The translations under genes and the position numbers were made by a program. A DNA stretch of 64,000 nucleotides. It comes from Calditrichaceae bacterium (GTDB lineage Bacteria > Calditrichota > Calditrichia > Calditrichales > JBFXGD01). The notes below the pieces were generated by a model. That model had not been told where the DNA came from. It did not search any database and saw nothing but the letters and a program-made list of their open reading frames with translations. Positions 1 through 64,000 of the stretch are shown here, piece by piece. The DNA lies in contig JBFXLE010000015.1 of assembly GCA_050173015.1 (NCBI GenBank), positions 31,463 through 95,462 of the forward strand, given 5' to 3'. How positions within the stretch are numbered: the stretch's first letter is position 1; every line of letters begins with the position of its first letter.

Positions 1-1
1 C

Positions 2-298
2 CTAGGGGGAAATGTAATACGCCGTGATCTGGGTTCTGTGCTCATGCGTGAAGTTTCCGATTATATTAAGCGCAGTATTCAATATTCACTTGATAACAGG
101 AAAGACGCGCTGAAATACGCGCTGAAATTTGCCGGTGACATGGACCCCAAACTGGCTGACAAGTTTGTGGGAATGTATGTAAATCACTGGACACTTGACT
201 ATGGCGAGAAAGGCCGGAAAGCGATTAAAACCATCCTGAAACGAGGTTTTGAAGCCGGTATTATTGATCAGGAAACGGATGTTGAATTTCTTGACTAG
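2..298 (+). CDS. mqnD: 1,4-dihydroxy-6-naphthoate synthase MqnD (futalosine menaquinone pathway), 5'-truncated by window edge
   Basis: Frame is open from base 2 and reads LGGNVIRRDLG...SIQYSL...FVGMYVNHWTLDYGEKGRKAI, typical of the MqnD C-terminal half. Confidence 0.8.
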   Translation, partial: LGGNVIRRDLGSVLMREVSDYIKRSIQYSLDNRKDALKYALKFAGDMDPKLADKFVGMYVNHWTLDYGEKGRKAIKTILKRGFEAGIIDQETDVEFLD

Positions 299-363
299 TA
301 CTTTTTAAAGTGTACAACCGATGCAAATTTTATCATATTAAATAAAGAAAGAACAGATTTATC

Positions 364-1197
364 ATGGGACGCGATTTAAAAGAGCTAAAACTTACCGCTA
401 ATACCATCCGTCAGGAAGTGGTAAAAATGATTTTCGAGGCCCAGTCCGGACATCCCGGCGGGTCACTTTCAGCTGTTGAAATTCTGACCGCCTTGTACTT
501 TGAAATTATGAATTATAATGTTGAAAATCCTAATTGGAGCGGCAGGGACCGTTTTATTCTCAGCAAGGGACACGCGGCGCCCGTATTGTACGCCACACTG
601 GCGGAAGCGGGTTTTATCGACAAGGGTCATCTTAAAACATTGCGCAAACTCGGAAGCCCTCTTCAGGGTCATCCCGATAAACGCGTGTTGCCGATTCTTG
701 AAACTTCTACCGGATCTCTGGGACAGGGAATATCCACAGGAATTGGATTAAGCCTTTCCGCCAGACTTGACGGCGCTGATTATCATACTTATGTGGTGAT
801 TGGCGATGGTGAAAGCAATGAAGGACAGATATGGGAAGCCGCCATGTACGCCGGCCATCATCATCTTGACAACTTAACGGTTATTCTTGACTTAAACGGA
901 TTTCAGCTGGATGACGCCAACTCGGTTATTCTCGATTTAAATCCCATAAAAGACAAATGGACCGCTTGTAACTGGCACGTGATTGATATTGACGGTCATG
1001 ATATGGCTGCCATGGTTGACGCCCTGAAGGAGGCCAAAACAACAAAAGGCAAGCCAACCGTGGTTATTGCCCGCACCGTAAAAGGAAAAGGTGTTTCATT
1101 TATGGAGAATAACAATAAATTTCATGGTGTGGCGCCCACGGCCGATGAGCTAAAAACAGCTTTAAAGGAACTTGCGTCCGCAAGAGGACTAATCTGA
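364..1197 (+). CDS. Transketolase, N-terminal (TPP-binding) subunit
   Basis: SGHPGGSLS, DRFILSKGH, LQGHP, GSLGQG and GDGE TPP-binding motifs. Confidence 0.95.
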   Translation: MGRDLKELKLTANTIRQEVVKMIFEAQSGHPGGSLSAVEILTALYFEIMNYNVENPNWSGRDRFILSKGHAAPVLYATLAEAGFIDKGHLKTLRKLGSPLQGHPDKRVLPILETSTGSLGQGISTGIGLSLSARLDGADYHTYVVIGDGESNEGQIWEAAMYAGHHHLDNLTVILDLNGFQLDDANSVILDLNPIKDKWTACNWHVIDIDGHDMAAMVDALKEAKTTKGKPTVVIARTVKGKGVSFMENNNKFHGVAPTADELKTALKELASARGLI

Positions 1198-1231
1198 GTA
1201 TTTTAACTTTTTGAAAGAACAGGTGTTATAA

Positions 1232-2173
1232 ATGAAAAAAGAATATACTTTAGGGAAAGCAACCCGTCAGGCCTATGGGGAATCCCTTGTTGAACTTGGA
1301 AAAACAAATAAGAATATCGTAGTCCTTGACGCTGATTTGTCAAAATCAACCTATTCAAACCGGTTTCAGGACGCGTTTCCGGACAGATTTTTCAACATAG
1401 GCATTGCTGAGGCAAACATGGTCTCGATCGCGGCGGGATTCGCTGCAGGAGAAAAAATTCCGTTCGCCAGCAGTTTTGCCACATTTTTGATGAGTAAAGG
1501 GTTTGACCAGCTGCGTCAATCCGTTGCCTATCCCAATTTTAACGTAAAAATATGCGGATCACACTCCGGTATCAGTATCGGTGAAGACGGTCCGTCACAG
1601 ATGGGTATAGAAGATATCGCGCTTGCCTGCGCGTTACCTGGTTTCACCGTTGTCATCCCTGCTGATGAGATTGCCGTCAAACAGCTTATGCCGCAAATCT
1701 TAAATCATAAGGGCCCGGTTTATATAAGAACCGGCCGGCCAAAGTCTGCTGTAGTGTATAATGATCATTCAGAACTCAAACTGGGGAAAGCAAATTTACT
1801 CCGGGATGGCAGTGATATTACAATCGCGGCCATGGGTTTGATGGTCGTTGAAGCGTTAAAGGCAGCGGATGAACTGGAGGATTTGGGTATTTCAGCGCGT
1901 GTTGTAGATTTTCATACCGTAAAACCCATTGACAGAGAGATGATTGCAAGCTGCGCGCGGGAAACCAAAGCGATCTTATGTGTCGAGGAACATCTGCTTG
2001 ACGGCGGACTCGGAAGCATCGTATCACGGGTTGTTGCTGAAACCACCCCGGTTAAAATGGGATTCATCGGTTTGGAAACATACGCTGAATCCGGCACTCC
2101 GGATGAGCTTCTGGACCGTTATGGTCTGAGAGCGGTAAATATTATCGATAAAGCCAAAGAATTACTTAAATAA
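1232..2173 (+). CDS. Transketolase, C-terminal subunit
   Basis: DADLSKST, GIAEANM, GEDGPSQ and EEH...GGLGS motifs; directly follows the N-terminal subunit. Confidence 0.95.
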   Translation: MKKEYTLGKATRQAYGESLVELGKTNKNIVVLDADLSKSTYSNRFQDAFPDRFFNIGIAEANMVSIAAGFAAGEKIPFASSFATFLMSKGFDQLRQSVAYPNFNVKICGSHSGISIGEDGPSQMGIEDIALACALPGFTVVIPADEIAVKQLMPQILNHKGPVYIRTGRPKSAVVYNDHSELKLGKANLLRDGSDITIAAMGLMVVEALKAADELEDLGISARVVDFHTVKPIDREMIASCARETKAILCVEEHLLDGGLGSIVSRVVAETTPVKMGFIGLETYAESGTPDELLDRYGLRAVNIIDKAKELLK

Positions 2174-2206
2174 AAAAAAGACTGCCTGCGGGCAGTCTTT
2201 TTTTTT
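2172..2206. terminator. Bidirectional rho-independent terminator
   Basis: A8-GACTGCC-tgcg-GGCAGTC-T9 between convergent genes. Confidence 0.85.
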
Positions 2207-2215
2207 CTACCGATA

Positions 2216-2665
2216 TTAAATTCCGTGACAATTTGTTCCTGTATCCCCGCATGAGCTTGATGGTCTCGCAAGCGAATTCTCACCGCTATGGCATTTATTG
2301 CACGTGGTAACCGATTCATTTAGAACACCTTTAACAAACTGGCCATGAAAAACAGGACCCGCGAGTGTCCAGCCGCTCGGATGAGGATAACTCGCTCTCG
2401 GGTAATCTTTATGACAATCCACACAGAATGTTCCCGCTTCCGCAGACAGGATATTTTCTCCGTGACATGATTTACAGGAAACCGCCCCTGCTTCAGCCAC
2501 TTTATTCGAATGGAAAACTTCGGCCTTGATTACGGCATTATCTCTAATCGTTACTTCGCTCCAGCCATCAGGGTGCGTAACACTGACAACCGGTGAAGTA
2601 TCTTCCGAACAGGCCATAAGTCCGAGAACAAATAAAAACATGACTAAGTATCCAAAAACTTTCAT
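2216..2665 (-). CDS. Small multiheme c-type cytochrome lipoprotein (3 CxxCH plus a possible CX6CH)
   Basis: Lipobox LMAC; CKSCH, CVDCH, CNKCH; C-terminal CGDTGTNCH; repeated HPxGW. Confidence 0.8.
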   Translation of the reverse strand: MKVFGYLVMFLFVLGLMACSEDTSPVVSVTHPDGWSEVTIRDNAVIKAEVFHSNKVAEAGAVSCKSCHGENILSAEAGTFCVDCHKDYPRASYPHPSGWTLAGPVFHGQFVKGVLNESVTTCNKCHSGENSLARPSSSCGDTGTNCHGI

Positions 2666-2709
2666 CTCACTATTCCTTCATTAATAATTATTATGATTTG
2701 CTTTATCAA

Positions 2710-5487
2710 CTAAATTTTATACCCAAACAAGACCGAATAAATGATTAATAGAATCAGGATAATTCCTATGGAAAGGAACGTAAATCCCAACACATTAATA
2801 AACCGTTCCCTGCGTTTCGATATGTACTCTTTTACGACGATCTTCTTTAACGCGCCGCTCTTTTTAAGTTCAGCATAATCTTCGGGACGATCCTTCATAT
2901 ATTCCTCAACGGGCACAAGTCCCGTAAAAATAACCTTATCCATCGGGAAGGCTTCGGGTCTAAGGTGTGTGTTAAAAAAATGAATGGTAAAAATAAACCC
3001 TACCGCCAGCAACGCCTCATCACTATGAATAATCGTGGCCACATTAATCAGCCAGCCCGGGAAAAATTTTGTAAAAAATTCGGGGAACCATAGCATCAAA
3101 CCCGATAAGCCGATCACCGCCACCCCCCAAAAAACAGCAAAATAGTCAAATTTTTCCCAGTATGTCCATTTACCATAATCCGGTCTTTCTCCCTTCCCCA
3201 GAAACCATTTGACTGTTCGCCAAAAATCGACGGCGTCTTTTTTGTTGAACATCATGGAATCACGCCCGAATATAAAATCTTTCCAGGGGGTTTTACGGCT
3301 CATCTTTCTTTTAAATAACTGATAAAGATGACTTGTAAAATAACCCGCCGTCAATATTGCCGCGAATCGATGAATCCATCCTGCCGCCTCTACACCGCCG
3401 ATCATTTTCGCCAGGTATCCGGCCCAGGGCATTCCCGAAAACTTTAGCATCATACCGGTCAGCGCTAACAGGATAAAACTGATAATTACAAATATATGCG
3501 TGAGTCTTTGTGAAAATTCAAAGCGCCGTATGTAATATCTTGTCTGCGGCTCTTTTTGCTTTTTCTTTCTCTCTCTCAAATGGCGAAACGAACGGGGAAG
3601 CCACAGAAGCGTATGTATTCCAAAAAATCCGAAAACACTCACAAGCAGGATTGTCATTGCCCAGTAGGTGTAATAAAGGATTGGATATTTTACCGGGTCA
3701 TGATGCGTGGCATGGGTCAGATATCCGGTAAAGCGCTGATTAGCGTCATCATGACATTTTTGACAGGTCGAAACAATATGATGCATCCCGACACTGGAAT
3801 TCGGATCGTTAATACCAAAAATAAGATGAGAATTATGACAGTCGGAACATTTAGCCGATTTAAGATAACCAAGCTGATAAGTTTTTCCATGCATGGTCTG
3901 CAAATAAGTTTCGGAAAGTTCTCTATGGCAGGTTCCGCATTGATCCGTCACCTCGGTCATAAACTGATCTTTCTCCACCTCGGTGATCTTGTGTGAAGAA
4001 TGACACTGTGTGCATGTCGGGAGCTTTTCCATTTCCCTCTCATCCACTGAAAAATGAATGCTCTTTGTGTAATCCTTATAGATCCCTCTATGACAGGTGG
4101 CGCAAGTCGCCGGAATATTTTTGGGGTGGACCGATGAACGGGTATCCTCGTGATTAAGCTCCATATGCGCGGTATGACAATCCGTGCAAACCGCGCTCGG
4201 CAAAAGTCCCTTTTCGGTAAGGCCCCTGCCGTGAACGCTTTTTGAGTAATCGAATAACGCGTTCGTCTCAGATAAATGTCTGGTCTCTTCCAGACTACTG
4301 TCTGAACGATGGCATCCCCCGCACAATTTCGGGATCGCCGCCCTGTAAGTATTGGATGTTTCATCCAGTGATGATTTTGTATCATGATATCCATGGCAGG
4401 CAATACAGTATGGCACATGCCCGTTTCCCTGCTTATAACCTTTCCCGTGCCCGCTGGCCGCGTATTCTTCGCCTATTTTAATATGGCAGCTTGAACAATC
4501 CACGGGACCGACTGTTTTACAGGGGCGTTCCAATTGCGGATTAACATCAGAATGGCATTTTACGCAGGTCACTTCATTGTGAACCGATTCAGAGATAGTA
4601 GTCTTAGAGACCTGCAGGCTGACAATTTCACCATCTTTGAGTTTATGGATATTTTGATTGTCATGGCATTTAAGACACGATCTGTCAGATACTTTTAAGG
4701 TTAATGATTCCTTGCGCGCTTTATGAGGTAGATGGCAATCGGTGCAGGCCGGGATTGATCCCGGATCGCTGCTCCATTTTTCACCTTCAATTACTTTTAC
4801 ATGAACATCCTCGATACGGCTGTGACATTTCATGCAGGTGGACGCTATATTCCTTGGCGAAATTGAGGATTTGGTATTGGTATGAGGCAGAATAAAGTGA
4901 CTTCTATGACAATCGGCGCACGCGGCGCTGACGATCAATCCTTTTTTAAATAAACCTTCTCCGTGAATACTCAAGCTGTAGTTTTCGAGAATATTATGTT
5001 CTGTGATATTATAAACACGGGCCACCGGGGCGCCTTCCCGGTGACATTTACCGCAAAGAAAAGGAATGTTCATTTTATAAGACGGAGATTTTGGATTCTC
5101 CGGTGAGAGGATATCATGTTTTCCATGACATTCACTGCAATTCGGAGCATAGATTTCTTTTTGTTTTAGCGCCAGGCCGTGAATCCCCGAATCGAATTCA
5201 AGCTGAATATCATCATGACAATCACCACAATGGACAGGATTTAGCCGTTCCGGATGCGGAAACTCTTCCACATCCGCGTCGGGATGACAACTTGCACACT
5301 CCACTCCTTTATGCACAGAATTTTTAAGATCAGAAGGATTGATATAAAGGGAAACCATCCTGTTTCCGCGCTGAACAGTTAGCTCGGGATCAGAATGACA
5401 TTCAAGGCAGGTTTCGTCATCGACAGCATATAGATTACTGCCGGCTAACAGCATTAATAATGTCAGCCAGATTTTCATCATATTCAT
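2710..5487 (-). CDS. Multiheme cytochrome c (19 CxxCH) fused to a cytochrome b membrane domain; CbcL/CbcA-like quinol oxidoreductase
   Basis: Signal peptide and 19 CxxCH counted by hand, then TM helices with [35 protein letters not shown] and IHFFNTH. Start chosen at MNMMK; the ORF track starts at 5508. Confidence 0.85.
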
Positions 5488-5618
5488 CCATAGTACTCTG
5501 GAACACAATTGCTACATTTATAAAAATCCGGTTGCCGGTCCAAAAAATTTCCCTTCTCCGAAGACAGAAAATTCAAATGCCATTTTGGAATTGGAGCGGC
5601 AACCGGTTAATAAATACC

Positions 5619-7541
5619 CTAAATTTTGGGTTGATGTGAATTGTCTTTTTGCTCCATCAGCTTTTCATACTCAAGCGGATGATGATGTTTCATTTCATCC
5701 AAAGTAATTTTCCCATCCATCCAGGTGGTACTCATCGGATATTTTTCAGGATGAAGAATAACAAAAAACCAGTGCCAGATTACGATCGCCAGAGTAGCCA
5801 GCCATGCTTCGTAATAATGAATCACCTCCGATGTTTCAAATAACCAGGTTGGGAGAAAACCGATAAAAAATTCAGGGAACCACAACACCAGACCGCTTGC
5901 CCCCATCACAATCACACCCCATATCAAAGCAAGATATTCCGCTTTCTCGGCATAATCGAATCGACCAAAGCGAGGTCGCTCCTTGCTCAATCCCAGATAA
6001 AAAGAAATATTTTTCCATAATCCGATCACATCATCCAGTGTCGGCATTAATTCTATTAATTCTCTTCGTCCTTTCTGAGTAAACAGAAGATATCCCAGTT
6101 GAACCACTGAGATTGTACCCATAACAACCGCCGCGACTCTGTGGGTTACGGATCGTATGGCCTCTGTCATACCGAGTGAAACAAGTAGTTTTACCCAGCC
6201 CGCTTCCGGAAATTTCAGCGCGAAGCCTGTAATCGCCAGCAAGGTGAAACTAAGAAACATCAACATGTGCTGATAAACTTCGAACGACTGAAATCTCGGC
6301 ACTCGCTCAGCATACTTATCAGCTTTTCTTTTTTCACGGATATGATGCACAAGGATGATCAGATTGTGGATAAACATTCCGCCGATCACAACAACAATCA
6401 TCCATATATATAAGTTTTTAAAAAAGAAGGCGATAGGATTTCTGACCTGCTGATTTATCGGATGCACATCAATTTTAACAAAACTTTCCGAAATATTCGC
6501 GTGACATTTGCCGCATGTTTCCTGCAGATGCGCGGGATGAACACTCGCCAGACTATCCGATTTTGATTTGATCGCGTGTGTTTCATGGCAGCTTGTACAG
6601 GTTGCCGCTTCAGGAGATCCCTTTAGCGCGGCCAATCCGTGATAACTTTTCATATAGGAATCAAGTCGCTCAGCATCCAATCCAAACCTCGACATGAGTG
6701 TTGGAGAAGAATGACAGCTGGCGCATAGTTTCGTGGACTGAAGAAGACCGCTGGTCGTCGCGTTTTTATCTGATGCCATCTTTATATCGTGTTCACCGTG
6801 ACAGTCTGTACAAACCGGTGATTCTCCATGCCCACGCTGCAATGAATTCCAATGAATACTGTCATGATATTCATCTTTTTCACTTTCATGACAAGTACCG
6901 CATGTCTCCGGTATGTTCAGGGCGTTCAAATGTGATTCAGGATTGATGGCCGGTAAGATCGCATGATAATCATGACAATCCGTACAGGTTGCCACCTCTG
7001 CCTCGGGATCTTCGGTAATCATTTTCCCGTGAACACTTTCAAGATAACTTGCAACCGGATTCACGTTTCTTCTGCCGAACAGACGAATAACTTCCGGCTT
7101 GGCGTGACAAGACGCGCATGTATAGGCCAGGTTTCCATGATGGACTTTCGACTCCGTCTCATCAGAACTCAGAATATCATGAACCCCATGACAATCCGTA
7201 CATTTTGCGGCTGCCTCCGAACCCTTTGCCAACGCCTGTCCGTGAATGCTCCGGTTGTATTCTTCCTGGGCATCCTCATGACATGTGGCACAATTCACAG
7301 GGGTAAGAATCTCTTCATGAGGCAATTCTTCGATACCCTGATGACAATCGATACACTCAAATCCACCGTGAATGGAATTCTCGAAATTTTCCGCATGTAC
7401 AAAAACAGAAACTTCCGTAGTGTCATTAATCATCCTTGTCAGATCCGGATCGCTGTGGCATTCCATACAATCTTCGTTGGACTGTCCAAAAGCAAACACC
7501 GCGGCTGCGAATAGCAATAATAATACTCGTTTCAAAAGCAT
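5619..7541 (-). CDS. Multiheme cytochrome c (11 CxxCH) fused to a cytochrome b membrane domain; CbcL-like
   Basis: Signal peptide and 11 CxxCH; membrane domain with YQH, THRVAA, YAEKAEYLALIWG, IHYYEAWLA and WHWFF. ATG at 7541 follows GAGGAA. Confidence 0.85.
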   Translation of the reverse strand: MLLKRVLLLLFAAAVFAFGQSNEDCMECHSDPDLTRMINDTTEVSVFVHAENFENSIHGGFECIDCHQGIEELPHEEILTPVNCATCHEDAQEEYNRSIHGQALAKGSEAAAKCTDCHGVHDILSSDETESKVHHGNLAYTCASCHAKPEVIRLFGRRNVNPVASYLESVHGKMITEDPEAEVATCTDCHDYHAILPAINPESHLNALNIPETCGTCHESEKDEYHDSIHWNSLQRGHGESPVCTDCHGEHDIKMASDKNATTSGLLQSTKLCASCHSSPTLMSRFGLDAERLDSYMKSYHGLAALKGSPEAATCTSCHETHAIKSKSDSLASVHPAHLQETCGKCHANISESFVKIDVHPINQQVRNPIAFFFKNLYIWMIVVVIGGMFIHNLIILVHHIREKRKADKYAERVPRFQSFEVYQHMLMFLSFTLLAITGFALKFPEAGWVKLLVSLGMTEAIRSVTHRVAAVVMGTISVVQLGYLLFTQKGRRELIELMPTLDDVIGLWKNISFYLGLSKERPRFGRFDYAEKAEYLALIWGVIVMGASGLVLWFPEFFIGFLPTWLFETSEVIHYYEAWLATLAIVIWHWFFVILHPEKYPMSTTWMDGKITLDEMKHHHPLEYEKLMEQKDNSHQPKI

Positions 7542-7551
7542 TAATTCCTCA

Positions 7552-8439
7552 CTACTTTCCATGACAGGTGACACAAACTATATCCGTATAAGCATCATTG
7601 TGACAACTCATACAATTATCAAAATCAGACCGCCCGGCTCTCGCGTGCCTGCCACCGTTACCCGGTACCGTGTTTGACCAGTTTGCAAAAGCATGATTTT
7701 GAGGCATGACTCTCTCGGCCTGATGGCAGTCGATACAGAATGAGAATTCTTCGTGACAGGTTAAGCAATTCTCTTTATTTCCTTTAGCCTGCATTCCGTG
7801 AGTCTGCCTGAAATTAAGCGGATGTACCTCGCGATTCAAATTATCACCTTCATGACATGTAGTGCAATAATTATTCTGATGACAGTGATTGCAGGAAGTC
7901 GTCTGTGACATCATACCATGATCTTTTTTCCAGTTAAGCCGGTGAGTCTCCGGTACAAATTTCATTTCCGATTCATGACAGGTTAGACATGCCTGCTTAT
8001 TCTCACTGTAGTCCTGATTTTCATGGCAATTCGCGCAGACCTGACTATCAGGTATATGCAGGGTACCGACCTTTTCTTTTTTATCAATCCCCTGGTGGCA
8101 GGTCTGACAGTTTACTTTACCTGAGACATGTGTCTTGTGTGGAAATTTGCTCCCATAATCCACAACACGCTGAGCAATACCCGGTTCATCCGGATTCGTG
8201 TGGCACATTGCGCATTCTACTTCATCCGGACTATGGCAACTGTTGCAGGTCTCCATTGCCGGAAGCAAATTATCCGCCTGCGAAAGACTGCTATTCGCGT
8301 TGGCATGACAATCTGTGCAGGCCGCGCCGACATCTTCCGCATGTAATTGATGCGAGAAAATAATCTGATCCGGAGCCTGCGCATTGGCAAAACCGGTCAG
8401 ACAGAACAATACTATGGTTATAAATGATAAGCCTTTCAT
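7552..8439 (-). CDS. Periplasmic dodecaheme cytochrome c (cytochrome c3-like)
   Basis: Signal peptide (ANA), FSHxxH and FPHxxH motifs, 12 CxxCH. Confidence 0.9.
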   Translation of the reverse strand: MKGLSFITIVLFCLTGFANAQAPDQIIFSHQLHAEDVGAACTDCHANANSSLSQADNLLPAMETCNSCHSPDEVECAMCHTNPDEPGIAQRVVDYGSKFPHKTHVSGKVNCQTCHQGIDKKEKVGTLHIPDSQVCANCHENQDYSENKQACLTCHESEMKFVPETHRLNWKKDHGMMSQTTSCNHCHQNNYCTTCHEGDNLNREVHPLNFRQTHGMQAKGNKENCLTCHEEFSFCIDCHQAERVMPQNHAFANWSNTVPGNGGRHARAGRSDFDNCMSCHNDAYTDIVCVTCHGK

Positions 8440-8452
8440 ACGACAGCACCTT

Positions 8453-9649
8453 TTACCAAATGAAATGAATATGGTTTAATATACGTTGATCCGAGTCTTT
8501 CTCCCGGTTTGTCAGCCACTGATATTCCAGATCAGCGCTCCAGTTCTTTGAGAAACTATATGACGCTCTGACCGCGTTTGCCAGCTGATCTTCGTAATCA
8601 TATACTTCTTCATAACGGTATTGTGAATAGTCCACACTGAGAGAAGCCAGAAGCTTTGGTGTGACCTGGTATCCATAATCAACCGTTACGCCTGTTTGAT
8701 CACCCAGATCACCGGTTTCAAAAATAAATCCCAGCGTTCCATTGGAATTATTCAGCGTCAGCAGTACCCGCTGCGCGTCTCCGTCTTCCAATTGAAGAAA
8801 CTGATATTCCGCGCCAAGATAGTATTCGTCTGTCAGCGCATAGGAACCGTTAAACGCGCTTAAAGTATAGGATTCCACGTCAAAGATACGGAAATAGGAA
8901 TCGCCGTAAATTTGCGGATGCTGCTGCTTAAAGTATAGATTCGCGCTAAATTTATCAGACATCCGGTATCTTCCCGACACATAGAAACGATGCAAACGGT
9001 CATTTACCAGATCATAATGAGTCTGCAACATAATTTTCAGGTTGTTAACTGATGAGTTGTATAAATTCAGCCCGGCGATTTGCCACTGCGTTTCCCCGGA
9101 ATGCGTTTTTTGAAGATATACGCCCTGAATGTCCGTGTCATAAAAATTTTTATATTTCAGAGCCGTCCCGTAAACAGCCGCGTCGTCGGATTCGTAGATC
9201 TCAAAAGCTTTGTTAAAGTGAGATTCGACACCGCCATATAACTGCCATTCCACGTTCCTGATCGGACGGAAAATCATATTCAGACCATCAATACTCCCCA
9301 GAACCAATCCGGGATGCAGAAATTGCCTTCCTAATTCGAAGTCCATCAGATTATTAAACAATCCCTTGCCGGAGATGGACATACGGTAAGCGTTAAATCT
9401 TCTTTCATCCGCAAGATCTTCATCAAGATCGGTGAGAATCCGGCCTGACATATTAAATCTGAGATCCCCCCACTCCTTCAGCCCGGCCTGAAAACGGACA
9501 GTCTGATACAAACGGGTATGTGATGTGGTATCTTCGTATGAATATACTGTATTCGAAATACGTCCGTTTGTCTGAATACCCTGGGCAAAAAGATTCAATG
9601 CAAGAAAACCCAGTACCATAATGCTAGTTAAAACAATTTTCGTTTTCAT
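8453..9649 (-). CDS. Outer-membrane beta-barrel (porin of a porin-cytochrome complex)
   Basis: Signal peptide; Tyr/Gly-rich alternating beta-strand pattern; GRQ motif; C-terminal aromatic HIHFIW; flanked by multiheme cytochromes. Confidence 0.75.
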   Translation of the reverse strand: MKTKIVLTSIMVLGFLALNLFAQGIQTNGRISNTVYSYEDTTSHTRLYQTVRFQAGLKEWGDLRFNMSGRILTDLDEDLADERRFNAYRMSISGKGLFNNLMDFELGRQFLHPGLVLGSIDGLNMIFRPIRNVEWQLYGGVESHFNKAFEIYESDDAAVYGTALKYKNFYDTDIQGVYLQKTHSGETQWQIAGLNLYNSSVNNLKIMLQTHYDLVNDRLHRFYVSGRYRMSDKFSANLYFKQQHPQIYGDSYFRIFDVESYTLSAFNGSYALTDEYYLGAEYQFLQLEDGDAQRVLLTLNNSNGTLGFIFETGDLGDQTGVTVDYGYQVTPKLLASLSVDYSQYRYEEVYDYEDQLANAVRASYSFSKNWSADLEYQWLTNREKDSDQRILNHIHFIW

Positions 9650-9671
9650 AACTCTACTCTTATGATTAGGT

Positions 9672-9704
9672 AAAAAGAGGCGGATTCAAAATAAAATCCG
9701 CCTC
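9672..9704 (-). terminator. Intra-operon terminator-like hairpin
   Basis: GAGGCGGATT/AATCCGCCTC inverted repeat followed by a U-run on the minus strand. Confidence 0.6.
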
Positions 9705-9720
9705 CGGATTGGCTTAACAC

Positions 9721-11112
9721 TTATCTTTTTTGAACGACAACATTTTGATTTGCCGCTTTTTCCTGGTCTAAAAATTGCTGGAGACTTGGATCGCTCACAC
9801 CAATTGTCAGAGAATCTTCACGCAGGAAATATTTATCGCTGTTTCCAAGGAAAGTTCCAACGTTATGACAGGTTCCTCTACCGCAGGATACGCCGCCGGT
9901 TGTGTCTGTCATAACCGTCCAACGCCTTATATTATGGGGCGTGGCGTATTTCCAGGTCGGTTCCGCGGTAAAATTAGCAAGCGAAATACTGCCACCCCAA
10001 TTGTCATAGGTGTCCGGAACAATCGGAATATGTCTGACCGGAGCGAAATCGTATGGGCGGGTGGCGCTTTTAAGATAATTTTTACCAATTTTAAAGGTGA
10101 GATAAGATGACCCGGTGATGCCGGCACCGTCAACATGACAGCCATTGCAATTCTTGTAGGCTTGAGAATGGCAGGTCTGGCATGATAATTTTGATCCATT
10201 TCCAGACCAATGCTGATTGTGATAAGCATTTGAAGTAGCTACGTCAGCATGACAGTCTTCGCACTTGGCGGTGATCGGTGAATCTTCAATATAACGATAA
10301 TCATACTGATTACCGTCGCCGTGCATTTCGTGGCCGTCGTGACATAACATACAATCATATCCTTTGGCGGAATGGACATCCATGTAGATTCCTTTATCAC
10401 TGTGAGCCCCGGTATATTCTTCCCCAACACGTGAGCCGTGACACGCGGTACAATTGCTTGTCTGATTTGGCGTTCTTCTGAATGCATGTCCTGATACCAG
10501 ACCACCATTGACCGAGCGCGGTTTACTGATGTGGCATTCGCCGCAGGTGGCGTGACATTTCGCGCAGTCTTTCGTAAAACCCGCGACCATCGCGTCATCA
10601 GTTCTGAGATCCATTCCACCCGATCGCACTTCAAATCTCTGGTGATAGCCTTCCTGAGTGAGATGCAAACTTGTTTCAAAATTTGACACTTGCTGCGAAT
10701 GGCAGGGACCACAATAGGTCTCAGCATCTGTTAAAGACGGATATGGCACTAAATTATTGTGCGCGTCCGTTTTGGTAAATTCTTCAGGATTACCTTTATG
10801 GCAAGCGGTACACCCTAGATTCCCGTGTGTGGAAGTAAGAAATTCGGTTTTTACAAAAACACGTTCCCATGCCTCAACCTGAGGCACTGTGCCGCCTCAG
10901 CCCTCGCCGGATTCACCGCCGGTATCGGGAAGAGGATCGGCAACCTTGATAAGTAAATCTTTGTCTGTATGACAGCTGACACAACTGGTTTCATCCACAG
11001 AAGCGAATTTCTTCGTTTCTACCGGATATTTTTCTTCACATGCTGTCATCCATGTGACCGCGAAAACGAAGAGGACAAGAAGAACAATTTTTCTAAACAT
11101 GACCTTATCCAT
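9721..11112 (-). CDS. Probable selenocysteine-containing multiheme cytochrome c lipoprotein (463 aa; Sec72; 10 CxxCH plus CX4CH)
   Basis: ORFs 10897-11112 and 9721-10887 share a frame and are separated only by TGA-GGC-GGC-ACA (ESGEG*GGTVPQVEAWERV). The upstream part supplies the only signal peptide/lipobox (MTAC) and CVSCH. A SECIS-like hairpin follows the TGA. Confidence 0.85.
10869..10887 (-). promoter_or_regulatory. Putative bacterial SECIS element
   Basis: mRNA GUGCCUCA-GGU-UGAGGCAU forms an 8-bp stem starting 10 nt after the UGA, with a G-containing apical loop resembling the E. coli fdhF SECIS upper hairpin (GCAGGUCUGC). Confidence 0.75.
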
Positions 11113-11149
11113 TTTTTGTGTTTATATAAATAGTTAGTTTAATCATAGC

Positions 11150-11185
11150 AAAAAACAAACCAGGCTCATCACCTGAGCCCGGTTT
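11150..11185 (-). terminator. Intra-operon terminator-like hairpin after the rhodanese gene
   Basis: AAACC-GGGCTCA...TGAGCCT-GGTTT on the minus strand, followed by a U-run. Confidence 0.55.
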
Positions 11186-11223
11186 ATACAACATTTATAA
11201 TTAAGAAAGATCAAACACCCATC

Positions 11224-12261
11224 TTATGGATTAACTCCGGTTGTTACCGGGTAGTCATGACCGGTTGCTTCGCTGAATGGCGCTACTCCGCCTCTTGCCG
11301 CTGTGCTCTTTGTCCATGACATGATGCCATGTTTTAAATTGACAGCATTATATCCAAGAAGATTCAAGGCCGTAGTAGCGATACCACCGGTATGCCCTGT
11401 ATAACAATATACAACAAGGAGGCGAGTCGGATCAATCTTTTTTAAATTATCTTCACTGGCGATTTCTTTCCAGGGAATATTAATCGCGCCCGGAATATGA
11501 CCGATAGCATAATGGTCAGCGGAACGTACGCTTATGATCTGTGGATCATTACTGGTATCACCATCATTGATCACTCCATGAAGAACATCCGCATTGTAAG
11601 TTGCAGACCCTAGTGATGCATAAAGATCAGCTGCCGCCAGCATAATTTCATCAGCATTTGTTGATGAACTGAATTCCGGATTAGCCAGTTCATATGTTGA
11701 GGATGCATTAATTGTTGTTTCAATTTCATAATCAAAACTGGTCGCTTCACTGAACGGCGCTACTCCGCCTCTTGCCGCTTCATCTTTGGTCCAGTCCATA
11801 ATACCAAACTTTAGATTGTAAGCGTCATAACCAAGCGCGCGCAAGATCGTTGTCGCGACACCACCGGTATGGCCAGTATAACAATAAACGGCGATTTTTC
11901 CATTATTCGGGATCGCGGCGATTCTCGCGTCAAGAGCTGCAAGTTTTTCAGTTTTCGCGATATCCCTCCAGTTGATATTGATCGCGCCCGGTATATGCCC
12001 GGCTTCATAATGAGCAGCGCTTCTGACACTGACTACCACATAATTGTTTGAATCATCACCATCATTAATATTGTCATACAAAACCTGAGCTGTCATGATA
12101 GGAGTAACAGCTACATTTACGCTAGCGTCCACAATCGGCTGGAGTACATCAAAATCACTTGTAACCGTGCTGCTGCCGCCGTCATCGCTGTCATCAGAAC
12201 AACCGATAAACATGGCAAACATTAGAGCAAAAATGAAGTACATTAATTTTTTTACCAACAT
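11224..12261 (-). CDS. Tandem rhodanese-domain (sulfurtransferase) lipoprotein
   Basis: Lipobox FIGC; two copies of SVRS..HY..GHIPGAINI and two active-site loops VYCYTGHTG. Confidence 0.9.
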   Translation of the reverse strand: MLVKKLMYFIFALMFAMFIGCSDDSDDGGSSTVTSDFDVLQPIVDASVNVAVTPIMTAQVLYDNINDGDDSNNYVVVSVRSAAHYEAGHIPGAININWRDIAKTEKLAALDARIAAIPNNGKIAVYCYTGHTGGVATTILRALGYDAYNLKFGIMDWTKDEAARGGVAPFSEATSFDYEIETTINASSTYELANPEFSSSTNADEIMLAAADLYASLGSATYNADVLHGVINDGDTSNDPQIISVRSADHYAIGHIPGAINIPWKEIASEDNLKKIDPTRLLVVYCYTGHTGGIATTALNLLGYNAVNLKHGIMSWTKSTAARGGVAPFSEATGHDYPVTTGVNP

Positions 12262-12353
12262 GATAAACCCCTCGCAATTAAAAAGTTAATATTAAAAATA
12301 ATGGAATAAGGCTCTTTTCTCCCTCCCCCTTGTGAAATTATTATCTTTATTGA

Positions 12354-12370
12354 TGCAAAGGGTGTGCCAA
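12354..12370 (-). promoter_or_regulatory. Sigma54 (-24/-12) promoter of the cytochrome operon
   Basis: Minus strand reads TTGGCAC-ACCCT-TTGCA, an exact match to the TGGCAC-N5-TTGCA consensus, about 90 bp upstream of the rhodanese ATG. Confidence 0.85.
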
Positions 12371-12444
12371 CCAGCAAAGCCTTAGTGAGTACCGTTAACT
12401 TTCTGTTTTGTTCTCGTGAAAAGCGCGGCTCAACAAAGGCATAT

Positions 12445-12558
12445 TGAAACAAAATGGTTCACACTTTCTTAAGTTGATTGATAAATATGGGGTTTTCCGA
12501 TGCAACCAAAGCTTGAAACAAACTGTTTCAAAATGCTACTTGAAACGGTTTTTGAAAC
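12445..12558. promoter_or_regulatory. Putative upstream activator (enhancer) sites
   Basis: Perfect palindrome TTGAAACA-aac-TGTTTCAA (12513-12531), imperfect copy TGAAACA-aaa-TGGTTCA (12445-12461), and TTGAAAC half-sites at 12540 and 12552. Confidence 0.55.
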
Positions 12559-12667
12559 ACAGGAATAACTATTCACCATCAATGAGTTCAACTGGTACGT
12601 GAAGTGGCATGGATTTTTGATTTTCTGTATATTTCACGGCATATCTACTATCATAAAGTGATTTAAA

Positions 12668-13342
12668 ATGAAAACAATTTTATGTTTTGCGGCACATCCC
12701 GATGATCTTGAATTCGCATGTACAGGAACTTTACATAAATTTTTAAAAAATGGATATGAGGCTATTTTCGTCATATTGACAAATGGAGAAAACGGCTTTA
12801 AGGCAAAAAGCGATTCCCGTGAAGAGCGTGTCGAAACCAGAAAAAAAGAACAGCTTGAAGTGGCAAAAAAAATGGGGCTGAAAGATGTTATTTTTCTGGA
12901 CAAAAAAGACGGCTTCCTTGAATACGATGAAAATTTACGTCGTAGCTTAGTTCAAATCATAAAGAAATACAGGCCTGAGATTATCTTTTCTTTTGATCCC
13001 GCTAACAATGAATTTGACAGTCTTAATCTTTTCCACCGGGATCATCGGACCGTCGCTATTGCCGTTTTTGACGCCTGCTTTGCCGCTAAAAACAACCTTA
13101 TGTATCCCGGATCTCAGCATAAAGTCGAAAAAATTTATTTCTTCGCGACAAATAAACCCAATCATTTTGAAGATATTTCTGATTTGATTGAATTCAAACT
13201 TGAACTTCTTCGATGTCATAAATCCCAGTTTCCGGATTTTGTAAAAGTCGAAAAGTACCTTAAGGAAAGGGTTTCCGTCAGTCACGGCTCGTACCAATAT
13301 TGCGAGGCATTTCGTGTCATTGAAGTGAGACAGCTGACATAA
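12668..13342 (+). CDS. PIG-L/LmbE family deacetylase
   Basis: AHPDD, TNGE, R..E, HRDH and HKSQ motifs. Confidence 0.9.
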   Translation: MKTILCFAAHPDDLEFACTGTLHKFLKNGYEAIFVILTNGENGFKAKSDSREERVETRKKEQLEVAKKMGLKDVIFLDKKDGFLEYDENLRRSLVQIIKKYRPEIIFSFDPANNEFDSLNLFHRDHRTVAIAVFDACFAAKNNLMYPGSQHKVEKIYFFATNKPNHFEDISDLIEFKLELLRCHKSQFPDFVKVEKYLKERVSVSHGSYQYCEAFRVIEVRQLT

Positions 13343-13527
13343 GTCATCTTTCCGTAAAATTGCCTTTTTATCCCGCGGCAATGCCGCTGTCGTAAATTGC
13401 GCATAGGTGATGAATCCAATGCTGATGGTTAGCGGTATTTCATAATAGCGATAAAAAAATGCCCGATGATATCATCTTCTGATTTACCACCGGGCATTTT
13501 AGACTAGACCCAAAAACACATAAAAGT

Positions 13528-14895
13528 TTATTTCATCAGCAATTTCATAAAATCCGCCACGTCTTTTTCCTTTTCGATGCTCATGACGGCATCCACCAGC
13601 CGATCCCGCCTGGCCTGGCCAATCACCGGTATAACCATCGAATCAAATTTTGAGAGCAGCGTTTTTTCATCCATTGGTTCACGGTAATCGCCCAAGGGAT
13701 AATCGAGTATAATTTTATGTTTTTTACCGTCTTTTGTTTTGATTTCGGCGCTGGCCTGTTTAAGCCCCGGGAAAGTCTTTTCAAATTCAGGATCAGCGAT
13801 CACTTTAATTTTGGGAAGAAAGGATCTCACTTCCTGATCCATGATTTTTTCCGTCTTAAAGGATGCGGGAGTAACACTGCCGTCCACGATCGCGGCAGAT
13901 ATACAATAAGGCAGACTGTGATCTGCTGTTTCCCTGGTTCTCGGATCATATTTTGTCGGATCGGCTAATATATCCGCGGCCCGGGCTACTGTGCCTATGG
14001 TTACCTCATCGATATCGCCTTTAGCAATGTTCTGTTCCTTCATTATCTTTATCACCGCTGACAACGGTGTATGGGTCAGTGCTTCCGTCGGAAATGCTTT
14101 CATTGAACATTTGTTGATTCGGAATGTATCCCCTAAGCCGTCAGTCAGTATATTTAAATCGAACCGGCCGCCAAAAGTATCGGTCAACCCTTCTTTTCCG
14201 TCGATGACATGCGCGGGGCCTTCATAGCCTCTCTTTGCCAGCATTGCTGAATATAATCCGGCCTGTGTGGCCATAGGATCAACCGTGTTCTTCATCATGG
14301 TTAATTTTCCGGCCGTAACCGCCCCTAAGGTGAGATTATGGCTGCCGGAAATCCCTATGGCGTGAACCATTTCCTCAACCGATAAACCCAGTACCTTGCC
14401 TGCTACTAAAGGTGAGGCAAACTGCGTAAGTGTGGCATGATGCCATTTACGCTCCCTGATACCGGGTACGGCAAATTCACACAAACGCATTTCCCATTCA
14501 TAGGCAAGGACAATCGCCGTGATTAAATCTTTACCGCTTTTGTGAAGGACTTCCGCAGGTGTCAGCGCGGCCGGTATAATATCACTTGGATGCGAAGGAT
14601 CCTGATCCCAGTATATATCATTATAATCCAGCGCCCTTATCATTAATGAGTTCAGAAGCGCCTGATTGATCATCGGTAATTTTTTATCTGAATTAATGAC
14701 GGTCGCTTCCGCTTTTCCGCCCATTTCATTATAAAAATCAAGCATAATTTCAACATCTTCCGTCTGACTTCCGCCATAAGCGCAACCGATCGAATCGAGC
14801 AGAAACCTTTTCACGTTGGTGACGGTCTCTTCCGTCAGATTTTCATATTTTAGTTCTTTTGTAAACTCAGCAAGTTCATAAGTGATATTTTGCAT
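13528..14895 (-). CDS. prpD: MmgE/PrpD family protein (2-methylcitrate dehydratase-like)
   Basis: LLDSIGCA, RALDYND, SHPSD, WHHAT, ETADHSLPY and PLGD motifs. Confidence 0.85.
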   Translation of the reverse strand: MQNITYELAEFTKELKYENLTEETVTNVKRFLLDSIGCAYGGSQTEDVEIMLDFYNEMGGKAEATVINSDKKLPMINQALLNSLMIRALDYNDIYWDQDPSHPSDIIPAALTPAEVLHKSGKDLITAIVLAYEWEMRLCEFAVPGIRERKWHHATLTQFASPLVAGKVLGLSVEEMVHAIGISGSHNLTLGAVTAGKLTMMKNTVDPMATQAGLYSAMLAKRGYEGPAHVIDGKEGLTDTFGGRFDLNILTDGLGDTFRINKCSMKAFPTEALTHTPLSAVIKIMKEQNIAKGDIDEVTIGTVARAADILADPTKYDPRTRETADHSLPYCISAAIVDGSVTPASFKTEKIMDQEVRSFLPKIKVIADPEFEKTFPGLKQASAEIKTKDGKKHKIILDYPLGDYREPMDEKTLLSKFDSMVIPVIGQARRDRLVDAVMSIEKEKDVADFMKLLMK

Positions 14896-14995
14896 TTTTC
14901 CTCCGCTGCAAAACAGAGCGGGATAAACGTAAGCTTACCCCGCCATAATTAATTTTTTATCAATGCTTAAAACATGTTCAGGCGCCTGACGATCA

Positions 14996-16114
14996 TCAGA
15001 GATTCCGAGCCACTTCTTCCGCCACCTCGAGCGAAGTGTTCTTCCCGTCCATATCGTATGTTTTAACTTTTCCTTCTTTTATTACTTTTGCAATTGCTTT
15101 TTCAAGCCGGTCAGCATCCTTCTTTTCACCCAGCCAGTCTAACATCAACTTTGCGGTCAGCAGCATGGCCATTGGATTAACCTTATACTGTCCCGCGTAT
15201 TTTGGAGCTGAGCCGTGAGTCGGTTCAAAAACGGCATAATCGTCACCAATGTTTCCGCTGGAAGCAAATCCCAAACCGCCTACCAGCTGAGCCGCCAGAT
15301 CCGAAAGGATGTCACCGAACATGTTTTCGGCAACCAGCACATCATAATCAAAAGGATTTTTCAGCAGCCACATCGTCTGGGCATCAATATTGGTTTCCCA
15401 CATTTGGATATCAGGATATTTTTTTGCCACTTCACGCGCCGTCCGTACCATTAAACCGCCCGTTTCACGAAGTACATTCGGCTTATCTACGACCGTGACC
15501 GATTTCCGGCCGTGTTTTTTCGCGTATTCAAATGCCCTGGTGACAATATTATCGCATTTCTGCCGGCTCATAATCCGTGTGGACATAGCCAGATTATCGA
15601 GTCCGTACTGACCGAATTTTTTCATTTTCGGATGATTTTTACTCAAAACATCAAACACTTCCTGCGGAATTGGATGAAATTCCACACCGCCGTACATTCC
15701 CTCCGTGTTTTCACGAAAAATGACCAGATCGATTCCCTCTTTGAAATTCAGCGGATTGCCCGGATACGCTTTACATGGTCTTAAATTCGTATGCAGATTA
15801 AATTCCTGGCGTAAACGAACAATCGGCGAAAAATACACAAATCCTTTATCTTTCAGCTGTTCGTCAAGCTCCTTTGCCGCTTCCTCTTTTGGCTTGGAGG
15901 TAATCGCTCCAAAAAGCGCGCAATCCGTTTTTCTCATCATATCAATAGTGCGCTGCGGCAGAGGTTCGCCCTCATGTCGCCAGAACTCCCAACCGATATC
16001 GCCGTGAATATACTCGGCGTCAAATTTCAATGCGTCCAATACTATACGCGTCGCTTCCATCACATCGTTACCTACCCCGTCACCGGGGAGCCAGGCGATC
16101 TTATACTTCGACAT
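14996..16114 (-). CDS. Isocitrate/isopropylmalate/homoisocitrate dehydrogenase family protein
   Basis: PGDGVG, RENTEG.Y, NMFGDILSDL, GGLG and EPTHGSAPKY motifs. Confidence 0.9.
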   Translation of the reverse strand: MSKYKIAWLPGDGVGNDVMEATRIVLDALKFDAEYIHGDIGWEFWRHEGEPLPQRTIDMMRKTDCALFGAITSKPKEEAAKELDEQLKDKGFVYFSPIVRLRQEFNLHTNLRPCKAYPGNPLNFKEGIDLVIFRENTEGMYGGVEFHPIPQEVFDVLSKNHPKMKKFGQYGLDNLAMSTRIMSRQKCDNIVTRAFEYAKKHGRKSVTVVDKPNVLRETGGLMVRTAREVAKKYPDIQMWETNIDAQTMWLLKNPFDYDVLVAENMFGDILSDLAAQLVGGLGFASSGNIGDDYAVFEPTHGSAPKYAGQYKVNPMAMLLTAKLMLDWLGEKKDADRLEKAIAKVIKEGKVKTYDMDGKNTSLEVAEEVARNL

Positions 16115-16274
16115 TTTTCACCCCTTTTAATTTTTGACAATCCGACATGGAAAAGCGCCGGATTTCATTTGATGATTTTTATATTTTATCACAATTTTCA
16201 CTCATTATACGGTATATTCAGGCGATTCATCGTCAGATATACCGGAAACCGCCGAATCAGTTCATCAACTAAAT

Positions 16275-16811
16275 TTATTTTACAAGTTCAAAATCTATAA
16301 AATCCACATGGTGAAAAATAATCGCTTCCGGTGAGCGTTTTTCTCCCGCTCCCTCTTTGGAATGAACCGCTATGATATGCATAACTTCTGACTGTATGCC
16401 ATGTTTGAAGGCCAGTCCCACACCGCTAAACGGATGTCTGATATGCTTTCCGTATTCGCTTTTAATGATGGTCCCGTCAGCCTTTTTTTCAAACTCAAAA
16501 AGTTTTCCCACATCGGCGAGCAGCGAACCGGCGATCAAATAATCTCTGTTAACCGCTGTTTTTCTTGAACCGTAAGCATCATCAAGGACCTTATCACAGG
16601 CGATGGCCATTTTGCAGCAGGTTCTGACATGTTCGATAAAATGTATTTTTACATTATCTGCCAGCAGGGTAAATGGAATGGATTTTAACTCCGCGTTTGT
16701 CCAGTTTCTGTATTCCACCGCTTCTGCCCAGCACGCGATGACTTTTTCCCTTAAATGTTTTGCTTTTATTTCATTAATTTCAGGCAGTAATTCCAAAACC
16801 TGGTCACTCAT
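16275..16811 (-). CDS. HD-superfamily (HDIG-like) protein with AD in place of HD
   Basis: FIEHVR...GSLLADVGK...RHPFSG...HIIAVHS...EAIIFHHVD. Confidence 0.75.
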   Translation of the reverse strand: MSDQVLELLPEINEIKAKHLREKVIACWAEAVEYRNWTNAELKSIPFTLLADNVKIHFIEHVRTCCKMAIACDKVLDDAYGSRKTAVNRDYLIAGSLLADVGKLFEFEKKADGTIIKSEYGKHIRHPFSGVGLAFKHGIQSEVMHIIAVHSKEGAGEKRSPEAIIFHHVDFIDFELVK

Positions 16812-16982
16812 AAACAGTCCTTTCATTAATTATATCGCAAATTGAATAAAATTATAATCCTAATTATTTACCACTTCCCCCGTCGTCTCCACAAGAGCGA
16901 AAATGAACCATCCGGGATAACCGATAGGAAAATATTGAATCATCAGAAAAATAATACGATTTTCCTGTTTTTCCCTTACTAA

Positions 16983-17001
16983 GGACACGAGTATCGTGTC
17001 C
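16983..17001. repeat. REP-like palindrome
   Basis: GGACACGA-gta-TCGTGTCC hairpin directly adjacent to the tandem repeat. Confidence 0.5.
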
Positions 17002-17010
17002 CTGCTCATC

Positions 17011-18150
17011 ACTCTTTTCTCTTAACGCTCTTAAATTCTCACTTCCTGCTTCCTACTTCTTACTTTTTGTCTGAACTATGATTCGCCTGATTAATTGAAA
17101 ACTCTGATTTCCGGTTTCTTAATCATCCCAATCATTAAATCATCTTCATCCACCAGAGGCGGACAGGTCAAAGTTCAGACCATTTTCTTCTTTTATCTTA
17201 AATTCCACCCGACGCCGGAGGTGTCGCATTTTTGCAGAACAGGGATTCCCGGTGTAATTGTACGACCCCGACGGGGTCGCGGTATGTTGCGGGGTCTGTT
17301 TTTCTACAATAATTACATCCCTTCGGGATTAGAGATTCAATTTTTCGCCCGGCTCGCCCTACACTTAACTCTTAACTCTTTTCTCTTAACGCTCTTAAAT
17401 TCTCACTTCCTGCTTCCTACTTCTTACTTTTTGTCTGAACTATGATTCGCCTGATTAAATGAAAACTCTGATTTCCGGTTTCTTAATCATCCCAATCATT
17501 TAATCATCTTCATCCACCAGAGGCGGACAGGTCAAAGTTCAGACCATTTTCTTCTTTTATCTTAAATTCCACCCGACGCCGGAGGTGTCGCATTTTTGCA
17601 GAACAGGGATTCCCGGTGTAATTATACGCCCCCTACGGAGTCGCGGTATGTTACGGGGTCCGCTTTTCTACAATAATTACATCCCTTCGGGATTAGAGAT
17701 TCAATTTTTCGCCCGGCTCGCCCTACACTTAACTCTTAACTCTTTTCTCTTAACGCTCTTAAATTCTCACTTCCTGCTTCCTACTTCTTACTTTTTGTCT
17801 GAACTATGATTCGCCTGATTAAATGAAAACTCTGATTTCCGGTTTCTTAATCATCCCAATCATTTAATCATCTTCATCCACCAGAGGCGGACAGGTCAAA
17901 GTTCAGACCATTTTCTTCTTTTATCTTAATTTCCACCCGACGCCGGAGGTGTCGCATTTTTGCAGAACAGGGATTCCCGGTGTAATTGTACGACCCTTAC
18001 GGAGTCGCGGTATGTTACGGGGTCGGCTTTTCTACAATAATTACATCCCTTCGGGATTAGAGATCCAATTTCTCGCCCGGCTCGCCCTACACTTAACTCT
18101 TAACTCTTTTCTCTTAACGCTCCTAAATTCTTACTTCCTACTTCTCACTT
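17011..18150. repeat. Tandem array of three 364-bp composite REP-like units plus a partial fourth
   Basis: ACTCTTTTCTCTTAACGCTC recurs at 17011, 17375, 17739 and 18103. Units are near-identical and contain heptamer runs and several small hairpins. Confidence 0.95.
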
Positions 18151-18918
18151 CCTGTCATCGGGCCCGTCGTACTCTACATCGGTTGGATGGATTTTACGCA
18201 TGGGCTTATATCTCAGTTTTTCCTCATAAACATGCGCCACCAGACCGGGAACCCTGGCGATCATAAAAAAGGCGTTTGCCAGCATGGGATCAAAATCCAT
18301 TTCACACAGCAGCGCCGCAATCGCGCCGTCCACATTTAACGGTAAAGATTTTCCTGTTTCCATTTTTAGCATTTTGACAAATGCATTAACCATCTGAACA
18401 TAATCCCCGGCTATGCCCAGCTCATCAGCAATTTTGAACAGTTTTTTTGTGCGTGGATCATCAGTGTGCAACCGATGGCCAAAGCCAGACAACCGTTTCT
18501 TGATCGCCTGGTAATCATCGATTACGCTTTTTGCCGCCGCGTCAAAACTTTGGCCGTCGTTTTTCACCAGATCCATTCCCTGACGAAGAATATGCATACA
18601 ATCTTCGATCGCGCCTCCATGGTACTTGGATATTGATAAAATTCCGGCTGCCACAGCCGCGTTCATCGGCGCCCCGGTAGAAGCGACGGTCAGCGCGCTT
18701 AATACCGACGGCGGAGTTGTTCCATGATCTACGGATGATACGAGAATACTCTCTATCATTTTTCCAATATTCTCTGAGGGCATATCCCCTTTGAATAAAA
18801 GGTAAATCATCTGTGCATAGCTCACCTTGCCCATTAATTCATCCAGCTTATAACCTCTGACTGAAAGATTATTTGGTTCGACTTTTGTTATGGCCGATTT
18901 CCAGTGAAGATCAGACAT
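18145..18918 (-). CDS. Citryl-CoA lyase / short citrate-synthase-family protein
   Basis: WKSAIT..VRGY start; DHG, HGGAIE, GFGH and LNVDG motifs; 257 aa is too short for a full citrate synthase. Confidence 0.8.
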   Translation of the reverse strand: MSDLHWKSAITKVEPNNLSVRGYKLDELMGKVSYAQMIYLLFKGDMPSENIGKMIESILVSSVDHGTTPPSVLSALTVASTGAPMNAAVAAGILSISKYHGGAIEDCMHILRQGMDLVKNDGQSFDAAAKSVIDDYQAIKKRLSGFGHRLHTDDPRTKKLFKIADELGIAGDYVQMVNAFVKMLKMETGKSLPLNVDGAIAALLCEMDFDPMLANAFFMIARVPGLVAHVYEEKLRYKPMRKIHPTDVEYDGPDDRK

Positions 18919-18990
18919 GATTGTCTCCTGTATTTCGTTGATTATTCAATAGTCCAGATTGAAATGTTATCCGTTTATAATCACTAAAAA

Positions 18991-19758
18991 TTACACCTTC
19001 TCAAAAAGCTCCATTGCCTCGTCTCCATATTTTTTATGGATACGGATCGTATAAATATCATGGACAATGTAATCCTTGGCCAGCATCACCAATCCTGAAT
19101 TTGCCGTCCATACCGCGTTACAGGTACCGTCCTCAAGAAAATGTCCGACAATGACCTTTTTATCATCAACAATGAGGGTGATTCTCCTTCCGCCCCGTTC
19201 CAGACGGATATGATGTTCTCGCCCGTGAGGGAACTCTTTCCCGATTCCAAAATACTTCTTCCCAAAATGAACGATGGAAATCCTTACGCCATTCTTCTCT
19301 GCCAGTTTCAGACTTTCGCTTATCTCTTCAACTTCCTCATCCCAAACCGACAAATATAGCTGTTTGCTGCTCTGTCCGATGAATTCATTCACTTTGCGGA
19401 GAATGGTATCGCGGTCCGCAATATTCCAGATATAATTATCCGACAGCTGCTCCTCGGTGTAAACCTTATTCAGCTTATCGCTAAGCTGATCAAGGGTATG
19501 CATATAATCTCCCTTCAACCGTGAAATAATCTCATCAGGCGACACAGGGACATATTTCTTTGGTTCGGAGTCGATCGGCAAAATAACATCTTTATCGATC
19601 AGTTTATTTAATATCTGGTATATCTTTGACGCGGGAATACCGGAATTTTTGGCGAGCTCGTATCCGGTCACATTGGATTGCTGCACCAGAGCAAGGTACG
19701 CCTGTGACTCATATTGCGTGAATCCGATATTTTGAAGAAGCGAGATTATTTTTTTCAT
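18991..19758 (-). CDS. TrmB family transcriptional regulator
   Basis: GFTQYESQAY...TGYELAKNSGIPASKIYQIL winged HTH plus a C-terminal effector domain. Confidence 0.9.
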   Translation of the reverse strand: MKKIISLLQNIGFTQYESQAYLALVQQSNVTGYELAKNSGIPASKIYQILNKLIDKDVILPIDSEPKKYVPVSPDEIISRLKGDYMHTLDQLSDKLNKVYTEEQLSDNYIWNIADRDTILRKVNEFIGQSSKQLYLSVWDEEVEEISESLKLAEKNGVRISIVHFGKKYFGIGKEFPHGREHHIRLERGGRRITLIVDDKKVIVGHFLEDGTCNAVWTANSGLVMLAKDYIVHDIYTIRIHKKYGDEAMELFEKV

Positions 19759-19988
19759 ATTGCCTGCATTAAATATTTTTGATTATATTGCCTACCAGAG
19801 TAGTTATTAATTTATGAATTCAATTTTGCTGTCACAAGAGGAATTTGAAAATCTTTTTCAAAACGAACTTTTTTCCTCTTTAATTTGGTTGCCGCATATG
19901 AGGGATAATCAGTAACATATGTAAATTTTTACTATAATACGCAACAACACAACTGCTTCTTGAAAGCCAAAAATATGCAGGAGTCATT

Positions 19989-21533
19989 ATGAAGTTGGTT
20001 AAAAATGTATTGGGTCGGGATGTGCCTGTCGAAATAAACGGAAATAAAGCCATCCCGTTTAAAGGTATCGGTAAACATAAGCCTGCCGGAAGAAAAACGG
20101 GACCTCCCATCCCTACCGGAGCGGACTATAAAACAAAAGTTCTGAAAAATATTGACGAGGCCTTAGACCGGCTGGAATTAAAAAACGGGATGACCATTTC
20201 CTTTCATCATCATCTGCGTAACGGCGATGTCATTGTCAATCTGATTGTTGATAAATTAGCCCAACGCGGTCTGAAGGATTTAGTTTTGGCCCCATCGGCT
20301 CTTTTCCCAGTCCATGAACCGATTGTTGAACAAATAAAAAATGGTACCGTCTCCCATGTGCTTGGGTCGATGAATGGTCCAATCGGCAAACTCTGCACAG
20401 TGGGCGGGATGAAAAAAACCGCCATTCTCAGATCTCACGGAGGCCGCTATCGGGCCATTCAGGACGGAGATCTGCATATCGACGCGGCATTCATCGCCGC
20501 ACCGACAGCGGATACTCACGGAAACGCCAACGGGGTGCACGGTCCTTCCGCCTGCGGTCCGCTCGGCTTTGCCCTGGCCGATTCCCTTTATGCCGATAAG
20601 GTGGTCGTCATCAGTGATAATATTGTACCCTTTCCCACCTATCCCTGGTCTATCGAGGGCGGGAATGTGGATTATGTAGTCTCTATAGATAAATTAGGTG
20701 ATCCATCAAAAATTGTTTCCGGAACCACACAGATAACCACCGAACCCGATCGTCTTAAAATCGCCTCCATGGCCGCTCAGCTTGTTCGTGACGCCGGCCT
20801 TATTTATGAGCCGGAGTTTTCATTTCAGGCCGGCGCGGGAGGAATGTCTCTGGCATTTATTCAATATATCGCCGATTATATGCGCGAAAAGAACATTGTC
20901 GCCGACTTTGTCCGCGGCGGTTCCACACAGCTTCTTGTCAACATGCTTAAAGAGGAAATGACCCGGTTTATTCTTGACGGTCAATCGTTCGACCTCGCCG
21001 GTGTTGAATCTCTCCGGAACAATCCGAACCATATCGAAACCAACCCGTTCGTTTCATATAACTATCATACCAAGGGATGTTTCGCCCCCAGGGTAAAAGC
21101 ATCCGTTCTCGGCGGGACAGAGATAGACCTCGATTTTAACGTAAATGTCAACACGCATTCTGACGGGTGGCTGCTACACGGGATCGGCGGATTCCAGGAT
21201 GCCGCCGATGCGTATATGACGATTATAACAGCGCCATTGTACCGTAAAACGAATCCCATAGTTGTTGAACGGGTTCACACCATCACCGCTCCCGGTGAAA
21301 CAATTGACGCCATCGTAACTGACCACGGCATCGCCATCAATCCCAATCGCGGGGATCTGCTGGACCGTCTTAAAAACAGCAATCTTCCGATTATCTCGAT
21401 TGAGGAGTTGCATGATAAAGCTATCGGATTCACCGGCAAACCGGAAAAACCCAAGACCAAAGATAATGTGGTCGCGGTGATTGAATGGCGGGATGGCACA
21501 ATTATAGATTCAGTTCGAGAACTTGATATTTAA
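19989..21533 (+). CDS. citF: Citrate lyase alpha chain (citrate CoA/ACP-transferase)
   Basis: GMTISFHHHLRNGD, RSHGGR, SACGPLG, FQAGAGG, GIGGFQD and VIEWRDG motifs. Confidence 0.9.
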   Translation: MKLVKNVLGRDVPVEINGNKAIPFKGIGKHKPAGRKTGPPIPTGADYKTKVLKNIDEALDRLELKNGMTISFHHHLRNGDVIVNLIVDKLAQRGLKDLVLAPSALFPVHEPIVEQIKNGTVSHVLGSMNGPIGKLCTVGGMKKTAILRSHGGRYRAIQDGDLHIDAAFIAAPTADTHGNANGVHGPSACGPLGFALADSLYADKVVVISDNIVPFPTYPWSIEGGNVDYVVSIDKLGDPSKIVSGTTQITTEPDRLKIASMAAQLVRDAGLIYEPEFSFQAGAGGMSLAFIQYIADYMREKNIVADFVRGGSTQLLVNMLKEEMTRFILDGQSFDLAGVESLRNNPNHIETNPFVSYNYHTKGCFAPRVKASVLGGTEIDLDFNVNVNTHSDGWLLHGIGGFQDAADAYMTIITAPLYRKTNPIVVERVHTITAPGETIDAIVTDHGIAINPNRGDLLDRLKNSNLPIISIEELHDKAIGFTGKPEKPKTKDNVVAVIEWRDGTIIDSVRELDI

Positions 21534-21576
21534 TTTCAGCTTATCTTAACCGGCGCATAACATCTCGCTACAAAAG

Positions 21577-21608
21577 AAAAGAGGCCATCTGACAGACGGC
21601 CTCTTTTT
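21577..21608. terminator. Bidirectional rho-independent terminator
   Basis: AAAAGAGGCC...GGCCTCTTTT between convergent genes. Confidence 0.75.
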
Positions 21609-21619
21609 ATAATAACAGA

Positions 21620-22171
21620 CTATTTCTTTTTGCCGGTTATTGAATTTTTCTTCTTCGCTTTACGCTCAAGATAATCCGGGTGCGATGTCAGATTGTGCGA
21701 CATGAACACATGCTGAATTTCATTCCCGAATCCCTGCTGTTTAAAGAATTGTATCGCCGCCTTATTGCTTTTTTCCGTATCGACAATCATCATTCTGGCC
21801 CCATCTTCGATAAACTTATCCCGAAGCCGGCTGGTTAGCCGTTTTCCTATACCCTGTCTTTTTATATCCGGTTCAACACCGAGCCAGAGTATCCAACCGT
21901 AGCTCCATGCGCTGTGTCTTTTTGTTATAAAGGTTCCCAAAACAAAACCGGCAAAAACATCATCCAATTCGGCGACAAGACAAAAATCGCCATCTGAGGC
22001 AAATAATCCTACGATCTCATATTCATCCCAGGTGCGGTGAAGGTTCGGCCATTTTTCGGCTGTAAACAATTTTTCACCAAGAGCAAATACAGCCGGAAGG
22101 TCCTCCAGTTCCATTTCCCGAATATACACATTTCCTGCCGGACCCTTTTTCTTACCTGTTTGCGTAGCCAT
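21620..22171 (-). CDS. GNAT family N-acetyltransferase
   Basis: LGVEPDIKRQGIGK acetyl-CoA motif; N..AIQFF...GF. Confidence 0.85.
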   Translation of the reverse strand: MATQTGKKKGPAGNVYIREMELEDLPAVFALGEKLFTAEKWPNLHRTWDEYEIVGLFASDGDFCLVAELDDVFAGFVLGTFITKRHSAWSYGWILWLGVEPDIKRQGIGKRLTSRLRDKFIEDGARMMIVDTEKSNKAAIQFFKQQGFGNEIQHVFMSHNLTSHPDYLERKAKKKNSITGKKK

Positions 22172-22389
22172 AAATTTCCCATGATAGTTCCACATCAACA
22201 ATTAAGTCAATCAACTTTGAATATTACTCAAAAATAACGCCTGATCAAGACAAATCTTTCCCAAATTTTGATTCATTTCTAAAGAATATCCAATATTATT
22301 CATTTTTTTGAAATATAATTTGATTGACAAAAGTTTGGCAGATTTAAGAACCAAAACAATTACTTTTGTTGATTTTTAAGGAGTATTTT

Positions 22390-23097
22390 ATGCGATTTAA
22401 TATATATCCTGTTTTATTGTTAATATTTTTATTTGTCGGTACCGGGCTTGCCGATCGTAGAAGTTACGTTTGGACCTATCAGTACATGACCCTTCCGGCG
22501 GGATTAACTGAACTGGAGTTTTACCAGACCACACGCCTGAGCGATACCGATCTGTGGGAATACAGAATCGAAATAGAACACGGTTTCACCGACAGGTGGG
22601 ATTTTTCCGTTTATCAGATTTTTAGTCAGCTTGAAGATGAAGCTTTTAAATGGGATGCTGTGCAGTTTCGCACCCGGTACAGAATCGGGGAAGTGGATCA
22701 GTATTTTATGGATCCCCTTCTTTATCTGGAATACCGTCGAAAAACTGACTTTAGCGAGGCCAACAAACTGGAAGCTAAACTCATTCTCGCGAAAACACTC
22801 TCAAAATTTAATCTTGCGATAAATCCGGTCTATGAATATTTCTTCGCACCGGGTGCGGAACATGAGGCCGGACTCGACGCGGGAATTTCCTGGGAATTCA
22901 GTCCTAAATTTGTAGCCGGAATGGAATCAACCACCCGATTTGAATTCAAAGATACAGAAACTGAAGTTGGGAGCTATCTCGGGCCGACAGTGTCATTTGC
23001 TTCCGGCAACTGGTGGTACACCATAGGCGCGGCCTGGGGACTGACCAGTGATTCTGATGACGCCAGGGTACGCTTTTTAATGGGTATTGAGTTATGA
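22390..23097 (+). CDS. Exported protein, probable small outer-membrane beta-barrel
   Basis: Signal peptide (GLA), aromatic alternating strands, RBS AAGGAG before ATG 22390. Confidence 0.6.
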   Translation: MRFNIYPVLLLIFLFVGTGLADRRSYVWTYQYMTLPAGLTELEFYQTTRLSDTDLWEYRIEIEHGFTDRWDFSVYQIFSQLEDEAFKWDAVQFRTRYRIGEVDQYFMDPLLYLEYRRKTDFSEANKLEAKLILAKTLSKFNLAINPVYEYFFAPGAEHEAGLDAGISWEFSPKFVAGMESTTRFEFKDTETEVGSYLGPTVSFASGNWWYTIGAAWGLTSDSDDARVRFLMGIEL

Positions 23098-23357
23098 CGA
23101 AGTTTTCAGGTTTTTTCATAGTATTGCTGTCCGCCGGAGTAATCCTGCATTGTTCCGCATCGAAACAAAACAAAAAACCAATGACTGAAGGGGAGCAATT
23201 ATTCAAGGCAAAATGCCGGTCTTGTCATACACTGCCAAATCCTGAAAAATTTGATGACAACGGGTGGGTTCCGGTAGTGACCAAATACGGAGAACGGGCC
23301 AAACTGAATAATGAACAAATCAGACTTATTATTAAATATTTACAAGATAATAACTAA
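23094..23357 (+). CDS. Monoheme cytochrome c, probable lipoprotein
   Basis: Hydrophobic N-terminus ending ILHC; GEQLFKAKCRSCH; ATGA overlap with the upstream gene. Confidence 0.8.
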   Translation: MTKFSGFFIVLLSAGVILHCSASKQNKKPMTEGEQLFKAKCRSCHTLPNPEKFDDNGWVPVVTKYGERAKLNNEQIRLIIKYLQDNN

Positions 23358-23361
23358 ATTT

Positions 23362-23402
23362 AAAAAAACCGGAGATATGAGAATATTTCCGGTTTTTTTT
23401 TC
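23362..23402. terminator. Bidirectional terminator
   Basis: A7-CCGGAGATAT...ATATTTCCGG-T-run between convergent genes. Confidence 0.7.
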
Positions 23403-23480
23403 GTTGTGACGTCATCACTCGATTTTTGTCGGGGGAGGCACGGCTGTGACGTCTGATTTTTCAGCGTTGCAGCTTTATTT

Positions 23481-24518
23481 TTATTGAGCGTGATTGTATT
23501 CCGGGCTGTTGATGTTTTGTATCCGGACACGATATTCAGCTTCAGAGATTTTGTTCTTCCAGTGACCGGACAGCATCGCGGCACCGGTACCAAGCATAAA
23601 TACTCCAACAATAATCACCCCATACACCCAAACCGGTATCGGCTTAGACTTCTTAGTAATTTTGAACTGGAGGGCCTCGTCAACCGGGCATGCGGTAATG
23701 CACTCGCCACAGGCCATACATTCATCGGAATATACGCGGTTCGCCTTATGCACCTGAATCAAAGAGGGGCAGACTTTTGTACATTTTTTGCAGTCGATGC
23801 AGGTTTCTTCATCTCTTGTGACCTTAACCGGACTAAACATGCTTAAAAATCCCAGCAGCGCCCCATAAGGACAGAGATACCGGCACCAGAAATTTTTAAC
23901 AACCACTGAAAGAACCACAAGAATTAGAATTGACCACATGGCAAATTCACTAATGTTCGCAAAAAACAACAGCATTTTTACATCTGCCAGCTTGTTGTAG
24001 GGACTTTCGATAAACATTTTAAGAGCAAACTCGTTCATTCCCAACAAGATGGCGTTCGCGAAAAATATCAAGATGAGATACTTTAACGATCTTAGCGGGT
24101 AGTCGAGCCATTTAGGCAGGGCAAAAGTTCTTCCGAATATTTTCTGACCAAAATTCCAAAGCATCTCGGATATGAAACCGACCGGGCAGATCCAGCTGCA
24201 AAATCCTTTTTTTAAGAATACGGCGGTAAACACAAATATCAGAAATAACACAAGAGCCGAAGGATGAATCATGCTGAATTCCCCGCTCAATATCCAATAT
24301 TTGAGACTTACCAGCGCTCCGATCGGGAGAAATCCCTCCACACCCGGAGGACGTTCAAATCGCGCCGTTTGCCCGCCGCTAAGGTGATACTCAACAAATC
24401 CGTAGAATTCATATCCGATCCATAAGATCAGCAATAAAAATCCGAGCTGAACACTAAAACGGACATTTTGGCCATGCCTCAGCCAGTGATATATATCTAA
24501 AAATATCTTCTTTATCAT
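23481..24518 (-). CDS. Membrane 4Fe-4S binding protein (YccM/NapH-like)
   Basis: TM helices; FCSWICP, WCRYLCP, CIDCKKCTKVCP and CMACGECITACP. Confidence 0.9.
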   Translation of the reverse strand: MIKKIFLDIYHWLRHGQNVRFSVQLGFLLLILWIGYEFYGFVEYHLSGGQTARFERPPGVEGFLPIGALVSLKYWILSGEFSMIHPSALVLFLIFVFTAVFLKKGFCSWICPVGFISEMLWNFGQKIFGRTFALPKWLDYPLRSLKYLILIFFANAILLGMNEFALKMFIESPYNKLADVKMLLFFANISEFAMWSILILVVLSVVVKNFWCRYLCPYGALLGFLSMFSPVKVTRDEETCIDCKKCTKVCPSLIQVHKANRVYSDECMACGECITACPVDEALQFKITKKSKPIPVWVYGVIIVGVFMLGTGAAMLSGHWKNKISEAEYRVRIQNINSPEYNHAQ

Positions 24519-24836
24519 TTTAATCCGCCAAACAACATACAATTACTATAACATGGTAGCAATTTAATTATCCGGTCATGTTTTTGCAATAAAATAAAAA
24601 ATTAATGACCATAATCGCGCTCCAAAACCGACCAAGATTTAATGGATTATTGTTCGGAATCAGTTTTCGGTATCCTGAAAGAATCCTTTATAAAATTTCA
24701 TTAAAATCCGCTGTTAAAAAAACGGCTGATTTCATTTTTTATGAGATTTAAGGTTTTTATTCCTGTTGAATTAATACTCTCATGTTTATATTTTGCATCT
24801 TAATCTTTGTGCCATAAAAAGGTATTTACGGATATA

Positions 24837-25538
24837 ATGAAATTTAAAGACAAGCTGATCGAGGGAACCCTGATAAAAAGATACAAAAGGTTCCTTGCTG
24901 ACGTAAAATTAAAGGACGGAACATTTTTAACGGTTCATTGCCCAAATTCCGGCAGCATGAAAACCTGCAAAGAACCCGGCTGGAAAGTAATGCTAAGCGA
25001 TTCCGGAAACCCGAAACGAAAATTTCGTTATACATGGGAAATGGTGCATAACGGTATCTGCTGGATCGGCATCAACACTCATCTTGCCAACCGCGCGGCC
25101 GTTGAGGCTATTCAGAATCAATGGATCCCTGAACTGAGCGGATATGACAAACTAAAAACAGAGGTGGGTTATGGCAAAAACAGCCGCATCGACATCCTTT
25201 TGGAAAATCATCGGCAGCTCTGTTATGTCGAAGTGAAAAACGTAACCCTGGTCGAAGAGGACGGTTATTATAAATTTCCCGATTCGGTGACTGAACGCGG
25301 GCGGAAACATCTTTATGAGCTTGCCGATATGGTGAAACAGGGTCACCGGGCGGTGATGCTATATGTTATTCAGCGGAGCGACGGCAGCGTCTTCCGTCCG
25401 GCCGCGCATATTGATACCGCTTATTCTGAGAGTCTTAAAGAGGTTCATCAGATGGGAGTGGAGATTTTAGCATACCGCGCTGATGTCACTCCCGGGAAAA
25501 TAGAATTAAAACACAAGACAGATTATTTTTTAGGATAG
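24837..25538 (+). CDS. sfsA: Sugar fermentation stimulation protein / nuclease SfsA
   Basis: RYKRFLADV, HCPNSGSM, SRIDILL, YVEVKNV and FPDSVTERGRKHL. Confidence 0.95.
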   Translation: MKFKDKLIEGTLIKRYKRFLADVKLKDGTFLTVHCPNSGSMKTCKEPGWKVMLSDSGNPKRKFRYTWEMVHNGICWIGINTHLANRAAVEAIQNQWIPELSGYDKLKTEVGYGKNSRIDILLENHRQLCYVEVKNVTLVEEDGYYKFPDSVTERGRKHLYELADMVKQGHRAVMLYVIQRSDGSVFRPAAHIDTAYSESLKEVHQMGVEILAYRADVTPGKIELKHKTDYFLG

Positions 25539-25545
25539 ACAAATT

Positions 25546-26337
25546 ATGCCCAAAAGATACGGCTTCACCAAAGAATTCGAAACAATACGCGAAAATCTTC
25601 ATTTTGTCCTGGTATCGCCTGAATCTCCCGGGAATATCGGCGCTGTGGCCAGGGCGATAAAGACCTGCGGTTTTAAAAAACTGATCCTGGTGAATCCATG
25701 CGACCTGAATCATCTTGATTTGAGGATGATGGCTCATCGTTCCATCGAAATTATTGAAAACGCGAAAATTGTGGACTCATTTGATGAAGCGATAGCCGAT
25801 ATGCACCTAACCATAGGCACAACAATGAGGAATCGTCACTTTAAATTTCCTTTCATTGGTCCGAAAGAGACCGCGATCCGTCTTCAGGAAACAGCGCGCC
25901 AATATCCCGTCGCGATTGTATTCGGCAGAGAAAGAACCGGCCTTACCAATGAGGAATTAACCAAATGTCATATACATTCAAGCATCGCTACGGCTACTCA
26001 AAATCCGGCGTTAAATCTGTCACAGGCGGTAATGATCTACGCGTACACTTTTTTTGAAATACAGAATGAGGTGGAGAAAAATTATACCTATGATCTGGCA
26101 TCTCAAAACGAACTGGAAATTTATTATCAGCATCTGATCGATTCACTGAAGCGGGTCAATTTTCTTCCCCGTGACGGATATGACAAATTTATCATCCGGG
26201 TTAAACGGATGCTGGGCCGGTCCATGGCGGAAAAACGTGATGTGAGACTACTCCACAAGTTACTGCAGATTTTTGAAACCAGGATCACAGATCTTGAAAA
26301 AATGAATCAAAATCATGATAAAAGAGAAATATTTTAA
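25546..26337 (+). CDS. SPOUT RNA methyltransferase, TrmJ/LasT family
   Basis: PGNIGAVARA, VFGRERTGLTNEEL and ALNLSQAV. Confidence 0.9.
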   Translation: MPKRYGFTKEFETIRENLHFVLVSPESPGNIGAVARAIKTCGFKKLILVNPCDLNHLDLRMMAHRSIEIIENAKIVDSFDEAIADMHLTIGTTMRNRHFKFPFIGPKETAIRLQETARQYPVAIVFGRERTGLTNEELTKCHIHSSIATATQNPALNLSQAVMIYAYTFFEIQNEVEKNYTYDLASQNELEIYYQHLIDSLKRVNFLPRDGYDKFIIRVKRMLGRSMAEKRDVRLLHKLLQIFETRITDLEKMNQNHDKREIF

Positions 26338-26508
26338 CAATTCATCCCTGTTCACTGTGTTTCGGACTTAACAATTTTCTTTCAATTCCAAGGAATTTGA
26401 TTCATAAAATCTACGTTATTTCAAAATGAACGTGATCAAATCATTTTGTTATTTAAGTGTTTAATTTTGTTACCGTAGTTCATATATAATCAAAAATTGA
26501 GGTAAAAA

Positions 26509-27030
26509 ATGGCAAACATTCCTGAAAATCTTGAAGATATTTTAAAAAAATCAATTCAGCTTGAGGAAGAAGGAAAAAAGTTCTATCTGGAGTCTGCAAA
26601 AAAAATCAAAAATTCACTCGGCAAACGGATGCTGGAGCGTCTCGCGGCAGATGAAGTTCATCACATCGAACGGATCAAAGAAATTTATGAAGCGATTACC
26701 GATGACAAAGTAGATGACTTTGTTGTTTCCGAGGCTAATCCCGTGTCATTTAACGATATTTTCAACCGGATGAAAGAGCAGCTTCAGGACGCGGTTGAGG
26801 AAATGTCTGAAACCGGCGTGGATGACGCGGAGATGATCGAAATGGCGCTCGAGCTTGAACATCACGGTCACTTTTTTTACGCTGACGCCGCAAAGAAGGT
26901 AAAAGACAAAAAGGTAAAACAGTTCTATGAAATGTTGGCTGAAGAAGAAAAGGCCCACTACGATGTACTGCGAAAAACACACGGTTTTCTCGAAGATCCG
27001 GGGTTGTTCTTCAGTATGGCTCATCATTAA
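26509..27030 (+). CDS. Ferritin-like/rubrerythrin family protein
   Basis: Two repeats of E..G..FY...LA.(D/E)E..H diiron motifs. Confidence 0.85.
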   Translation: MANIPENLEDILKKSIQLEEEGKKFYLESAKKIKNSLGKRMLERLAADEVHHIERIKEIYEAITDDKVDDFVVSEANPVSFNDIFNRMKEQLQDAVEEMSETGVDDAEMIEMALELEHHGHFFYADAAKKVKDKKVKQFYEMLAEEEKAHYDVLRKTHGFLEDPGLFFSMAHH

Positions 27031-27058
27031 AAAAAAAGCCGGTTCACGCCGGCTTTTT
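27029..27058. terminator. Bidirectional terminator
   Basis: A-run-GCCGG-ttcacg-CCGGC-T-run. Confidence 0.7.
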
Positions 27059-27078
27059 CTATTTTTACTCCGTTTTTA

Positions 27079-28152
27079 TCAATCCACCCAATCAGCGATA
27101 AAAACATTTGTATCTCTCGGATTCCGGTTAAAACGGTTAGAAGCAAACACCAGTTTCTTGCCGTCGCGCGTAAACATCGGGAATCCGTCAAAATTGTCAA
27201 AAAAGGTGATTTGCTCTAATCCCGTTCCGTCTTCATTAATCATCCAGATATTAAAATCCGGTTTACGCCGGTCGACGCTGTTTAAATTCGAACAAAACAG
27301 AATGCGATTATTATCAGGATGATAAAACGGAGCAAAATTGGCAAATTCGTTATCCGTCACCTGATGCTTGTTATTCCCATCCGCGTCCATCACCCAAATC
27401 TGAAAGGCATTAGGCTCAATCAGTTCTTCTGAGAGAAGATCCTTATATCTTTTTATTTCTTCTTCGGTTTTAGGGTGATATGAACGGTACACAATCTTAC
27501 TTCCGTCCCATGAAAAGAACGGGCCGCCGTCATAACCTGTTTCGGTTGTTAACCGTTTCAGATCGCTACCGTCAATATTCGCCGTGTAAATATCCAGATC
27601 TCCGTCACGCATTGATGTGAATACTATTTTATCACCCTTTGGAGATATAGTCGCTTCCGCGTCGTAACCCGGGGAGGCCAAAAACGGCTCGGGATTACTC
27701 CCGTCAGAATTAGCGATATACAAATCAAAACTGTTATAAACTTTCCATACATACCCCTTTGAGAAATCCGCGCGGGGAGGGCATTCCAAACCAGCCGCGT
27801 GTGTTGAAGCGTAGATGATTTTTTGATCACCCGGCAGGAAATACGAACATGTGGTTCTCCCTTTACCCGTACTGACCAGCGACTTACCCGATCCATCAAT
27901 ATTCATGGTAAATATCTGATCACATTTATATTCTCCGTGAGTGGACTGAAATATCAGCCGCTTTTCATCGAAACTAAAGTAGGCTTCCGCGTTTTCACCT
28001 TCAAACGTCAGCATTCGAATGTTCTTCAGATGCTGTTCCCGCGCAAACCGGAGCGTATCCGCGTCAGCGACGGAAGATGACTTCTGATCACTATTACCGC
28101 ATGAGAACATGATAAACGAGATACTCATCATAATTAATAATCGAATCATCAA
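27079..28152 (-). CDS. TolB-like PD40 beta-propeller lipoprotein
   Basis: Lipobox MFSC; repeats ENAEAYFS, YDAEATISP, YDGGPFFS and FDGFPMF. Confidence 0.85.
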   Translation of the reverse strand: MMIRLLIMMSISFIMFSCGNSDQKSSSVADADTLRFAREQHLKNIRMLTFEGENAEAYFSFDEKRLIFQSTHGEYKCDQIFTMNIDGSGKSLVSTGKGRTTCSYFLPGDQKIIYASTHAAGLECPPRADFSKGYVWKVYNSFDLYIANSDGSNPEPFLASPGYDAEATISPKGDKIVFTSMRDGDLDIYTANIDGSDLKRLTTETGYDGGPFFSWDGSKIVYRSYHPKTEEEIKRYKDLLSEELIEPNAFQIWVMDADGNNKHQVTDNEFANFAPFYHPDNNRILFCSNLNSVDRRKPDFNIWMINEDGTGLEQITFFDNFDGFPMFTRDGKKLVFASNRFNRNPRDTNVFIADWVD

Positions 28153-28280
28153 TCCTCCATTGTTATGTTCTACGGACCATTTTCGCTTTACGCTTCCAGA
28201 TTATATCCATAATGTAAATATTATGCAAAAAAAAAGGAGATGCATGGGCACCTCCTTTCTCAACATTTTTAGACCAAATA

Positions 28281-28886
28281 TTAACCCATATTAGCGGTAT
28301 AGGAGCCAAAATATTCTTTCAGCCCTTCCTGATCCGCCTTCATTGATTCTTTGCCTTCTTCCCAGTTCGCCGGACAAACCTCACCATATTCTTCAGTAAA
28401 TTGAAGAGCGTCCACCATACGGATCATTTCATGAATATTACGTCCAAGAGGCAGATTGTTGATGACAGCGTGCTGCAAAACACCTTCCCTGTCAATCAGG
28501 AAAGATCCGCGTAACGCAACTCCCTCCTCTTCTAACAGAACCCCGTAATCGCGGGAAATTGTTTTTGCGAAATCTGATACGAGCGGATAGCGAATATCGC
28601 CTATTCCGCCAATCTTCACATCCTGATTTTTCCAGGCCAGGTGGCTGAAATGTGAATCTGTTGACACGCCGATGACCTGAACACCACGTTTTTCAAATTC
28701 TGATAATTGTTTGTTAAACTCTAGAATTTCCGTTGGGCATACAAATGTGAAATCCAGCGGCCAGAAAAACAAAACTACATGTTTTCCACGGTAATCTTCA
28801 AGTTTGAAATTTTCGTTAAACGAATTATCCGGCATAACAGCTGTTGCTTCAAATACCGGTGCGGTTTTACTAACCATTGCAGGCAT
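28281..28886 (-). CDS. ahpC: 2-Cys peroxiredoxin (AhpC/Tsa)
   Basis: DFTFVCPTE and GEVCPANW. Confidence 0.95.
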
Positions 28887-28986
28887 CTCAAGATACTCCT
28901 TATGTTTATTTAGTTCAGTTAATCAGTTATTGTCTATATCCCGAACCCGGACCCGGACACCTGAATGCAACGATTAAATCCTTCAA

Positions 28987-30381
28987 TTACATATGAACAG
29001 CTTCACCATCGGCGTCCCCCGCTGCTTCCATAATCATTTCTGAAAGTGTAGGATGCGCGTGCATGGTTTTGCTCAATTCGACCGGAGTCGCCTCCAGTGC
29101 CTTCGCCATTCCGAGTTCGGCAATTAATTCTGTGGCTTCCGTGCCTATAATATGAGCACCCAGAAGCTCACCGTATTTTTTATCAAATATTAGTTTTACC
29201 ATCCCCTCCCGGGCGCCTATGGCGCGCGCTTTTCCGGAAGCGGAGTATGGGAATCGGCCGATTTTTAATTCAAAACCGGCTTCTTTCGCTTTTTCTTCCG
29301 TCATACCGATACTGGCAACCTGTGGCTGACAATAGGTACAACCGGGCACACTGTTATAATCAACTTTATGCGGATTTTTACCAGCGATTTTTTCGACACA
29401 AACCATTCCCTCATGCGAGGCAACATGGGCCAGCAAAGGCGGACCGATAATATCACCGATGGCGTACACACCCTTGACGCTTGTTTCATACCACTCGTTT
29501 ACCTTGATAAAACCGCGTTCCTGTTTCACACCGGCCGCATCCAGATTCAGATTTTCAATATTTCCCTGAATACCGATGGCCATGAGCGCTTTATCTGCTT
29601 TCAGCACTTCCTTTTTACCATCAGCGGAAATGGTAACTTCTACACCCTTCGCCGATTTTTTTAATGATTCGACCTTCGTTGATAAGTGCGTTTTTATTCC
29701 GCTTTTCTTAAATGATTTCTCAAGAATGGTAGTTATTTCTTTGTCTTCGATCGGAAGAAGACTGTCAAGCATTTCTACGACTGTTACCTTCGTTCCGATG
29801 GTGTTGTAGAAATAGGCAAACTCAACCCCGATTGCCCCCGCCCCTATAACCACAAGTGACTCGGGCTGCTTATCCAGTGACATGGCTTCGCGGCTGCTGA
29901 TGACCTTGTCCCCGTCGATTTCAACACCGGGAATGGTTCTTGGACGTCCGCCGGTAGCGATGATGACATTTTTGGCGCCGACTTCGGTTTTATTGCCATC
30001 CTTATCGGTAACCTCGACCAAACCTGCTTTCTTTAGCTTACCTGTGCCGTATATGACATCAATTTTGTTCTTCTTCATCAGGAATTCGACACCCTTTGAA
30101 TTGGTATCGGCAACCCTTCGGCTGCGTTTTATCACCGCCGGGAAATCGACGGATACATTATCCACTTTAAATCCGTGATCCTTCGCGTGTGTAATCTCTT
30201 CATACACTTCCGCGCTTTTCAACAAGGCCTTTGTCGGGATACATCCCCAGTTAAGACAAATTCCGCCCAGCTTATCCCTCTCAATCAGAGCTGTTTTCAA
30301 ATTTAACTGAGCCGCCCGGATTGCCGTAACATATCCGCCCGGACCCGAACCTATTATCAATACATCATATTGCTGTGCCAT
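28987..30381 (-). CDS. lpdA: Dihydrolipoyl dehydrogenase
   Basis: GSGPGG, GGICLNWGCIP, GAGAIG and HPTLSE. Confidence 0.95.
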   Translation of the reverse strand: MAQQYDVLIIGSGPGGYVTAIRAAQLNLKTALIERDKLGGICLNWGCIPTKALLKSAEVYEEITHAKDHGFKVDNVSVDFPAVIKRSRRVADTNSKGVEFLMKKNKIDVIYGTGKLKKAGLVEVTDKDGNKTEVGAKNVIIATGGRPRTIPGVEIDGDKVISSREAMSLDKQPESLVVIGAGAIGVEFAYFYNTIGTKVTVVEMLDSLLPIEDKEITTILEKSFKKSGIKTHLSTKVESLKKSAKGVEVTISADGKKEVLKADKALMAIGIQGNIENLNLDAAGVKQERGFIKVNEWYETSVKGVYAIGDIIGPPLLAHVASHEGMVCVEKIAGKNPHKVDYNSVPGCTYCQPQVASIGMTEEKAKEAGFELKIGRFPYSASGKARAIGAREGMVKLIFDKKYGELLGAHIIGTEATELIAELGMAKALEATPVELSKTMHAHPTLSEMIMEAAGDADGEAVHM

Positions 30382-30679
30382 ACTCTCTCCTGCTAATTGA
30401 TTCACATTTTATCAATACACACAAGCCATTTGTTTATGGTTAGTTTGGATTAAAATAGATTGATGTACGATAAATGTCAAGCGTAAGTTCCGGGAGTGTT
30501 GAAGGCAGTTTAGCACTGATACATCCTTGTGTTAATGGTGTTGATTTTTTCGAAACGCAAATATTATATTAATATTCCCTTTCATCGGAAAACTATGTAT
30601 TTTTTTTATAATACAGGATTAAAAATGGGTTTCCGCCGCTTTTATATTATCTGATTTTCAAACCAGCGGAAAGGTTATT

Positions 30680-31213
30680 ATGAATTTACTTAAAAATAGA
30701 AGAATCTTAATGTTTGCGGATGATTTGTATGAAGATCTTGAGCTCTGGTATCCAAAATTACGATTCATCGAGGAAGGCGCCGATGTTGTGGTGGCAGGGC
30801 CGCGGGCCGGAAAAATGTACAGCGGGAAACACGGTTATCCATGCAAAGCAGACGCTTCAATTGACGAAATAAATGAATCTGATTTTGACGCTCTTGTTAT
30901 CCCCGGCGGATTCGCGCCCGACAAACTGCGACGGATTGAAAAAGTTAAAGAATTAACCCGCGCTTTCCACAATCACGGAAAACCGGTTGCCCATATTTGC
31001 CACGGCGGATGGATTCCAATTTCCGCCGGAATCATGAAAGGATTTAAATGCACCTCCACACCGGGAATAAAAGATGATCTTGTGAATGCCGGTGCCGAAT
31101 GGGTCGATGAAGCGGTTGTTACCGATCGCAATATGGTTTCCAGCCGCAGACCCGATGACCTGCCGGAATTCTGCAAATCAATCATACAACTTATGAAAGT
31201 GTCATCTGAATAG
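30680..31213 (+). CDS. PfpI/DJ-1 family protein
   Basis: YEDLEL, PGGFAPD, ICHG and SSRRPDDL. Confidence 0.9.
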   Translation: MNLLKNRRILMFADDLYEDLELWYPKLRFIEEGADVVVAGPRAGKMYSGKHGYPCKADASIDEINESDFDALVIPGGFAPDKLRRIEKVKELTRAFHNHGKPVAHICHGGWIPISAGIMKGFKCTSTPGIKDDLVNAGAEWVDEAVVTDRNMVSSRRPDDLPEFCKSIIQLMKVSSE

Positions 31214-31224
31214 ACGGATTAAAA

Positions 31225-31815
31225 ATGGCCAAAAAAAAATCACTAAAGCAAAATAGTTTTGAATGGGCGCTCATTTTAGGCATACCTGCTGTTCTGTATC
31301 TGACCGGACTTCATACAGAAGTGATCGGCAGGATTCAGCAAGGCTTGTTGTATACTGGATTGATCCGGCCTGAAATTTCCTTGCCGGAGGACAAACAGGT
31401 AAGCGCGGATTATGATCTCAGCTTACTCTCTCTTGACGGAAATATGATTCATCTTTCTGATTATAAGGGGAAAGTCATTTTTTTAAATTTATGGGCAAGC
31501 TGGTGTCCGCCCTGCATCGCCGAAATGCCGAACATCCATGATTTATATAAAAAAACAGATAATGAAGACGTTGTTTTTTTTATGGTTTCTCTTGATGACA
31601 CGGCCGAAAAAGCCTCTGAATTTATAAAAAAATACGGATATACTTTTCCTGTATATCTTCCTGCGGGATCTATTCCCGATGTGTTCCGTTCACCGACGAT
31701 TCCCACTACCTTTATTATTAGCCCGGAAGGCAAAATTGTCAGTAAACGAGAGGGTATGGCTCAGTATGATACGCCGGCTTTCCGGAGTTTTCTGAAAGGA
31801 TTGGCCACCCGTTAA
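31225..31815 (+). CDS. TlpA-family thiol:disulfide oxidoreductase
   Basis: N-terminal TM helix; NLWASWCPPCIAEMP; IPTT. Confidence 0.9.
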   Translation: MAKKKSLKQNSFEWALILGIPAVLYLTGLHTEVIGRIQQGLLYTGLIRPEISLPEDKQVSADYDLSLLSLDGNMIHLSDYKGKVIFLNLWASWCPPCIAEMPNIHDLYKKTDNEDVVFFMVSLDDTAEKASEFIKKYGYTFPVYLPAGSIPDVFRSPTIPTTFIISPEGKIVSKREGMAQYDTPAFRSFLKGLATR

Positions 31816-31988
31816 TCCAGGCATACTTTAATCGTTGAGTTTCGTACGCCGTTTTACATGGAAGAAAAAGGTCGAAGACCGGCCGCTGATGCCGGAATTT
31901 TTTAATCTGTAAACCTGTTTTCCGAAATAATGAAAATAAAGTATAGGATTTTTTATAACCGTTATGAACAGTAAAGAGAGGGTCTATC

Positions 31989-32393
31989 ATGAGTGAAGCA
32001 GCCAAAGCGGAAGTCGGTATGATTGCATGGACCGACCTTACCGTAAAGAATGCCGAGAAGGTGAGAGATTTTTACAGCCAGGTTGTCGGCTGGAGTCCAT
32101 CGGCCGTTCCAATGAACGGATATGAGGATTTTACCATGAACACTCCCGAAAGCGGGATAACAACCGCCGGTATTTGCCATGCCCGGGGAGTTAACGCCAA
32201 TCTGCCGCCGCAGTGGCTTATCTACATTACCGTTGAAAATGTGGATAAAAGCGCCGCATATTGTACTCAATTAGGGGGTAAAATAATAGCGGAACCCAAA
32301 AATATGGGAGGACACGGGCGTTTCTGTGTTATTCAGGATCCCGCCGGCGCTGTTTGCGCCCTTTTCTCACCGGCGATCGTGGAAACTTACTAA
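31989..32393 (+). CDS. VOC/glyoxalase family protein
   Basis: WTDLTV..FYSQVVGW, WLIYITV and QDPAGA. Confidence 0.85.
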   Translation: MSEAAKAEVGMIAWTDLTVKNAEKVRDFYSQVVGWSPSAVPMNGYEDFTMNTPESGITTAGICHARGVNANLPPQWLIYITVENVDKSAAYCTQLGGKIIAEPKNMGGHGRFCVIQDPAGAVCALFSPAIVETY

Positions 32394-32430
32394 TCAACAT
32401 CGATTAAAACATAGGGACAGGAATTTTACG

Positions 32431-33135
32431 ATGAATCAGAAATCCGCATATATTATCAGCGCTGCTTTGGTCATAGCATCATTAATTCTCGGAATCTTTT
32501 TTTATTCAGCCAGGACCGGCAGTGATACCATTCGCGTGACCGGCTATGCCACCGAAGATTTTGAGGCTGATATCGTTAAATGGAATTTTAAACTGAGCGC
32601 CACCGTTTCGCTCGAGCGGTTAACTCAAGGCTATGATGAGATGAGACAAAAACTTGATGTTTTCAGAAAGATCTGGGACCCTAAAAACATACAGGTTGAT
32701 GAATTTAATATTCAGCCGGTCCAGGTTCAGAAACAGTACGGCGAATACGGGAAGATCACCGGTAATATTCTTCAACAGGATATTTATATCGTCTCAAAAG
32801 AAATTGAAAGCATTGAAAAGATTGCGATCAATCCTGCCGAGTTCACACAGAATAATCTTGCCTTTGAATATTCACAGATCGAATATTTTTCAACCCGTCT
32901 TCCTGAATTAAAGAAACAGCTCCTGTCCATGGCGATGGTAAACGCGCGTGAAAGGGCGGATGAAATTGTAAGCGCCGCGGATGGCAGCATAGAGAAACTC
33001 CGTTCCGCCTACTCCGGTGTTTTTCAAATCACCGAACCATTCTCAACCGAAATTTCAGGATACGGTATGTATAATACTTCCTCCAGGAAAAAATCGATTA
33101 AGGTCACGGTTACCGCGACCTTTGCGGTGAAATGA
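32431..33135 (+). CDS. SIMPL (DUF541) domain protein
   Basis: N-terminal TM helix; IRVTG; A...ARERA; GVFQIT; VTVTATF. Confidence 0.8.
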   Translation: MNQKSAYIISAALVIASLILGIFFYSARTGSDTIRVTGYATEDFEADIVKWNFKLSATVSLERLTQGYDEMRQKLDVFRKIWDPKNIQVDEFNIQPVQVQKQYGEYGKITGNILQQDIYIVSKEIESIEKIAINPAEFTQNNLAFEYSQIEYFSTRLPELKKQLLSMAMVNARERADEIVSAADGSIEKLRSAYSGVFQITEPFSTEISGYGMYNTSSRKKSIKVTVTATFAVK

Positions 33136-33453
33136 TCTATGCGTTCCATGATTTATAGTTTATAAAATCTACAATAAAAATACCTCGCGGAGGATGATTA
33201 AATTTTTTGTTGATTGGATAAACACTCATTCTTCTTCGCGTCAAGTGCCACGATGAAAATGGTAAACTTGACCAGAAATAAGAAGTAGTCTAATAAATAC
33301 CCGCGTCCTTTGCGATTATAAACCGGAAATATACAAACTAATACCATGCCGTTACTTTATGCCCGCCAAAATTTGTTTTTCTTTACTTGAAATTTTTCTT
33401 CATTAAGTGTATTATCATTATAATAAACCCCCATTTTGAAGGAGTATTCGATC

Positions 33454-34002
33454 ATGGCTAATCAAAATCTCCGCCTGAGCGAAGAGACGGTATTAAACAA
33501 GACGGGAAAAACATGGGATGAATGGTTTCATATTCTTGATTCCGCTGAGGCGGACAGTATGGACCATAAAGACATCGCCGCGTATTTGAACAGTTATCAT
33601 GAGGTGGGACCCTGGTGGGCGCAAATGCTAACGGTGACCTATGAACAGGCGCGGGGAATACGCAAACCACATGAGAAACCGGACGGATTTGAAATAAGCA
33701 AGAGCAAAACGATTAACGCTCCGCCGGAAAAATTGTTCGATGCATGGAATAATCCTGAATTACGATCTCAATGGCTTTCCGGAACATCTCCCGAAATAAG
33801 AACGGCAAACCCGTACTCAACACTGCGGTTTCAATGGATTGACCGGAAGAGCATCGTTTCGGTAAATTTATATCCGCGGAAAAATGGAAAATGTCAGGTT
33901 GTCGTACAGCATAGTAAGCTAAGAAATTCCGACGAAGCCAAAAAAATGAAAGATTTCTGGTCAGAGCGACTGGAGGATCTGAAAAAACTTACGCAGGAAT
34001 AA
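33454..34002 (+). CDS. Conserved hypothetical protein with C-terminal SRPBCC/AHSA1-like domain
   Basis: KTGKTWDEW...WWAQMLTVTYEQARG N-domain, then SKTINAPPEKLFDAW. Confidence 0.65.
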   Translation: MANQNLRLSEETVLNKTGKTWDEWFHILDSAEADSMDHKDIAAYLNSYHEVGPWWAQMLTVTYEQARGIRKPHEKPDGFEISKSKTINAPPEKLFDAWNNPELRSQWLSGTSPEIRTANPYSTLRFQWIDRKSIVSVNLYPRKNGKCQVVVQHSKLRNSDEAKKMKDFWSERLEDLKKLTQE

Positions 34003-34162
34003 TTTTTTCCACTAAATTAACGGCTCATCATAGATATGTGATTATGAGAAAACATGTTTGAGTAAAGATGTCATTATAGATTTAGACCCTGCTCGATTGA
34101 TTGCCAACGGAGATATGCCGGTTTTGTTTTACGCGAATATTTAGCGGTAGGATTATAAAATT

Positions 34163-34648
34163 TTGGAGGCTCAAACAGTGAATTTTTATTTACTCATAAT
34201 ATTTTCTCTCGCCATATCCACCCCGGGTTTCAGCCAGCAGAAAGTTGATACCGGCCTCAGCGGACTGGAGTGGGTTTTAGGTGAGTGGGGATCGGATAAC
34301 GGTAAATCTGTTACAAGAGAGACCTGGAAGAAAGTAAGCTCCAAAACTTTTGAAGGTGAGGGTTTTACAGAAAAGAAGAGTACGCGTGAGATTTTAAACT
34401 TCGAGACTTTAAGATTAGCAGCCTTGTCAAATGAAATTTTCTATATCGCTGACGTATCCCATAATGAGTTTCCTGTTGCTTTTAAACTAACAGAGTCCAA
34501 CGACAGCCTGGCGGTATTCGAAAACAAAACACATGATTTTCCAAAAAAAATTGAATATCATTTGATAAACAGGGATAGCATGAATGTAACCGTGAGTGGT
34601 GGAGACAAAGGATTTATTATCAATTTCAGACGAGTAAATGACCTTTAA
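34163..34648 (+). CDS. Exported protein, DUF6265-like
   Basis: Signal peptide; LEWVLGEW...ETW...FENKTHDFPKKIEY. Confidence 0.65.
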   Translation: MEAQTVNFYLLIIFSLAISTPGFSQQKVDTGLSGLEWVLGEWGSDNGKSVTRETWKKVSSKTFEGEGFTEKKSTREILNFETLRLAALSNEIFYIADVSHNEFPVAFKLTESNDSLAVFENKTHDFPKKIEYHLINRDSMNVTVSGGDKGFIINFRRVNDL

Positions 34649-34796
34649 TAATATGCATTTGAGATTTCCGGATCATACTTTTGTTCCGCAAATGATGCCA
34701 GCCTCAGAAGAAATTTTTTGAAATCCTACATTTTATAATGTAAGTTAATCGACTAAATTTTAAGGATATTTACCGTTTTTTTCTCATTGTGCAAGG

Positions 34797-37700
34797 ATGC
34801 CGGGTAATTATTACGGGGGACCGGCTTTGAAGAATAATGTCAAAACCAAAAATCTATACAAAAGAGATATAAACTCAGCTCACTCCGGATCCGGACAGCC
34901 GGACTCAAAAGACACATCGATTCAGCCCACTTTTGAATCATATCAACTTGTCAACCGCGCTCTGATTATTTTAAGTGAATTTAATCGGGTCCTAATTCAA
35001 AATCTGAAGGAAACCGAATTATTATCAGAGATTTGCAGAATACTCGTTGAAACCGGTCAATACCGTCTCGCCTGGGTCGGATACGCGGAGAACAACAAAC
35101 AGAAAAGCGTAAAACCCGCAGCGCAGTTTGGTTTCGAAGAAGGTTATCTTAATTTGATTAACATTACCTGGGCAGATACCGAAAAAGGACGAAGCCCCGC
35201 CGGATCCGCCATCCGAAATTCAAAAATCACGATTTCTCAGAATATTCTCAACGATGACCATTTCAAGCCCTGGCGCGAGCAGGCTCTGGAAAGAGGCTAT
35301 CAGTCCTCCATTGCCCTTCCACTCCTGGCCAATAATAAAGCATTTGGCGCATTGATCATTTATTCAGCCAAACCCGACGCCTTTGATGAAGATGAAGTAA
35401 ATCTCCTGGCCAGAATTACCGCGGATCTGACTTTGAGCATAAATGCCGCCCGGATCAGTGATTCCCGGCGATCCATGGAAGAGCGATTTCGTCTTCTGTT
35501 TGAAAACAATCCGCACCCTATGTGGGTGTATGATCTGGAGTCTTTAAAATTTCTTTCGGTTAATAATGCCGCCATTACGCATTATGGATATAGTCATGAT
35601 GAATTTCTCAATATGACCATAAAAGATATCCGCCCCATCGAAGATGTTCCGGCTCTGCTTGCGAACATCGAAAAGGTTACCAGCGGGATTGATGAGGCCG
35701 GTTTATGGAAGCATAAAAAGAAAGACGGTTCGTTGATTGATGTCGAAATCATCTCTCACACCACTGAATTTGATGGAAAGAGGGCGGAAGTTGTATTAGC
35801 AAATGATGTAACCAAAAGGATTCTGGCCGAATCAGAATTACGGGCATCAGAGGAACGGTTTCGTTTCATAGTCGAATCCGCTCCTAGTATTTTGATGATT
35901 ACCGATGAAAAGGGCCGTAATATATATGTCAGTCCTAATTGTAAACTGATTACGGGATATTCAGAAAAAGATTTGCTCGGAGAAATGAAATGGTGGGTTC
36001 ATGAGGATGATTCGGCTCGGAGTCAACTCATTTATGAAGAGGCGTTCAAAGAACACACCGCCGGCGCAAACTTTGAATATAAAGCATCCAGAAAGAACGG
36101 AGAAGTCTGGTATGCATCAAGCTCCTGGCAGCCGATAAAGGATGAAGTTGGTCAGTTTAAGGGAATCGTATTCCAAACGATCGATATTACTGAACGTAAA
36201 ATGGCTGAGGAAGCATATCGCAAAACCCATGAAAGTCACAGTCTTGTTCTCAACAACATCGATGAAATGATCTATCAGATTGAGCAGGATGAGTCCGATC
36301 TTGATAAAGGTAAAATAATTTTTGTCAGTCAGAAAGTTGAAAAGATTCTCGGCTACCAACCGGAAGACTTCTATAATGATTTTCAACTTTTGATTAGTAT
36401 CATGCATCCGGAAGATGTAAAAAAATTTAGAGAGGATACCCGGAATATTTATGAAGAAAAAAAGCCTCGAATTCGATATTACCGTCTCCGATTAAAAGCA
36501 AGTAAAACGTATCGACATATTGAAGACAGCGTCACTCCTCAAATTGATAAGAAAGACCGGATGATTGGGTTTTTCGGAGTTGCCCGTGATATTACAGATC
36601 GAAAAATGACGCAAGAAAAACTTCGCAAAAGTGAAGAACGATTTCGGCTCGCTTTTCGCACAAGCCCTGACGCGATATCTATTACAACATTGAACAAGGG
36701 AATATATATCGATATAAATAGAGGATTTACAACAATTACAGGTTTTACACACAAAGAGATAATTGGGAAATCATCTATTGGTAAATTGTGGGTTTCCGTT
36801 GATGATCGCAACCGGATGGCCGCCGCCCTGAAATCCCATAAATATATTGATAATCTAGAAGCAAAATTCAGGATGAAGGATGGAACGATCAAAACCGGAC
36901 TGATGTCGGCCAGGATTATTGATCTGGACGGTGAACAATGCGTTCTTTCCATTACAAGGGATATTACGGACCTCAATCAAATAAGAGATGCCCTGCGTGA
37001 GAGCGAAAAACGATATGAACTGGCCACAAGCGCGGGTAATGTTGGAGTCTGGGACTGGAATATTGTAACCGGTGAAATCTATATCGATCCGCATCTGAAA
37101 TCCATTCTTGGTTATAAAGACCATGAAATCAGCAATCGTCTCGAAGAATGGAAAAAGCTCGATTATCCGGATGATCAGCCCAATGTATTGGCCGCGGTGA
37201 ACGATCATCTTTCCGATAAATCCCGGATTTATCAGATAGCCCACAGAATGGTCCATAAAAATGGAGAGATCAGATGGTTTCTCGCCAGGGGAAATGCTCT
37301 GCGTGACGCAAAAGGAAATGCTTATCGGATGGTCGGTACCGAAACGGATATAACGGAAACCAAGAATCTCGAAGAACAGTTAATGCAGGCTCAAAAAATG
37401 GAAGCTGTCGGGAGGTTAGCCGGGGGCATCGCCCATGATTTTAACAACCTTTTAACCGTCATTAACGGCTATAGTGAGCTGCTGACATCCCGACTACGCA
37501 AGGATGATCCGATATACAGAGAAGCGTCGCAAATCAGAAATGCCGGAGAACGCGCGGCCAGATTAACCAATCAGCTCCTGGCGTTCAGCCGCAGACAAAT
37601 TTTACAACCAAAAGTTTTCGACATCAATGAATTACTGCGTGAAATGGAAAAAATGCTTGGAAGGCTGATCGGAGAAGATATAGAATTGATTACATTATTT

Positions 37701-38516
37701 CCGGATAATGTCTGTCTGATAAAAGCTGATCCGAATCAGATTGATCAGGTAATCATGAATATGGCCGTAAACGCCCGTGACGCCATGCCTGACGGGGGAA
37801 AACTGATCATTGAAACTCAGAATATTGAGATCCTTGATGACCATGTGAAACAACGCCGAATGGTGGAGCCCGGATTATATGTCAGGCTCTCATTGAGCGA
37901 TACCGGATCCGGGATGGACAAACAAACGCAAGCCCATATTTTTGAACCATTTTTTACGACAAAGGAACAGGGGAAGGGGACCGGATTAGGCCTGGCTACC
38001 GTATATGGCATCATAAAACAAAGCGGCGGATATATCTGGTTATACAGTGAGCCGGGACAAGGCACAACATTTAAAATCTACCTGCCCAGAATCGATCATG
38101 ATATGCCTGTTTTGGAAAGAAAAGAAATTCCCCACGATGATGTCGCCGGAACTGAAACCATACTTGTGGTTGAGGATGAGGAAGATGTCCGAAATCTGAT
38201 CGTCACGGCGCTTCATAAATATGGATATAAGGTTCTGGAGGCGGCGCACGGTGGAAGCGCGCTTCTAACATGTGAGCGTTTTAAGGATAGAATCGACCTG
38301 CTGCTCACCGATATGGTCATGCCGCAGATGAACGGAAAAGAATTGGTCGAGCGGCTAAAACCGCTTCATCCCGAGATGAGTGTCATTTATATGTCGGGCT
38401 ACACCGATCTTGCCGCCATCAATCATGAACTTTTGGAGGATGGTGAGTTTTTTATTCAGAAACCTTTCAGCCCCGTCTCTCTTATAAAAAAAATCAGGCA
38501 GAAATTAGATTCCTGA
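34797..38516 (+). CDS. Hybrid sensor histidine kinase/response regulator (GAF, 5 PAS, HisKA, HATPase, REC)
   Basis: AGGIAHDFNNLL, NARDAM, DTGSGM, FEPFFTTK, GTGLGL; REC ILVVEDE...TDMVMP...QKPF. Confidence 0.95.
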   Translation: MPGNYYGGPALKNNVKTKNLYKRDINSAHSGSGQPDSKDTSIQPTFESYQLVNRALIILSEFNRVLIQNLKETELLSEICRILVETGQYRLAWVGYAENNKQKSVKPAAQFGFEEGYLNLINITWADTEKGRSPAGSAIRNSKITISQNILNDDHFKPWREQALERGYQSSIALPLLANNKAFGALIIYSAKPDAFDEDEVNLLARITADLTLSINAARISDSRRSMEERFRLLFENNPHPMWVYDLESLKFLSVNNAAITHYGYSHDEFLNMTIKDIRPIEDVPALLANIEKVTSGIDEAGLWKHKKKDGSLIDVEIISHTTEFDGKRAEVVLANDVTKRILAESELRASEERFRFIVESAPSILMITDEKGRNIYVSPNCKLITGYSEKDLLGEMKWWVHEDDSARSQLIYEEAFKEHTAGANFEYKASRKNGEVWYASSSWQPIKDEVGQFKGIVFQTIDITERKMAEEAYRKTHESHSLVLNNIDEMIYQIEQDESDLDKGKIIFVSQKVEKILGYQPEDFYNDFQLLISIMHPEDVKKFREDTRNIYEEKKPRIRYYRLRLKASKTYRHIEDSVTPQIDKKDRMIGFFGVARDITDRKMTQEKLRKSEERFRLAFRTSPDAISITTLNKGIYIDINRGFTTITGFTHKEIIGKSSIGKLWVSVDDRNRMAAALKSHKYIDNLEAKFRMKDGTIKTGLMSARIIDLDGEQCVLSITRDITDLNQIRDALRESEKRYELATSAGNVGVWDWNIVTGEIYIDPHLKSILGYKDHEISNRLEEWKKLDYPDDQPNVLAAVNDHLSDKSRIYQIAHRMVHKNGEIRWFLARGNALRDAKGNAYRMVGTETDITETKNLEEQLMQAQKMEAVGRLAGGIAHDFNNLLTVINGYSELLTSRLRKDDPIYREASQIRNAGERAARLTNQLLAFSRRQILQPKVFDINELLREMEKMLGRLIGEDIELITLFPDNVCLIKADPNQIDQVIMNMAVNARDAMPDGGKLIIETQNIEILDDHVKQRRMVEPGLYVRLSLSDTGSGMDKQTQAHIFEPFFTTKEQGKGTGLGLATVYGIIKQSGGYIWLYSEPGQGTTFKIYLPRIDHDMPVLERKEIPHDDVAGTETILVVEDEEDVRNLIVTALHKYGYKVLEAAHGGSALLTCERFKDRIDLLLTDMVMPQMNGKELVERLKPLHPEMSVIYMSGYTDLAAINHELLEDGEFFIQKPFSPVSLIKKIRQKLDS

Positions 38517-38722
38517 ATTTAAGAACAGATCGGATTTTACCTGATCAATTGGATATGTTAAAACCGTCCGCGGAAAAATTTCCGGTTTTCCGAAAATGTT
38601 ATTTTTTTATCCGTTTGCGGAAAATCCTGCCGATAACATAAGACCTGCATACAATTATATTAGATCATTTCCACTGTGTTTCTTATATTATTCCGAAATA
38701 CTCAAATCAGAACGGATGCGGA

Positions 38723-39544
38723 ATGGATCATAATAATTCTATTGTGAAAGAGGATTTTGACATCACCATATCAGGCCGTCCTGTTCGTGTCAGAAAAATC
38801 ACGGCCCCGGAACACCCGCGCGGAGAGAACCACCCTGTTCTCGTTTTTCTTCATGAAGGGCTTGGCTGCATTGATATGTGGCGCGATTTTCCCGAAAAAC
38901 TTGTTATGGCAACCGGGCGTGACGCCTTAATATATGACCGTTTCGGGCATGGGTATTCCGCCAGGCTTAATCATGTCAGAACCGTTCGGTACCTTGAAGA
39001 TGAAGCCCTGTTGATTTTGCCGGAGATACTGGATGCTTGCGGCGTGGACAATAGTATTCTCATCGGTCATAGTGACGGCGGATCAATCGCTCTGATATTT
39101 GCATCCAAACATCCTGAAAAAGTAAAAGGCCTGATCACTGAGGCCGCGCATGTGTTTGTTGAAGAAATTACGATTAAAGGGATTGAAAAAACCGTACAGC
39201 TTTATAATTCATCCAATCTTAAAAAGAAGTTAACCCGGTATCACGGAGAAAAAACAGAAGATCTGTTTAATGCATGGGCAAACATCTGGCTCTCCGATGA
39301 TTTTCTTTCCTGGAATATTGAATCTTATTTGGCGCGCGTTATCAGTCCGTCGTTGATTATTCAGGGTCGGAATGATGAATACGGAACAATCCGGCAGGTC
39401 GATGCCATAACAAGTCAGCTCTCCGGGCCTGCCGAACCCTACATCGTTCCCGGTTGCGGTCACTCGCCTCATTATCAATCGAAAGAGATGGTTCTTGAAA
39501 AAATGATCCAATTTATTCACAGGGCGATAAATTCAGAAACTTAA
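38723..39544 (+). CDS. Alpha/beta hydrolase
   Basis: FLHEGLG, GHSDGG nucleophile motif, DEYG and GHSPH. Confidence 0.9.
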   Translation: MDHNNSIVKEDFDITISGRPVRVRKITAPEHPRGENHPVLVFLHEGLGCIDMWRDFPEKLVMATGRDALIYDRFGHGYSARLNHVRTVRYLEDEALLILPEILDACGVDNSILIGHSDGGSIALIFASKHPEKVKGLITEAAHVFVEEITIKGIEKTVQLYNSSNLKKKLTRYHGEKTEDLFNAWANIWLSDDFLSWNIESYLARVISPSLIIQGRNDEYGTIRQVDAITSQLSGPAEPYIVPGCGHSPHYQSKEMVLEKMIQFIHRAINSET

Positions 39545-39827
39545 TATCAAAAACAACCTGCCACAGAGTATTTTTTGTTACTTTCGTCACATACACACTT
39601 TTTAAAATTACGTATTGTATTGTGAAATATTTTATTAGGAACAGATAAGAGAGGATTTATATTCAGTCCATGCAATTAAAATAATGTTTATTTTATAATA
39701 TCCGAATATAATATTACGTGGAATTCATCTCAAAGATTTAATAGAATAAGATCAGATAGGCTGGTGATCGGAAAGATAATAGTTTTAATTCACTCATAAT
39801 AAATACAACTAATCTCAGGAGCTCTTC

Positions 39828-41324
39828 ATGAAAAAAATGCTACAAGCTGTTCTGCTAATTATGACTCTTGTTTTCTGGGTCAGCGCTTCTTTCTCACAAA
39901 CTATTGATGTTACCTACCAGGCCGGACCCGCAATGAATGCCGCGAGTATGGGTCAATTTTCCGCGACTCTCCCGAACGGTGATCAGTTGCAAATTGGCGG
40001 TCACGGAACCGGATTCACTTCCCAGAATACAGCGGAGATTTTTTCACCCGAAACCGGAAACTTCACTATGAAAACTATGAACTATCCCCACGACATGTGT
40101 GCGGCTACGCGGATGAATGACGGAAGAATATTTATCGCGGGAGGAGCCGAAAACTGGGGAGTTGCCCCGGGATACGCCACCGCCGAGATTTTCGATCCTG
40201 CAGACCTGACATTTACGCCCATAAGTTCCATGAATTATGCCCGATGTAATTTTTCTGCGGCGACCCTTTCCAATGGAACGATTCTCGTCGCCGGTGCCTG
40301 GTATGCCACAACCAATGCAACTTATGGAGAAATATATAATCCCGACACCGATACATTCAGCCTGACAAAGGCCCTGAATACTCCGAGATCTCATCCGGTT
40401 ATCCTTCCTACCGATGACGGCGGCGCCGTTGTATTCGGTGGAGTGGGACCCTATGGCAATACATCTATAGAGCAGGTTGAATATTTTAATCCGGCAGATA
40501 CAAGTTTTAGTATTTTACAAGATCAGCTTTTCCCCGATGAGGACTCAGGTTGGTATGTACTCAAATTAAATCACTACAGGACAACGGATTTACATCAGCT
40601 TACCGATGGAAGATATGTAATGATCGCCTACCGCAGCAACGGCGACTATTATAATTACACTCTTTTCACATTTGATCCGGCAACAAAACAATTTTCCAGA
40701 CTTGCAACTAATCCGGAACTTCCTTCGACTCAAACAGATAACTTCTTCGGGCCATTGATCGACAAACAAAACAATACGATTTACCTCATGTCCACGGTGA
40801 CGGGAGTGTTTCCTACCGAGGTTCGTCTGTTTACCGTAAACGCGACTGACAGCACATTGTATCCGCCTACAGTAAATTGTACGGTAACTCCTGATTATTA
40901 TCTTTCTTCCGCTTTGCTTGCTTTGCTTAACGACGGAAGAATTTTAGTTTCCGGAGGCCATTCGGAAACGGGTTATAACACCAATTTTTCACCTGTTCCT
41001 TATTCGTTTTTCCTTACACCAGATTATCATCCTACCGGAATCATGGATATTCAGCCGCTGTCATATGAATTAAGATTCAGTAATTACCCGAATCCATTCA
41101 ATAATGCAACGGTTTTTGACTTTACGCTGACGCGTCCGGGGAAAGTGAATCTGACGGTTGTCAATGTGCTTGGTCAGGTCGTTGAAAAGGTTGTCGGAGA
41201 GAATTATTCCGCCGGCCATCACAGCATCCACTGGAATGCCGGAAGTCTTCCGAGCGGTATATATTTCTGCCGGCTGGAGGCTCCGGAAGGAATTAGCACA
41301 AGAAAAATTATCCTGATGAAATAA
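39828..41324 (+). CDS. Secreted Kelch-repeat protein with T9SS-type C-terminal sorting domain
   Basis: Signal peptide; Kelch/galactose-oxidase-like repeats (DGRIFIAGG, AEIFDP); C-terminus NYPNPFN...SGIYFCRL...RKIILMK. Confidence 0.85.
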   Translation: MKKMLQAVLLIMTLVFWVSASFSQTIDVTYQAGPAMNAASMGQFSATLPNGDQLQIGGHGTGFTSQNTAEIFSPETGNFTMKTMNYPHDMCAATRMNDGRIFIAGGAENWGVAPGYATAEIFDPADLTFTPISSMNYARCNFSAATLSNGTILVAGAWYATTNATYGEIYNPDTDTFSLTKALNTPRSHPVILPTDDGGAVVFGGVGPYGNTSIEQVEYFNPADTSFSILQDQLFPDEDSGWYVLKLNHYRTTDLHQLTDGRYVMIAYRSNGDYYNYTLFTFDPATKQFSRLATNPELPSTQTDNFFGPLIDKQNNTIYLMSTVTGVFPTEVRLFTVNATDSTLYPPTVNCTVTPDYYLSSALLALLNDGRILVSGGHSETGYNTNFSPVPYSFFLTPDYHPTGIMDIQPLSYELRFSNYPNPFNNATVFDFTLTRPGKVNLTVVNVLGQVVEKVVGENYSAGHHSIHWNAGSLPSGIYFCRLEAPEGISTRKIILMK

Positions 41325-41330
41325 ATATCC

Positions 41331-41369
41331 TACGGGAATCCGCTTCATTCGGGCGGATTCCCGTATTTT
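41331..41369 (+). terminator. Rho-independent terminator
   Basis: TACGGGAATCCGC...GCGGATTCCCGTA followed by TTTT. Confidence 0.8.
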
Positions 41370-41470
41370 AGATTTATAGTTACTGAATAAACAACCTTCG
41401 GTAAAATCATTTTATTTTTTTTACCGACCCGAAAAGTCCGTATTGATGTCCCCGTCAGGGGGTGATGTAG

Positions 41471-41968
41471 TTAATCTAAATCAATTAGCATTGTCCAGGC
41501 ATCACCTGTATCACATACTTTATGGAAGCCTAATTTTTGATACAATCTCAGAGCATAATTTTCAGGAGTAACACTCAAACTTATTCCTTTGATATCTGAG
41601 TCTTTAGCGTAGTGAATGATTTTCTTCATTAAAAATGTCCCAATTCCTTTTCCCCGGAATTCTTTCCTGATTGCTATCCCCAACTCAGGAATATCTTCGT
41701 CCACAAAACCAAAGGAGTGATCTTTCAGAGTAAAAAACCGATACCAAACCGCGCCGACAGGCTGATCATCTATATCCAGTACAATTATTGATAGATCACC
41801 TTCCCTATTCCCCCAATCATTCAATATTTTATTTAAATCTGGATGCGAGAATATTTCTTCCAACGATGGTCTGTTTTCCGGTTGATTCCATAGAATGGCT
41901 TCGTATAGCATTTCCTTAAGAAAGGGCAAATCACTTTTTGTACCGATTCTATATTTATGTTGGTACAT
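41471..41968 (-). CDS. GNAT family N-acetyltransferase
   Basis: PELGIAIRKEFRGKGIGT; N.ALRLYQKLGF. Confidence 0.9.
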   Translation of the reverse strand: MYQHKYRIGTKSDLPFLKEMLYEAILWNQPENRPSLEEIFSHPDLNKILNDWGNREGDLSIIVLDIDDQPVGAVWYRFFTLKDHSFGFVDEDIPELGIAIRKEFRGKGIGTFLMKKIIHYAKDSDIKGISLSVTPENYALRLYQKLGFHKVCDTGDAWTMLIDLD

Positions 41969-42041
41969 CTTGTAATACTCACCTTCAATCATAAACATTG
42001 GGACATTTGCGAAAATCTGTAGTGACTATTTTGAATGGCTC

Positions 42042-42254
42042 TTACCTCAGGCCCTCCGGCAGGGGTTTCCAGATTTTGAATGTGGTGATGTCTTCAAATT
42101 TAGCGCGCCCGGCATGCCAATTTCTGTTCTCATCCAAATGAGCGACGGTGATTCCTGTGTAGTTTTTACTCTCATCCCTGAATCTTGATGACCAGACAAA
42201 TACTTTTGTATTGGGTTCCGGTAAACAATCCTTTGTATTGATCCAATCTGACAC
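42042..42254 (-). CDS. Small hypothetical protein (DUF551-like)
   Basis: GTG start after GGAGGT; SDWINTKDCLPE...WKPLPE pattern. Confidence 0.55.
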   Translation of the reverse strand: MSDWINTKDCLPEPNTKVFVWSSRFRDESKNYTGITVAHLDENRNWHAGRAKFEDITTFKIWKPLPEGLR

Positions 42255-42379
42255 AGTTACCTCCGGAAGATAAAAATTTGTATAAATATTGCCGCAATAA
42301 TTTAACATTTCGTCAATATTTTCCGGAGGATAAACCTTATAAATTAATTGATCAGGATTTGATCATTAATAATATATTA

Positions 42380-44785
42380 TCACTCCCAGGCGTTTTCTAA
42401 CCTGCCGTTTTCAAATCTCCAAAAGGGTGTCCATACAAGACTGACAAGCTTTACTGAAATATTGGTTTTTTTTGGGCGGATGGTTACCGCCTCCAGCTCT
42501 TCCTTCATCACATCATATTTTTCTGAATAAGCTGTAACTTCCTCCTGAAATTCGGTTTCCAGATCTTTTAATCGCTGCTGCAGCTGTTGTAAATCTTCTT
42601 CAGCCCGATCAATATCGCCTGCTTCCTTAAATGAACGGCTGGCGCTTCGAATAGCCGTTCCCGCTTTGCTGACCGTAGTCCGGCTAACCGCTTTACGTCC
42701 CAGAAACGCTCCGATTAAAGTCGCGCCAATTGATATGGCTGTCTGGTATTTTTGTTGTTGTGACTGCTCCTTCTCCCGTTCGATTTTCTGTTGCGCCTTA
42801 CGCATTTTCTCCTCAACAGAAGCCATTTTTTTCGCGTATTTTTCTCTTAACTTATCAGTCCAGTCATCACGCTGTTCTCTGGATATCTGAGTGATACGGA
42901 TTCTAAAATCCTGCTCGGTTTCTTCCGGCAGTGAAACTTCTTTTAAGGAAGGACTTTTTAGCAGTACCCGTTTCTGAAAGCGGTAGAGATAATCTTTAAA
43001 ATCCTTTTCCCATTGAGAATAGTTTTTGGAATGTCCGGCCGCTGCAGGAACCTTTCCGAATGAAGCATCGCTTTCGGGCTGTGTATCAAGCTCTGTTTCA
43101 TCCAGCCTGCCGGTCTCCCCCTCTTCCCAGTTTATGGTCAACGCGCCGTCGTGAAGCGGAAAAATTTGAGTAACCCGGGCTGTCTCCTCCAGACCGGTTT
43201 TACGATCAGAAAAGTGAACCGTCGCCGAACCCAATAACGCCGGTTGATAAGCCAGATCGCTCCCTGCGGGCTGTGATCCGCGGACGGGTACAAACAACTG
43301 CCGTATATCAGGCGGAAGGGTCGGGCGCGCTTGTCCCGATGCAGCCTTCGATACCTGCTGAACGGGCTTTGGCGTACCTTTTTGAACAAGATCTTTAATT
43401 TGATTCCGGGTCAGCGGTCCGCTTAGGTAAGACATGGCCCAGCGAGTGTGGAAGACCACCGGAGCGTCTTCATGAACATTATGCAGCAGAAAAACTCTTT
43501 TATCCAGTCCGGATAGTGTCCGTTCCATGGCCGGACGGTCAAACTTCCCGCCGCCGGCGGCCGTCACTCCGGCCAGACCATCCAGAACCCGGTCCCGATC
43601 CCGTTCCGTCTGCAATCGGCCGAGGAACCAGGTTCCCGTATTGGACAAACCTTTATAATCCAGATCGACAGGATTCTGCGTGGCGACAACAACTCCGACT
43701 CCAAAGGCCCGCGCTTGTTTCAACAGTGTCAATAATGGTTTTTTGGACGGCGGATTGCTTACAGGCGGCATGTAACCGTATAGCTCATCGATATAAAGCA
43801 GGGCGCGCAGGCTTCCCGTTCCCGACTGCGTTCTCATCCAGCCAATAAACTGGTTTAACAGCATCGACACAAAAAACATTCTCTCGGCGTCTGACAGATG
43901 AGCGATGTAAAATATGGATACCCGCGGCTTTCCCGATTCCGTATATAAAAACTGCTGAACATCCATCGCGTCCCCCTCGAGCCAGGTCTGAAACGCGGGT
44001 GAGGCGAGCAGATTATTCATCCGCATGGCCAAATCGAACCGTTCTTTTGCCGGATAGAACGAATCGACATTAAACACTCCAATCTGGCTTACCGGCGGAT
44101 TTTGTACCGACTGAATCAAATCCGGCAACGTCAGATCCCGTCCATCACCCCAGGAATGATTCAGAATCGTTGAAAGCAAAATATGTTCACGGCTCTTCAC
44201 CGGATCGGCGTCAATGCCCAAAAGTCCAAGTAAACTTGTGACCGTTGTGCTGATCCGTTCCTGGAACGTCTCCATTTCTTCCCTGATCTCAACCGGCGGC
44301 GCGGCAAACGATTTCAGAATCGAAACCGGCATGCCTGCCGAGCTTCCGGGTGTATAAATGGTATAATCAGCGCTGTCTTTTAATCGCTGTATCCGTTCAC
44401 CGTCTTCCCCCCATCCCGCAAGGCCGTTTTTCCACAACTCAGCCTGTTTTTCAGCGAATTTTTCGGGAGAAAGCCCCTTTCTCGCCGCCTCACTTTCATC
44501 GATCCATGGACGGAAATTTTCCGGGAGCAGATCAGGAAAAGTCAGCAATAAATTTGTCATATCCCCTTTTGGATCAATAATGATCGCCGGAATGGAATCT
44601 ATTGCCGCTTCCTCCAGAAGCGAGATGCATAAACCGGTCTTTCCGCTTCCGGTCATCCCGAGACTTACCGCGTGCGTCGTTAAATCTTTTGAGTCGTACA
44701 GAACCAGTTCATCGGTGATTTTTTTCTCCTGAAGATCATATTTCTTTCCAAGATAAAACGACCCTAACTTTTCAAAGTTTTCCAT
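42380..44785 (-). CDS. HerA/FtsK-superfamily (DUF87/DUF853-like) P-loop ATPase with C-terminal coiled coil
   Basis: THAVSLGMTGSGKT Walker A; IIDPKGD; LLYIDE Walker B; KQARAFG and ATQNP. Confidence 0.85.
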   Translation of the reverse strand: MENFEKLGSFYLGKKYDLQEKKITDELVLYDSKDLTTHAVSLGMTGSGKTGLCISLLEEAAIDSIPAIIIDPKGDMTNLLLTFPDLLPENFRPWIDESEAARKGLSPEKFAEKQAELWKNGLAGWGEDGERIQRLKDSADYTIYTPGSSAGMPVSILKSFAAPPVEIREEMETFQERISTTVTSLLGLLGIDADPVKSREHILLSTILNHSWGDGRDLTLPDLIQSVQNPPVSQIGVFNVDSFYPAKERFDLAMRMNNLLASPAFQTWLEGDAMDVQQFLYTESGKPRVSIFYIAHLSDAERMFFVSMLLNQFIGWMRTQSGTGSLRALLYIDELYGYMPPVSNPPSKKPLLTLLKQARAFGVGVVVATQNPVDLDYKGLSNTGTWFLGRLQTERDRDRVLDGLAGVTAAGGGKFDRPAMERTLSGLDKRVFLLHNVHEDAPVVFHTRWAMSYLSGPLTRNQIKDLVQKGTPKPVQQVSKAASGQARPTLPPDIRQLFVPVRGSQPAGSDLAYQPALLGSATVHFSDRKTGLEETARVTQIFPLHDGALTINWEEGETGRLDETELDTQPESDASFGKVPAAAGHSKNYSQWEKDFKDYLYRFQKRVLLKSPSLKEVSLPEETEQDFRIRITQISREQRDDWTDKLREKYAKKMASVEEKMRKAQQKIEREKEQSQQQKYQTAISIGATLIGAFLGRKAVSRTTVSKAGTAIRSASRSFKEAGDIDRAEEDLQQLQQRLKDLETEFQEEVTAYSEKYDVMKEELEAVTIRPKKTNISVKLVSLVWTPFWRFENGRLENAWE

Positions 44786-44993
44786 AGTTCTCCCGGCATT
44801 CATCAGTTTATATCAATTTTTATTATTTATGAATATCGATATTGGATTGGATGAGGTGTACAATAAAATTATAGCATAGCGAAATTCGGCCCCCCGAAAA
44901 TAAAAAAAAATCTGCATGGTGCCTCCAGGAAGAGACATAATCCCACACAGAAATCAACGCATTTTTTAGGATTAATGCAAGTATGAAAAATTT

Positions 44994-45830
44994 TTACAGG
45001 AATGTATAAGAAAGTCCCGCGGCAAGTGTCTGCTTAAGTTGCCTTTTAGATGTTATATCTCTGTCATAAAACAGTTTTACATTAAAGCTCACACCGATAT
45101 ATTTTGATACCTTCGCGGAAAACAGATTATCCCAGTTCACATCCACTTCATTCATCGCGTTTAGTGAAGAAAACAACTCCAGTTTGGATGTATAAAGAAT
45201 GGTTTCACTGAGTTTCAGGTTCACATCCGTTACCGATTCGGCGCCAAACTCAACCCGGCTTTTTTCTCCGTCGCCGTAAATATCCGCGTATTTATCAGTA
45301 ATGGTTTCTTTTAATGCCGCGCCAAGCCTTGTTTTGATATTTTTGTTTGGCTCATATCCCAAACCCGCGCTCTGAGTAAAATAACCCGGATCAAGAAAAT
45401 TTGATATTTCGGCTTTGGCATCATCCGTATAGATATATCCTTTGACAAACTGGGTCTGTCCCGTAACCGCGACATACGGATTTACATAAACTCCCAACTT
45501 ATAGGTATAAACACTTTCCAGTTTTATTTCATCAGCCGCTTTCCGTGATTCGATATCCCCGACCTTGGCTTGCCCGAATGATATTTTACCGGAGTTAGCC
45601 CAATTGTATTTTGGCTGATCATTGATGTATTTTCCATTGATATCAATCTGCCATGACCAGGAATCTTCGCCGCCCTGAGCCCAGTTATCAAAATTATTCT
45701 GAGTAAAATTAAGATTGCCGACAATAGATTTCTGCCATCCGTAAACAGGTTCCTTTTTCTCTTTGTCCTGCGCCATTGCCACAGCGAATATTAAAAACAA
45801 AGACATTAGAATGTAATTTAACAATTTCAT
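44994..45830 (-). CDS. DUF3078-like outer-membrane beta-barrel protein
   Basis: Signal peptide; NFTQNNFDNWAQGGE; C-terminal GLSYTFL. Confidence 0.75.
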   Translation of the reverse strand: MKLLNYILMSLFLIFAVAMAQDKEKKEPVYGWQKSIVGNLNFTQNNFDNWAQGGEDSWSWQIDINGKYINDQPKYNWANSGKISFGQAKVGDIESRKAADEIKLESVYTYKLGVYVNPYVAVTGQTQFVKGYIYTDDAKAEISNFLDPGYFTQSAGLGYEPNKNIKTRLGAALKETITDKYADIYGDGEKSRVEFGAESVTDVNLKLSETILYTSKLELFSSLNAMNEVDVNWDNLFSAKVSKYIGVSFNVKLFYDRDITSKRQLKQTLAAGLSYTFL

Positions 45831-45903
45831 CTACTTTCCTTCCCACTTAGATTATTACTGTCCGGATAGTATCCTTCTTCCCAGACAGTAATATAATTTT
45901 CAT

Positions 45904-46365
45904 TTATATAAATTTCGTAAGCTTACCGAGTAAGCCGCCTGATTTTGATCCGCCCAGCAAACTATCCAGCCCGGGAATCGCTCCCGCTACTTTTTCAAGT
46001 GTCTCCGCGGATACATTTTTTTGCAGGTACGTAAAAACAACCGGTAAAAACTTTTTTACCATACTCATGGAAAAACCGGCTTTTGAAAAATTATCGATCA
46101 TCGATGAAAACTGAGCGGATTGTCCGCCAAGCAGACCGCCGGCCATCTTTGATAATCCGCCGAACAGGCCTCCGGATGATTTTCCCTGTGTATTTAAAAA
46201 TCCGGTCAAGAGATCGCCGGCTCCCGGAATTGCCGAAGAGATACTGCTGAAAGTATCAGAGGGAGCGTTTTGTTTTACGGTATTCAGCAGCGCTCCAAGC
46301 CCACTTTCAGCTTTGCTTTTGTCAATGCCGAGTTCGGAAACAAGGCTTGTCAATAATTCTGTCAT
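45904..46365 (-). CDS. Gly-rich helical protein (DUF2780-like)
   Basis: LVSELGI...AESGLGALL...IPGA...GGLLGG pattern. Confidence 0.6.
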   Translation of the reverse strand: MTELLTSLVSELGIDKSKAESGLGALLNTVKQNAPSDTFSSISSAIPGAGDLLTGFLNTQGKSSGGLFGGLSKMAGGLLGGQSAQFSSMIDNFSKAGFSMSMVKKFLPVVFTYLQKNVSAETLEKVAGAIPGLDSLLGGSKSGGLLGKLTKFI

Positions 46366-46411
46366 TATAACTCCTTAAAAAGGTAAAATAATTAAACCGA
46401 GATATCCAAAC

Positions 46412-46846
46412 CTACTTACGATTTGGAATTCGGATACGCTGTCCCGGATAAATCAGATTCGGGTCTTTAATGACTTCCCGGTTTGCTTCGAATATTACCG
46501 GGTATTTCATGGCATCACCGTAATAGCGTTGGGCGATCTTTGAGAGCGAATCACCTTTGACTATGGTATAATATTCTGTTTCTTCCCTGGCCGGAGGCGC
46601 CTGCAAATTATCAGCATTAACCTTTTCCACACCCTTAACATTCCCGGCGATCAACAGCGCTTTTTCTTTTGTAGCCTGAGAATCGCATGTTCCGGCAAGC
46701 GTTACCACTCCGTCAGCAAATTTAACATCGAGCTGTGATATCCCGCCCTTAAGTTCTTTTTCAACAAGCTTTTTAATATCTTCAGCCTCATCGCCTCCGC
46801 CAAAAATACTGGCACCGGTATCTTTTAAAAAATCAATAAATCCCAT
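46412..46846 (-). CDS. BON-LysM protein (Kbp/YgaU family)
   Basis: MGFIDFLKDTG, AGNVKGV and YTIVKGDSLSKIA...IFEANR...IYPGQ. Confidence 0.9.
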   Translation of the reverse strand: MGFIDFLKDTGASIFGGGDEAEDIKKLVEKELKGGISQLDVKFADGVVTLAGTCDSQATKEKALLIAGNVKGVEKVNADNLQAPPAREETEYYTIVKGDSLSKIAQRYYGDAMKYPVIFEANREVIKDPNLIYPGQRIRIPNRK

Positions 46847-46925
46847 CTTTGTCTCCTTAAAAATTGTGTTTTGAAAAGAAAGGCCTTGTCAATAACCGGC
46901 AAGGCCCATTACAAACTAGCGGCAA

Positions 46926-47339
46926 TTAGTAGGTTACCATCGGTTCCAGCTTTTTTGCATGCTCAATCCAGGCTTCAACATTGGCCATGCCGGGAAGCTG
47001 ACGTACCAAACCACGTCCCGAAGAATTTACTTCCTTCATCTTGCTGAGCAGATTCGCGGCATTCCGGTTTCGTAGTTCTTTCACTGTGTCAACACCTGCT
47101 TTTTCGAGTAATTCGGCATATTCGCTTCCTACACCCTTTACACGGAACAGGTCAGCCATGTTGACCCATTTAAGTACCGTCGCTTCATCGATCCCTGTTT
47201 TTTCCGCAATCGCTTTTCTTCCCGGTTTTGTGCATCCTTTTTTGAGAAGCGCGTTTACGCTGCGTACATTGGCGCTCTGCAGTTTTTTTGCAAAACTGGG
47301 GCCGATACCTTCAACTTCACTGATTTTGTAACTTGCCAT
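46926..47339 (-). CDS. DUF4332 helix-hairpin-helix protein
   Basis: VEGIGP...WVNMADLFRVKGVG...LLEKAGVDTVKEL. Confidence 0.85.
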   Translation of the reverse strand: MASYKISEVEGIGPSFAKKLQSANVRSVNALLKKGCTKPGRKAIAEKTGIDEATVLKWVNMADLFRVKGVGSEYAELLEKAGVDTVKELRNRNAANLLSKMKEVNSSGRGLVRQLPGMANVEAWIEHAKKLEPMVTY

Positions 47340-47396
47340 GATTCAATCTCCTTCTTTTGTTAATGATTTGGATTATTTGTTTGTTGCGTTATATAT

Positions 47397-47413
47397 ATCA
47401 AACGCGGTGCCAG
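47397..47413 (-). promoter_or_regulatory. Putative sigma54 promoter for the DUF4332-kbp genes
   Basis: CTGGCAC-CGCGT-TTGAT, about 58 bp upstream of the ATG; variant -12 element. Confidence 0.6.
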
Positions 47414-47752
47414 TTTTTATAAATAAGATTTTATCGGAGGGGGAAAGGATGGCAAATTAAGCCATAAGACATTGATTTTTAACGCCTTACTAATAAATAA
47501 ATATTTGGAAATGAACCATGGTCCCGTGTGATGGAGTTGTGTTCGTGTGAGAAGAAGTGGGTGAAATCACCTGAAAATTAAATCGTGTTGTGGAAAATAA
47601 CCCATGTAGCACCAGTCTCCCCCCGACTGAATGAACTGTGAATAATATAGATATATTCTGAGTAAAAGCACCATAAAAATAAAAAAAAAGCGGCGCTGCA
47701 AAAAAACAGTACCGCTTTTTCATTACCCGGGGCAGGGTAACGAGAGAATGAG

Positions 47753-48196
47753 TTATTGCTTTAATTCAGTAGTACAATTGGGACAGCGGGTTGCTTTGAT
47801 TGAAATCTGCGTAAAACAGTGAGGGCACTCCTTGGTCGTCGGAGCCGGCGCCGGCTTATCTTCTTCTTTTTTCTTCATACGATTCATCTGCTTCACTACC
47901 ATAAATATGGCAAAGGCGATAATCAGAAAATCCAGAATGGTATTGACAAAGACTCCATAGTTAATGGTCGCTGCCCCCGCTTCCTGTGCCGCGGCAAGAG
48001 TTTCGTATCCCATGCCTGATAAATCATAAAATAAATTCGTGAAATCAACATTCCCCATCAGCATACCTATCGGCGGCATGATGACATCTTTAACGAGTGA
48101 ACTGACGATTTTTCCAAAGGCCCCACCAATAATGATACCGATTGCCATATCCATTACATTTCCGCGCATGGCAAATTCTTTGAATTCTTTAAACAT
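47753..48196 (-). CDS. mscL: Large-conductance mechanosensitive channel with C-terminal zinc-ribbon
   Basis: [38 protein letters not shown]; tail CPHC...CPNC. Confidence 0.95.
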
Positions 48197-48256
48197 AGAG
48201 TTCTCCTTTTAATGACGCGTTTATCTAACTTTGTTTCTGATTAACCGGCATGTATT

Positions 48257-48273
48257 TTCAAATGATATGCCAG
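48257..48273 (-). promoter_or_regulatory. Putative sigma54 promoter for mscL
   Basis: CTGGCAT-ATCAT-TTGAA, about 60 bp upstream of the ATG; same TTGA -12 variant as at 47397. Confidence 0.5.
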
Positions 48274-48417
48274 CCATTATTTTACGACTTCTAATTTTAC
48301 GTGAACTGCTGTTTATAATCACTTTATGACAAATCATTAATGATCAGTCGTCAATATGATGTTTATAAAAACCGTGGCAATTCACCCGCAATCAATGTCA
48401 TATCCCCCTGCATTTTA

Positions 48418-48627
48418 TCAAGGTTTTCTTTTTTTCTTCTTTTTTTGAGGGGACAAAAGTTTTTCGCGGTCCTTTTTGGGCCTGTCTTTTTCTTTTACGA
48501 AATCAGACTGTAAATTGGATTGCCATTTGAACAGATGACCGCAATTTTCGCAAACGACAAACAGACCGATCAGCGTATCCGGACTTATCGTTAATTTCCC
48601 CGAGCATTTTGGACAGATAATTTTCAT
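48418..48627 (-). CDS. Small zinc-ribbon protein with basic tail
   Basis: MKIICPKC...VCENCGHLF; Lys-rich C-terminus. Confidence 0.55.
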   Translation of the reverse strand: MKIICPKCSGKLTISPDTLIGLFVVCENCGHLFKWQSNLQSDFVKEKDRPKKDREKLLSPQKKKKKRKP

Positions 48628-48808
48628 AACTTCACCATACACCGGAAGTATCAAATTATCTGCCACTTTTTTTATTCATCCCTGAGTTTTATCGCAAGTT
48701 TAAAAATATCAACCATTTGGAAGGATAAATAATTCAAAACTAAAATTGAGTTTTCTAAAAGATACCGGGGGATATTTCCATGTTGAGGGTCTTTTGGCTC
48801 GGCAAATT

Positions 48809-50173
48809 TTAATCCAGATTGAATTTTTCAAGCCGATAACGAAAGGTGTCGCGTGATAACCCTAATAATCTGGCAGCCCGGCTTTTATTTCCCCCCGCTC
48901 TTTCCAGAGCTGACAAAATGAGCTGCTTTTCCACATTTTCCAAAGAAATCCCGTCCACGGGAACCGTCCATCTTCCATCTCCGCTATCATCCTCTTTGTG
49001 ATGCAGTGCGATATCGGGGGCTTCAATTTTATCTGATTCAATAAAGATCATCGCTCTTTCGATCACATTACTCAATTCACGCACATTACCCGGCCATTGG
49101 TAGCTCAACAATTTCTGTTCCGCTTCTTTGCTGAATCCTGTTACATGTTTTTTGAACTCAATATTAAAAATCTGTAAAAAATGATTAGCTATCAAAATAA
49201 CATCCCGGTCCAGCTCTCTCAAACCGGGCAGATTTATCGTAACTACTTTCAAGCGGTAGAGCAAATCTTCCCTGAACTCACCCTTGCTGATCATTTCATC
49301 AAGGTTTCTGTTTGTCGCCGCGATCAGACGGACTTTCACATCTATTTCGGTATTACTCCCGAGCCGGCGGAATTTGCGCGTTTCAAGAAATGAGAGCAGC
49401 TTTGCCTGCAACTTCAGAGGTAATTCACCGATCTCATCAAGAAACAGAGTCCCGCTGTCGGCTTCTTCAAGCAATCCTTTTCGACTGCCGACCGCCCCAG
49501 TGAATGCCCCCTTCTCATATCCAAACAGTTCTGACTCCAACAATGTCTCAGGGATAGCCGCGCAATTTATTTCAACAAACGGCGTTTTGGATTCCCGGGA
49601 TGAATAATGTACCACCTTGGCCACAAGGCTCTTTCCCGTGCCGCTTTCCCCGAGAAGCAATACCGTGGCCGCAGGTATTCTGGAAATTTTTTCGATCATT
49701 TGCCTGATTTTTTCAATCGGCTCAGACTCACCCAATATACTCGCCGAAAGAAAATCCCCTTTTGCCGCGAGATAACTTTCCAATAATAAGATTTCATTTT
49801 TTTGCTGGGTGATTTGTTGTTTTTGAAACGCCGCTTCGGTGGTATCTTCCACCAAACAGAATAAAGGGGCTTCTGAGTCACCCGTCTTAAAAAAAGAAAG
49901 ATTAAAATATCGCTCTTCCCCATTATCCAATAAGCGGTTGATATATTCGAGAGTGAAATTTCCTCTCTTCCCCTCAAGAACTTCCCGCAGCGTGTTTTCA
50001 AGACCAACCGTCTCCGGTAAAAGGTCTGTAATCCCCTTTTTCCCCGGTTTTTGGTTTCCCGTACAATAATCCAAAAATTTCCTGCCCGATGAAACGACAT
50101 TTAGCTGATCTGAAAGCCAGGCAAAACTGAATTTTTTGTGTTCGAGGATATTTTCAAAAAATGATTTTTTCAT
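48809..50173 (-). CDS. Sigma54-dependent transcriptional activator (PAS-like sensor, AAA+, Fis HTH)
   Basis: GESGTGKS, INCAAIP, ESELFG, GAFTGA, LFLDEIG, WPGNVREL and NKSRAARLLG; no receiver domain. Confidence 0.95.
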   Translation of the reverse strand: MKKSFFENILEHKKFSFAWLSDQLNVVSSGRKFLDYCTGNQKPGKKGITDLLPETVGLENTLREVLEGKRGNFTLEYINRLLDNGEERYFNLSFFKTGDSEAPLFCLVEDTTEAAFQKQQITQQKNEILLLESYLAAKGDFLSASILGESEPIEKIRQMIEKISRIPAATVLLLGESGTGKSLVAKVVHYSSRESKTPFVEINCAAIPETLLESELFGYEKGAFTGAVGSRKGLLEEADSGTLFLDEIGELPLKLQAKLLSFLETRKFRRLGSNTEIDVKVRLIAATNRNLDEMISKGEFREDLLYRLKVVTINLPGLRELDRDVILIANHFLQIFNIEFKKHVTGFSKEAEQKLLSYQWPGNVRELSNVIERAMIFIESDKIEAPDIALHHKEDDSGDGRWTVPVDGISLENVEKQLILSALERAGGNKSRAARLLGLSRDTFRYRLEKFNLD

Positions 50174-50174
50174 G

Positions 50175-50708
50175 CTATTCTATTACCAATAAATCCCGGA
50201 ATTGCCGGAATACTTTTTCCACATTTTCTCCGGTTTTGGCGCTTGTAAGATAAGATTTGTGTTTTCCCGAGGCCGCGATTGAATTTAAAAGTTCTGCTGA
50301 TTTTGATTTCTCTCCGGTCAGATCAGTCTTATTTCCCGCCAGCAGGATGCGCGCCCGCGGGTTAATTTCCTGAAAAAAACCTGTTATTTCGGGTATTTTT
50401 TCAATCGTTTCAGGCCTTGTCAAATCGCTTACCACCAATGCCCCGGACGCGCCCGTATAATAATTTTTTAGCGGGACGCCGGCCTTCCCGAAACCTTCAA
50501 TATCCCAGATCAGGAGATGAAATTGTATGATTCTTCCATCGGACGCGTTTTCCGCGGGCATGATTTTTTGAGATACCCTGACCCCGATCGTTGAGAGATA
50601 GCTGTCGTCAAAGATATTATCGACAAAACGCCGAACCAGACTGGTTTTACCGACTCCAAACATACCGAGAAGACAAATTTTCTTTTTTAGAATTACCGCT
50701 TCGTCCAT
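50175..50708 (-). CDS. Ras-superfamily (Rab-like) small GTPase
   Basis: G1 GMFGVGKTS, G2 STIG, G3 WDIEG, G4 NKTD, G5 SAK; 177 aa stand-alone protein. Confidence 0.9.
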   Translation of the reverse strand: MDEAVILKKKICLLGMFGVGKTSLVRRFVDNIFDDSYLSTIGVRVSQKIMPAENASDGRIIQFHLLIWDIEGFGKAGVPLKNYYTGASGALVVSDLTRPETIEKIPEITGFFQEINPRARILLAGNKTDLTGEKSKSAELLNSIAASGKHKSYLTSAKTGENVEKVFRQFRDLLVIE

Positions 50709-50733
50709 TGTTGAGATTTAACCTTTAGATCCG

Positions 50734-52509
50734 TTATTCGATTGTAAACGTGACTCTTCTGTTCAGTTCATGCATCTCCGCGCCCGTATCCGATAAAACC
50801 GGCTCTTCCGCTCCTTTTGCGATTACAGCGATCTTTGTTTCCGGAAATCCATGATCAACGAGATATTGCCGGACGCTCTCCGCCCGCTTTCTTGACAGAT
50901 CGTAATTTATTTTATCGGATCCGGATGCATCCGCGTGACCGATGATGGTAAGCTTTGTAAAATTCGCGGTTTTCAGTTTGCCTGAAATTTTGTCAAGCAA
51001 ATCGATACTCCCATTCGAAATGGTCGTTGATCCTGAATCAAAAAGGATTCTAACCGATTGAATGAATTCCCCGGACATATCTTCCCGGCTCCCTACCCTC
51101 AGGTTGTTTATGACCACCGGAAATCGGGTTATTTGAGCAGCCGCGGAAGCGATCAGTAATTTTTTGTTTTCGGTGGATGTCTCGCCTTCTAAAAACAGCC
51201 GACTACCGTCCACGATAAACCGAATATCACCCATGTCTTCTTCCAGCTGACCGGGATAAAGCGCCTTCATCTCATTCCATAATTTACCCAGCTCAATATC
51301 GCCATAACGGACAATGATGTGATTGGAAACATCACCGTCACCGGTTTGATTTTTGACAATGGCTTCAATTTTTTCACGGTCACCCCAGTTTTCAGCTTCC
51401 CCGGTCAGCGCGACATTTCGGTCACTGATTTCATATTGCACATTACTCAGAAGCTCCGGATTTTTTTGGCGAAGTTCGTTCAGGCCGGCTTTTAATTCTC
51501 TCTCCCGGAGTTTTTGCGGAATAAAGAAGATCCCCGCGTAAACAAACAGCGCGAGCAGCAAAATGATCAAAAGATACATCAGTCCTCTCGGCGGCCGCTT
51601 CAAATCCTTTTCAGTCCTGATACTTTCTTGTTCCCGGTTGTAATGACCGAGAAACTCTTCAAGATCTGATTTGACGTGATTAAACGGTTTTGTATCCCCC
51701 TTAAATTCACGAAGAGTTTTAAAATATTGTTTGTGGAATTTCTGCTCGAGCTGACGGAGCTGATCCTTCAGCTCTCTCGGCGGAACACCGGATGTGACAA
51801 CCGCCAGATAAGCATTTCGTCCGTTTTCCAGCAAAATCTGCAGATCATCATACTGGATTTCACTCAGATCCCTGTCGCTGTTTTCACTAAAGGCCGTATT
51901 CGCGAATTCACGGATTGCCGTCAGCATACCGCTGATCATATCCTCATCGCCGGAGGCGGATGTTGACCGGTCATGGACATGGGTGAGGAGAAGGCCTGAT
52001 TCTTTGTGGATATAAAATATTTCGTGAATGATAAATGGAAGTGAATCGGCCAGAACCAACGCGGCGCTTTCGACTCCGGTAATACGCGCTTTAAGTTTTT
52101 GAAACATCATTTCAAAACTAAGAGCCCGGTCAATGCGCTCGTTTACCGTTTTGGCCAGATTCTTCATGGCTTCGGCAATGGACTTCCGGATGCTCTGACC
52201 AATCACGGGATATAGAGCGTCAACAATATCTTCCCGGGCGACTTCAATTTGTTTCTTGATGGCCGTTCCAATCACGGGAGCCAGCGCTTCAGCGATCTCA
52301 TCTTTTGATTCGCTTATTTTTTGCGTCAGGAGCCCGGCGATAACGGGATCAAGTGTTTTGATCAGCCAGTTTTTATCGCGCCATTGAACCTGAAACGAAT
52401 CAATACGGGATTCAAGGTCGGCCACGCTTCTCAGATTATCCGCCAGCAGAATTCTTCTGAGCTGGTCAACGGGATCTTCTGACGAAGTATGCTTTTTCAG
52501 TTCAGCCAT
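50734..52509 (-). CDS. Membrane protein: N-terminal helical region, longin-like domain, TM helix, BON-like domains, OmpA-like peptidoglycan-binding domain
   Basis: C-terminal ILFDSGS...IGHAD..G....NYDLSRKRAESV...NRRV is OmpA_C; single TM helix LMYLLIILLLALFVYAGIFFI. Confidence 0.8.
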   Translation of the reverse strand: MAELKKHTSSEDPVDQLRRILLADNLRSVADLESRIDSFQVQWRDKNWLIKTLDPVIAGLLTQKISESKDEIAEALAPVIGTAIKKQIEVAREDIVDALYPVIGQSIRKSIAEAMKNLAKTVNERIDRALSFEMMFQKLKARITGVESAALVLADSLPFIIHEIFYIHKESGLLLTHVHDRSTSASGDEDMISGMLTAIREFANTAFSENSDRDLSEIQYDDLQILLENGRNAYLAVVTSGVPPRELKDQLRQLEQKFHKQYFKTLREFKGDTKPFNHVKSDLEEFLGHYNREQESIRTEKDLKRPPRGLMYLLIILLLALFVYAGIFFIPQKLRERELKAGLNELRQKNPELLSNVQYEISDRNVALTGEAENWGDREKIEAIVKNQTGDGDVSNHIIVRYGDIELGKLWNEMKALYPGQLEEDMGDIRFIVDGSRLFLEGETSTENKKLLIASAAAQITRFPVVINNLRVGSREDMSGEFIQSVRILFDSGSTTISNGSIDLLDKISGKLKTANFTKLTIIGHADASGSDKINYDLSRKRAESVRQYLVDHGFPETKIAVIAKGAEEPVLSDTGAEMHELNRRVTFTIE

Positions 52510-52912
52510 TTTCTACCGTTTCTTCTTTAGTGACGTCATGCTTATTGCCTTTGAGCTTGCGCGCGACATCCGCTAAATAAGAACTGACTTCCTCCCTGTC
52601 TGTCTTTTCACGTCTCAGGTGTTCGATTTTTTCTTCGATTATTGATAACTTATCATCAACGGTCCCGAGCAAATCCAATCCCGATTTATGGATGGTTTCC
52701 TTTAACTGACTGAAATTTTCGCTGTTTTTGTTTTCGACCTTTTGGATCATTTCATTTATGGAAGCGGTCATTTCAGTAAAATTTGTTTTCAGCTCGTTTA
52801 GTTTATTCTCCAGCTTTGCAAATTCTTCATGAAATTCCCTGAGCTGTTCGCCAAAGATAAGATGACGCACCTGTTCAATATCGCTGGAAACCTTTTTTTG
52901 ATCCCCGCTCAT
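52502..52912 (-). CDS. Coiled-coil hypothetical protein
   Basis: IEQVRHLIFGEQ...KTDREE heptad-rich sequence; 8-bp overlap with the OmpA-domain gene. Confidence 0.75.
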   Translation of the reverse strand: MSGDQKKVSSDIEQVRHLIFGEQLREFHEEFAKLENKLNELKTNFTEMTASINEMIQKVENKNSENFSQLKETIHKSGLDLLGTVDDKLSIIEEKIEHLRREKTDREEVSSYLADVARKLKGNKHDVTKEETVENG

Positions 52913-53314
52913 ACATTACCCCCCTGAAGGATGATTAAGAGATTTTGGGTCTGCCGTAATCTATATTGTTTATTTAAACTTTACGCGCGATTAAACTTAA
53001 TAATTGTCTGCCGAGATACTTAGATAGAATTCTGAGAACCGGATTGAATCTTTTTCAATGCTTGAGAATAATATACCGTTGATGTGAGTATCCCCCTTAA
53101 ATTCATCACGCTTTCCCCTAAACGCTGTCAACAGGGATTTTATTCTTCCCCTTCTGCTTAAAAACCGCGCGCCGAGGAAAAGATGTAATTAATATATTAA
53201 ACAATTCACAGCATTGAAAGAAATTTAATGAAATGGCAGGATTGTCAAGATTTTGTGAGTGAGAGCGCCACCGCGGGATAAGAGTGATAGGATTTAATCA
53301 TACCTGAAGTAAAT

Positions 53315-53352
53315 AAAAAACCTCCCGGAAAGATCAACCCGGGAGGCTTTTT
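53315..53352 (-). terminator. Rho-independent terminator
   Basis: AAAAAACCTCCCGG...CCGGGAGGCTTTT downstream of dcp. Confidence 0.75.
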
Positions 53353-53366
53353 AAACATTATAATTA

Positions 53367-55466
53367 CTAATTTAATCCGCGTCTTTTTAACAAGGGCTCA
53401 ATTTTTGGTTCGGCGCCTCGGAATTTCACATAAAGCGTCATCGGATCATCGGAGCCACCTTTTGAAAGTACATTTTCTCTGAAAGCCAATGCTGTTTTCT
53501 TATCAAACAGTCCGTTCTCCTTAAATGCTTCAAACGCGTCCGCGTCCAAAACGGCCGCCCAGATATAACTGTAATAACCGGAGGAGTAGCCGCCGGAAAA
53601 AATATGGCGGAAATATGGGCTTCTGTATCTGGAAACAATTTCAGGAATCAGTCCGATTTTGTTCAATGAATTATTTTCAAATTCCACCGGGTTAAGCTCT
53701 TTTATCTCGGTCAGAGTATGCCAGTCCATGTCTAAAAAGGAAGCGGCAAGATATTCGACCGTGGCGAATCCCTGGTTGAAATGACCTGAATTTTCCAGCT
53801 TTTCAATCAATTCATCGGGAATCGGTTCATTGGTTTCATAATGACGCGCGTAGGATTTCAATACTTCCGGTTCCGATGCCCAGTTTTCCATAATCTGTGA
53901 CGGAAGCTCTACAAAATCCCTCGGAACGGAAGTGCCGGAGATCGTATGATAAGTACTGTTGGACAGCAGACCGTGCAGGGCGTGGCCAAATTCATGGAAC
54001 AGCGTTTCCACTTCATCGAAACTCAGCAGAGCGGGTTTATCCCCTGTTGGTTTGGAAAAATTACAGACATTGGCAATGACCGGTGTGATATTTTTGCCAT
54101 CCTGACGGAACTGCTTGCGGTACGCGTTCATCCAGGCGCCGCCGCGTTTGCTGGCTCTCGGGAAATAGTCTGTGTATAAGATGCCAATATGCGCGCCGTT
54201 CGCTTCTTTTACTTCAAACGCCTTGACATCCGGGTGATATACGGGAAGATCCGGGCGCTCTTCAAAGGTGATTCCATAAAGATTTGTGGCAACCGCGAAT
54301 GCCCCGTCCCTTACGTTTTCGAGTTTGAAATACGGCCTGAGAGCGGCGTCATCCAGATCATATCTGGCCTTTTTCACTTTTTCTGAATAATACCACCAAT
54401 CCCATGCTTCCAGCTTGAAGTTATTACCTTCTGATTTAATCATTTCCTGCATATCTTTCGCTTCTTTTTTCGCGATAGGAAGCGCCGCGTCCCAAAGCTG
54501 ATCCAGTAACTTATAGACCCGATCGGGAGTCTTTGCCATATTTTCATCCAGAATAAAATCGGCGTGTGTTTTATAGCCCAGAAGATTGGCTTTTTCCACT
54601 CTCAGCGCGGCCATTTTTGACAGGATTTCTTTGTTGTCCAGCTCGTTTCCGTTGTCACCGCGATTGATATATCCTTTAAACATCTTTTCACGCAGATCTC
54701 TTTTTTCTGAATATTGCAGAAACGGGATTAAGCTCGGTTTATGAAGCGTAAAAACCCATTTACCTTCATACCCTCTCTCGGCAGCCGCCTCGGCCGCGCC
54801 TTTGACAACTGACTCCGGAAGCCCTGCGAGATCTGCTTCATCATCGATCACCAGCTCAAACGCGTTATCTTCCTTTAATATATTCTCACCGAACTGCAGC
54901 GAAAAGAGAGACAACTGTTCGTTTATTTCACGGAAACGTTTTTGTTTTTCAGGATCGAGATTCGCGCCTCCGCGCACAAAATTTTTATAATATTTCTCGA
55001 GCAGCGCGGATTGTTCACCCGACAACGCCATTTCATCTTTTTTATCATAAACCTGCTTTACCCTCTCAAACAGGTTGGGATTCAGATTGATATCATCATT
55101 ATGACCCGACAATAACGGCGTGACTTCTTTAGCGATTTCCTGCAAATTATCATTGGTGTTCGCGGATGTTAAATTATCAAATACATCGCTTACTTTTGTC
55201 AGTAACGCGCCGCTCCGCTCCATGGCTTCGATCGTATTTTCGAAGGTGGGAGTCTCCGGATTGTTGATAATCGCTTCTATCTCTCGTTTCTGCTGTTTCA
55301 TGCCTTCTTTAAACGCCGGCATAAAATGCTCTTCCTTTATTTTACTAAAGGGCGGAACGCCAAAGGGCGTATCATATTCGCTGAAAAACGGGTTGGACTC
55401 CTCTTTAGCGCATGACCAAAGCATTAGTCCAACGGCAATAAATGCCAATGTGAACATCTTCATCAT
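53367..55466 (-). CDS. dcp: M3 family metallopeptidase (peptidyl-dipeptidase Dcp), lipoprotein
   Basis: Lipobox LWSC; KRGGAWM, FHEFGHALH, DFVELPSQ and HIFSGGYSSGYYSY. Confidence 0.9.
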   Translation of the reverse strand: MMKMFTLAFIAVGLMLWSCAKEESNPFFSEYDTPFGVPPFSKIKEEHFMPAFKEGMKQQKREIEAIINNPETPTFENTIEAMERSGALLTKVSDVFDNLTSANTNDNLQEIAKEVTPLLSGHNDDINLNPNLFERVKQVYDKKDEMALSGEQSALLEKYYKNFVRGGANLDPEKQKRFREINEQLSLFSLQFGENILKEDNAFELVIDDEADLAGLPESVVKGAAEAAAERGYEGKWVFTLHKPSLIPFLQYSEKRDLREKMFKGYINRGDNGNELDNKEILSKMAALRVEKANLLGYKTHADFILDENMAKTPDRVYKLLDQLWDAALPIAKKEAKDMQEMIKSEGNNFKLEAWDWWYYSEKVKKARYDLDDAALRPYFKLENVRDGAFAVATNLYGITFEERPDLPVYHPDVKAFEVKEANGAHIGILYTDYFPRASKRGGAWMNAYRKQFRQDGKNITPVIANVCNFSKPTGDKPALLSFDEVETLFHEFGHALHGLLSNSTYHTISGTSVPRDFVELPSQIMENWASEPEVLKSYARHYETNEPIPDELIEKLENSGHFNQGFATVEYLAASFLDMDWHTLTEIKELNPVEFENNSLNKIGLIPEIVSRYRSPYFRHIFSGGYSSGYYSYIWAAVLDADAFEAFKENGLFDKKTALAFRENVLSKGGSDDPMTLYVKFRGAEPKIEPLLKRRGLN

Positions 55467-55707
55467 CCTAATCCTTTCCGATTTATGAAAAAGTAAATTT
55501 CAGACAAGGTTCTAATATCCGAAAATTTTTCGAAAATACAATTTTAATTGAAGTGAACGTTCAGAAGATGAAAAAGTTGCACATTAGAATGTGTAGATAT
55601 TAAGCCGCGTGAATCAGGTTTATTAATATTTAATATTCTTTTTAATCTTGACAATTCAAATGGAATTAACGAAAATTTCAAGGGAATGATTAATATGGGG
55701 GGATCCG

Positions 55708-56154
55708 ATGAAATTTAATTTTTTTATCACCATCAATAAAAGCCGTGATGAAGTCTGGAAGATTTTTGATAATCCGGATAATTTACCAAAGTGGCAGCCT
55801 TCTTTAATAAAATTTGAGCATCAGAGTGGTGAACCCGGCATGCCCGGCGCGGTCTCCATGCTGACTTATAAAGAAAAAGAAGAATTTATCATGCTCGAAA
55901 CCATCACATCCAGAAATGAACCGGAAGAATTTTCAGGCGTCTATGAAAACCCCACGGCGCGAACCACCATGAAAAATACGTTTACCGCCATCGATGACAA
56001 AACAACAAAATGGAATGTGGAAACGGAATTTACATTTAAAAATCCTGTTTCGAAATTATTGTCTCCATTGATGAAGGGGATGATCAGCAAACGCGTTAAT
56101 GATGACATGAATCGTTTTAAGAAATTGGCAGAAAGCGTCGCCGGGAAGATTTAG
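55708..56154 (+). CDS. SRPBCC family protein
   Basis: ITINKSRDEVW..F....NLPKWQ...FKKLAE. Confidence 0.8.
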   Translation: MKFNFFITINKSRDEVWKIFDNPDNLPKWQPSLIKFEHQSGEPGMPGAVSMLTYKEKEEFIMLETITSRNEPEEFSGVYENPTARTTMKNTFTAIDDKTTKWNVETEFTFKNPVSKLLSPLMKGMISKRVNDDMNRFKKLAESVAGKI

Positions 56155-56219
56155 CTGAATTATATCCGTCAAATATCCGTTGATATTAAAAAATCATGTT
56201 CATCTTTTGGAGATATATT

Positions 56220-56750
56220 ATGAAAAGATTGATCGCTTTTATAGTAGTAATCCTATTTATTTTCCCTATCAGCATACAGGCCCAGGAGGAGCTCTCAGAG
56301 CATCTCGCGCCGCTGAAGCCTTTTACGGGAAAAACCTGGAAGGGAATATTCTCCGGCAAGGATAATGACAAAATGACCCGGGATGTCTCCCGCTGGGAGA
56401 GAGCCCTGAACGGTCAGGCCATCCGTATTATGCATTCAGTTGATGACGGTGTGTACGGCGGCGAATCGATTGTAATGTGGGACCCGGTTAAAGAAAGCCT
56501 TGTGTTCTTTTATTTCACCACCGCCGGTTTCTTCACTAACGGCACCATCAAGTTTGAAGACGGACAATTTATCAGTCATGAATATGTGACCGGCGAGAAA
56601 AGCGGAATTACGGAGGTTATTGGAACAGGGAAAATGCTTCCCGACGGCCGGTATCTCAGCAAATCGAAGTACCTTCAAAACGGCAAATGGGTGGAAGGCC
56701 ATGAAATATATTATGTAGAGGATCCGGAGGCGAAGGTGATCCTAAAATAA
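56220..56750 (+). CDS. Exported hypothetical protein
   Basis: Signal peptide (IQA); RBS GGAG; long ORF. Confidence 0.7.
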   Translation: MKRLIAFIVVILFIFPISIQAQEELSEHLAPLKPFTGKTWKGIFSGKDNDKMTRDVSRWERALNGQAIRIMHSVDDGVYGGESIVMWDPVKESLVFFYFTTAGFFTNGTIKFEDGQFISHEYVTGEKSGITEVIGTGKMLPDGRYLSKSKYLQNGKWVEGHEIYYVEDPEAKVILK

Positions 56751-56931
56751 GGTTTCCGCCCCGTATAAACCTCATAAAAGATGATATTCGCCTCTGAACC
56801 GTACCTGTCAAACCTGATACATTCATCTTATCATTTTTGGAAAATGAGGGGTTGTCTCAAACTACTTTCCGGTTTTTTGAATATTCTAATTGTGTTCCAT
56901 GTTCATATTATAGTTCTCAGAGGAGGCTGAT

Positions 56932-58590
56932 ATGCGGCGGGATTTACTGATTCTCATCCTTGTTTTGGTTTCCATTCAATTATATGCCCAGACCAATCCG
57001 AATGACAGCGGCGGCATTCTCTCACCTGAACAGGCCGCTTACGATGTCACTTTTTATGATCTTGACATGCAAATTAATCCCGCGGACAGCAGCATACAGG
57101 GCGTGCTTACCATGACCGCGAAGATATTGAGTCCGACGCGCCAAATAGTAATGAATCTCGATACTCTGCTTACGGTTGACAAAATCCTGAACAAGTCGGG
57201 AGATGAACTTCATTTCTCCCGGAACCGGGGTAATATATGGATTGAGCCGGGCAGAACCTTGCAGCCGGATGACTCAACAGTTTTACAAATTTATTATCAC
57301 GGAAAACCACGATCCGGGCAAAAAGGAAAATTCAACAAATTTATCTGGGCCCGAACCGCCGGCGGTGCGCCATGGGTTGGTGTTTCCTGTGAATTTAGCG
57401 GCGCTGATATTTGGTGGCCGTGCAAAGACCACCCTTCGGATGAACCCGATTCCATGGCACTACATTTTACAGTCCCCGAAAATTTAATCGCGGTAAGCAA
57501 CGGACGCCTTCAGTCATCGAAGTCCAATCAGGACGGGACGCGTACCTTTGACTGGTTTGTGTCTTCACCCATCAGCAACTATTCCGTTTCTGTTTATGTC
57601 GCCCCTTATGTGGAAATACAGGAAAAATTTACCTCCGTTTCCGGTGATGTGATACCGGTTTCATTCTGGGCATTGCCGGAGAATGAATCAAAAGCAAAGG
57701 AATTTCTGCCGGGATTTTTGGAACATTTAGCTTTTTTTGAGAACCTCCTGGGGCCTTATCCGTTCCGGGCGGACAAATACGGCATCGCGGAAGCGCCCTA
57801 TCTCGGAATGGAACACCAGACCGTCATCGCGTACGGGGGCAATTATGATTTCAGGTCAATGGGAGATATGGACTGGGGATTTGACGCGCTACATCAACAT
57901 GAATTAGCCCATGAGTGGTTCGCCAATCTGGTGTCACCGTCTGACTGGTCGGATTTATGGCTGAGTGAGGGGCTGGCTTCTTATATGCAAATCATGTACG
58001 CCGAACAAAAATTGGGCAAAGCAAAAGCAGACGCGCTGATGGATAGCATCCGGTCATATATTACCAATAAACAGCCGGTTGTTCCCCCGCGCGGCGCGGT
58101 TTTTAGTGAAGTGTATAATATGGACATATATTTCAAGGGCGCCTGCGCGCTGCATACCTTACGCTATTTAATCAGCGATGAAAAATTTAATTTGCTGCTG
58201 AGGCGCTGGGCCTATCCCGACCCGCAAAAGGAGAATAGTGAAGCGTGTCGCTTTGTTAATACTTCGGATTTCATTCAACTCGCGGAAAAAATCTCCGGGA
58301 TGAAACTTGACTGGTTTTTTGGAGTTTATCTGTATCAAAAAGATTTGCCGGTACTCGTCATCGATAAGACAGACAAATTTTTAAATCTGACTTGGGAAAC
58401 AGCGGATCATTCGATTTTTCCGATGCCGGTAGATTTAAAAATTGACGGAAAAACCCATCGGATTGAGCTGCCCGGCGGCCGCGCTTCTGTTCCATTGGCC
58501 GCGGAATCAGAATGGCGGATTGATCCCGGAAAATGGATACTTTTTGCAACCGGTGACGCTTTCCGGATGGGAGGGTTAAAAGATGAATAA
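56932..58590 (+). CDS. M1 family aminopeptidase
   Basis: Signal peptide; GMEH, HELAHEW...WLSEG and YFKG. Confidence 0.9.
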   Translation: MRRDLLILILVLVSIQLYAQTNPNDSGGILSPEQAAYDVTFYDLDMQINPADSSIQGVLTMTAKILSPTRQIVMNLDTLLTVDKILNKSGDELHFSRNRGNIWIEPGRTLQPDDSTVLQIYYHGKPRSGQKGKFNKFIWARTAGGAPWVGVSCEFSGADIWWPCKDHPSDEPDSMALHFTVPENLIAVSNGRLQSSKSNQDGTRTFDWFVSSPISNYSVSVYVAPYVEIQEKFTSVSGDVIPVSFWALPENESKAKEFLPGFLEHLAFFENLLGPYPFRADKYGIAEAPYLGMEHQTVIAYGGNYDFRSMGDMDWGFDALHQHELAHEWFANLVSPSDWSDLWLSEGLASYMQIMYAEQKLGKAKADALMDSIRSYITNKQPVVPPRGAVFSEVYNMDIYFKGACALHTLRYLISDEKFNLLLRRWAYPDPQKENSEACRFVNTSDFIQLAEKISGMKLDWFFGVYLYQKDLPVLVIDKTDKFLNLTWETADHSIFPMPVDLKIDGKTHRIELPGGRASVPLAAESEWRIDPGKWILFATGDAFRMGGLKDE

Positions 58591-58771
58591 TCATAAAATT
58601 CCATTATGTTCAGACGACCTTTTTTGAAAAACCGGGCGATTTCCGGAGTCCGACGATTTTTGAAACCGGATCCTTTAGTCACGCCTGTTACATGGGACAG
58701 TATAAACCATGGGATTACAGAACCGGTAATCAGGCATTTATTAAAATATTAACCCTTGTAAAGGAGAATGG

Positions 58772-59680
58772 ATGAATTTTTTGAAGAACGGAATCATATT
58801 CTTTTTCCTGACCGCCATTATATTTATAGCGGGATGCGGATCTTCCGGAAAGAGCGCCTACACCACCGAAATCGACAACTGGCATAAAAAACGGGTTGCC
58901 TCTTTAACGCGTGAAGACAACTGGCTAAGCCTGGCGGGGTTGTTCTGGCTCAATGAGGGACAAAATCGGTTCGGAAGTGATTCATCCAACGATATGGTTT
59001 TTCCGGGAAAAGCGCCGGGATTTATCGGCTCGCTTATTCTGGAAGACAATCATGTATTGGCAAAGATTAATCAGGATGTATCCGTCACAGCCGGTGAAAA
59101 TCCGGTGACATCCATGATCCTGAGAAGTGACGCGGACGGCGATCCCACCATATTGACAAGCGGACCGCTGAGCTGGTATATCATCAAGCGCGGTGACAGG
59201 TACGGTGTCCGTCTTCGCGACAGGGAACATCCCAATTTAAAACACTTTAAAGGAGTTAACAGATATACCGTAAAAGAATCCTGGCGTGTTCCGGCCAAAT
59301 TAGAACCTTATAATCCGCCAAAAACAATCGCTGTCCCCACCGTTTTAGGGACGGTGGACAGTTCCTTTTCTCCCGGCGCGCTGGTCTTTGAAATTGACGG
59401 AGAAACATTCAGACTGGATCCGATTGCCGATCCGGGCGCTGAAAAATATTTTCTGATTTTCGCTGATGACACCAACGGGGATGAAACATACGGCGCCGGA
59501 CGCTTCCTGTATGTGGACCGGCCGGGCGCGGACGGAATCACTTATATCGACTTTAATAAATCCTACAATCCCCCCTGCGCCTTCACTGAATTCGCGACAT
59601 GTCCCCTGCCGCCCTTTCAGAACCGGCTCCCCGTCAAAGTTACCGCGGGAGAAAAGAATTACAAAAGCGGGATCCATTAA
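58772..59680 (+). CDS. DUF1684 family lipoprotein
   Basis: Lipobox IAGC; WLSLAGL; TYGAGRFL; DFNKSYNPPCAF...CPLPP.QN. Confidence 0.9.
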   Translation: MNFLKNGIIFFFLTAIIFIAGCGSSGKSAYTTEIDNWHKKRVASLTREDNWLSLAGLFWLNEGQNRFGSDSSNDMVFPGKAPGFIGSLILEDNHVLAKINQDVSVTAGENPVTSMILRSDADGDPTILTSGPLSWYIIKRGDRYGVRLRDREHPNLKHFKGVNRYTVKESWRVPAKLEPYNPPKTIAVPTVLGTVDSSFSPGALVFEIDGETFRLDPIADPGAEKYFLIFADDTNGDETYGAGRFLYVDRPGADGITYIDFNKSYNPPCAFTEFATCPLPPFQNRLPVKVTAGEKNYKSGIH

Positions 59681-59716
59681 AGTTTACGGTGATCTGTTCC
59701 AATATCAACAGGGGCG

Positions 59717-60289
59717 ATGATGACAGAAATGACTGCGGCCAAAGATCGCATGTCCGATACGGCCTTCAGAATGATGGCTCCGGCTTTTAAAATTGCCGAT
59801 TTCTTCTCACCGCGGACGGGCAAACTGGATGATTTCGGCATTAAAGAGGGCTTCATCGTCATTGATTACGGCCGCGGACCCGGAAGATATATACCCGAAG
59901 CATCAAAACTGGCCGGAACTTCCGGAAAAGTTTACGCGGTCGATATCCACGAACTGGTCATAAAATCAGTCCGCGATGTCATCAAAAAAAGAAATCTGCA
60001 AAATGTGGAGACCATTCAGATATCGGATTACAGGACGCCATTGCCGGACAACACCGCCCATATCATCTATGCTTTGGATATGTTTCATGGAATCAGCCAA
60101 CCGGACCGGCTTCAAGGAGAATGGCGCCGGTTATTAAGACCTGACGGTCAACTTGTCCTGGAAGATGGTCATCAACTTAGAAAAACAACAAAGAAAAAGA
60201 TTGCTGACGCGGGGTTTTTTATAGTTTATACTGAGAAAAAAGAACACCTGATCTGCAAACCGAAAAAAAATGATTTTTCTGGCAGCTAA
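59717..60289 (+). CDS. Class I SAM-dependent methyltransferase
   Basis: VIDYGRGPG (glycine-rich motif variant), VYAVDI and RLLRPDG. Confidence 0.75.
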   Translation: MMTEMTAAKDRMSDTAFRMMAPAFKIADFFSPRTGKLDDFGIKEGFIVIDYGRGPGRYIPEASKLAGTSGKVYAVDIHELVIKSVRDVIKKRNLQNVETIQISDYRTPLPDNTAHIIYALDMFHGISQPDRLQGEWRRLLRPDGQLVLEDGHQLRKTTKKKIADAGFFIVYTEKKEHLICKPKKNDFSGS

Positions 60290-60292
60290 AAA

Positions 60293-60721
60293 TTAATTTT
60301 GCCGGTAATACGTCACCGTACCTTCACCAAAGTTTAACGGACGGTGAACCGGCTGTTCCTGATTTAGATCTCCCGGCTCCACATCGAGACGAAAATGCCC
60401 GCTACTCTTATACTCAATGATTCCATAAAGGGCTTTTCCCGCGAGCGGACCTTCTTCGAATCCGGTCAGATCAATCGTTACGGGACATGTATTAAAATCT
60501 ATTTTATATTCAATCTCAAAGGATTGGGTCATACTTTCAGATTTTAAAATCCATTCCGCCCGGTTACCATCTTTAAAGATAAACGTCTGTTTCATCCCCA
60601 TCTTATCCACACCGGCCCATTCTCCGATCAAATAATCTTTGTTCTCTTTCTGGCAACCGAATAAAATTAACGACAGCAGAATCAGCATTCCGGTTAAGAA
60701 TATGTTTTTATTGTTCATCAA
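60293..60721 (-). CDS. Hypothetical lipoprotein
   Basis: Lipobox LFGC; LIGEW start of a beta-rich domain. Confidence 0.65.
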   Translation of the reverse strand: MMNNKNIFLTGMLILLSLILFGCQKENKDYLIGEWAGVDKMGMKQTFIFKDGNRAEWILKSESMTQSFEIEYKIDFNTCPVTIDLTGFEEGPLAGKALYGIIEYKSSGHFRLDVEPGDLNQEQPVHRPLNFGEGTVTYYRQN

Positions 60722-60942
60722 TCATCCCCAGGCTATTAAACATTTGGTAAACAAAATACAATTCAGATAATTTAAATCCAAGAAAAAACCTGACATACTT
60801 TCCCCACTGAGAACATCGCTTTATTAGAGAAAAGCATCGCAATCATTTTATCAACGTTTGTCCCAAAAAATATATTTCATTTTCAAAAACCAAATCGTAT
60901 TCTTTACGTATCTATAACCGGTCATAAACTTATGGAGAAGAA

Positions 60943-62040
60943 ATGTCTGCTCAAAAATCCGATGGCAGCAGTGAACCAAAAATTTTTGATACATTATTTA
61001 ACGACGTGCGAAAAGGCGATTTACGGCGTACCGTGCGGCGCGATTTTAAAGATTTAAAAGCATTCTATATTAATGATGAGCGAAAAAAGCGGCTGGAAAA
61101 AATGGGCAGAATCAAACGCTGGTTTTTTATATCCGTCTGGCTGTTCAAAAGTCTGTTTTTTAAGCTCACTCCCGCCAGACGGTTTTTGTTTATCATCGCG
61201 TTTATATTTTTATTCAGCTTCAACACCGGGAATTCGCAAACCAGCTTTAATGGTCTGTACCTATCCGGACTGATATTTATGTTTATCCTTATGCTGGAGC
61301 TCAAAGACAAACTGCTGGCTAAGGATGAACTTGAGACCGGAAGATCCGTTCAGTACGCGCTGATGCCCGAACGTTCGATTAGCATTCCCGGGTGGGAACT
61401 GTATCTGTTCTCCCGGCCGGCGAATGAAGTGGGCGGCGACCTGATCGATTTCATCCCCTTAAAAGAAAATCGCTACGGTGTCGTTCTTGGGGATGTTTCC
61501 GGCAAAGGACTGGGCGCTGCGCTGTTTATGGTCAGGCTGCAGGCGGTCATCAGAGCGATCGCCCCCGATTATGAATCGCTGGCGAAACTGGGTAAAAAAA
61601 TTAATGAAATTTTTTACCGGGACCGGATGAATAATAAGTTCGCCTCCGTTGTTTATACCGAAATTCAACCTGGATCAAATAAACTGAGTTTTTTAAACGC
61701 CGGACACATGCCGCCGGTGATCCTAAAAGACGGACAAATTGAAGAGCTCACTAAAGGACAACCCGCCCTTGGCATCATGCCGGATATCGACTACAACGAG
61801 ACGATTATTGAACTTCAAAATGGGCATTCCCTGTTGATTTATTCCGACGGCGTCACCGAAGCGCGAAATATGGATGGTGATTTTTACACGGAACAAAGAT
61901 TGTTCAAAATGCTTCATTCTCTTACCGGCCTTTCGGCTAAGGAGACCGGCGAAAAGCTGACCTCCGAAATTGATCGTTTTGTCGGAGACGCGCCGGCGAA
62001 TGATGATTTATCCCTGATTATCATAAAACGGACAGAGTAA
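60943..62040 (+). CDS. Membrane-anchored PP2C/SpoIIE (RsbU-like) phosphatase
   Basis: Two TM helices; VGGD, GDVSGKG, NAGH, YSDGVTEA and DDLSL. Confidence 0.9.
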   Translation: MSAQKSDGSSEPKIFDTLFNDVRKGDLRRTVRRDFKDLKAFYINDERKKRLEKMGRIKRWFFISVWLFKSLFFKLTPARRFLFIIAFIFLFSFNTGNSQTSFNGLYLSGLIFMFILMLELKDKLLAKDELETGRSVQYALMPERSISIPGWELYLFSRPANEVGGDLIDFIPLKENRYGVVLGDVSGKGLGAALFMVRLQAVIRAIAPDYESLAKLGKKINEIFYRDRMNNKFASVVYTEIQPGSNKLSFLNAGHMPPVILKDGQIEELTKGQPALGIMPDIDYNETIIELQNGHSLLIYSDGVTEARNMDGDFYTEQRLFKMLHSLTGLSAKETGEKLTSEIDRFVGDAPANDDLSLIIIKRTE

Positions 62041-62129
62041 CTCCGAATTCATTCTTTTATTTTCTTAAAACAGATTAATGCTTACCTTATGTCCGGTTTC
62101 GTTCTGAAATGTAAATCCGGAGAATAATC

Positions 62130-63218
62130 ATGAAGAATTCTATGATGTATTTGTTGGCTCTGGTCATTTTCTTTGCCGCTTATCCCTTAACCGGTCAGGA
62201 AAATACAACCGATCTCACAGAGGCGATCAAAGAACTGAAAAAAAACAATGAAAACCTTCAACACCGGCTAGACGCCATCGAAAAATCGATCGATGACATC
62301 CAGTGGTTTAATAAAGTGGGAGACGTGGCGTATATCGATAAACAATATATGACCGGTCCGCCGCTGGCGCGTGAAGAAAATCCGACGGCTCAGGGCGCGG
62401 GAAATCCGGTGAAATTCTGGTCATATATCTTTATTCCCAAGGACATTGATCCGGCGAAAAAATACCCCTTGATTATCTTCCCCCATGGCGGTGTGCATGC
62501 TGATTTCACAACCTATTATACGCATATCGTCAGGGAACTGATTGCCCAGCAGTACATTATTATCGCCTCCGAGTACCGAGGCAGCACCGGTTACGGAAAG
62601 AGTTTTTATGAAAAAATTGATTACGGCGGTCTGGAAGTGGAAGACGTCAACTCCGGCCGGGAGTTTATGTTGGAAAATTATGACATTGTCGATAAAAACC
62701 GCGTGGGCATCATCGGCTGGAGCCATGGCGGTCTGATTGCTTTACACAATATTTTTGATCATCCCGAAAATTATAAGGTGGCCTTCGCCGGGGTGCCGGT
62801 CAGCGATCTGATCGCGCGTATGGGCTACAAAGATCAGGAATACCGTGATCTTTATTCCGCCGAATATCATATCGGTAAAACCGCCGATGAAAATGTAAAT
62901 GAATACCGCCGGCGTTCCCCCGCCTGGAACGCCCATAAGCTGAAAACTCCGCTGCTGATTCATACAAATACCAACGACGCCGATGTCAACGTGCTGGAAG
63001 TGGAACACCTGATCAAGTCGCTCAAGGCGGAGGGCAAGAAATTTGAGTATGAGATCTTTCAGGATATACCGGGCGGTCACTCATTTGACCGTATGGATAC
63101 AAAAAAAGCCCGGGAGATACGGGTTAAGATTTATAAATTTATCGGGCAATATCTGACGCCACCCAGACTCATTGACTCTGTCCGGGAACTGGAAAAAGCC
63201 GCCTACCGCTTTAATTAA
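62130..63218 (+). CDS. S9 family serine peptidase (exported)
   Basis: Signal peptide; PHGG, YRGSTGYG, GWSHGG, DADV and GGHSF. Confidence 0.9.
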   Translation: MKNSMMYLLALVIFFAAYPLTGQENTTDLTEAIKELKKNNENLQHRLDAIEKSIDDIQWFNKVGDVAYIDKQYMTGPPLAREENPTAQGAGNPVKFWSYIFIPKDIDPAKKYPLIIFPHGGVHADFTTYYTHIVRELIAQQYIIIASEYRGSTGYGKSFYEKIDYGGLEVEDVNSGREFMLENYDIVDKNRVGIIGWSHGGLIALHNIFDHPENYKVAFAGVPVSDLIARMGYKDQEYRDLYSAEYHIGKTADENVNEYRRRSPAWNAHKLKTPLLIHTNTNDADVNVLEVEHLIKSLKAEGKKFEYEIFQDIPGGHSFDRMDTKKAREIRVKIYKFIGQYLTPPRLIDSVRELEKAAYRFN

Positions 63219-63336
63219 TTTACACTAACGGGGATTAGTTGGGCTCACGCGTTCGTTGATAACCAATGAATTATCACGGCCGAAGCCGTTTAAATCATAA
63301 TTTTGAGTGTACTTAATTTTCAACAGGGGGGAAATC

Positions 63337-63723
63337 ATGAGCAAAGATTCAGAAACCGATCCAATAGTGGATGAAGAAATCAGACAAAAATATATGAATG
63401 AAGCCCTGGAGGAGCAGAAGCGGCATTCTCTATATTATAAATCGCGTTTCTGGTCGATGATTATCGCTCAGGGCATCGGCGCCTTACTTGTGATAAGCGG
63501 GTCCGTTATGGCGCTGCTGGGTTTCAGTGGAACGATTGAATGGATGTATCACGCGCATAACAACACGGAGCGACTTTACAATGCCGGTCCCGGAATTGCC
63601 TTCATTATTTTCGGTATTCTCACCTTATGGCTTTCCAGACCCCGCCCTCACCATGAACCTTCCGCTCCCGAAGGCCGCCACCGGACAAGCAAGCTTTTTG
63701 ATGTGGATGATTTGCTAAAATAG
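63337..63723 (+). CDS. Hypothetical membrane protein (2 TM)
   Basis: Two hydrophobic segments; RBS GGGGG upstream of ATG 63337. Confidence 0.65.
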   Translation: MSKDSETDPIVDEEIRQKYMNEALEEQKRHSLYYKSRFWSMIIAQGIGALLVISGSVMALLGFSGTIEWMYHAHNNTERLYNAGPGIAFIIFGILTLWLSRPRPHHEPSAPEGRHRTSKLFDVDDLLK

Positions 63724-63873
63724 GAAGCTGGAAGTGGGAAGTAGGAAGTAGGAAGTAAGAATTTAAGAGCGTTAAGAGAAAAGAGTTAAGAGTTAAGAGT
63801 GGGGAGCCAGGTGAAAAATTGGATCTTTAATCCCGTAGGGATGTAATTATTATAGAAAAACAGACCCCGCAAC
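63721..63873. repeat. Inverted partial copy of the 364-bp repeat unit
   Basis: The reverse complement matches GTTGCGGGGTCTGTTTTTCTA..TAATTACATCCC..CGGGATT...ACTCTTTTCTCTTAACGCTCTTAAATTC in the 17011-18150 array. Confidence 0.9.
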
Positions 63874-64000
63874 TGACCCTCCCCTCGATCCCCTCCCTTA
63901 TGCCAGGCTGTTGCAGAGGGGGAATACTAAAGGCTTATACTCGCGTATAAGTTTTTAGCAGGGTAAAAATTTTTTCTAACGATTCTCATAACGAGTTTCG

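Follow-up and report, generated by a model that had tools for sequence, protein, structure and literature searches.

The cluster analyzed here lies in a 64-kb stretch of Calditrichaceae bacterium DNA (the window) and comprises seven co-directional genes on the minus strand (positions 2216-12261). All seven were confirmed at the coordinates and on the strand first proposed, and the proposed total of 55 CxxCH motifs was reproduced (0, 10, 0, 12, 11, 19, and 3 per gene in the order of transcription). On the cluster strand, 54 of these motifs fall in stop-to-stop frames of at least 100 aa, and the 55th falls in a 71-aa piece preceding a TGA; the remaining frames of the window (stop-to-stop, at least 100 aa) contain no CxxCH in 20,802 aa. 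In the order of transcription, the genes are as follows.

11224-12261, minus strand: tandem-rhodanese lipoprotein, 345 aa (PF00581 matched twice, E = 4.4e-35; lipobox FIGC)
9721-11112, minus strand: selenocysteine (Sec) multi-heme lipoprotein cytochrome, 463 aa (10 CxxCH plus CX4CH, Sec72; lipobox MTAC)
8453-9649, minus strand: 22-strand outer-membrane beta-barrel, 398 aa (AlphaFold2 model, Foldseek matches)
7552-8439, minus strand: periplasmic 12-heme cytochrome, 295 aa (signal peptide without lipobox)
5619-7574, minus strand: fusion of an 11-heme c domain and cytochrome b (PF01292); start uncertain (GTG 7574, ATG 7562, or ATG 7541)
2710-5508, minus strand: fusion of a 19-heme c domain and cytochrome b (PF01292); start uncertain (TTG 5508 or ATG 5487)
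2216-2665, minus strand: 3-heme lipoprotein, 149 aa (lipobox LMAC)

The original prediction stated that a molybdopterin catalytic subunit is absent, and indeed, a domain search of the cluster and its neighbors detected none. Four features bear on transcription.

12354-12369, minus strand: sigma-54 -24/-12 promoter, TGGCACaccctTTGCA (perfect match to TGGCAC-N5-TTGCW)
12435-12559, no strand assigned: direct and inverted repeats TGTTTCAA / TTGAAACA, candidate enhancer-binding-protein sites (repeat families D1, D3, and I2-I4)
11155-11187, minus strand: terminator-like hairpin between the rhodanese and Sec cytochrome genes (14-bp stem and T-run)
9676-9705, minus strand: terminator-like hairpin between the Sec cytochrome and barrel genes (12-bp stem and T-run)

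The promoter is the only match to the TGGCAC-N5-TTGCW pattern in the window (0.04 expected by chance), and the repeats, which could bind an enhancer-binding protein, are located 70-190 nt upstream of it. Of 80 related loci, 13 have a comparable sigma-54 element no more than ~130 nt ahead of whichever gene of the rhodanese and Sec cytochrome pair comes first, and another is present in G407; among 13 loci examined with Pfam, 3 have PAS/sigma-54-activator genes next to the pair. Thus, the sigma-54 promoter proposed to drive all seven genes as a unit stands, but a single transcript is less certain because the hairpins after the first and second genes suggest that the seven genes may not be transcribed together. 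The locus was found in no RNA run.

The in-frame TGA of the multi-heme lipoprotein gene is accompanied by a hairpin.

10897-10899, minus strand: UGA selenocysteine codon 72 in G-E-G-U-G-G (TGA kept across related loci)
10869-10887, minus strand: bacterial SECIS hairpin (8 bp; apical loop G-G/U-U; loop begins 17 nt past the UGA)

The TGA in the G-x-G-U-G-G loop is retained in 76 of the 80 related loci, which span many phyla, and is replaced by a Cys codon in two; P0130 is a full-length Cys form of the protein. The position of the TGA is unchanged in contigs from four runs belonging to four studies. Across loci, the SECIS pairing holds in 82% of cells compared with 68.6% in shuffles (0 of 500 shuffles), covariation is 0.349 against 0.131, and slid controls are 36-53% paired. 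The genome encodes the Sec machinery, with tRNA-Sec (69 bits), SelB (362), SelA (516), and SelD (405) all scoring above their cut-offs. Judging from these sequence data, the TGA is a genuine selenocysteine codon, in agreement with the original prediction of a Sec cytochrome.

Sec is invariant in all 75 Sec forms, which keep 11 heme motifs, yet have just 10 non-motif His. The eleventh motif, C410-x4-C415-H416, is invariant and was missing from the original count; the lipobox Cys is the sole free Cys of the protein. Profile comparison with ExtM, encoded in a Geobacter-type selenite/tellurite operon, gave a confident match (hhalign 99.4%, E = 2.1e-21, 219 columns) that spans the lipobox and heme 1 and extends up to a CEDCH motif. 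The ExtM model (NCBIfam NF040943) is matched by 25 of the 42 members of the Sec cytochrome family, with the window protein itself at 37 bits (cut-off 800). A Sec loop of ~45 residues is inserted between hemes 1 and 2, exactly where ExtM is gapped. By these alignments, the Sec cytochrome is an ExtM homolog with an inserted Sec loop and a previously unrecognized selenium-containing multi-heme protein. Comparison with the Shewanella octaheme cytochrome 1sp3 (profile E = 5.8e-8; VIA-align Z = 8.2, rmsd 4.6 Å over 267 residues, 18% identity, next row Z = 4.1) indicates that the two are distantly homologous; a Foldseek search with the Sec cytochrome model returned nothing at E ≤ 0.001, and TIGR04315 was touched by just 2 of the 42 family members. 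Together, the relations to ExtM and 1sp3 place the cytochrome in a catalytic lineage tied to sulfur and selenium chemistry. Because pLDDT falls below 50 in the Sec loop (residues 65-73), the model gives no placement of the loop relative to the hemes.

The rhodanese gene adjoins the Sec cytochrome gene in 75 of the 80 loci (60 of the 62 with enough flanking sequence), and 41 aligned partners show no variation at its lipobox Cys21 or at the active-site Cys127 and Cys286. In the 55 loci with at least 5 kb of downstream sequence, the pair is followed by the barrel in 30, the 12-heme cytochrome in 34, and the 3-heme lipoprotein, encoded downstream of the 12-heme gene, in 27, in favor of the co-occurrence originally predicted. 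A tblastn search detected no barrel homolog in the other 25 of these loci, and in several of the 13 loci examined with Pfam, the pair had no cytochrome or porin neighbor; the conduit, therefore, appears to be optional. In Desulfobacterota, the pair lies instead downstream of MtrA/MtrB-type genes. In two such loci (L040 and L047), it follows genes for an MtrA-like decaheme cytochrome and an MtrB/PioB porin, the position that MtrC occupies in the mtr operon.

The product of the third gene matches no Pfam or NCBIfam family, but was predicted to fold as a barrel, and the AlphaFold2 model bears this out (mean pLDDT 86.4, 22 strands), with Foldseek matches to the FimD usher, OccAB, and AlgE barrels (E about 1e-9). 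It has 134 homologs, one of them in Caldithrix abyssi. Both cytochrome b fusions exceed the PF01292 cut-off of 30.1 bits (57.4 bits for the 11-heme and 34.0 bits for the 19-heme protein) and end in C-terminal hydrophobic helices, about five in the 11-heme protein. The 3-heme lipoprotein shows a weak match to ExtS (E = 0.0064).

We consider it somewhat more probable than not that this cluster encodes an outer-membrane enzyme that draws electrons from quinol and reduces sulfane sulfur (S0 or polysulfide, perhaps selenite or tetrathionate). Under this scheme, menaquinol would be oxidized by the two CbcL-like proteins, each with a multi-heme c domain and a cytochrome b membrane domain, and the 12-heme periplasmic cytochrome would pass electrons through the barrel to the 3-heme lipoprotein and the Sec cytochrome. 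The terminal enzyme would be the conserved pair, namely, the rhodanese lipoprotein with two catalytic Cys and the ExtM- and OTR-related cytochrome with 11 heme motifs and a single selenocysteine on a glycine-rich inserted loop. The rhodanese, presumably in contact with the cytochrome at the cell surface, would bind, as a Cys-persulfide, the sulfane sulfur of S0 or polysulfide; the Sec72 selenolate could then attack the S-S bond, and the hemes would reduce the Se-S adduct with release of sulfide. Selenite or tetrathionate might be side or alternative substrates, and expression would depend on sigma-54 and an enhancer-binding protein. Precedents are MccSep/ExtKL, described as a Sec and heme polysulfide reductase with additional activity on selenite (PMC13510729), and the ext cluster, in which a rhodanese lipoprotein and a barrel are united with ExtKL (PMC6148476). 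Caldithrix abyssi, however, is reported not to respire S0 or thiosulfate on H2 or acetate and to convert them to sulfide only during peptone fermentation (PMC5317091), which counts against this reading; an electron sink fits these observations better than energy-conserving respiration.

The same machinery could run in reverse, with the rhodanese and Sec cytochrome oxidizing sulfide, S0, thiosulfate, or metal sulfides at the surface and electrons flowing inward through the barrel cytochromes and cytochrome b fusions to the quinone pool. In principle, electrons can pass either way through porin-cytochrome conduits and through cytochrome b modules coupled to quinol/quinone. The oxidative direction also draws on the closest solved fold, an octaheme cytochrome called a Shewanella tetrathionate reductase (PMC5317091), and on the comparison of MccSep, by its authors, to the reverse of thiosulfate oxidation by TsdA/SoxAX (PMC13510729). 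Nevertheless, we regard it as unlikely: the characterized Sec-heme enzyme, MccSep, is reductive (PMC13510729), the cultured relative is described as living anaerobically by fermentation and nitrate reduction and as converting S0 to sulfide (PMC5317091), and no terminal oxidase or Sox genes are found in the cluster neighborhood.

We assign a similarly low probability to a general conduit to Fe(III)/Mn(IV) minerals or electrodes, with the Sec cytochrome acting like MtrC and the rhodanese as an accessory. The location of the Sec cytochrome gene downstream of MtrA/MtrB-type genes in the two loci mentioned above, Pfam matches to MtrC/MtrF domain II/IV (35 bits), and the partial reduction of Fe and Mn oxides by Geobacter strains left with only extHIJKL (PMC6148476) are consistent with such a role. 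However, plain electron transfer does not require Sec to be invariant (75 of 75), nor does it require an invariant two-Cys rhodanese alongside, and the pair often occurs without conduit genes.

More doubtful still is a selenite/tellurite reductase or detoxification system, with selenium or tellurium oxyanions or arsenic as the true substrates. Rhodaneses are carriers of sulfane sulfur, and in marine and sediment settings, the suggested habitats, selenium is scarce beside sulfur. ExtM, the closest named relative, is annotated in a "selenite/tellurite reduction operon", strains deleted for extI reduce selenite and tellurite less well (PMC5877670), and MccSep reduces selenite, although it favors polysulfide, with a fivefold lower K0.5 and a sevenfold higher Vmax/K0.5 (PMC13510729). 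Finally, public annotations keep only the post-TGA part of the Sec cytochrome (118 of the best 120 listed homologs span no more than 84% of the query), as if the gene were split or dead, its TGA being either a genuine stop or a sequencing mistake, but this has almost no chance of being correct and is already contradicted by the codon conservation (including the two Cys replacements) across phyla and studies, the covarying SECIS, the Sec machinery, and the lack of a signal peptide in the downstream ORF, which carries 9 CxxCH.

Among known systems, Geobacter sulfurreducens extHIJKL(MNOPQS) shares with the window cluster a rhodanese lipoprotein, a barrel, a Sec multi-heme cytochrome, further lipoprotein cytochromes, and cytochrome b. 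Using a Geobacter-type cluster that we retrieved and labeled, we found that the parallel originally drawn holds for the kinds of parts but not for their ancestry. A relationship of the Sec cytochrome to ExtKL/MccSep was rejected (hhalign only 65%, over 108 heme-motif columns), as was one of the barrel to ExtI (0.2%), and the rhodanese and ExtH have only the domain in common. The proposed chemistry, Sec attack on an S-S bond with heme-delivered electrons, is borrowed from MccSep. Sec sits in an N-terminal inserted G-E-G-U-G-G loop of our 11-heme-motif lipoprotein, whereas MccSep, a soluble periplasmic protein with five heme motifs, carries it in a D-G-U-P loop within an Ig-like domain at the C terminus; unlike MccSep, the window protein has no spare Cys as a heme ligand. 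Regulation also differs, with a sigma-54 promoter here and a LysR regulator alongside the ext clusters (PMC6148476). The true homolog is ExtM (NF040943), the lipoprotein 12-heme cytochrome of the Geobacter ext operon, which is ~150 residues longer and for which we found no function beyond the family name. Among solved structures, the best match by both structure and sequence is 1sp3, a catalytic multi-heme enzyme acting on a sulfur compound, cited as the Shewanella oneidensis octaheme tetrathionate reductase (PMC5317091), to which our protein adds three heme motifs, a lipid anchor, and an N-terminal extension (heme 1, Sec loop, and heme 2).

As in Mtr/Pcc systems, a barrel, a periplasmic multi-heme cytochrome, and lipoprotein cytochromes are encoded together, but the barrel here belongs to no Pfam or NCBIfam family, has 22 predicted strands, and has as its terminal partner a Sec enzyme with a rhodanese rather than a plain decaheme MtrC or OmcA. 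Geobacter CbcL, a menaquinol oxidase, joins a periplasmic multi-heme c domain to a diheme cytochrome b membrane domain (PMC9129911). The window fusions resemble it by architecture (PF01292 and C-terminal helices), with 11 and 19 hemes compared with 9 in CbcL and with both copies in one cluster. In the Wolinella Sud/PsrABC system, a rhodanese-type carrier gives sulfane sulfur to a respiratory reductase. The Aquifex rhodanese SbdP is likewise cited as a sulfur supplier to sulfur reductase (PMC6148476). The window cluster shares this concept, but those reductases are molybdopterin enzymes, whereas here, with no such subunit encoded, the acceptor would be the Sec-heme protein.

On the minus strand, seven head-to-tail genes form the cluster, and Pfam search identified two rhodanese domains in the first product and multi-heme cytochrome families in five others. 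The features with coordinates referred to below are:

2216-12261, minus strand: the entire seven-gene cluster
8453-9649, minus strand: gene for the 398-residue product modeled as a barrel
2216-2665, minus strand: gene for the 3-heme lipoprotein, last in the cluster

The cytochromes contain 10, 12, 11, 19, and 3 CxxCH motifs, reproducing the total of 55 in the original prediction, and 0 such motifs occur elsewhere in the 64-kb window among 20,802 aa of open frames of at least 100 aa. According to Pfam, flanking genes code for transketolase halves, a PIG-L deacetylase, an MmgE/PrpD protein, and an isocitrate/isopropylmalate dehydrogenase. Neither a molybdopterin enzyme nor a regulator was detected adjacent to the cluster by Pfam, and the predicted absence of a molybdopterin subunit held in the same search of cluster and flanks. 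In the window, the 3-heme gene lies behind both cytochrome b fusions, whereas in G407, a complete genome of the same order (locus L111), and in most other loci, it directly follows the 12-heme gene.

Read with TGA as selenocysteine (Sec, U), the second gene encodes a 463-residue lipoprotein with lipobox MTAC and U72 in the motif G-E-G-U-G-G. Under translation table 11, a 388-aa open reading frame remains behind the TGA, with nine CxxCH and no export signal, and is thus not viable as a c-type cytochrome. The protein database contained 1771 homologs at E 0.001 or better; 118 of the 120 best listed cover at most 84% of the query, their genes having been called only downstream of the TGA; of the two that span the full length, one is a Cys form (GEGCGG, P0130) and the other lacks the motif. 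In the Sec cytochrome, identity to the nearest public record, which bears the title of a Calditrichaceae MAG, is 94%. One scan of species-representative genomes yielded 338 relatives, from which 80 loci were kept; over these 80, the Sec codon is TGA in 76, TGY (Cys) in 2, cut at the locus edge in 1, and missing with the motif in 1. Such an in-frame UGA conserved among orthologs, with Cys in some homologs, is the pattern expected of a selenoprotein.

Starting 17 nt past the UGA, we found the apical loop, G-(G/U)-U, of a hairpin with an 8-bp stem; the G and the last U are invariant. The hairpin matches the bSECIS model, a small apical loop with G (then G or U) 16-37 nt after the UGA, as given in the accessible part of PMC13188914. 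Over 75 distinct sequences, 82% of cells are paired versus 68.6 ± 0.9% after shuffling (0 of 500), sliding the partners by 1-3 columns left 36-53% paired, and double changes occur in 57 cells versus 15.9 expected. The source genome encodes a Sec decoding set with all scores above the cut-offs: tRNA-Sec (69.2 bits), SelB (362), SelA (516), and two SelD (405 and 371). Contigs from four runs of four studies, one of which may be the source sample, showed no other letter in the Sec codon. On this sequence evidence, the TGA of the second gene is a selenocysteine codon; its retention in most of the 80 loci together with the covarying SECIS hairpin led us to reject a stop. One of the two SelD genes, outside the window (G000:C2:247845-248780), itself contains an in-frame TGA and probably encodes a selenoprotein.

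Gene callers stop at the UGA, and hence public records hold only a signal-less fragment. Metagenome-based surveys of extracellular electron transfer and sulfur cycling miss the lipid anchor, the first heme, and the catalytic residue. Five truncated homologs (P0156, P0159, P0216, P0225, and P0238) are labeled “thiosulfate/3-mercaptopyruvate sulfurtransferase” by JGI but are really cytochromes of about 360 aa; the label probably derives from the neighboring rhodanese. The Sec cytochrome is widespread: it was detected at E 1e-30 or better in 39 of 86 Calditrichota genomes, and KSB1, Neomarinimicrobiota, Gemmatimonadetes, Krumholzibacteriota, and Thermodesulfobacteriota appear in record titles as well.

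MccSep/ExtKL, the Geobacter Sec/heme polysulfide reductase, is described in the available text of PMC13510729 as a periplasmic five-heme protein in which Cys239 ligates a heme and Sec325 lies within an Ig-like domain at the C terminus. The window's Sec cytochrome differs on each count, with 10 CxxCH plus a CX4CH motif versus five conserved CxxCH, Sec at residue 72 in G-E-G-U-G-G rather than in a C-terminal Ig-like domain, and no non-motif Cys except that of the lipobox. Membership in the MccSep/ExtKL family (NF040886) was rejected: 0 of 42 family members match at E 0.01 or better, whereas a true ExtKL scores 582 bits. Comparison with true ExtKL by hhalign (65%) covered 108 columns of heme motifs only, and the Sec sites were not aligned. 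The ExtM model, in turn, produced weak matches to 25 of the 42 members, and hhalign against ExtM, the lipoprotein cytochrome encoded just behind ExtKL in Geobacter-type clusters, reached 99.4% (E 2e-21) over 219 columns that begin at the lipobox, with a gap in ExtM that coincides exactly with the Sec loop of about 45 residues. The score against the ExtM equivalog NF040943 was 37 bits versus a cut-off of 800. By sequence, the Sec cytochrome is thus a homolog of ExtM, a relative and not a member of NF040943. In 12 Desulfobacterota genomes (G109, G288, G141, G338, G314, G072, G033, G229, G170, G258, G139, and G336), several ExtM-like matches that score 125-270 bits, short of the family cut-off, contain one in-frame TGA. 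The ExtM lineage may accordingly contain more unannotated Sec cytochromes, possibly with Sec at other positions.

A more distant relationship may connect the protein with OTR, the Shewanella octaheme tetrathionate reductase (PDB 1sp3). A profile search against solved structures recovered 1sp3 at E 5.8e-8, and VIA-align ranked it first (Z-score = 8.2, rmsd 4.6 Å, 267 residues; next row Z-score = 4.1); 2 of the 42 members match TIGR04315, the tetrathionate reductase family octaheme cytochrome, with a best E of 5.8e-4. The link is seen only by the family profile and VIA-align: Foldseek of the model against the PDB returned nothing at E 0.001 or better, and single-sequence phmmer against the PDB yielded cytochrome c7 alone, with E values no better than 0.4. 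The model has a mean pLDDT of 78.6, with the Sec loop below 50.

The partner of the Sec cytochrome is a tandem-rhodanese lipoprotein with two PF00581 domains and catalytic Cys loops, distinct from the ExtH equivalog (23.5 bits versus 200). The lipobox Cys as well as the active-site C127 and C286 are invariant in 41 of 41 aligned partner rhodaneses. The co-occurrence of the two genes had been predicted and was borne out across the 80 loci, 75 of which encode a rhodanese on the same strand within 1.2 kb (upstream in 12, downstream in 63). Where at least 1.3 kb was available on both sides, the rhodanese is present in 60 of 62 loci, the exceptions being L027, a Cys form, and L078. The other Cys-for-Sec locus, L024, has weak, split rhodanese matches only. 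Loss of Sec and loss of the rhodanese partner may go together, judging from these sequences. For the mature rhodanese and residues 76-463 of the Sec cytochrome, a stretch that lacks the Sec loop, complex prediction gave a median score of 0.42 versus 0.40 for the control.

Around this pair, the gene neighborhood varies. Using the window's proteins as tblastn queries, a test that misses divergent conduits, we detected the barrel in 30, the 12-heme gene in 34, and the 3-heme gene in 27 of 55 loci with at least 5 kb downstream. The whole set, including G-E-G-U-G-G and a sigma-54-like element, is present in G407. In two Thermodesulfobacteriota loci (L040 and L047), an MtrA-like decaheme gene and an MtrB/PioB porin gene (PF11854) lie directly upstream of the pair, with the Sec cytochrome in what we take to be the position of MtrC. 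In other loci, the pair stands alone among unrelated genes. A gene for an FGE-sulfatase (formylglycine-generating-enzyme-like) protein lies near the pair in two loci (L040:12637-13461 and L058:15733-16665). Two loci without the cytochrome conduit have genes for a FadL/TodX-type outer-membrane transporter and an esterase ahead of the pair (L050:6341-7771 and L051:6889-8352); speculatively, a hydrophobic substrate might pass by this route.

The product of 8453-9649 was predicted to be a barrel, and the AlphaFold2 model, built with 39 homologs, indeed is one, of 22 strands (pLDDT 86.4, pTM 0.75), matching usher, Occ, and AlgE barrels at E ~1e-9. None of its 134 homologs is usefully named; it matches no Pfam or NCBIfam family, including MtrB/PioB (PF11854), whose members occur with the pair only in L040 and L047, and profile comparison with ExtI showed no similarity. 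The barrel is encoded with cytochromes, and periplasmic and lipoprotein cytochromes are retained in synteny, as in porin-cytochrome systems; the 12-heme protein carries a signal peptide but lacks a lipobox, and two cytochromes are lipoproteins. The 651- and 932-residue c/b fusions have C-terminal hydrophobic helices and match PF01292 (cytochrome b561/FdnI-type) there with 57.4 and 34.0 bits (cut-off 30.1). Both share the architecture of CbcL, a multi-heme c domain fused to a diheme cytochrome b membrane domain according to the accessible portion of PMC9129911, and would likewise be linked to quinol. The lipoproteins start with C-SDDSDD, C-EEK, and C-SED, and most partner rhodaneses with C-S/G-DDD; these acidic starts hint at surface exposure. 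The signal for lipoprotein export in Bacteroidetes, K-(D/E)2 or Q-A-(D/E)2 in the available text of PMC5080379, was set aside as proof of such exposure, the starts being acidic but off this consensus and the signal unproven in Calditrichota.

The sole TGGCAC-N5-TTGCW match in the window, a sigma-54 -24/-12 element, lies about 90 nt ahead of the rhodanese start, with TGTTTCAA/TTGAAACA repeats further upstream. In 13 of 80 loci, a relaxed -24/-12 pattern lies just ahead of whichever gene of the pair comes first, and 3 of 13 loci examined (L021, L032, and L093) have PAS/sigma-54-activator/HTH_8 genes next to the pair; Pfam detected no enhancer-binding protein beside the window's cluster. Terminator-like hairpins at 11155-11187 and 9676-9705 follow genes 1 and 2 and may either favor the enzyme pair in its ratio to the conduit or split the unit. 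Of the predicted sigma-54-driven seven-gene unit, the promoter is therefore retained, whereas the single transcript is in doubt.

From its parts and the MccSep precedent, we infer that the cluster probably encodes a quinol-fed outer-membrane sulfane-sulfur reductase, in which the rhodanese would serve as a persulfide carrier feeding the Sec-heme catalyst. The behavior of Caldithrix abyssi, a cultured organism with at least a homolog of the barrel, both supports and limits this reading: on peptone, it converts S0 and thiosulfate to sulfide, but respires neither with H2 or acetate (PMC5317091, as far as available). The available text of that genome paper contains 0 occurrences each of “rhodanese” and “selen” and does not mention the cluster. 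The same machine might run in reverse, oxidizing its substrate and passing electrons inward, which we regard as unlikely; we also doubt that the conduit serves plain Fe(III)/Mn(IV) reduction. Oxyanions of selenium (or tellurium), or arsenic, are quite improbable as the true substrate. Under the sulfane-sulfur reductase reading, the cluster may explain the unexplained S0 reduction of C. abyssi. The whole cluster in G407 and the barrel homolog in C. abyssi make the idea testable at the bench.

The 75 distinct Sec forms share, without exception, ten CxxCH, an eleventh motif (C410-x(3-4)-C415-H416), ten non-motif His, and Sec; 73 of them also have the lipobox Cys, and further cysteines are absent. 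Eleven heme sites versus ten spare His suggest, as a counting argument and not a structure, that Sec ligates, or sits over, one heme. A bolder proposal, which we consider rather unlikely, is that Sec72 is the missing sixth ligand of the eleventh heme, which would make this a natural His/selenolate c-type heme, and that Sec72 leaves the iron to attack the sulfane sulfur on the rhodanese persulfide. On this view, both lipoproteins would contribute to a composite Sec/Cys/heme surface site reducing solid S0 directly without a molybdopterin enzyme, and the module would have been joined to two or more unrelated conduits of the outer membrane across many uncultured phyla.

To our knowledge, no heme-selenium sulfur reductase was known before August 2026, and MccSep is now the sole characterized one. 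Its authors report it mainly from Desulfobacterota and Nitrospirota (PMC13510729, accessible part), and the available portion of a May 2026 selenoproteome review names ExtKL, the GSU2204 family, and the OTR family as cytochrome-type selenoproteins. Our literature search retrieved no paper describing the window's Sec cytochrome family, and the Sec loop, the fixed pairing with a tandem rhodanese, and the coupling to two unrelated conduits were likewise not found in print; supplements may list them. The kind of system, Sec and heme with a rhodanese and a porin, is already known from Geobacter. The parallel with the Geobacter ext cluster in the original prediction holds for these parts but not for their identities, given that the Sec cytochrome is not ExtKL and the barrel is unrelated to ExtI. 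The locus points to a second, independent joining of selenocysteine and multi-heme cytochromes, in an ExtM/OTR-like lineage.

Follow-up and report, generated by a model that had tools for sequence, protein, structure and literature searches.

Judged from its sequence and that of its relatives, the region 11112-9721 on the minus strand is almost certainly one lipoprotein cytochrome gene, in which a single UGA is decoded as selenocysteine (U72) under the direction of a downstream hairpin and by the SelA, SelB, SelD and tRNA-Sec of its own genome. The gene belongs to a large, multi-phylum and so far unannotated family of Sec-containing multiheme cytochromes.

When TGA is translated as U, the minus strand gives one frame of 463 residues, and the sole in-frame stop is the TGA at 10899-10897, embedded in the codons GGC GAG GGC TGA GGC GGC ACA GTG CCT CAG. 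The preliminary description had noted two ORFs sharing this frame, and both were recovered, at 10897..11112 (71 aa, ATG start) and 9721..10887 (388 aa, GTG start). Its account of the two pieces also held: the upstream piece carries a lipoprotein signal and one CxxCH (C44), and the 388-aa piece contains nine heme motifs without a signal peptide. The GTG 'start' of the latter (10887-10885) falls within the stem of the SECIS hairpin. TGA is otherwise an ordinary stop here, as had been stated; it ends 7 of the 30 non-overlapping ORFs of at least 250 aa in the window (the whole 64-kb stretch of DNA that was analysed). By inspection, almost all homologues begin with a hydrophobic stretch followed by a Cys. 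The features assigned to the gene are the following:

9721..11112, minus strand: whole gene, predicted Sec-containing multiheme c-type cytochrome lipoprotein of 463 aa; one TGA read through, full-length homologues, stop TAA at 9723-9721
11038..11112, minus strand: predicted signal peptide with lipobox (..WMTAC25), Cys25 codon at 11040-11038; C25 invariant in 47/47 sequences
10969..10983, minus strand: heme motif 1 (C44-V-S-C47-H48), 5' of the Sec codon; invariant in alignments
10897..10899, minus strand: UGA, predicted Sec72 in the invariant G69-x-G71-U72-G73-G74; from alignments of relatives
10869..10887, minus strand: bSECIS-like hairpin with an 8-bp stem, GUGCCUCA / UGAGGCAU, and a GGU loop (10879-10877); fold -11.3 kcal/mol over 27 nt
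10798..10812, minus strand: heme motif 2 (C101-T-A-C104-H105, then K and G107); from alignments, register ambiguous
9724..10758, minus strand: core resembling octaheme tetrathionate reductase (OTR), approximately residues 118-463, with hemes 3-11; from profile, fold and HMM alignments
9865..9885, minus strand: probable 11th heme site C410-x4-C415-H416 (CGRGTCH, 410-416); C415 and H416 invariant, C410 in at least 90%

The preliminary description had proposed looking among homologues for TGA or Cys at the Sec position, and this is the pattern that emerged, with one or the other at the matching column and conservation on both sides. A search of 61 related genomes gave 36 strong rows (E <= 1e-50), among which 32 contained exactly one TGA, three contained none and one contained a TGA plus a TAA; the rows without U are three Cys forms and this last, broken gene. 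Aligned in a single column, 18 of 20 loci have U and two have Cys. A set of 80 named loci from species-representative genomes comprises 67 Sec, 11 Cys and two Arg forms, and the Arg in two members means that the residue is not indispensable everywhere. The surroundings of the column are strictly kept: G69, G71, G73, G74 and all heme motifs on either side of the UGA are invariant in 47/47 sequences. Only two changes of state are needed to explain the 97 Sec and 14 Cys rows of the tree. The genome itself carries the machinery whose presence had been named as a check, with selA (516 bits), selB (362 bits), two copies of selD and a tRNA-Sec (69 bits), all above curated cut-offs. Elsewhere in the family, selA was found in both of two Sec-type genomes and in none of three Cys-type genomes.

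The preliminary description had also pointed to the 3' hairpin that accompanies the UGA in bacterial Sec genes, and a conserved, covarying one was identified. With the U of UGA numbered 1, its loop begins at nt 21 in the window; the 32 Sec forms examined all fold it, with loops that start at nt 20-25 and contain G. This position falls inside the 16-37 nt from the UGA that the available text of PMC13188914 gives for the apical loop of most bSECIS elements. Across relatives, 81.7% of the cells of a 6-bp stem are paired, versus 34-53% when the stem is slid, and both sides have changed in three of the six stem pairs; none of 500 shuffles reached the covariation score. Mean folding energy is -10.35 kcal/mol for the 32 Sec forms versus -1.57 kcal/mol for the three Cys forms, and the hairpin was not found in any of these three Cys forms. 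In a comparison with synonymous recodings, 17 of the 32 Sec forms fold better than 95% of them, versus 0/3 Cys forms; the other 15 Sec forms do not beat this mark. RNAalifold, applied to the 32-sequence alignment, returned only a 4-bp stem without covariation and missed the SECIS stem, in part because a register shift of 1 nt is required in three sequences. The fold of an 81-nt segment was no better than shuffles (z = -0.42). The minimum-energy hairpin of these 81 nt pairs the UGA itself (CUGAGGCG/UGCCUCAG); this pairing is not kept in homologues, and the structure was rejected for the downstream hairpin.

Family membership was confirmed for at least 587 stretches in species-representative genomes, and 1769 database proteins match at E <= 1e-20. 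The expectation that gene callers would report hypothetical proteins was borne out by database entries that are truncated 'hypothetical proteins': among the best 120 of the 1769 proteins, no name goes beyond 'hypothetical protein' or 'cytochrome c family protein', and almost every one of these 120 is cut at the UGA. No such family is listed in a 2026 selenoprotein catalogue, and no description of it was found in the literature searched, including the available portions of PMC13188914, PMC9250108 and PMC13510729; members could be among the 637 homologues of PMC13510729 or in candidate lists behind the references of PMC13188914. Experimental proof of multiheme cytochrome selenoproteins came only in 2026, with MccSep. 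The present family would be a second, unrelated lineage of such proteins, or a third if Sec-type OTRs are counted, and its phylum spread is much wider than that of MccSep. If it were annotated correctly, Calditrichota, KSB1, Anaerolineae, Dehalococcoidia, Phycisphaerae and others would be predicted to have a different respiratory repertoire and a different dependence on selenium.

The protein had been described as a decaheme cytochrome; the ten CxxCH motifs were confirmed by counting, and the number of hemes is probably 11, as the Cx4CH site comes in addition. The spacing of this site varies in the family between CxxCH, Cx3CH and Cx4CH, and many homologues have 11 or more CxxCH. Across 47 sequences only nine His residues outside the motifs are conserved, for 11 heme sites, and the alignment contains no invariant non-motif Cys besides the lipobox C25. 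The Pfam and NCBIfam libraries yielded generic multiheme matches only, plus a weak ExtM match. NF041027 (GSU2204-family CXXCH selenoprotein) matched neither the cytochrome nor the 398-aa barrel encoded beside it at E <= 0.01. A single-sequence search of solved structures returned only cytochrome c7, at E about 0.4, and Foldseek against the PDB returned nothing at E <= 0.001. The link to OTR emerged only with a family profile and VIA-align. The profile reached the OTR structure 1sp3 at E 1.8e-8, hhalign gave a probability of 97.2-97.8%, and VIA-align a Z of 9.2 with an rmsd of 4.1 over 258 residues, the next row scoring 3.8. As judged by profile and predicted fold, the cytochrome is a distant relative of OTR and stands outside the curated TIGR04315 family. 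The TIGR04315 model gave no match at the locus even at E <= 10, and another locus of this genome, a true OTR, scored 584 bits; the cytochrome lies below the membership cut-off of 375 bits.

Within this relationship, hemes 4-7 of OTR (Shewanella SO4144, PDB 1sp3; TIGR04315) align robustly with hemes 6-9 of the present protein. Two alignment registers score 101.0 and 100.5 and place the catalytic heme 2 of OTR at either heme 2 or heme 4 (C183). Neither register sets a conserved Lys or Cys opposite OTR Lys56, which the available text of PMC3769277 describes as a heme ligand, or opposite the Cys of the OTR NNFC motif; the N-terminal sub-alignments have probabilities of 14-20% and an ambiguous register. 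The Sec loop was modelled with a pLDDT of about 61-71, and residues 66-68 fall below 50.

The neighbourhood of the gene was surveyed in 115 loci, many of them short. The most constant neighbour encodes a tandem-rhodanese lipoprotein, which adjoins the cytochrome gene on the same strand in 105 of the 115 loci; of the ten loci without it, four extend at least 1.7 kb beyond the gene in each direction. Every full-length partner has a lipoprotein signal (64/64), and the lipobox C21 of the rhodanese and its two active-site Cys, C127 and C286, are invariant (42/42). The window contains the following neighbouring features:

11224..12261, minus strand: partner, predicted tandem-rhodanese lipoprotein of 345 aa, lipobox FIGC21, CYTGHTGG loops at C127 and C286; from family searches and neighbourhood
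11155..11187, minus strand: terminator-like hairpin between the rhodanese and cytochrome genes; consensus scan only
9676..9705, minus strand: terminator-like hairpin after the cytochrome gene; consensus scan only
8453..9649, minus strand: predicted outer-membrane beta-barrel of 398 aa with signal peptide, 22 strands and C-terminal ..HFIW; homologue in 30/115 loci
7552..8439, minus strand: predicted secreted multiheme cytochrome of 295 aa with 12 CxxCH (by reading); homologue in 30/115 loci
5619..7574, minus strand: fusion of multiheme cytochrome c and membrane cytochrome b (FdnI/HydC type), 651 aa, probable quinol dehydrogenase; 22/115 loci
2710..5508, minus strand: second multiheme cytochrome c / cytochrome b fusion, 932 aa; 19/115 loci

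By gene content, the barrel, the periplasmic multiheme cytochrome and the lipoprotein cytochrome, encoded together in the window, form a module of the porin-cytochrome type. The barrel does not accompany the family throughout, as homologues of it occur in only 30 of the 115 loci. The terminator-like hairpins on both flanks of the cytochrome gene are a caveat on its co-transcription with the rhodanese gene.

Considering the rhodanese pairing and the relationship to OTR, we hypothesize, with moderate confidence, that the cytochrome serves in respiration as a reductase of sulfane sulfur or selenium, acting together with the rhodanese. Quinol would supply the electrons, the multiheme/cytochrome-b fusions and then the 12-CxxCH periplasmic cytochrome would relay them, and the Sec cytochrome would receive them as terminal reductase; the outer-membrane barrel could provide substrate entry or anchor the lipoprotein. 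The rhodanese would take up either selenium or the sulfane sulfur of polysulfide, S0, thiosulfate or tetrathionate, and would carry it on Cys as a persulfide or perselenide. The selenolate of Sec72, carried on a Gly-rich mobile loop, would attack the S-S (or S-Se) bond of this adduct, and the resulting Se-S adduct would be reduced by a neighbouring catalytic heme, freeing sulfide. Sec72 would then have the role of the active-site Cys (sometimes Sec) of OTR and of U325 in MccSep. In this respect, the fixed rhodanese pairing provides a concrete hypothesis for sulfur or selenium respiration in uncultured sediment and groundwater lineages. A bolder form of the proposal, which we regard as improbable, is that the Gly-rich loop brings Sec72 as axial selenolate to an OTR-type catalytic heme and that the substrate, instead of coming from solution, is passed on in persulfide or perselenide form by the rhodanese lipoprotein. 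If true, an axial Sec72 would constitute a natural His/Sec-ligated heme c, replacing both the Lys ligand and the active-site Cys of OTR; to our knowledge, no example of such a heme has been described. The handover, if true, would represent a protein-to-protein sulfur-relay respiration in Calditrichota, KSB1, Chloroflexota and many other uncultured lineages.

An unlikely alternative is that the selenoprotein acts mainly as the electron conduit of a porin-cytochrome complex to extracellular acceptors such as metal oxides or electrodes, with a Sec that is structural, binds metal or tunes the potential as a heme ligand, and a rhodanese needed only for maturation or Se/S supply. The position of the window lipoprotein beside a barrel, a periplasmic multiheme cytochrome and cytochrome-b fusions is consistent with such a role, as is a match of the cytochrome to Pfam MtrC/MtrF domain II/IV (35 bits); however, the barrel and cytochromes are present in only 19-30 of the 115 loci, as opposed to 105 for the rhodanese, and the closest fold is that of an enzyme, OTR, at its Z of 9.2, rather than MtrC (6r2q, Z 3.0). 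In addition, catalytic redox residues are where Sec/Cys pairs typically occur, as is generally known and as the available text of PMC13188914 describes.

Slightly less probable again is a selenoenzyme for nitrogen oxyanions or hydroxylamine, or for selenite or tellurite detoxification, in place of respiratory sulfur reduction. The substrate range of known relatives and analogues leaves room for this: OTR is described as also reducing nitrite and hydroxylamine (available portions of PMC3769277 and PMC13510729), and MccSep as reducing selenite, with the ext cluster affecting selenite and tellurite reduction (likewise in portions of PMC13510729 and PMC5877670). The cytochrome and the rhodanese also have weak matches to ExtM and ExtH, respectively, but at 37 versus 800 bits and 23.5 versus 200 bits these are far under the cut-offs, and a rhodanese partner that is nearly always present speaks for sulfane sulfur or selenium rather than nitrogen. 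Finally, although gene callers yield exactly the 71-aa and 388-aa pieces, it is highly improbable that the UGA is read through without selenium (as Cys or Trp) or is a true stop separating a 71-aa monoheme lipoprotein from a 388-aa protein, given the nine heme motifs that the latter would carry without a signal peptide, the protein-level conservation of the junction across phyla, the covarying hairpin with Cys forms that lack it and whose genomes yielded no selA, and the two state changes that suffice for 97 Sec and 14 Cys tree rows.

The Sec-dependent sulfane sulfur or selenium reductase that we favour has a likely functional analogue, by comparison of parts and proposed chemistry, in MccSep/ExtKL (Geobacter sulfurreducens GSU2937-2936), which is likewise a multiheme c selenoprotein split by gene callers at its UGA. 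The available text of PMC13510729 describes MccSep as a Sec-dependent multiheme polysulfide reductase in which the Sec selenolate is the nucleophile beside a heme; its cluster contains a rhodanese (ExtH), a porin (ExtI), other multiheme cytochromes and a cytochrome b (portions of PMC13510729 and PMC5877670). The ext and window clusters thus have a parts list in common: rhodanese, porin-like barrel, multiheme cytochromes and cytochrome b. The preliminary description had left it undecided whether the protein is related to ExtKL, and the families proved to be separate, as NF040886 (cut-off 250 bits) matched neither the protein (E <= 0.01) nor the locus (E <= 10). As further described in PMC13510729, in its available portion, MccSep occurs chiefly in Desulfobacterota and Nitrospirota and forms a soluble tetramer in the periplasm; it has five hemes, followed by an Ig-like domain whose D-G-U-P loop holds the Sec close to the C-terminus, and a separate heme-ligating Cys239. 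In the present family, by contrast, the heme sites number 11, the Sec is N-terminal and the protein carries a lipoprotein signal; the family also differs in taxonomic range and, unlike MccSep with its Cys239, has no invariant spare Cys beyond the lipobox.

OTR and the present cytochrome are both catalytic-type multiheme cytochromes, and OTR, too, places a chalcogen residue, itself sometimes Sec, close to the catalytic heme in its N-terminal part. A true OTR of 584 bits carries Sec at the invariant Cys of NNFC (NNYU, in genome G087); it is the one Sec-type OTR found, and it comes from another phylum. OTR was detected in 35 of 86 genomes of the window's phylum, with no in-frame stop among the listed matches. 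True OTR genes lie 8-10 kb from the gene of this family in at least eight genomes. The present family differs from OTR in having 11 rather than eight heme sites and in being a lipoprotein with a constant rhodanese partner. Its Sec precedes heme 2 by 29 residues and sits in a GxGUGG loop, whereas the OTR Cys lies 10 residues before the catalytic heme motif. The family can be viewed as a natural experiment on placing a catalytic chalcogen residue around an OTR-type heme core. A further parallel is the periplasmic rhodanese-like protein Sud of Wolinella succinogenes, a polysulfide-sulfur transferase that feeds the polysulfide reductase PsrABC. Psr is a molybdopterin enzyme, with no multiheme cytochrome and no selenocysteine loop; the concept that Sud/PsrABC shares with the system proposed here is that of a secreted rhodanese-type carrier passing sulfane sulfur to a respiratory reductase.

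On the minus strand of the window, the 71-aa ORF (11112-10897) and the 388-aa ORF (10887-9721) lie in one frame with a TGA at 10899-10897 as its sole interruption, exactly as the preliminary description had read them. Reading this TGA as U yields a 463-residue protein that begins with a signal sequence and its lipobox (Cys25); one CxxCH motif precedes the TGA, nine follow it, and there is a C-terminal CGRGTCH. TGA is otherwise an ordinary stop in the window DNA, where it ends 7 of 30 long ORFs, so that the absence of a global code change also held. The sel machinery, proposed earlier as a check, is encoded in the window's genome (97.5% complete): selA (516 bits), selB (362 bits), tRNA-Sec (69 bits) and two selD copies.

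C2:247845-248780 (L012), selD
C27:38679-39602 (L011), selD

One selD contains its own in-frame TGA, so SelD itself is likely a selenoprotein; the other is located within a 738-aa open frame, probably as a fusion with another domain.

Searched in six frames, 61 related genomes gave 36 strong matches (E <= 1e-50), of which 32 contain exactly one in-frame TGA, three contain none and one is broken (TGA + TAA). The broken copy, L056 (G042:C10:142178-143403), is in pieces and is probably a pseudogene. The expectation that homologs would carry TGA or Cys at this position was borne out by an alignment of 20 loci, in which every one of the 18 TGAs occupies the same column, inside G-[EG]-G-U-G-G, where both TGA-free genes encode Cys; across all 36 loci, the column holds Sec in 32 and Cys in 3, with 1 broken. 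Conservation extends to both sides of the UGA, since no change is seen among 47 diverse sequences in the four glycines around Sec, the lipobox Cys or any heme motif. A pattern scan of species-representative genomes yielded at least 599 stretches, at least 587 of them confirmed, and the best 80 of the confirmed stretches carry TGA (67), Cys (11) or Arg (2) at the column. The Arg members, L077 (about 5100, CGG) and L105 (about 8200, AGA), are both divergent and place Arg immediately before GG; either the residue is dispensable there or the function is different.

selA was detected in none of the three Cys-type genomes (98, 98 and 85% complete) versus both Sec-type genomes tested. A FastTree phylogeny of 111 rows (97 Sec, 14 Cys; 104 distinct; L051, L077, L080 and L105 left out) places only two changes of Sec/Cys state, one giving a Cys clade of 13 and the other the single L067, nested among Sec forms. 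This Cys (TGT) member (L067:1962-3248) still has the hairpin described below (-13.8 kcal/mol), as expected of a recent Sec-to-Cys change, which this looks like.

The minimum-energy fold of the window's sequence, which pairs the UGA itself, was rejected as a SECIS candidate, being no better than shuffles and not conserved in its pairing. A conserved hairpin is found 3' of the UGA, GUGCCUCA-GGU-UGAGGCAU (10887-10869), whose loop begins at nt 21 when counted from the U of the UGA. In an ungapped alignment of 32 Sec-type sequences, 81.7% of the cells of its 6-bp core are paired versus 34-53% in slid controls, three of the six pairs show two-sided changes (U-A to C-G six times, G-C to C-G four times), and the covariation score was reached by 0 of 500 shuffles. 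Some compensations set a synonymous third-codon position opposite a non-synonymous change, e.g., GCU...GAG to GCC...GGG. Folded singly, all 32 Sec forms contain the hairpin, with loop starts at nt 20-25 and loops of GGU, GUU or AGUU; its mean energy is -10.35 kcal/mol versus -1.57 in the three Cys forms. The hairpin is better than 95% of synonymous recodings in 17 of the 32 Sec forms, the other 15 not being distinct, versus 0 of the 3 Cys forms. The hairpin persists in other phyla with a very different stem sequence; RNAalifold, run unaided, did not find the SECIS stem.

At E <= 1e-20, 1769 relatives are found in public protein databases. The predicted splitting by gene callers is evident among the best 120 of these, nearly all of which are 350-390 aa long and cover ~83% of the query, indicating that the entries are cut at the UGA; only Cys forms are full-length. 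Their names are 'hypothetical protein' and 'cytochrome c family protein', as well as the JGI name 'thiosulfate/3-mercaptopyruvate sulfurtransferase' on cut cytochrome fragments (P0032, P0035, P0092, P0101, P0114). The latter is the function of the neighbouring rhodanese, and either reflects annotation carry-over or hints at fused forms. No NCBIfam model covers the family, and no description of it was found in the main-text literature searched.

A tandem-rhodanese gene adjoins the cytochrome gene on the same strand, upstream or downstream, in 105 of 115 loci; in six of the other ten loci, one flank of the gene is no longer than about 250 nt. In the window, the rhodanese carries two CYTGHTGG loops and is itself a lipoprotein. 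A lipoprotein signal is present in 64 of 64 full-length partners, and all 42 sequences compared retain the two catalytic Cys. Downstream of the cytochrome gene, the window encodes a 398-aa protein, a 295-aa cytochrome (12 CxxCH) and two consecutive fusions.

2710-5508, minus strand, multiheme cytochrome c fused to an FdnI/HydC-type membrane cytochrome b (932 aa)
5619-7574, minus strand, a second fusion of the same type (651 aa)

The 651-aa ORF and the end of the 295-aa gene share 23 nt. Modelling (pLDDT 86.6) folds the 398-aa protein into an outer-membrane barrel of 22 strands, which has 373 matches in the PDB at E <= 0.001, to porins, Occ channels, AlgE and ushers. The barrel, the 295-aa cytochrome and the fusions accompany the cytochrome gene in 19-30 of 115 loci.

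AlphaFold modelling of the cytochrome (pLDDT 84.8, pTM 0.79) gave no significant match in Foldseek. In VIA-align, only the octaheme tetrathionate reductase (OTR) 1sp3 stood out, at Z 9.2 (rmsd 4.1; 258 residues, model 93-463 aligned with chain 1-429), the next row being at Z 3.8; the undecaheme OmhA discussed in PMC9250108 is a different protein (Z 3.2). The family profile retrieved 1sp3 by sequence (E 1.8e-8), and hhalign gave 97.2% against the genome's true OTR and 97.8% against a 10-sequence OTR profile. The TIGR04315 model has no match at the cytochrome locus at E <= 10 and detects the true OTR on another contig.

C31:20688-21950 (L142), true OTR, 584 bits, no in-frame stop

By its fold, profile and hhalign matches, and with TIGR04315 nevertheless silent, the family is distantly related to OTR and lies outside the curated family. 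The match of hemes 6-9 to OTR hemes 4-7 is robust; towards the N-terminus the register is ambiguous. In one alignment (score 101.0), hemes 1 and 2 correspond to OTR hemes 1 and 2, and the eGUGG loop is an insertion in the segment that holds OTR Lys56, the heme II ligand (PMC3769277), and the NNFC Cys. In the second (score 100.5), hemes 3 and 4 take the place of OTR hemes 1 and 2, and residues 26-117, with heme 1, the Sec loop and heme 2, become an N-terminal extension; the structural range of the model favours this register. Neither register offers a conserved counterpart of the OTR Lys or Cys.

The NNFC Cys is invariant in 10 of 10 OTRs. A true OTR (L162:1501-2853; G087:C66:7608-8960; 584 bits) of a Thermodesulfobacteriota genome carries Sec (TGA) at this active-site position (NNYU), so selection on this chalcogen residue, next to the OTR catalytic heme, is of a Sec-favouring kind. 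The same genome has a Sec-cytochrome family member (L072). In one clade of the Sec-cytochrome family, the cytochrome gene and a true OTR gene share a contig at a distance of only 8-10 kb (G030:C54, G016:C63, G008:C68, G018:C306, G027:C28, G010:C12, G023:C47, G036:C32), hinting at a larger sulfur-compound respiration island.

For its 11 heme sites the family has only nine conserved His besides those of the motifs, which leaves at least two hemes short of bis-His ligation by conserved histidines; Sec72 is a candidate to ligate or flank one of them. Chloroflexota (Anaerolineae) members of about 505-545 aa (L102, L110, L112, L118, L120, L122, L125, L128-L130, L132) have 12-13 CxxCH, indicating heme gain in some lineages; L122 reads longer, via a second TGA. 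These members retain a lipoprotein-type signal, even though such bacteria are often considered single-membrane.

What the data show is a single gene whose product is exported as a lipoprotein, has an OTR-type core and carries Sec at residue 72, with a SECIS hairpin downstream of the UGA and a rhodanese as fixed partner. By analogy with the Sec/heme chemistry of MccSep (PMC13510729) and the active-site Cys/Sec of OTR, we infer that the cytochrome is probably a quinol-fed respiratory reductase. The rhodanese would carry sulfane sulfur (or selenium) in persulfide form; the S-S bond would be attacked by the selenolate of Sec72, which sits on a glycine-rich loop (low confidence in the AlphaFold model), and the Se-S adduct would be reduced by a catalytic heme close by. 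Less probably, the cytochrome acts mainly as an electron conduit, or its chemistry concerns nitrogen oxyanions or selenite. Non-Sec read-through of the UGA, or true termination, is a very unlikely rival to Sec insertion itself.

A 2026 selenoproteome review lists three heme-related families, ExtKL (NF040886), GSU2204 (NF041027) and OTR (TIGR04315, GenBank-annotated) (PMC13188914); in a profile search, none of their models matched the 463-aa protein. Identity with MccSep/ExtKL was rejected, as NF040886 has no match at the locus even at E <= 10 and the architectures differ: as described in PMC13510729, MccSep has five hemes, an Ig-like domain, a heme-ligating Cys239 and Sec near the C-terminus in a DGUP loop. 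Elsewhere in the window's genome, C31:34179-34889 (L058, L059), ~13 kb from the true OTR, gives a weak ExtKL-model match (30 bits, far under the cut-off). The Geobacter extHIJKL...P cluster (PMC5877670) has the same parts list as the window, namely rhodanese ExtH, porin ExtI, Sec-cytochrome ExtKL, multiheme cytochromes and cytochrome b. Despite this matching parts list, the Sec-cytochromes of the two clusters are unrelated, and the family found here is a further, widespread lineage of multiheme cytochrome selenoproteins.
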